5,962 bases of DNA, taken from positions 1-5,962 of IMG/VR virus record IMGVR_UViG_3300020041_000005. The stretch is one strand, 5' to 3'. The stretch comes from a virus. Below the pieces are notes generated by a model, which worked only from the letters and a program-made list of their open reading frames with translations, was not told where the DNA came from and did no database searches. Positions 1 through 5,962 of this stretch are shown here, piece by piece (the stretch's first letter is position 1; every line of letters begins with the position of its first letter). Made by a program: the position numbers and the translations under genes.

Positions 1-114
1 TTATCTTGCCTCCTCCAACATCGCCGTTATACGCGAAAATTCGTATCTGCTGGCGTTGGTGATTTTCTTGGTTATATGCCTCGCCCTTCTGCTCGTGTTT
101 CGTCGTGGTCTTAT
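1..114. repeat. Terminal overlap copy 1 (identical to 5849..5962); circular-genome linearisation artefact
   Basis: Base-by-base comparison of ttatcttgcctcctccaacatcgccg...cgtcgtggtcttat at 1-114 and 5849-5962 shows 114/114 identity. Confidence 0.97.
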
Positions 115-456
115 TTTGATTTTGAGAAACGTGTCAATTATAACTACGCGATTCCTCGATATTACCTTAAGTACCTTAAATCGGAAGACGAGGTTATGCG
201 TTCGATTGCCGCTGCTGATGCTTATGCACATTTTAGCAAGTCTTCTCTGGTTAAGCGTATTGTGTCTTTGTGTGTTGAACGGTTCAATCTCCAATCCGCC
301 GTATCCCGTAGAGCGTCGTATGTGTGGGAACAAAAGCAAATAATGCGCTTTTCTGCGTCTTCTCGAAAGATGCCTGACTTTGACCCTCCTGCTTGGTTAG
401 ATTTAGATATTCTTCGCTTTTGGAGAGATCATTATAAACTTCAACTAATTATTTAA
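1..456 (+). CDS. VP4: Replication initiation protein VP4, C-terminal part (wraps from 5848 to 1; nt 1-114 duplicate 5849-5962); stop TAA 454-456
   Basis: 5849-5234 = 615 nt = 205 codons, so nt 1 starts codon 206 in the frame of the listed 76..456 ORF. There is no stop in that frame between nt 1 and 453. The joined product is 356 aa (205 + 151 codons, then stop). The listed 126-aa ORF starting at M76 is only the tail of this gene. Confidence 0.9.
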   Translation, partial: LSCLLQHRRYTRKFVSAGVGDFLGYMPRPSARVSSWSYFDFEKRVNYNYAIPRYYLKYLKSEDEVMRSIAAADAYAHFSKSSLVKRIVSLCVERFNLQSAVSRRASYVWEQKQIMRFSASSRKMPDFDPPAWLDLDILRFWRDHYKLQLII

Positions 457-459
457 TTT

Positions 460-2283
460 ATGGGAAGACAACCTTTTATTTCTCATGCCGTTAACGGCTA
501 TTCTCGTTATGATGTTCCAGAGAATAAGGCTTTTACGTGTACGCCGGGTATTTTGTATCCGGTGCGAATCGACTTTATCAATGCGCGAGACCGTGTGTCT
601 ATCGAACAAGGCCTTGACGTTCGCAGCAATCCCCTTGCTGTTCCGACGTTCAATCCTTATACTATTCGACTCCACCGTTTTTGGGTGCCGCTTCAGTTAT
701 ACCACCCCGAGCTTCGGACGAATACTAGTAAGTTCGACATGAATGATTTGAGTCTTAATTGGATTAATGCGGTTCCAGGAATTCCTTCGTCTGGTGTTAC
801 GCCCGCTGCTACTTCGACTTTTCCTAATTCACTTATGTATTGGCTGCGCGTGTCTAACCGTGCTGTTGATTATACTACGCCTGCTTCAACTTCCGGCATT
901 GTGCTACCCGCGAATGTTGTTGGAGGTGTTTGGTCTAACGCTGATACGTATCTTGCCTATTGGGATATCGTCCGGAATTATTATGGTTACTCGCAGTGGG
1001 GACTCTATTCCTTTGCTTGGCCCGCTTCTTGGTATTATACTGTAACAGGCCGTTCTACCTCTTCCAATGGCACCTACGTTTTCAATTCGTCTCCTTCGGA
1101 TTCATATTTTTGTCAACGTTATGGTAATCTTGAATTTCTTGATGCTTATTTCGAGAGTCAGTTTTACCCTGCAGCCGTAGCGTCTTCCAATAATACCTAT
1201 TGTCGTTCCGCTTTGCTTCGGCAGATCATCGCTTCCGACGTCGCTTCTACTGGTGCTGCCGCCGGTGCTTCCGGTAACGGCTATCCGGTTGCGTCTCAAC
1301 CGACCTCGCTTCAAATCTGGGGAAATTCAGCTCCTATCGACCAATTTAGTTCGCGCGACGATACGAAGGGTCTCGCTGAGCCTATTATTTTTAATCTTGC
1401 CCATCCTATGGCCGTCGTCCCGTCTAATCCTGATCGATTTAGTCGACTCCTTCCTATTGGTAGTAGCTCCGCCGTTTCGATGACTGGTGTTCAGACTATT
1501 CCGCAGTTGGCTATTGCTTCTCGTCTTCAGGAATACAAAGACCTGCTTGGCGCTGGAGGTAGCCGTTATAGTGACTGGCTGGAAACATTCTTTGCTTCAA
1601 AGATTGAACATGTCGATAGGCCTAAACTTCTTTTTAGTGCGTCGCAGACTGTTAATGTACAGATCGTTATGAATCAAGCAGGACAGAATAATCTTTCCGG
1701 CCTGTCGGGGAACGGCCCCCTTGGTCAGCAAGGCGGCGCCATCGCTTTTAATGATCGCCTCGGTCGTCGCCAATCTTATTATTTTCGCGAACCTGGTTAT
1801 CTGATTGATATGCTAAGCATTCGACCTGTTTATTACTGGTCGCAGATTAAGCCCGATTACTTGAATTATCGAGGCTCTGATTACTTCAATCCGATCTATA
1901 ATGATATAGGATATCAGAGTGTACCTAATTGGCGCTTTGGCAATCTTGTCGGCGGTGTTGTTGAAACGACTTTTTCGCAAGAGCCTTGCTTTAATGAGTT
2001 TCGGTCTTCTTATGATGAAGTTTTAGGTCAGATTTCCAGTACCGCTGGAAATGTTCGTGGTCGATCTCTTTATGCTTATTGGGTGCAGCAGCGTCATTTG
2101 AATTGGAGTTCTTATTGGCCCTCGAAGGCTGATTACGCGCCTGCCCTTTTTGTCGATTTGTCGCAGGTCAATTCTCCCTTCGCCTCTGACATGGAAGATA
2201 ATTTCTTCGTGAATATGTCTTATGCTGTTTATAAGAAGAACCTCATCAATAAAACTTTTGCAACCCGTTTGTCTAACCGTTAA
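460..2283 (+). CDS. VP1: Major capsid protein (Microviridae F / VP1 family)
   Basis: At 607 aa it is the longest ORF in the window. The N-terminal segment FTCTPGILYPVRIDFINARDRVSIEQGLDVRSNPLAVPTFNPYTIRLHRFWVPLQLY follows the F/VP1 N-terminal layout (G-x-L-x-P, acidic residue, R-x-x-P-L, then F-x-VP). The central block RLQEYKDLLGAGGSRYSDWLETFF...VDRPKLL (GSRY at nt 1558-1569) matches the conserved GSRY/...RP block I remember from gokushovirus and phiX174 capsid proteins. Downstream are GYLIDMLSIRPVYY and YWVQQR. It starts 3 nt after the Rep stop. Confidence 0.92.
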   Translation: MGRQPFISHAVNGYSRYDVPENKAFTCTPGILYPVRIDFINARDRVSIEQGLDVRSNPLAVPTFNPYTIRLHRFWVPLQLYHPELRTNTSKFDMNDLSLNWINAVPGIPSSGVTPAATSTFPNSLMYWLRVSNRAVDYTTPASTSGIVLPANVVGGVWSNADTYLAYWDIVRNYYGYSQWGLYSFAWPASWYYTVTGRSTSSNGTYVFNSSPSDSYFCQRYGNLEFLDAYFESQFYPAAVASSNNTYCRSALLRQIIASDVASTGAAAGASGNGYPVASQPTSLQIWGNSAPIDQFSSRDDTKGLAEPIIFNLAHPMAVVPSNPDRFSRLLPIGSSSAVSMTGVQTIPQLAIASRLQEYKDLLGAGGSRYSDWLETFFASKIEHVDRPKLLFSASQTVNVQIVMNQAGQNNLSGLSGNGPLGQQGGAIAFNDRLGRRQSYYFREPGYLIDMLSIRPVYYWSQIKPDYLNYRGSDYFNPIYNDIGYQSVPNWRFGNLVGGVVETTFSQEPCFNEFRSSYDEVLGQISSTAGNVRGRSLYAYWVQQRHLNWSSYWPSKADYAPALFVDLSQVNSPFASDMEDNFFVNMSYAVYKKNLINKTFATRLSNR

Positions 2284-2294
2284 TATTATATTTT

Positions 2295-2588
2295 ATGGCA
2301 TTGGATTGGATGATTGAAGATCGCGAAGAATATGTTTCTCGTGGTCAGCGTATTTTATCTGTTCTTGATGGTTCTGGCACCGTCGACGTTTTGCCCGGTC
2401 GTCCGGACGTGATGGTTGAGCCTTCTGATTTCGAGAAGGGAGAGAAGTTCGACCCTGATATCGGCTTTGACCCTAACTCGTTTTCCCGTATGGATAAGTT
2501 TGACGGACTCGAGGTTGGCCAGGAACTTATTGATTCAGAGATAGATAGATCGAAATCTGTTTCGAAAACCTCTAATTCTGAAGAATAA
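2295..2588 (+). CDS. Small acidic hypothetical protein (97 aa); possible internal scaffolding-type (VP3-like) protein
   Basis: The ATG lies 11 nt after the VP1 stop on the same strand. The protein is very Asp/Glu-rich (EDREEY, VEPSDFEKGEKFDPDIGFDPNSF, DGLEVGQELIDSEIDRS). It ends with tandem in-frame stops TAATAG (2586-2591). T-ending codon bias matches the neighbouring genes. The function is inferred only from charge, size and position. Confidence 0.6.
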   Translation: MALDWMIEDREEYVSRGQRILSVLDGSGTVDVLPGRPDVMVEPSDFEKGEKFDPDIGFDPNSFSRMDKFDGLEVGQELIDSEIDRSKSVSKTSNSEE

Positions 2589-2621
2589 TAGTATATCCTT
2601 TACTTGAAGATATATGTTACG

Positions 2622-2694
2622 TGCGCGGACCCCTCTGAGCAGAATGCTTGAATGGTTAGAGGTTATTGGTAGCGACTGCCGGAGAGGCCGCGCA
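2622..2694 (+). other. GC-clamped long-range stem enclosing a GAA-triloop hairpin; candidate terminator/attenuator or ssDNA structural element
   Basis: TGCGCGG (2622-2628) pairs with CCGCGCA (2688-2694) for 7 bp. After a bulged A2629, CC (2630-2631) pairs with GG (2686-2687), and CTC (2633-2635) pairs with GAG (2682-2684) across one C/A mismatch. Just inside is AGCA-GAA-TGCT (2638-2648). The 3' arm is followed by a T-rich tract, ttattctatcgttctttaaatttt. Confidence 0.45.
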
Positions 2695-2724
2695 TTATTC
2701 TATCGTTCTTTAAATTTTACTACC

Positions 2725-2916
2725 ATGTCTGATACTAAACAACCGTTCTATAAGTCGAAAGCCTTTTGGACACTTATTTCGTCCATAATTGCTGCTCTTT
2801 CGGCCTTTTTCCTTGCTTCGTGTTCTGCACAAGCCAAGGTTGCTCGAACAGGTGTTCACATTGATACTGTTCGCGTAGACTACATTATTCGTTCAAACAA
2901 CTTCACGCTTCCGTAA
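2725..2916 (+). CDS. Small predicted lipoprotein / membrane peptide (63-aa precursor, 31-aa mature part); the alternative upstream start at 2614 would give 100 aa
   Basis: From ATG 2725 the product is MSDTKQPFYKSKAF-WTLISSIIAALSAFF-LASC-SAQAKVARTGVHIDTVRVDYIIRSNNFTLP. It has a Lys-containing n-region, a roughly 17-aa hydrophobic core, and a lipobox L-A-S-C (nt 2812-2823) fitting [LVI][ASTVI][GAS]C. The stop TAA 2914-2916 is separated by one base from the VP2 ATG (TAATATG). The 37 codons upstream of Met38 overlap a strong GC-rich stem, so I favour the 2725 start. Confidence 0.6.
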   Translation: MSDTKQPFYKSKAFWTLISSIIAALSAFFLASCSAQAKVARTGVHIDTVRVDYIIRSNNFTLP

Positions 2917-2917
2917 T

Positions 2918-4282
2918 ATGAGACTTATTGATTTTAAGTCCTACGTCGACCCCGTTTCCACAGGTGCTATACTCGGTGCTGCAGGCCTTGTCGCTGGTGG
3001 TCAGGTCGCCTCTGGCCTTTTTAAGCCATCCCTTAAGAGACAATGGAAGTATCAGCAAAAGCAGATGAAACTGCAACAGCAGTACGCTCTTGAGCAGATG
3101 CAGAAGCAAGGTGAGATTAATTACGCCAATTGGCAAAAGCAGTTTGACTATGAGAATGCTTACAATGACCCTTCGAAAGTTTTCGACCGTTATCTCAAAG
3201 CCGGTGTTACGCCCGCGGCTGTTCTTGGCTCTTCAGGTGTTGGCATTAACGCTACTATGTCTGGCGGCTCCGCTGGCTCTGTAGGCGCTTCTGGCCCCTC
3301 TGGCGGTTCATTCGACTTCTCTAGCCCTCTGCCTCCTGGTGTCGGTTCTGCTGCTGCCCAATCTGCCCTTGATGCTATGGGTGTCAATTCAACTATTGAG
3401 CGCAATAAGGCAGCCGCGAATCGTGATGATGCTGAGGCTGCGAATATTCGCAGTAATACTTTTGAGCCTGAGTTTAATAAGGCACGTGCCGAAGCCTCTA
3501 AGGCCGTTGACGAGGCTCTCGCTAATAAGGAGATCGAGGCTGCCGCGGCTCTCAAGTCTGAGCGTCTTTTGAATGATCTTAATAATACGTTGCTGTCTCT
3601 TACGATGGATGCTCGTGCTGATGAAATTAAGGCGCTTGCTGATACTGCTAAAGAAGAATTAAGACAATTGCGCATCCAGGGTTCGCAAATCGAGCGTATG
3701 GTTAATGCTCGAATCCTCGTCCTTGAGACGCAAAGCGCTCTTAACGAGTCCCTTTCTGGCCTTACCGCTGCCAACGAGGAGGGGCAACGTATTGATAATC
3801 TTAATCTCGCTAACGAACTCTCTCGCCAATGGGACAAGCGTTTTGACGTTGAAATTCCTAATCCTGCTTATAATGCGAATTTGCGCTCTAAGAACCCTGT
3901 CCAGCGTGCTAATCCTGGTCCGAAGGCGTTCAAAGTTTCCATGTCTCTCAAGGACTTTTACGATAAGACCGCTATTAATCAGTCTAAGGCTTCTGAGTTC
4001 CTTCCTGAAGAGGCTCGTGTCGCTCTTCGAAATGCAAAGCTTGATCCTTATATTGAGATCGGTAAGGCACTTGTCGGTGTTGCTGGTAGTCTTGGTGGTG
4101 CCTCCATCGTTCGTGGTGGCATGACCAGCGTAGCCAAAGGCTTCACCCAAACCTCTATTGGCAGTTCTTCCTCTTCGTCCCGTACTACCATGTATGACAG
4201 CGAAGGTAACGTTAGAGGCTATGTACTGAAAGAGATGTCCGGCAGTTCTCATGGTTCTTCTTCTCGTCGTAACCAATATTGA
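2918..4282 (+). CDS. VP2: Minor capsid / DNA pilot protein (Microviridae VP2, phiX174 H-like)
   Basis: This 454-aa ORF has an N-terminal Gly/Ala-rich hydrophobic segment (VSTGAILGAAGLVAGGQVASGLF) followed by a Q/K-rich stretch. FDYENAYNDPSKVFDRYLKAGVTPAAVLG (nt 3152-3229) resembles the YN-P...R...AG-NP motif of gokusho-/alpavirus VP2 as I recall it. A Gly/Ser linker follows. About 150 aa rich in Ala/Glu/Leu/Asn/Arg are probably helical or coiled-coil (nt ~3380-3832). A second Gly-rich hydrophobic segment (IGKALVGVAGSLGGASIV) and a Ser-rich tail complete it. Size and position after VP1 fit a pilot protein. Confidence 0.8.
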   Translation: MRLIDFKSYVDPVSTGAILGAAGLVAGGQVASGLFKPSLKRQWKYQQKQMKLQQQYALEQMQKQGEINYANWQKQFDYENAYNDPSKVFDRYLKAGVTPAAVLGSSGVGINATMSGGSAGSVGASGPSGGSFDFSSPLPPGVGSAAAQSALDAMGVNSTIERNKAAANRDDAEAANIRSNTFEPEFNKARAEASKAVDEALANKEIEAAAALKSERLLNDLNNTLLSLTMDARADEIKALADTAKEELRQLRIQGSQIERMVNARILVLETQSALNESLSGLTAANEEGQRIDNLNLANELSRQWDKRFDVEIPNPAYNANLRSKNPVQRANPGPKAFKVSMSLKDFYDKTAINQSKASEFLPEEARVALRNAKLDPYIEIGKALVGVAGSLGGASIVRGGMTSVAKGFTQTSIGSSSSSSRTTMYDSEGNVRGYVLKEMSGSSHGSSSRRNQY

Positions 4283-4328
4283 ACAGTTTTGCTCCGATTT
4301 TGAACTTCCGTTTTATTCTCTTTCGTTG

Positions 4329-4336
4329 TATATTTG
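4329..4336 (+). promoter_or_regulatory. Candidate Bacteroidota-type -7 promoter box (TATATTTG, fits TAnnTTTG) upstream of ORF 4363
   Basis: There is an exact match to TAnnTTTG 26 nt upstream of ATG 4363, in the 80-nt VP2/ORF105 spacer. TTTG motifs at 4288-4291 and 4298-4301 lie farther than the canonical -33 spacing. Confidence 0.3.
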
Positions 4337-4362
4337 TACTGTAAACCAATAACCACATTATC

Positions 4363-4680
4363 ATGAAAAAACACAAAAGTCTTAAGGCTGACGAGTTGTT
4401 TGTTGATGTTCTAGATTATGCCTTCACTGAGTGGCTTGTTCGCCGTGAGTTGTTTGTTGCTTTTAGGTCAAATTTCGCTCGCACCTTCGTTTCTATGGGG
4501 TCATTTAGAGATCGTTTGCGCGACCACATTCGATACTCTCTTCTCGACCCTCAGCTTGGCCCGACATCCCTTATCTCTTCGGCTTTTCCGTTTGTTTCGA
4601 CGCCTGAAGGTTATGAATTCTGGCTCAAGCAGTCTTTAGCCTGGAGACGCTTTTACGATAAGTTTCAGAAAAAACATTAA
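4363..4680 (+). CDS. Hypothetical protein (105 aa), no family recognised
   Basis: The ATG-to-TAA ORF is co-oriented with the other genes, has the same T-ending codon bias, and follows an 80-nt intergenic spacer. The sequence is MKKHKSLKADELFVDVLDYAFTEWLVRREL...STPEGYEFWLKQSLAWRRFYDKFQKKH, Arg/Lys-rich at both ends. No motif I can name. Confidence 0.6.
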   Translation: MKKHKSLKADELFVDVLDYAFTEWLVRRELFVAFRSNFARTFVSMGSFRDRLRDHIRYSLLDPQLGPTSLISSAFPFVSTPEGYEFWLKQSLAWRRFYDKFQKKH

Positions 4681-4691
4681 ATTGTATTATT

Positions 4692-5015
4692 ATGACACAA
4701 ATTCACGTTGTTATTCGCCGAATTAATCCTGCCCTTAAGGTTGATTTTGTTCAGATAGGTTACATTAAGGATGGTCAGTTCGCCTCACTTCCTCTTGATA
4801 CTTTTGATCATACTCCTATTGTAGACTATGTCAATCATTCAACTATCTCTGATTCGCCTTATATTGATCATAGCGTTGTTTCTGCTCTCATAGAGGCTCT
4901 GATTGCGTATCCTGACTTTTCGGTCGAGTTTTTCGATAATACACTTGTTCTTATGTTTGATTTTAACCTTAATGCCGATGAAATCACGAAGGAAGAAAAA
5001 GGGAAAGGGAACTAA
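4692..5015 (+). CDS. Hypothetical acidic protein (107 aa), no family recognised
   Basis: The ATG lies 11 nt after the preceding stop and is co-oriented. The sequence is MTQIHVVIRRINPALKVDFVQIGYIKDGQF...FDFNLNADEITKEEKGKGN. It is the last ORF before the main non-coding region. The competing minus-strand ORF 4839..5246 is disfavoured. Confidence 0.55.
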   Translation: MTQIHVVIRRINPALKVDFVQIGYIKDGQFASLPLDTFDHTPIVDYVNHSTISDSPYIDHSVVSALIEALIAYPDFSVEFFDNTLVLMFDFNLNADEITKEEKGKGN

Positions 5016-5059
5016 GGTTGTTACCCGCCCGCTCGGTGGTAGAGTTCTTTGAATTAATT

Positions 5060-5124
5060 GAACCCCAGGGGACAGCCGAAGGCTGTGGCCACCGCGAAGC
5101 GGTAAGGTACCCCCCTGCGGGTTC
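5060..5124 (+). other. GC-rich three-way DNA/RNA secondary structure: a 12-bp stem enclosing two tandem GAA-triloop hairpins; candidate complementary-strand origin and/or terminator
   Basis: In the outer stem, GAACCCCAGGGG (5060-5071) pairs with CCCCTG-c-GGGTTC (5112-5124), giving 12 Watson-Crick pairs with one bulged C at 5118. Hairpin 1 is ACAGCC-GAA-GGCTGT (5072-5086; 6 bp). Hairpin 2 is ACCGC-GAA-GCGGT (5091-5103; 5 bp) and contains the exact heptamer GCGAAGC at 5094-5100. The element lies in the only long non-coding region (5016-5233), between the last ORF and rep, and is much more GC-rich than its surroundings. Confidence 0.6.
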
Positions 5125-5203
5125 TTCCATTTAACCCGTATATACCTTTTTTTATGGATTATTTCGATTTCTGCATTCGTTGTCGATTTGATTCTCTTGG
5201 TGT

Positions 5204-5211
5204 TAAATTTG
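5204..5211 (+). promoter_or_regulatory. Candidate Bacteroidota-type -7 promoter box (TAAATTTG, fits TAnnTTTG) upstream of rep
   Basis: There is an exact match to the TAnnTTTG consensus 22 nt upstream of ATG 5234 in an AT-rich spacer. A TTTG at 5187-5190 is only 13 nt upstream, closer than the expected -33 spacing, so only the -7 element is supported. Confidence 0.3.
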
Positions 5212-5233
5212 ATTGTCTTAAAAGTATTTTCTA

Positions 5234-5962
5234 ATGCCCTGTTCATCGCCCATATGGATACGTAATCGCCGTTATTTCGACAAGAAGAACCCTTGTCGTG
5301 ATGGCTCTGATGTTGCTAAATCTGCCTTAGCTCTTCGCCCCTGGGACGTCGCGCGCCAGTGGCTCATGGTCCCCTGCGGAAAATGCGAAGAGTGTTTGCG
5401 ACGTCAACGTAATGATTGGTTCGTTCGTCTAGAGCGTGAACTTGCTTATTGTAAGGCCAATAATCAACAGGCTATTTTTATTACTATAACTATCGCTCCT
5501 AAGCATTATAACGAAGCTTTGCTCGATCCTTCTCGATTTATTCGTCGATTTAATGAGCGCTTGCGGCATAAACTCGGCCATTCGTTCAAGCACGCCTTTT
5601 TTCAAGAGTTTGGTACACATCCTGAAATAGGAAATGAACCTCGATTGCATTTTCACGGTTTTCTGTTTGGCACAAACGTCCTCTATAATACGATTCGATC
5701 CGCTGTTCGAGATCTTGGCTTTGTGTGGCTAGCGAAGGCTACTCACAAGCGTGCTCGATACTGTGTCAAGTATGTTACTAAACAAATCCAGTTTAATCCC
5801 GAAGAAATTTCGGATAAATATGTTACTGTAGATGGAAAAGTTACACCTTTATCTTGCCTCCTCCAACATCGCCGTTATACGCGAAAATTCGTATCTGCTG
5901 GCGTTGGTGATTTTCTTGGTTATATGCCTCGCCCTTCTGCTCGTGTTTCGTCGTGGTCTTAT
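5234..5962 (+). CDS. VP4: Replication initiation protein (Microviridae VP4 / phiX174 A-like HUH endonuclease), N-terminal part; open at the window end and continues at nt 1
   Basis: This ORF is absent from the supplied track because it has no stop before the window end. ATG 5234 is the first start after an in-frame TAA at 5219-5221. My translation begins MPCSSPIWIRNRRYFDKK...VPCGKCEECLRRQRNDWFVRLERE, with the Cys motif at nt 5375-5395. IFITITIAP at 5474-5500 is RCR motif 1. PRLHFHGFLF contains the HUH triplet HFH at 5648-5656. ARYCVKYVTK places the two-tyrosine YxxKY motif at 5759-5773. Order and spacing are typical of microvirus Rep proteins. Confidence 0.93.
   Translation, partial: MPCSSPIWIRNRRYFDKKNPCRDGSDVAKSALALRPWDVARQWLMVPCGKCEECLRRQRNDWFVRLERELAYCKANNQQAIFITITIAPKHYNEALLDPSRFIRRFNERLRHKLGHSFKHAFFQEFGTHPEIGNEPRLHFHGFLFGTNVLYNTIRSAVRDLGFVWLAKATHKRARYCVKYVTKQIQFNPEEISDKYVTVDGKVTPLSCLLQHRRYTRKFVSAGVGDFLGYMPRPSARVSSWSY
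5849..5962. repeat. Terminal overlap copy 2 (identical to 1..114)
   Basis: Same as copy 1. The Rep frame (codon phase of ATG 5234) enters this copy in the phase that the 76..456 ORF uses in copy 1. Confidence 0.97.

Follow-up and report, generated by a model that had tools for sequence, protein, structure and literature searches.

What does a microvirus gain from a 63-amino-acid lipoprotein precursor encoded among its structural genes? The question bears on how microviruses outside the phiX174 group lyse their hosts, which is an acknowledged gap (PMC7062461, PMC3394797): among microviruses only the lysis of phiX174 has been elucidated (PMC3394797), and gokushovirus genomes lack a peptidoglycan-synthesis inhibitor (PMC7062461). 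The phages considered here are among the most abundant in mammalian guts, and the Bacteroidales, their apparent hosts, are key commensals. A preliminary description of one such genome had singled out a tiny ORF just upstream of VP2 as a candidate lysis or superinfection-exclusion factor.

Results

The window, by which we mean the whole stretch of 5,962 nt that was analysed, contains a complete circular microvirus genome of 5848 nt, bases 1-114 being a repeat of 5849-5962. All genes, and all features named below, lie on the + strand. Rep/VP4 runs from 5234 across the junction to 456 and is followed by VP1 (460-2283; Pfam Phage_F, phrog_514), by the acidic ORF97 (2295-2588), by a 113-nt stretch that behaves as a conserved structured non-coding element (2599-2711), by the gene for the 63-aa lipoprotein precursor (2725-2916, stop codon included) and by VP2, the DNA pilot protein (2918-4282; phrog_8689, pilot protein, E=4.6e-11). 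Downstream lie ORF105 (4363-4680) and ORF107 (4692-5015), and a 119-aa ORF is overprinted on Rep in the +1 frame (first part 5832-5962, second part 115-343, stop at 341-343). The closest relatives in GenBank are faecal genomes deposited as 'Microviridae sp.', whose VP1 is only 64-69% identical. Pfam and PHROGs searches detected no muramidase, amidase or peptidase domain in any ORF of the window, in agreement with what had first been said of this genome, and tblastn against related loci found no M15 peptidase in any lipoprotein-bearing locus.

The ORF opens with the ATG at 2725 and closes with the TAA at 2914-2916, and its product of 63 aa is MSDTKQPFYKSKAFWTLISSIIAALSAFFLASCSAQAKVARTGVHIDTVRVDYIIRSNNFTLP. 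The anatomy given in the preliminary description holds in every part. A lysine-containing n-region, M1-K12 (K5, K10, K12; 2725-2760), as read from the sequence, is predicted to lie on the cytoplasmic side and precedes a hydrophobic core of 17 aa, A13-F29. The lipobox, L30-A31-S32-C33 (2812-2823; PS51257), ends in C33, the predicted lipidation and signal peptidase II site, and leaves a predicted mature lipopeptide of 31 aa, C33-P63 (2821-2913), which belongs to the tail type that we call type A. The reported TAATATG junction (2914-2920) was likewise found: the lipoprotein stop, a 1-nt spacer T and the VP2 ATG (2918-2920) follow one another, so that stop and start are adjacent and do not overlap. 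This 1-nt spacer is kept in 90/101 loci and in 62/67 contigs selected by capsid. The lipoprotein and VP2 are presumably co-expressed. A sigma-70 promoter and terminator scan around the gene, which is ill-suited to Bacteroidota, gave no terminator and weak promoter-like sites only.

We coded the PROSITE rule PS51257 in full, as the lipobox pattern {DERK}(6)-[LIVMFWSTAG](2)-[LIVMFYSTAGCQ]-[AGS]-C with a Cys at residues 15-35 and a K or R among residues 1-7. The 63-aa form satisfies the whole rule (residues 23-33 AALSAF-FL-A-S-C, C33, K5), as do 89/95 unique family members. The background set comprised 5804 ATG-initiated ORFs of at least 40 aa from all six frames of 101 related loci; 114 ORFs passed, 101 of them members of the lipoprotein family and the other 13 (0.2%) scattered and non-conserved. 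The match of the lipoprotein family is not due to chance. A second PS51257-positive ORF of the window lies inside VP1 (767-1045); it lacks conservation among relatives and was set aside as a chance match. Within the family, most members have the lipobox L[SA]SC, the Cys is invariant and position -1 is always S, G or A; four members of the second tail type, type B, have LESC, which is outside the PROSITE pattern. We infer that C33 is diacylglyceryl-modified and is the point of cleavage, and that the tail lies on the periplasmic side.

The start site needed separate consideration, as the preliminary description had allowed for a longer start variant of 100 aa. In the window the open frame extends back to 2614, and most gene callers report the 100-aa form; a reading in which the real product is this protein, or in which the ORF is a chance open frame, can appeal to both facts. 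The 100-aa form, however, fails PS51257, with its Cys at residue 70. An in-frame stop lies at most 6 codons upstream of the conserved ATG in 38/101 loci, and in relatives the frame is broken by indels and by whole GC-rich hairpins inserted between the upstream block and the ATG. Most of the extension (2614-2724) is covered by the element at 2599-2711, which was found in 100/124 loci. Its 3' part, GCCGCGCATTTTTCTATCGTTCTTT, is near-invariant, its paired positions covary (GC 78/AU 8/GU 7; UA 64/CG 24; CG 44/UA 34/UG 10) and its DNA fold is -17.7 kcal/mol (z=-2.5); Rfam returned no match on the whole window. By these comparisons, 2599-2711 is a conserved, covarying, non-coding structured element. 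Because of the upstream stops, the indels and the covariation, we interpret the '100-aa form' as an open frame across this element, and we place the true lipoprotein start at 2725. The coding signature of codons 1-63 is also unambiguous, and to judge from the comparative data the longer product and the chance frame are already refuted; we assign them practically no probability.

The signature of codons 1-63 was read from relatives. We fetched 20 GenBank genomes and 80 IMG/VR loci, and later tallies cover 124 loci. The 63-aa protein was matched by tblastn in 41 GenBank phage records, and its family forms 345 clusters in a large protein database. Among 88 unique 63-codon genes, dN/dS was 0.067, with synonymous sites near saturation, and the entropy at codon positions 1/2/3 was 19/11/70. 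Because dN/dS is this low and the entropy is concentrated at third positions, the comparison identifies ORF 2725-2916 as a real gene under strong purifying selection. The earlier view of a genuine small ORF tightly joined to VP2 is upheld by this conservation and by the spacer counts given above. No other protein of the genome is as well conserved as the lipoprotein, the capsid protein VP1 and VP2 included: in the nine closest GenBank relatives it is 81-97% identical, against 66-68% for VP1 and 54-77% for VP2. Compared with MG945456, whose VP1 and VP2 are 68% and 60% identical to those of the window, 2/63 lipoprotein residues differ at a dS of 0.76.

A search for homologues in related microviruses had been proposed at the outset; intact copies are present in 122/124 fetched loci. 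For a core-gene test without circularity, genomes were picked by VP1 resemblance alone. All eight GenBank genomes selected in this way (8/8), none of which is among the listed BLAST matches to the ORF, have a family member directly upstream of VP2. Among IMG/VR contigs of at least 5.5 kb retrieved with VP1 alone, 68/69 have an intact copy; the sole exception is a contig broken exactly at the lipoprotein locus, and no disrupted copies were seen in these 69. On this evidence the lipoprotein is a core gene of a microvirus clade (about 190 genomes) infecting Bacteroidales.

Conservation is not even along the protein. The most conserved module is a core of fixed length, K12-x-F-W...C33 (2758-2823), which comprises the membrane segment and the lipobox. 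This stretch (K-x-F-W-T-L...A-A-L..F-F...[S/G]-C) is exactly 22 residues long in 121/122 members; its K, F, W, AA, F and C vary little or not at all, and K12 is invariant in a diverse alignment. The h-region has a dN/dS of 0.061 with a dS of 1.18, and the constraint therefore acts on the protein and not on the DNA; dN/dS in the mature part is 0.10. A signal peptide that is fixed in length and better conserved than the mature part is unusual, and the same two properties suggest that the membrane segment has a role of its own. AF2 models a helix at residues 12-41, with pLDDT >90 for residues 11-30 and about 50-60 for the tail.

Behind the shared membrane segment, the mature tail comes, by alignment, in two or more unrelated types. 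Members of types A and B share 72% identity in the membrane segment and 23% in the mature tail. The mature length is 31 aa in 88/95 unique members. Type A is marked by the motif G-x-H-x-D-T-V, in which G43, H45, D47 and T48 are invariant or nearly so, and which in the window reads ...GVHIDTVRVDYIIRSNN... (GVHIDTVRVDY); type B reads TTRHYVVQSASSIKSGDTTRTTITYEQVGNFKRP (TTRHYVVQ...TITYEQ), with further variants. The alternation in V-H-I-D-T-V-R-V-D-Y and a weak HYDIN/VesB match suggest a beta-hairpin. In this match, the tail motif bears a weak likeness to the final beta-hairpin of HYDIN/VesB-type Ig domains, as found in a single bacterial repeat protein (E=3e-4); we do not accept this as homology and take it as a lead to a beta-hairpin only. 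Positions +2 to +5 after the Cys (SAQA, TTRH) have no acidic residues. Judged by the lipoprotein export signal of Bacteroidota, reportedly that of Lauber et al. in 2016, this lack of acidic residues means that the lipoprotein would stay periplasmic.

Host assignment rests on a scan of one genome per bacterial species, which gave two matches to the family, each of them in Alistipes. One of the two is a full microvirus prophage on an 840-kb scaffold of Alistipes montrealensis (Bacteroidota), whose genes run in the order lipoprotein, Rep, VP1, small ORF, VP2. Because a family member sits in this prophage, the family belongs to phages of Bacteroidales, diderms with lipoprotein machinery; for the clade of the window this assignment is indirect. 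No Shine-Dalgarno sequence precedes the lipoprotein ATG, as fits Bacteroidota. The family also occurs in microviruses whose VP1 is at most 30% identical or undetectable; their lipoprotein is still 62-79% identical, and its gene sits between VP2 and Rep. A capsid-based scan for the second lineage gave no match. The gene would either move between lineages or be ancient and extremely constrained, and the contrast between 62-79% identity in the lipoprotein and at most 30% in VP1 points to a conserved partner or target in the host.

Profile searches place the protein in no described family. Pfam, PHROGs, NCBIfam, PADLOC and PDB sequence searches with the 63-aa protein found nothing significant; the best profile matches, phrog_14165 (E=0.02) and PADLOC PDC-M02A (E=0.011), were treated as noise. 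No Pfam family, including PF02402 (Lysis_col), matched at E up to 10, neither Pfam nor PHROGs gave a match to Microvir_lysis (phiX174 E type), and the Llp/Cor families were not matched in Pfam, NCBIfam, PHROGs or PDB. The protein would work like small phage and plasmid lipoproteins and membrane lysis peptides, but it is a member of none of those families. The preliminary description knew of no characterised lipoprotein in a microvirus. We too found no paper describing one in the literature; that part stands, with the amendment that one GenBank TPA record in nr already names a member 'MAG TPA: lipoprotein [Microviridae sp.]'.

The preliminary argument had further assumed that the genome offers no other lysis candidate, and this part does not hold. 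We screened + strand ORFs with hydrophobic segments for conservation. The 119-aa ORF overprinted on Rep in the +1 frame codes for two strongly hydrophobic segments and for a charged C-end. It is open in 12/12 close relatives and open with an ATG in 89/89 loci with a complete region, nearly always at the same length and with two hydrophobic segments. The probability of its being open by chance is P=0.014 by codon shuffle and P=0.06 by synonymous resampling, and synonymous change in Rep is depressed across it, pS being 0.68 before the overlap, 0.31 within and 0.58 after. These features have the signature of a true overprinted gene. No homology was found for this ORF. Its product is a candidate E-like or holin-like protein and a possible rival or partner of the lipoprotein in lysis. 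Because this ORF with two membrane segments is conserved, the lipoprotein is not the sole possible lysis factor.

Discussion

The closest functional analogues of the microvirus lipoprotein appear to be the colicin lysis, or bacteriocin release, lipoproteins, which the preliminary description did not consider. Like the colicin lysis proteins and BRPs (PF02402; ColE1 Kil, pCloDF13 BRP), it is a tiny precursor (about 45-63 aa in that family) with a mature part of 31 aa (about 27-35 aa), encoded by a small selfish replicon without a muralytic enzyme. The cleaved signal peptide of BRP is stable and contributes to lethality; such a stable toxic peptide would parallel the conserved signal segment of the microvirus lipoprotein. 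There is, however, no sequence similarity, and the signal peptides of BRPs are shorter. BRPs also act in Enterobacteria through outer-membrane phospholipase A, and their quasi-lysis frees proteins and not 25-nm virions. We know of no BRP that serves in a phage lytic cycle. Entericidin B (PF08085) is likewise a small bacteriolytic lipoprotein, whose mature part has about 25 aa and whose overproduction leads to lysis, but it belongs to a chromosomal toxin-antidote pair, has no similarity to ours and has a helical amphipathic part where the microvirus tail has a beta-type pattern.

The lysis proteins phiX174 E, LysM and Sgl-PP7 also come from small-genome phages without an endolysin, each as a single short protein. 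In these proteins the conserved TM helix is active and the C-terminus replaceable, with which the 72% against 23% identity of membrane segment and tail may be compared, the lipoprotein helix having its presumed role by analogy. Unlike phiX174 E, which is overprinted in D, the lipoprotein gene has its own slot between ORF97 and VP2, and unlike Sgl proteins in general, its product carries a lipobox in a predicted N-in/C-out topology and shows much stronger conservation than is typical. Two papers on these proteins make no mention of a known Sgl that is a lipoprotein (PMC7693330, PMC10229422).

Among phage lipoproteins, T5 Llp and the Cor proteins of phi80 and N15 share with ours a small size, a periplasmic location (predicted for ours), a place beside a host-entry gene and discrete types. 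They differ in having no sequence similarity and a mature part twice as large (about 60 aa against 31); moreover, the microvirus gene is universal in its clade and is under its strongest constraint in the signal/membrane segment. The o-spanins (lambda Rz1) are small outer-membrane lipoproteins of phages as well, with a mature part of about 40 aa, and act in the last lysis step. Here, in contrast, the mature part is not proline-rich and has no periplasmic Cys for disulfide-linked dimers, and the microvirus genome has no holin or endolysin. An i-spanin partner, adjacent or embedded, was not found in the ORF list of the window, and the upstream ORF97 encodes an acidic protein without a membrane segment.

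The sequence evidence on lysis versus superinfection exclusion points both ways, because a core gene with a conserved membrane helix stands against discrete mature-domain types that track VP2. We favour, tentatively and with somewhat less than even confidence, a lysis or envelope effector over a lipoprotein that masks a receptor or an entry route. A lysis role suits a real gene with a lipoprotein signal, universal in its clade and physically coupled to a late structural gene, in a window with no hydrolase and a set of lipoprotein-bearing loci with no M15 peptidase. A weak point on the same side comes from phiHBP1, the sole cultured Bacteroides microvirus, which has an M15 peptidase (PMC13064476); the lipoprotein family was not found in its genome, and phiHBP1 is a single distant genome. 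A membrane segment of fixed length that outdoes its own tail in identity is atypical of a mere signal peptide and typical of Sgl proteins, and the persistence of the family in lineages with dissimilar VP1 argues for a conserved target in a host that is diderm. Yet the protein has no homology to any lysis protein, and the known Sgl proteins evolve rapidly and as a rule are overprinted, whereas this gene is ultra-conserved in coding space of its own. Peptidoglycan cannot be cut by a 31-aa lipopeptide alone, AF2 models the tail with low confidence, the lipobox is the non-canonical LESC in four type B members, a copy of the gene sits in a prophage, and the membrane protein overprinted on Rep is at least as good a lysis candidate. 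The tails, moreover, are discrete and unrelated and follow VP2 more than VP1, a pattern that resembles an Llp/Cor-like specificity module. For VP2, identity is 0.51/0.49 among genomes of one lipoprotein type and 0.42 across types, a difference that linkage to the neighbouring gene could explain; the values for VP1 are 0.70/0.71 and 0.69.

These last observations are what a masking lipoprotein would lead one to expect. Under such a reading, the lipopeptide would bind an envelope component used by the capsid and the pilot protein and so block further infection or the inactivation of virions on debris, whether as superinfection exclusion or as protection of progeny. Receptor masking, as by T5 Llp and the Cor proteins of phi80 and N15, is the classic function of small phage lipoproteins, and the gene abuts VP2 much as llp abuts the T5 receptor-binding gene. 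Each of the discrete tail types is well conserved, tail type tracks VP2 more than VP1 or Rep, and the copy in an Alistipes prophage fits as well. Host-range mutations of phiHBP1 map to its capsid and pilot proteins (PMC13064476), which also accords with masking. On the other hand, the gene is core and not accessory, being carried throughout a clade of about 190 genomes; its strongest constraint falls on the membrane segment and not on the tail; exclusion genes are usually variable, whereas here two residues separate the window from MG945456; and the association with VP2 is weak and could be simple linkage. We consider masking rather unlikely. It is less likely still that lysis is the work of the 119-aa protein overprinted on Rep, acting in an E-like or holin-like way, with the lipoprotein as an auxiliary envelope factor, either in an outer-membrane step as with o-spanins or disruptin or as a modulator of burst size like phiX174 K. 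The precedent of phiX174 E, the frame open with an ATG in every relative with a complete region, the low chance of such openness, the dip in Rep pS and the two hydrophobic segments with a charged C-end all speak for the overprinted protein. Against this division of labour, the ORF has no homology, no i-spanin partner, endolysin or proline-rich o-spanin features accompany the lipoprotein, hydrophobicity is a general tendency of the +1 frame in T-rich genes, and a comparable ORF is not always present in distant lineages. Quite improbable, finally, is a product that is not lipidated at all, being either a signal-anchored single-pass membrane protein or, after a cut by SPase I behind A-Q-A 35-37, a soluble periplasmic peptide of 26 aa. 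The h-region of 17-20 aa could span the membrane, the signal is long with its Cys at 33, an AxA follows the Cys in type A (SAQA in 72/95, AAQA in 9/95) and LESC in some type B members falls outside the PROSITE lipobox. But the Cys and the small residue at -1 are invariant across types while AxA is absent from type B, 89/95 members pass PS51257, and the SPase I model leaves unexplained an invariant Cys at a fixed distance from K-x-F-W.

If the favoured lysis or envelope effector is pursued, a route can be outlined. The precursor would be inserted through Sec with its N-terminus inside; Lgt would diacylglycerylate C33, and signal peptidase II would then cut. The products would be a 31-aa lipopeptide that faces the periplasm and has no acidic surface-export signal, and a free signal/transmembrane helix, unusually conserved, left in the inner membrane. 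Production beside VP2 would tie the build-up of the lipoprotein to late structural gene expression, and a single small protein could serve as the release effector, lysing the host without a muralytic enzyme from the phage. The membrane helix may engage a conserved host protein of envelope biogenesis in the inner membrane, as do phiX174 E, LysM and Sgl-PP7, or the lipopeptide may destabilise the outer membrane in the manner of the colicin lysis lipoproteins; the lipoprotein may also act jointly with the two-membrane-segment protein overprinted on Rep. A fuller version would make this the first single-gene lysis protein of lipoprotein type and, for microviruses outside the phiX174 group, the first lysis gene to be identified. 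In it, the 22-residue segment, possibly as a stable signal peptide, would be a 'protein antibiotic' against a conserved Bacteroidales inner-membrane enzyme of envelope biogenesis, and the interchangeable lipopeptide of 31-34 aa would tune localisation or add receptor masking. Taken as a whole, with the roles of both helix and tail, we regard this version as possible but doubtful.

The lipoprotein candidate makes lysis by microviruses outside the phiX174 group directly testable, and with the 119-aa membrane protein overprinted on Rep there are now two conserved, clonable lysis candidates. Should the 63-aa lipoprotein prove to cause lysis, whatever it targets in the host would offer a new point of antibacterial attack in Bacteroidota; should it instead block entry, it would lead towards the receptor or entry route that these phages use.

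Placing the start at 2725 also corrects the database annotation, in which most gene callers give a spurious 100-aa protein. Long forms of 180-220 aa occur in another lineage; there the added stretch lies over a different gene, which aligns better in its own frame, and in any one lineage an open extension would be no more than mildly unlikely (P=0.08-0.37).

Circular genome and a hidden gene overprinted in Rep

The window carries an exact 114-nt terminal repeat (positions 1–114 are identical to 5849–5962), and it therefore represents a circular genome of 5848 nt, in which the replication gene, Rep, lies on the plus strand, beginning at 5234, crossing the junction and ending at 456. Within Rep, on the same strand and in its +1 frame, an ORF spanning 5832–5962 and then 115–343 encodes a 119-aa product in which two hydrophobic segments precede a charged C-terminal end. 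This frame is open in all 89 of the 89 relatives compared, and the probability of its staying open was 0.014 by codon shuffling and 0.06 by synonymous resampling. Across the overlap, the synonymous divergence of Rep falls from 0.68 to 0.31. By these measures of sequence constraint, the ORF is a hidden overprinted gene; it is without annotation in all of the related records we fetched.

Structured non-coding elements and a small basic ORF

Between ORF97 and the lipoprotein gene lies a conserved, structured non-coding element of 113 nt (2599–2711), in which a GC-rich outer stem encloses an inner hairpin that covaries; its 3′ tail, ATTTTTCTATCGTTCTTT, is near-invariant. A search of the whole window against Rfam returned no match for it. 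The 5′ end of the element, TTTACTTGACGATATATG, recalls the origin core of phiX174, ACTTGATATTAAT. The element could serve as an attenuator or terminator, as a complementary-strand origin, or as a nick site for Rep. In some relatives, extra GC-rich hairpin cassettes are found between the equivalent element and the lipoprotein start, at about 3330–3370 in L002 and L009 and upstream of the lipoprotein ATG in L010, L034, L041, L089, L093 and L094. These insertions, among them a short GCGCG hairpin followed by a T-run and a structured block some 90 nt long, have the look of small hairpin elements that are mobile or repeated.

Another intergenic region rich in GC precedes Rep (5016–5150), and its predicted fold is stable (−24.4 kcal/mol as DNA, z = −2.2). 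The start of this region encodes the conserved “...PLGG..L” end of a highly basic 24-aa ORF, MKSRRKKKGKGTKVVTRPLGGRVL, on the plus strand at 4978–5052, which overlaps the end of ORF107 and is kept in at least 81 of the 124 loci. Family searches gave no match for the basic ORF; its product resembles the small packaging proteins with which microviruses bind DNA (J or VP8-like).

Lipoprotein variants and lipobox ORFs

Screening with the PS51257 lipoprotein rule also flagged an alternative-frame ORF of 92 aa inside VP1 (767–1045, plus strand). We rejected it as a second lipoprotein, because stops interrupt the frame in nearly all relatives and the match is thus due to chance. The cultured phage phiHBP1 (L124, PV598014), the only cultured Bacteroides microvirus, encodes an M15 peptidase, and our searches of its genome found neither a member of the lipoprotein family nor a PS51257-type ORF.

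In another microvirus lineage, which includes an Alistipes prophage, the open frame of the lipoprotein gene extends for approximately 130 further codons (L013, 4688–5320; L101, 5977–6585; L103–L108 and L111; proteins P0124–P0168). The extension overprints a gene in another frame, of about 118–137 aa in the five cases examined, and the long ORFs share a basic C-terminal tail, RRGGRRGKxRPKxKxIPLGGSHL. This 180–220-aa form occurs in about 30 clusters at 50% identity. Taken lineage by lineage, an open long frame is no more than a mildly improbable outcome (P = 0.08–0.37), and the long protein is putative. The mature domain also exists as a second “allele”, type B, which is joined to the same signal peptide and lies immediately upstream of VP2 in L019 and L112–L123; four of its members carry a non-canonical lipobox, LESC.

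Follow-up and report, generated by a model that had tools for sequence, protein, structure and literature searches.

A terminator-type hairpin with a conserved twin mini-hairpin insert upstream of rep in a microvirus with relatives from vertebrate guts

To our knowledge, a complementary-strand origin has been defined in no microvirus except the phiX174- and G4-like coliphages, and microvirus transcription signals are little known. Packaging in microviruses is coupled to Rep and not to a hairpin signal. In phiX174, the small gene J, which encodes a very basic DNA-binding protein, is followed a few nucleotides on by the GC-rich hairpin and T-rich tail GGGGC-TTCG-GCCCC TTACTT (coding strand), and in G4, gene J is likewise followed by GTGGGACC-GC-GGTCCCAC TCTATTT; both hairpins are taken here to be the T_J Rho-independent terminators, and that of phiX174, which has a UUCG loop, is a proven RNA-level element. 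The heptamer GCGAAGC occurs in phiX174 once, in the F-G intergenic region, and its occurrence in this phage had been correctly stated in an initial annotation of the locus described below; the F-G intergenic region holds the primosome site.

Mini-hairpins of the GNA and GNNA types are further documented at ssDNA priming sites, i.e., the oric of phages G4, St-1, and alpha3 and the ssiA of RSF1010 (Hirao 2026 review, PMC13037366). For instance, GCGAAAGC lies at hairpin I of the G4 oric, GCGTTAGC occurs in St-1 and alpha3 (PMC13037366), and CCGAAGG is found in RSF1010 ssiA (PMC13037366). Extraordinary thermal and nuclease stability is known for the isolated DNA heptamer, tandem mini-hairpins show poor SSB binding, and the RNA versions of mini-hairpins are much less stable than the DNA ones (PMC13037366). 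In reekeekee- and roodoodooviruses, conserved intergenic hairpins with compensatory substitutions stand before rep and have been suggested as minus-strand origins, with the explicit reservation that this function could not be certified (PMC9865509). In the Ff phages (M13/f1), hairpin A, the packaging signal, has a DNA-level role and is also implicated in terminating the upstream transcript (PMC10334589), which makes it a precedent for an ssDNA-phage hairpin that doubles as a terminator.

The locus compared here with these systems belongs to a window of 5,962 nt (the whole stretch of DNA that was analysed), which represents the complete, circular genome of a microvirus; subtracting the 114-nt assembly overlap at its ends gives the real genome size of 5,848 nt. 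All genes are carried on the + strand, including the major capsid gene (460-2283; Pfam Phage_F match), a pilot-protein-like gene (2918-4282), and the replication initiator gene rep (VP4), whose ATG is at 5234 and whose reading frame runs on across the overlap to 1-453. In GenBank, its nearest relatives are unverified Microviridae found in the faeces of pig, musk-deer, and civet, and capsid relatives derive from gut viromes of rodent, lemur, tortoise, and human. No Shine-Dalgarno motif was found upstream of any gene start of the window genome, and this absence, combined with the presence of TAnnTTTG boxes, only hints at a Bacteroidota host. A VP4 profile search over representative genomes of 185,579 bacterial and archaeal species returned no relative and hence no prophage or host clue. 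Relatives were gathered via the upstream protein (60 IMG/VR loci), DNA similarity, DNA patterns, and capsid similarity, and the hairpin census covered 81 unique relative sequences, with hairpin assignment anchored on the T-tail, defined as at least 5 T within 10 nt 3' of the stem.

Positions 5060-5124 on the + strand form a Y-shaped three-way junction, in which a bulged 12-bp outer stem closes two mini-hairpins, H1 and H2. The 5' arm of the outer stem (GAACCC CAGGGG, 5060-5071) is identified by the MFE folds under DNA and RNA parameters, and the 3' arm (CCCCTG, the bulged C5118, and GGGTTC, 5112-5124) by MFE folds and covariation, such that 5060-5065 pair with 5119-5124 and 5066-5071 with 5112-5117. 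H1 (ACAGCC-GAA-GGCTGT, 5072-5086), identified by MFE folds and stem covariation, includes CCGAAGG at 5076-5082, i.e., the same heptamer as in RSF1010 ssiA; H2 (ACCGC-GAA-GCGGT, 5091-5103), identified by MFE folds and a compensated stem, contains an exact GCGAAGC at 5094-5100. Both have the features of a C-GNA-G hairpin, namely a G-N-A triloop, a 5'-C/G-3' closing pair, and a G-C stem. The two are connected by GGCC (5087-5090), which is invariant in all three-way-junction members, and H2 is linked to the 3' arm of the outer stem by AAGGTACC (5104-5111), which mostly reads AA(G/A)G(T/G/A)AC in relatives; an extra GCC/GGT pairing in the MFE fold is lost in two of them (L007 and L061). Directly 3' of the stem follows a T-rich tail, TTCCATTT (5125-5132), as a putative U-tract.

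All of the stems reported in the initial annotation, including the exact GCGAAGC, are present at the coordinates it gave, and they fold better than shuffled sequence, a comparison that it had suggested. The MFE fold of 5058-5126 is exactly this junction under DNA and RNA parameters alike, with -21.6 kcal/mol for DNA (z -4.2; 1 of 200 shuffles as good) and -39.2 kcal/mol for RNA (z -4.4; equalled by 0 of 200 shuffles); over the entire 125 nt, z is less extreme, at -2.5 (DNA) and -2.3 (RNA). In 70-nt sliding DNA folds over the whole genome, the junction scores -21.6, whereas the genome-wide mean is -5.2 (sd 2.8) and the next-best site reaches -13.6; on either strand, no C-GNA-G or C-GNNA-G hairpin other than H1 and H2 has a stem of at least 4 bp. 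An Rfam covariance-model search (E up to 1) gave no match at the junction in the window and none in seven relatives, and ARAGORN detected no tRNA or tmRNA.

The surroundings of the structure are more densely coding than the initial annotation assumed when it took 5016-5140 for the main intergenic region: the true intergenic region is 5053-5153, and the designation holds there; 5016-5052 encode the C-terminus of a J-like protein, and 5154-5234 are an ORF remnant. The J-like gene (4978-5052, + strand), unannotated and revealed by the ORF listing and by codon-position variation among 74 relatives, overlaps the end of ORF 4692-5015, relative to which it lies in the +1 frame, encodes a very basic product of 24 aa (MKSRRKKKGKGTKVVTRPLGGRVL), and has its stop codon 7 nt upstream of the three-way junction. 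Codon entropy in the 74 relatives amounts to 0.115, 0.064, and 0.859 bits at positions 1, 2, and 3, which places the variation on third positions; amino-acid substitutions are limited to K/R and V/I, and the stop is always TGA or TAA. The ORF also occurs in the distant relatives L186-L191, where it is likewise unannotated. Pfam and PHROG searches with the J-like protein, orfU, and the small ORF returned no matches; by size, charge, and position, we infer a resemblance of the J-like ORF to the J or VP8 DNA-binding proteins. At this position, a conserved gene has been overlooked in the GenBank records of these genomes, and the seemingly "intergenic" conservation beside the structure is partly coding.

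On the downstream side, the small-ORF remnant of 26 codons (5154-5234, + strand) ends at the rep ATG; in relatives, the small ORF extends to at least 66 aa (MDYFDF...FDCLQS), and in L010, the closest relative, it is absent. The motif CCCGTATATACC (5135-5146, + strand), located between the structure and the small ORF, is kept in the three-way-junction group, reads C(C/T)CGTA(T/A)ATAC(C/T) in relatives, and is a possible candidate for a promoter or origin element. The possibility that the structure itself is protein-coding, by ORFs 5018-5134 (+), 4984-5130 (-), or 4839-5246 (-), was rejected because relatives show 1-nt indels, whole-loop replacement, and complete stem rewriting.

In 80 of the 81 unique relatives, a GC hairpin and then a T-rich tail follow the J-like stop, with a median start 7-8 nt past the stop. 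At least 5 T within the 10 nt after the stem were counted in all 18 unique three-way-junction sequences and in 62 of the 63 plain-hairpin relatives. The plain stem-loop found in these 63 of 81 sequences is exemplified by L017 (GGCCCCAGGAGA...TCTCCTGTGGGC TTTTTTG), and in L012 it consists of the window's own stem with an ordinary loop (GAACCCCAGGGG-ATATGCTT-CCCCTGAGGGTTC); plain relatives sharing the window's stem have the T-tail TTTTTATTT. Moreover, the covariance model R1, derived from the junction, aligns over its full length with L155, L154, and L012, the insert being the part that these lack (E 2e-5 to 9e-4). Because the same stem carries a plain loop in these relatives, the twin mini-hairpins are to be regarded as an insert in a hairpin loop. 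The succession of a J-like gene, a GC hairpin, and a T-rich tail, as at gene J of phiX174 and G4, leads to the outer stem being best read as an intrinsic terminator, and the stem and T-tail indeed look like an intrinsic (Rho-independent) terminator of presumed activity. The initial annotation had kept the terminator as a mere alternative, a ranking that is reversed by the homology of the outer stem to the plain hairpin and T-run of the relatives.

In the window, the sense-strand stem is GC-rich (12 bp, of which 9 are G-C) and begins 7 nt past the J-like stop; TTCCATTT comprises 5 T in 8, interrupted, which passes a loose threshold, against 4-8 consecutive T in plain-hairpin relatives. The hairpin departs from a simple, unbranched, short-loop form by its 40-nt insert with two hairpins, and a simple terminator scan omits it because it is branched; the same scan flags the unbranched homologous hairpins in L155 and L017. 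Branched terminators are unusual, and, given the branching and the poorer U-tract, termination at the window's hairpin may be weak. The layout is shared with T_J of phiX174 and its counterpart in G4; however, the hairpins of these two phages are plain, with loops of the RNA type or of minimal size, as opposed to a branched 65-nt structure, they have no sequence homology to the window, and gene J precedes the capsid gene in phiX174 and G4, whereas the J-like gene of the window precedes rep.

The three-way junction is kept in approximately 25 relatives, and its stems are conserved with covariation, which the initial annotation had suggested looking for. In a model-based alignment of 21 distinct sequences, 99.1% of the cells are paired and both-sided changes occur in 12 of 23 pairs; 0 of 500 shuffles reach the observed value on any of five measures, slid controls yield at most 3 such pairs, and a plain MAFFT alignment agrees, with 8 pairs showing double changes. 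The outer stem has double changes in 9 of its 12 pairs and is fully rewritten in L008, L038, and L070 (GAAGCAGGTGCGG/CCGCGCCTGCTTC) and in Tortoise microvirus 105, i.e., L187 (AAAATAGGGCGG/CCGCCCTATTTT). In the H1 stem, GC is exchanged for AU in 5 sequences and AU for GC in 1, and ACAGCC is replaced by ACAACC, ACGGCC, or GAGATC, with the partner arm changed each time. Similarly, the H2 stem is compensated as ACCCAC/GTGGGT in L038 and L070 and as ACCCGC/GCGGGT in L187. The parts that stay fixed among relatives are GGCC, the top of H2, and AA(G/A)G.AC. As for the GAA loops, whose conservation the initial annotation had suggested checking, the loop of H2 is GNA throughout (GAA across the family, GGA in L187), and the H1 loop varies between GAA, GTA (L185), AAC (L008, L061), AAA (L070), and ATA (L187). 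Tortoise microvirus 105, which was retrieved by capsid similarity alone, retains the junction (53.9 bits) with a wholly different outer stem and H1, yet with GGCC-ACCCGC-GGA-GCGGGT-AAAGTAC; this retention speaks for a junction that is old and constrained in sequence. A host-derived repeat was ruled out, since the exact 21-mer of H2 and its flanks is absent from the same genome set, which represents 185,579 bacterial and archaeal species, and, among 19 metagenome matches to the 20-mer, 6 belong to the same virus group in the same context and the other 13 lie in GC-rich, apparently bacterial sequence and look like chance.

Twin-hairpin modules of this kind are also met outside the terminator loop. 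Element B, a conserved stretch of about 130 nt downstream of the plain terminator in some 40 relatives, has a core of the same architecture, in which an outer stem closes GACGC-GNA-GCGTC and CRGCC-GTTA(A)-GGCYG; it shows 7 covarying pairs and GNA loops of GAA, GCA, GTA, and GGA, and is without a T-run. A third type, element C, occurs in five relatives. In bajarodmic virus 1104 (L186), there is zero intergenic DNA between the J-like gene and the small ORF, and a junction homologous to R1 is found at 2135-2223 (E 6.6e-5), without a T-run, at the 3' end of another gene in another intergenic region; this relocated junction is followed by a second hairpin and then by CCGTAAAATACC, a sequence similar to CCCGTATATACC of the window. 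Mini-hairpins with GAA and GGA loops occur in that same alternative intergenic region in other distant relatives. The free-standing twin-hairpin junctions of the relatives have C-GNA-G loops, are without a T-run, and always lie on the viral strand. Element B and the copy in bajarodmic virus 1104 thus show that the module can be separated from termination.

At the same time, the module is not an essential cis-element present in one copy per genome of the clade. No mini-hairpin module was found in any intergenic region of at least 12 complete circular relatives, which have the plain terminator hairpin only and one unstructured AT-rich intergenic region, and no hairpin was found at this gene junction in three more distant relatives. 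The absence from at least 12 complete genomes means that the module is dispensable and cannot be required as an origin throughout the clade; an absolute requirement for the module is excluded by the relatives that lack it. The observation that the junction, element B, and element C never co-occur was set aside as proof of equal function, because the three may be alleles of one recombining locus.

Like the oric of G4, St-1, and alpha3 and the ssiA of RSF1010, the locus has a cluster of highly stable hairpins on the strand present as ssDNA, and it shares with the oric and ssi signals mini-hairpin tips of the d(GCGNAGC) or d(GCGNNAGC) type; the GTTA loops in relatives of the window virus correspond to those of St-1 and alpha3. 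However, the window has a three-way junction where the G4-type oric has tandem stem-loops I-III, its module is dispensable in close relatives, as set against a G4-type oric or plasmid ssi signals, and a search of phiX174 and G4 with R1, filters off, gave at most 8.7 bits with E above 4, i.e., neither the G4 oric nor the phiX174 primosome site is homologous to the junction. With the reekeekee- and roodoodooviruses, the locus has in common conserved hairpins with compensatory changes upstream of rep; those viruses belong to another clade, with other sequences and simple hairpins, and neither terminator nesting nor GNA mini-hairpin modules are described for them (PMC9865509). The Ff phages are an unrelated family (Inoviridae), and their hairpin A is long and imperfect and not a three-way junction.

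Whether selection acts on DNA or on RNA cannot be separated by covariation or strand bias, because the viral ssDNA and the mRNA share the same sense. In a census of perfect-hairpin loops over the 81 intergenic regions, GNA triloops number 77 on the + strand against 2 on the opposite one, accompanied by 39 GTTA(A) loops and by T-rich loops, with no GNRA and no UUCG; in six distant relatives, mini-hairpins number 17 on + and 1 on -. The loop-type argument depends on a few independent modules that were inherited by many related genomes. A repertoire of GNA loops closed by 5'-C/G-3', GTTA(A) loops, and T-rich loops is suggestive, though not decisive, of a leaning to DNA.

The explanation preferred here, which is given about an even chance of being correct, is a composite of a terminator stem with an accessory twin mini-hairpin module acting on ssDNA, with a putative terminator activity and a putative role in DNA priming. 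The outer stem (5060-5071 with 5112-5124) and the tail at 5125-5132 would constitute a Rho-independent terminator that ends the structural-gene transcript, the loop of which would have been replaced by the conserved 40-nt insert (5072-5111), i.e., two mini-hairpins joined by GGCC, turning a plain hairpin into a three-way junction. The insert would belong to a set of exchangeable C-GNA-G twin-hairpin modules of a vertebrate-gut microvirus clade, fused into the terminator in the window, free-standing downstream of it as element B, or placed in the other intergenic region as in bajarodmic virus 1104. From its separability from termination, its strand specificity, and its DNA-hyperstable loops, we infer that the module acts on the viral ssDNA, where it may serve as an SSB-resistant landmark that helps host enzymes to start the complementary strand, as an accessory enhancer rather than an indispensable origin. 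A role as a complementary-strand origin is plausible, if short of probable.

The composite has to be weighed against readings that retain only one of its two levels. A pure complementary-strand origin, in which the junction acts only in the infecting ssDNA and the T-tail is incidental, would account for the most stable fold of the genome containing its only mini-hairpins, for DNA-type loops confined to the + strand, and for free-standing versions without a T-run, and it has precedents at the oric of G4 and alpha3 and at ssiA (PMC13037366) as well as in the hairpins upstream of rep that were proposed as minus-strand origins in other clades (PMC9865509); nonetheless, it is rather improbable, as the stem and T-tail are common to 62 plain-hairpin relatives and lie 7-8 nt past the stop, which is the grammar of a terminator, at least 12 complete genomes are without twin hairpins, some distant relatives have no hairpin here at all, and homology to the G4 oric or phiX174 site is absent. 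Conversely, the junction could be an RNA-only element at the 3' end of the late mRNA, functioning as a reinforced terminator, a block to 3' exonucleases, or a site for an RNA-binding protein. Sense transcription directly after the gene is considered certain, the fold as RNA is highly stable (-39.2 kcal/mol, z -4.4), a few G-U cells do occur in the stems, and the conserved single-stranded junction bases would suit recognition by a protein. This reading is nevertheless unlikely, considering that G-U pairs are rare (6 of 450 cells), that Rfam (E up to 1) offers no match in the window or seven relatives, that the loops are GNA and GTTA and not GNRA or UNCG, in contrast with the UUCG of phiX174 T_J, that the free-standing copies have no U-tract, and that mini-hairpins made of RNA are reportedly far less stable than those of DNA (PMC13037366).

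Two further proposals concern the insert as baggage and the locus as a regulator. On a tree of orfU, the neighbouring gene, the different types of intergenic region are interspersed, which implies that cassettes were exchanged or were repeatedly gained and lost; together with the dispensability of the module and the presence of different inserts in the same loop of other relatives (e.g., L189), this exchange would fit a functionless or selfish palindromic cassette that is tolerated in the terminator loop and spread by recombination. This reading is very unlikely, however, as H2 and the junction bases remain almost unchanged where the outer stem and H1 are rewritten (L008, L038, L070, L187) and stem changes are compensated; moreover, the core is absent from the genomes of 185,579 species, and its metagenome finds, barring apparent chance matches, are in viral context. 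The initial annotation had also raised a conformational switch, here taken as an attenuator controlling read-through into the small ORF and rep, by pairing 5023-5028 with 5117-5122, 5034-5039 with 5089-5094, and 5119-5123 with 5133-5137. These pairings do exist in the sequence, with 90-97% of cells pairable in close relatives, and the site between the structural genes and rep would be suitable; but double changes occur in none of the pairs, every shuffle gives the same counts, and relatives with other outer stems (L008, L038, L187) do not have the partner sequences. In addition, the arms 5023-5028 and 5034-5039 lie inside the J-like coding sequence, which explains the conservation of these two 5' arms. 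The absence of covariation weakly refutes the switch, which is scarcely credible as an explanation of the locus.

The base of the structure is ordinary, namely a terminator-type hairpin after a J-like gene, and the unusual part is the conserved twin mini-hairpin insert, whereas the best-supported reading of the whole is the dual element described above; if the ordinary part alone holds, the locus would be a decorated terminator of modest interest. More speculatively, and with a low level of confidence, the cassettes, the adjacent hairpin, and the CGTATATAC-like motif could together form a replication-control region that comprises a complementary-strand priming signal and possibly the Rep nick site. 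If true, this would be the first defined type of minus-strand origin outside the Bullavirinae, and one and the same stem would double as an RNA terminator and a DNA origin. The clade offers a concrete, covariation-backed candidate for a complementary-strand origin, and it provides a natural series of alleles at one locus, i.e., the terminator in its plain form, the form with twin mini-hairpins, the plain form accompanied by element B or C, and the relocated junction; by comparing them, one could test directly if the conversion of ssDNA to dsDNA is promoted by hyperstable DNA mini-hairpins.

The junction, i.e., the three-way fold at 5060-5124 that carries the GAA mini-hairpins H1 (5072-5086) and H2 (5091-5103), is preceded by a conserved, basic, J-like ORF of 24 aa (4978-5052, + strand), which lies in the +1 frame and overlaps the end of the ORF at 4692-5015. 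None of the inspected GenBank relatives (L001-L009 and L186-L191) has an annotation for this ORF. All of them carry it, and its product follows the pattern M(K/S)(A/S)R(R/K)KK...(S/T)(K/R)(V/I)V.RP.(G/L)G.V(L/F)*, with a more diverged version in L191. On the other side of the junction, a small ORF (5154-5234, + strand) precedes rep and retains 26 codons after an in-frame internal deletion, while the product in relatives comprises at least 66 aa (MDYFDFRPRF...RCRRDRPYIKFDCLQSMF). Because it is missing from the closest relative, L010, and is mostly replaced in L009, the small ORF appears to be dispensable or decaying. The exact 114-nt direct repeat at the window termini (1-114 = 5849-5962) is the overlap from circular assembly; the genome is thus 5,848 nt long, and rep (5234-5962) resumes at 115-453.

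Two TAnnTTTG boxes on the + strand are similar to the Bacteroides -7 promoter motif: TATATTTG (4329-4336), which falls within an AT-rich intergenic stretch (4283-4362) and is kept there in relatives, and TAAATTTG (5204-5211), 22 nt upstream of the rep ATG. The motif occurs 7 times in the entire window versus 4.3 expected, i.e., not above chance. These boxes, together with the lack of Shine-Dalgarno motifs, hint at a host from the Bacteroidota.

The 10-mer GAAGCGGTAA is common to the window (5096-5105), where it forms the 3' half of H2 and its flank, and to phiX174 (2314-2323), where it lies in the F-G intergenic region, which contains the primosome site. The chance of such sharing is roughly 1 in 100 (about 100 nt per side); no similarity between the two beyond this 10-mer was found, and the covariance model of the junction (R1) gave no match in phiX174.

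A junction homologous to that of the window is located elsewhere in bajarodmic virus 1104 (L186; PQ007377), at 2135-2223. It overlaps the 3' end of the ORF that follows the capsid gene by ~19 codons, and no T-run is present at this site. About 240 nt beyond it, a long hairpin (2461-2545) bears the tip TCCGC-GAA-GCGGA and is itself followed by TTTTCATTTT; the J-like gene and small ORF of this genome have no intergenic DNA between them.

Directly 3' of the junction, a second conserved hairpin is found in L008, L038, L070, L187 and L189 (e.g., 4255-4285 in L187, Tortoise microvirus 105), with the consensus G(A/G/T)TCGCA(G/T)T(C/T)(G/A)GC-TT(T)G-(G)C(C/T)(G/A)A-A-TCGA(T/C/A)C, inner-stem covariation from TCGGC/GCCGA to TTAGC/GCTAA, and a TATA-like motif on its 3' side. 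The order of hairpin and GTATA is found again in element B and, in weaker form, in the window (GGGTT...AACCC, then GTATATACC). In L013-L067 and L154/L161/L165, element B separates the plain terminator from the small ORF; it is structured and conserved, measures ~130 nt and lies about 45-200 nt past the J-like stop (e.g., 2870-3030 in L017). It comprises a hairpin, ACCGGC-TTT-GCCGGT (alternatively ACCGAA-TTTA-TTCGGT), followed by ATAT; a three-way junction that includes GACGC-GNA-GCGTC and CRGCC-GTTA(A)-GGCYG; and a further hairpin, TCGAAAG-TACCGT-CTTTCGA. Seven of its pairs covary, and no Rfam match was obtained for it.

Element C, a GC-rich insert unlike element B, lies 3' of the terminator in L020, L045, L057, L060 and L066 (…CGAGCCGTTAAGAGCGCGGCGAG…CAGCCCGCTTAGGCTCG). 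Apparently it sits inside a hairpin whose plain form occurs in L063 (CGAGCC-GTTA-GGCAC), and it looks like a further instance of a hairpin-loop insert. At the same post-J position, L189 (MG945272; about 5155-5245) has the stem AGAATCCCCGA/TCGGGGATTCT around a different insert of ~65 nt. Unrelated inserts seem to have enlarged the loop of this terminator hairpin on repeated occasions.
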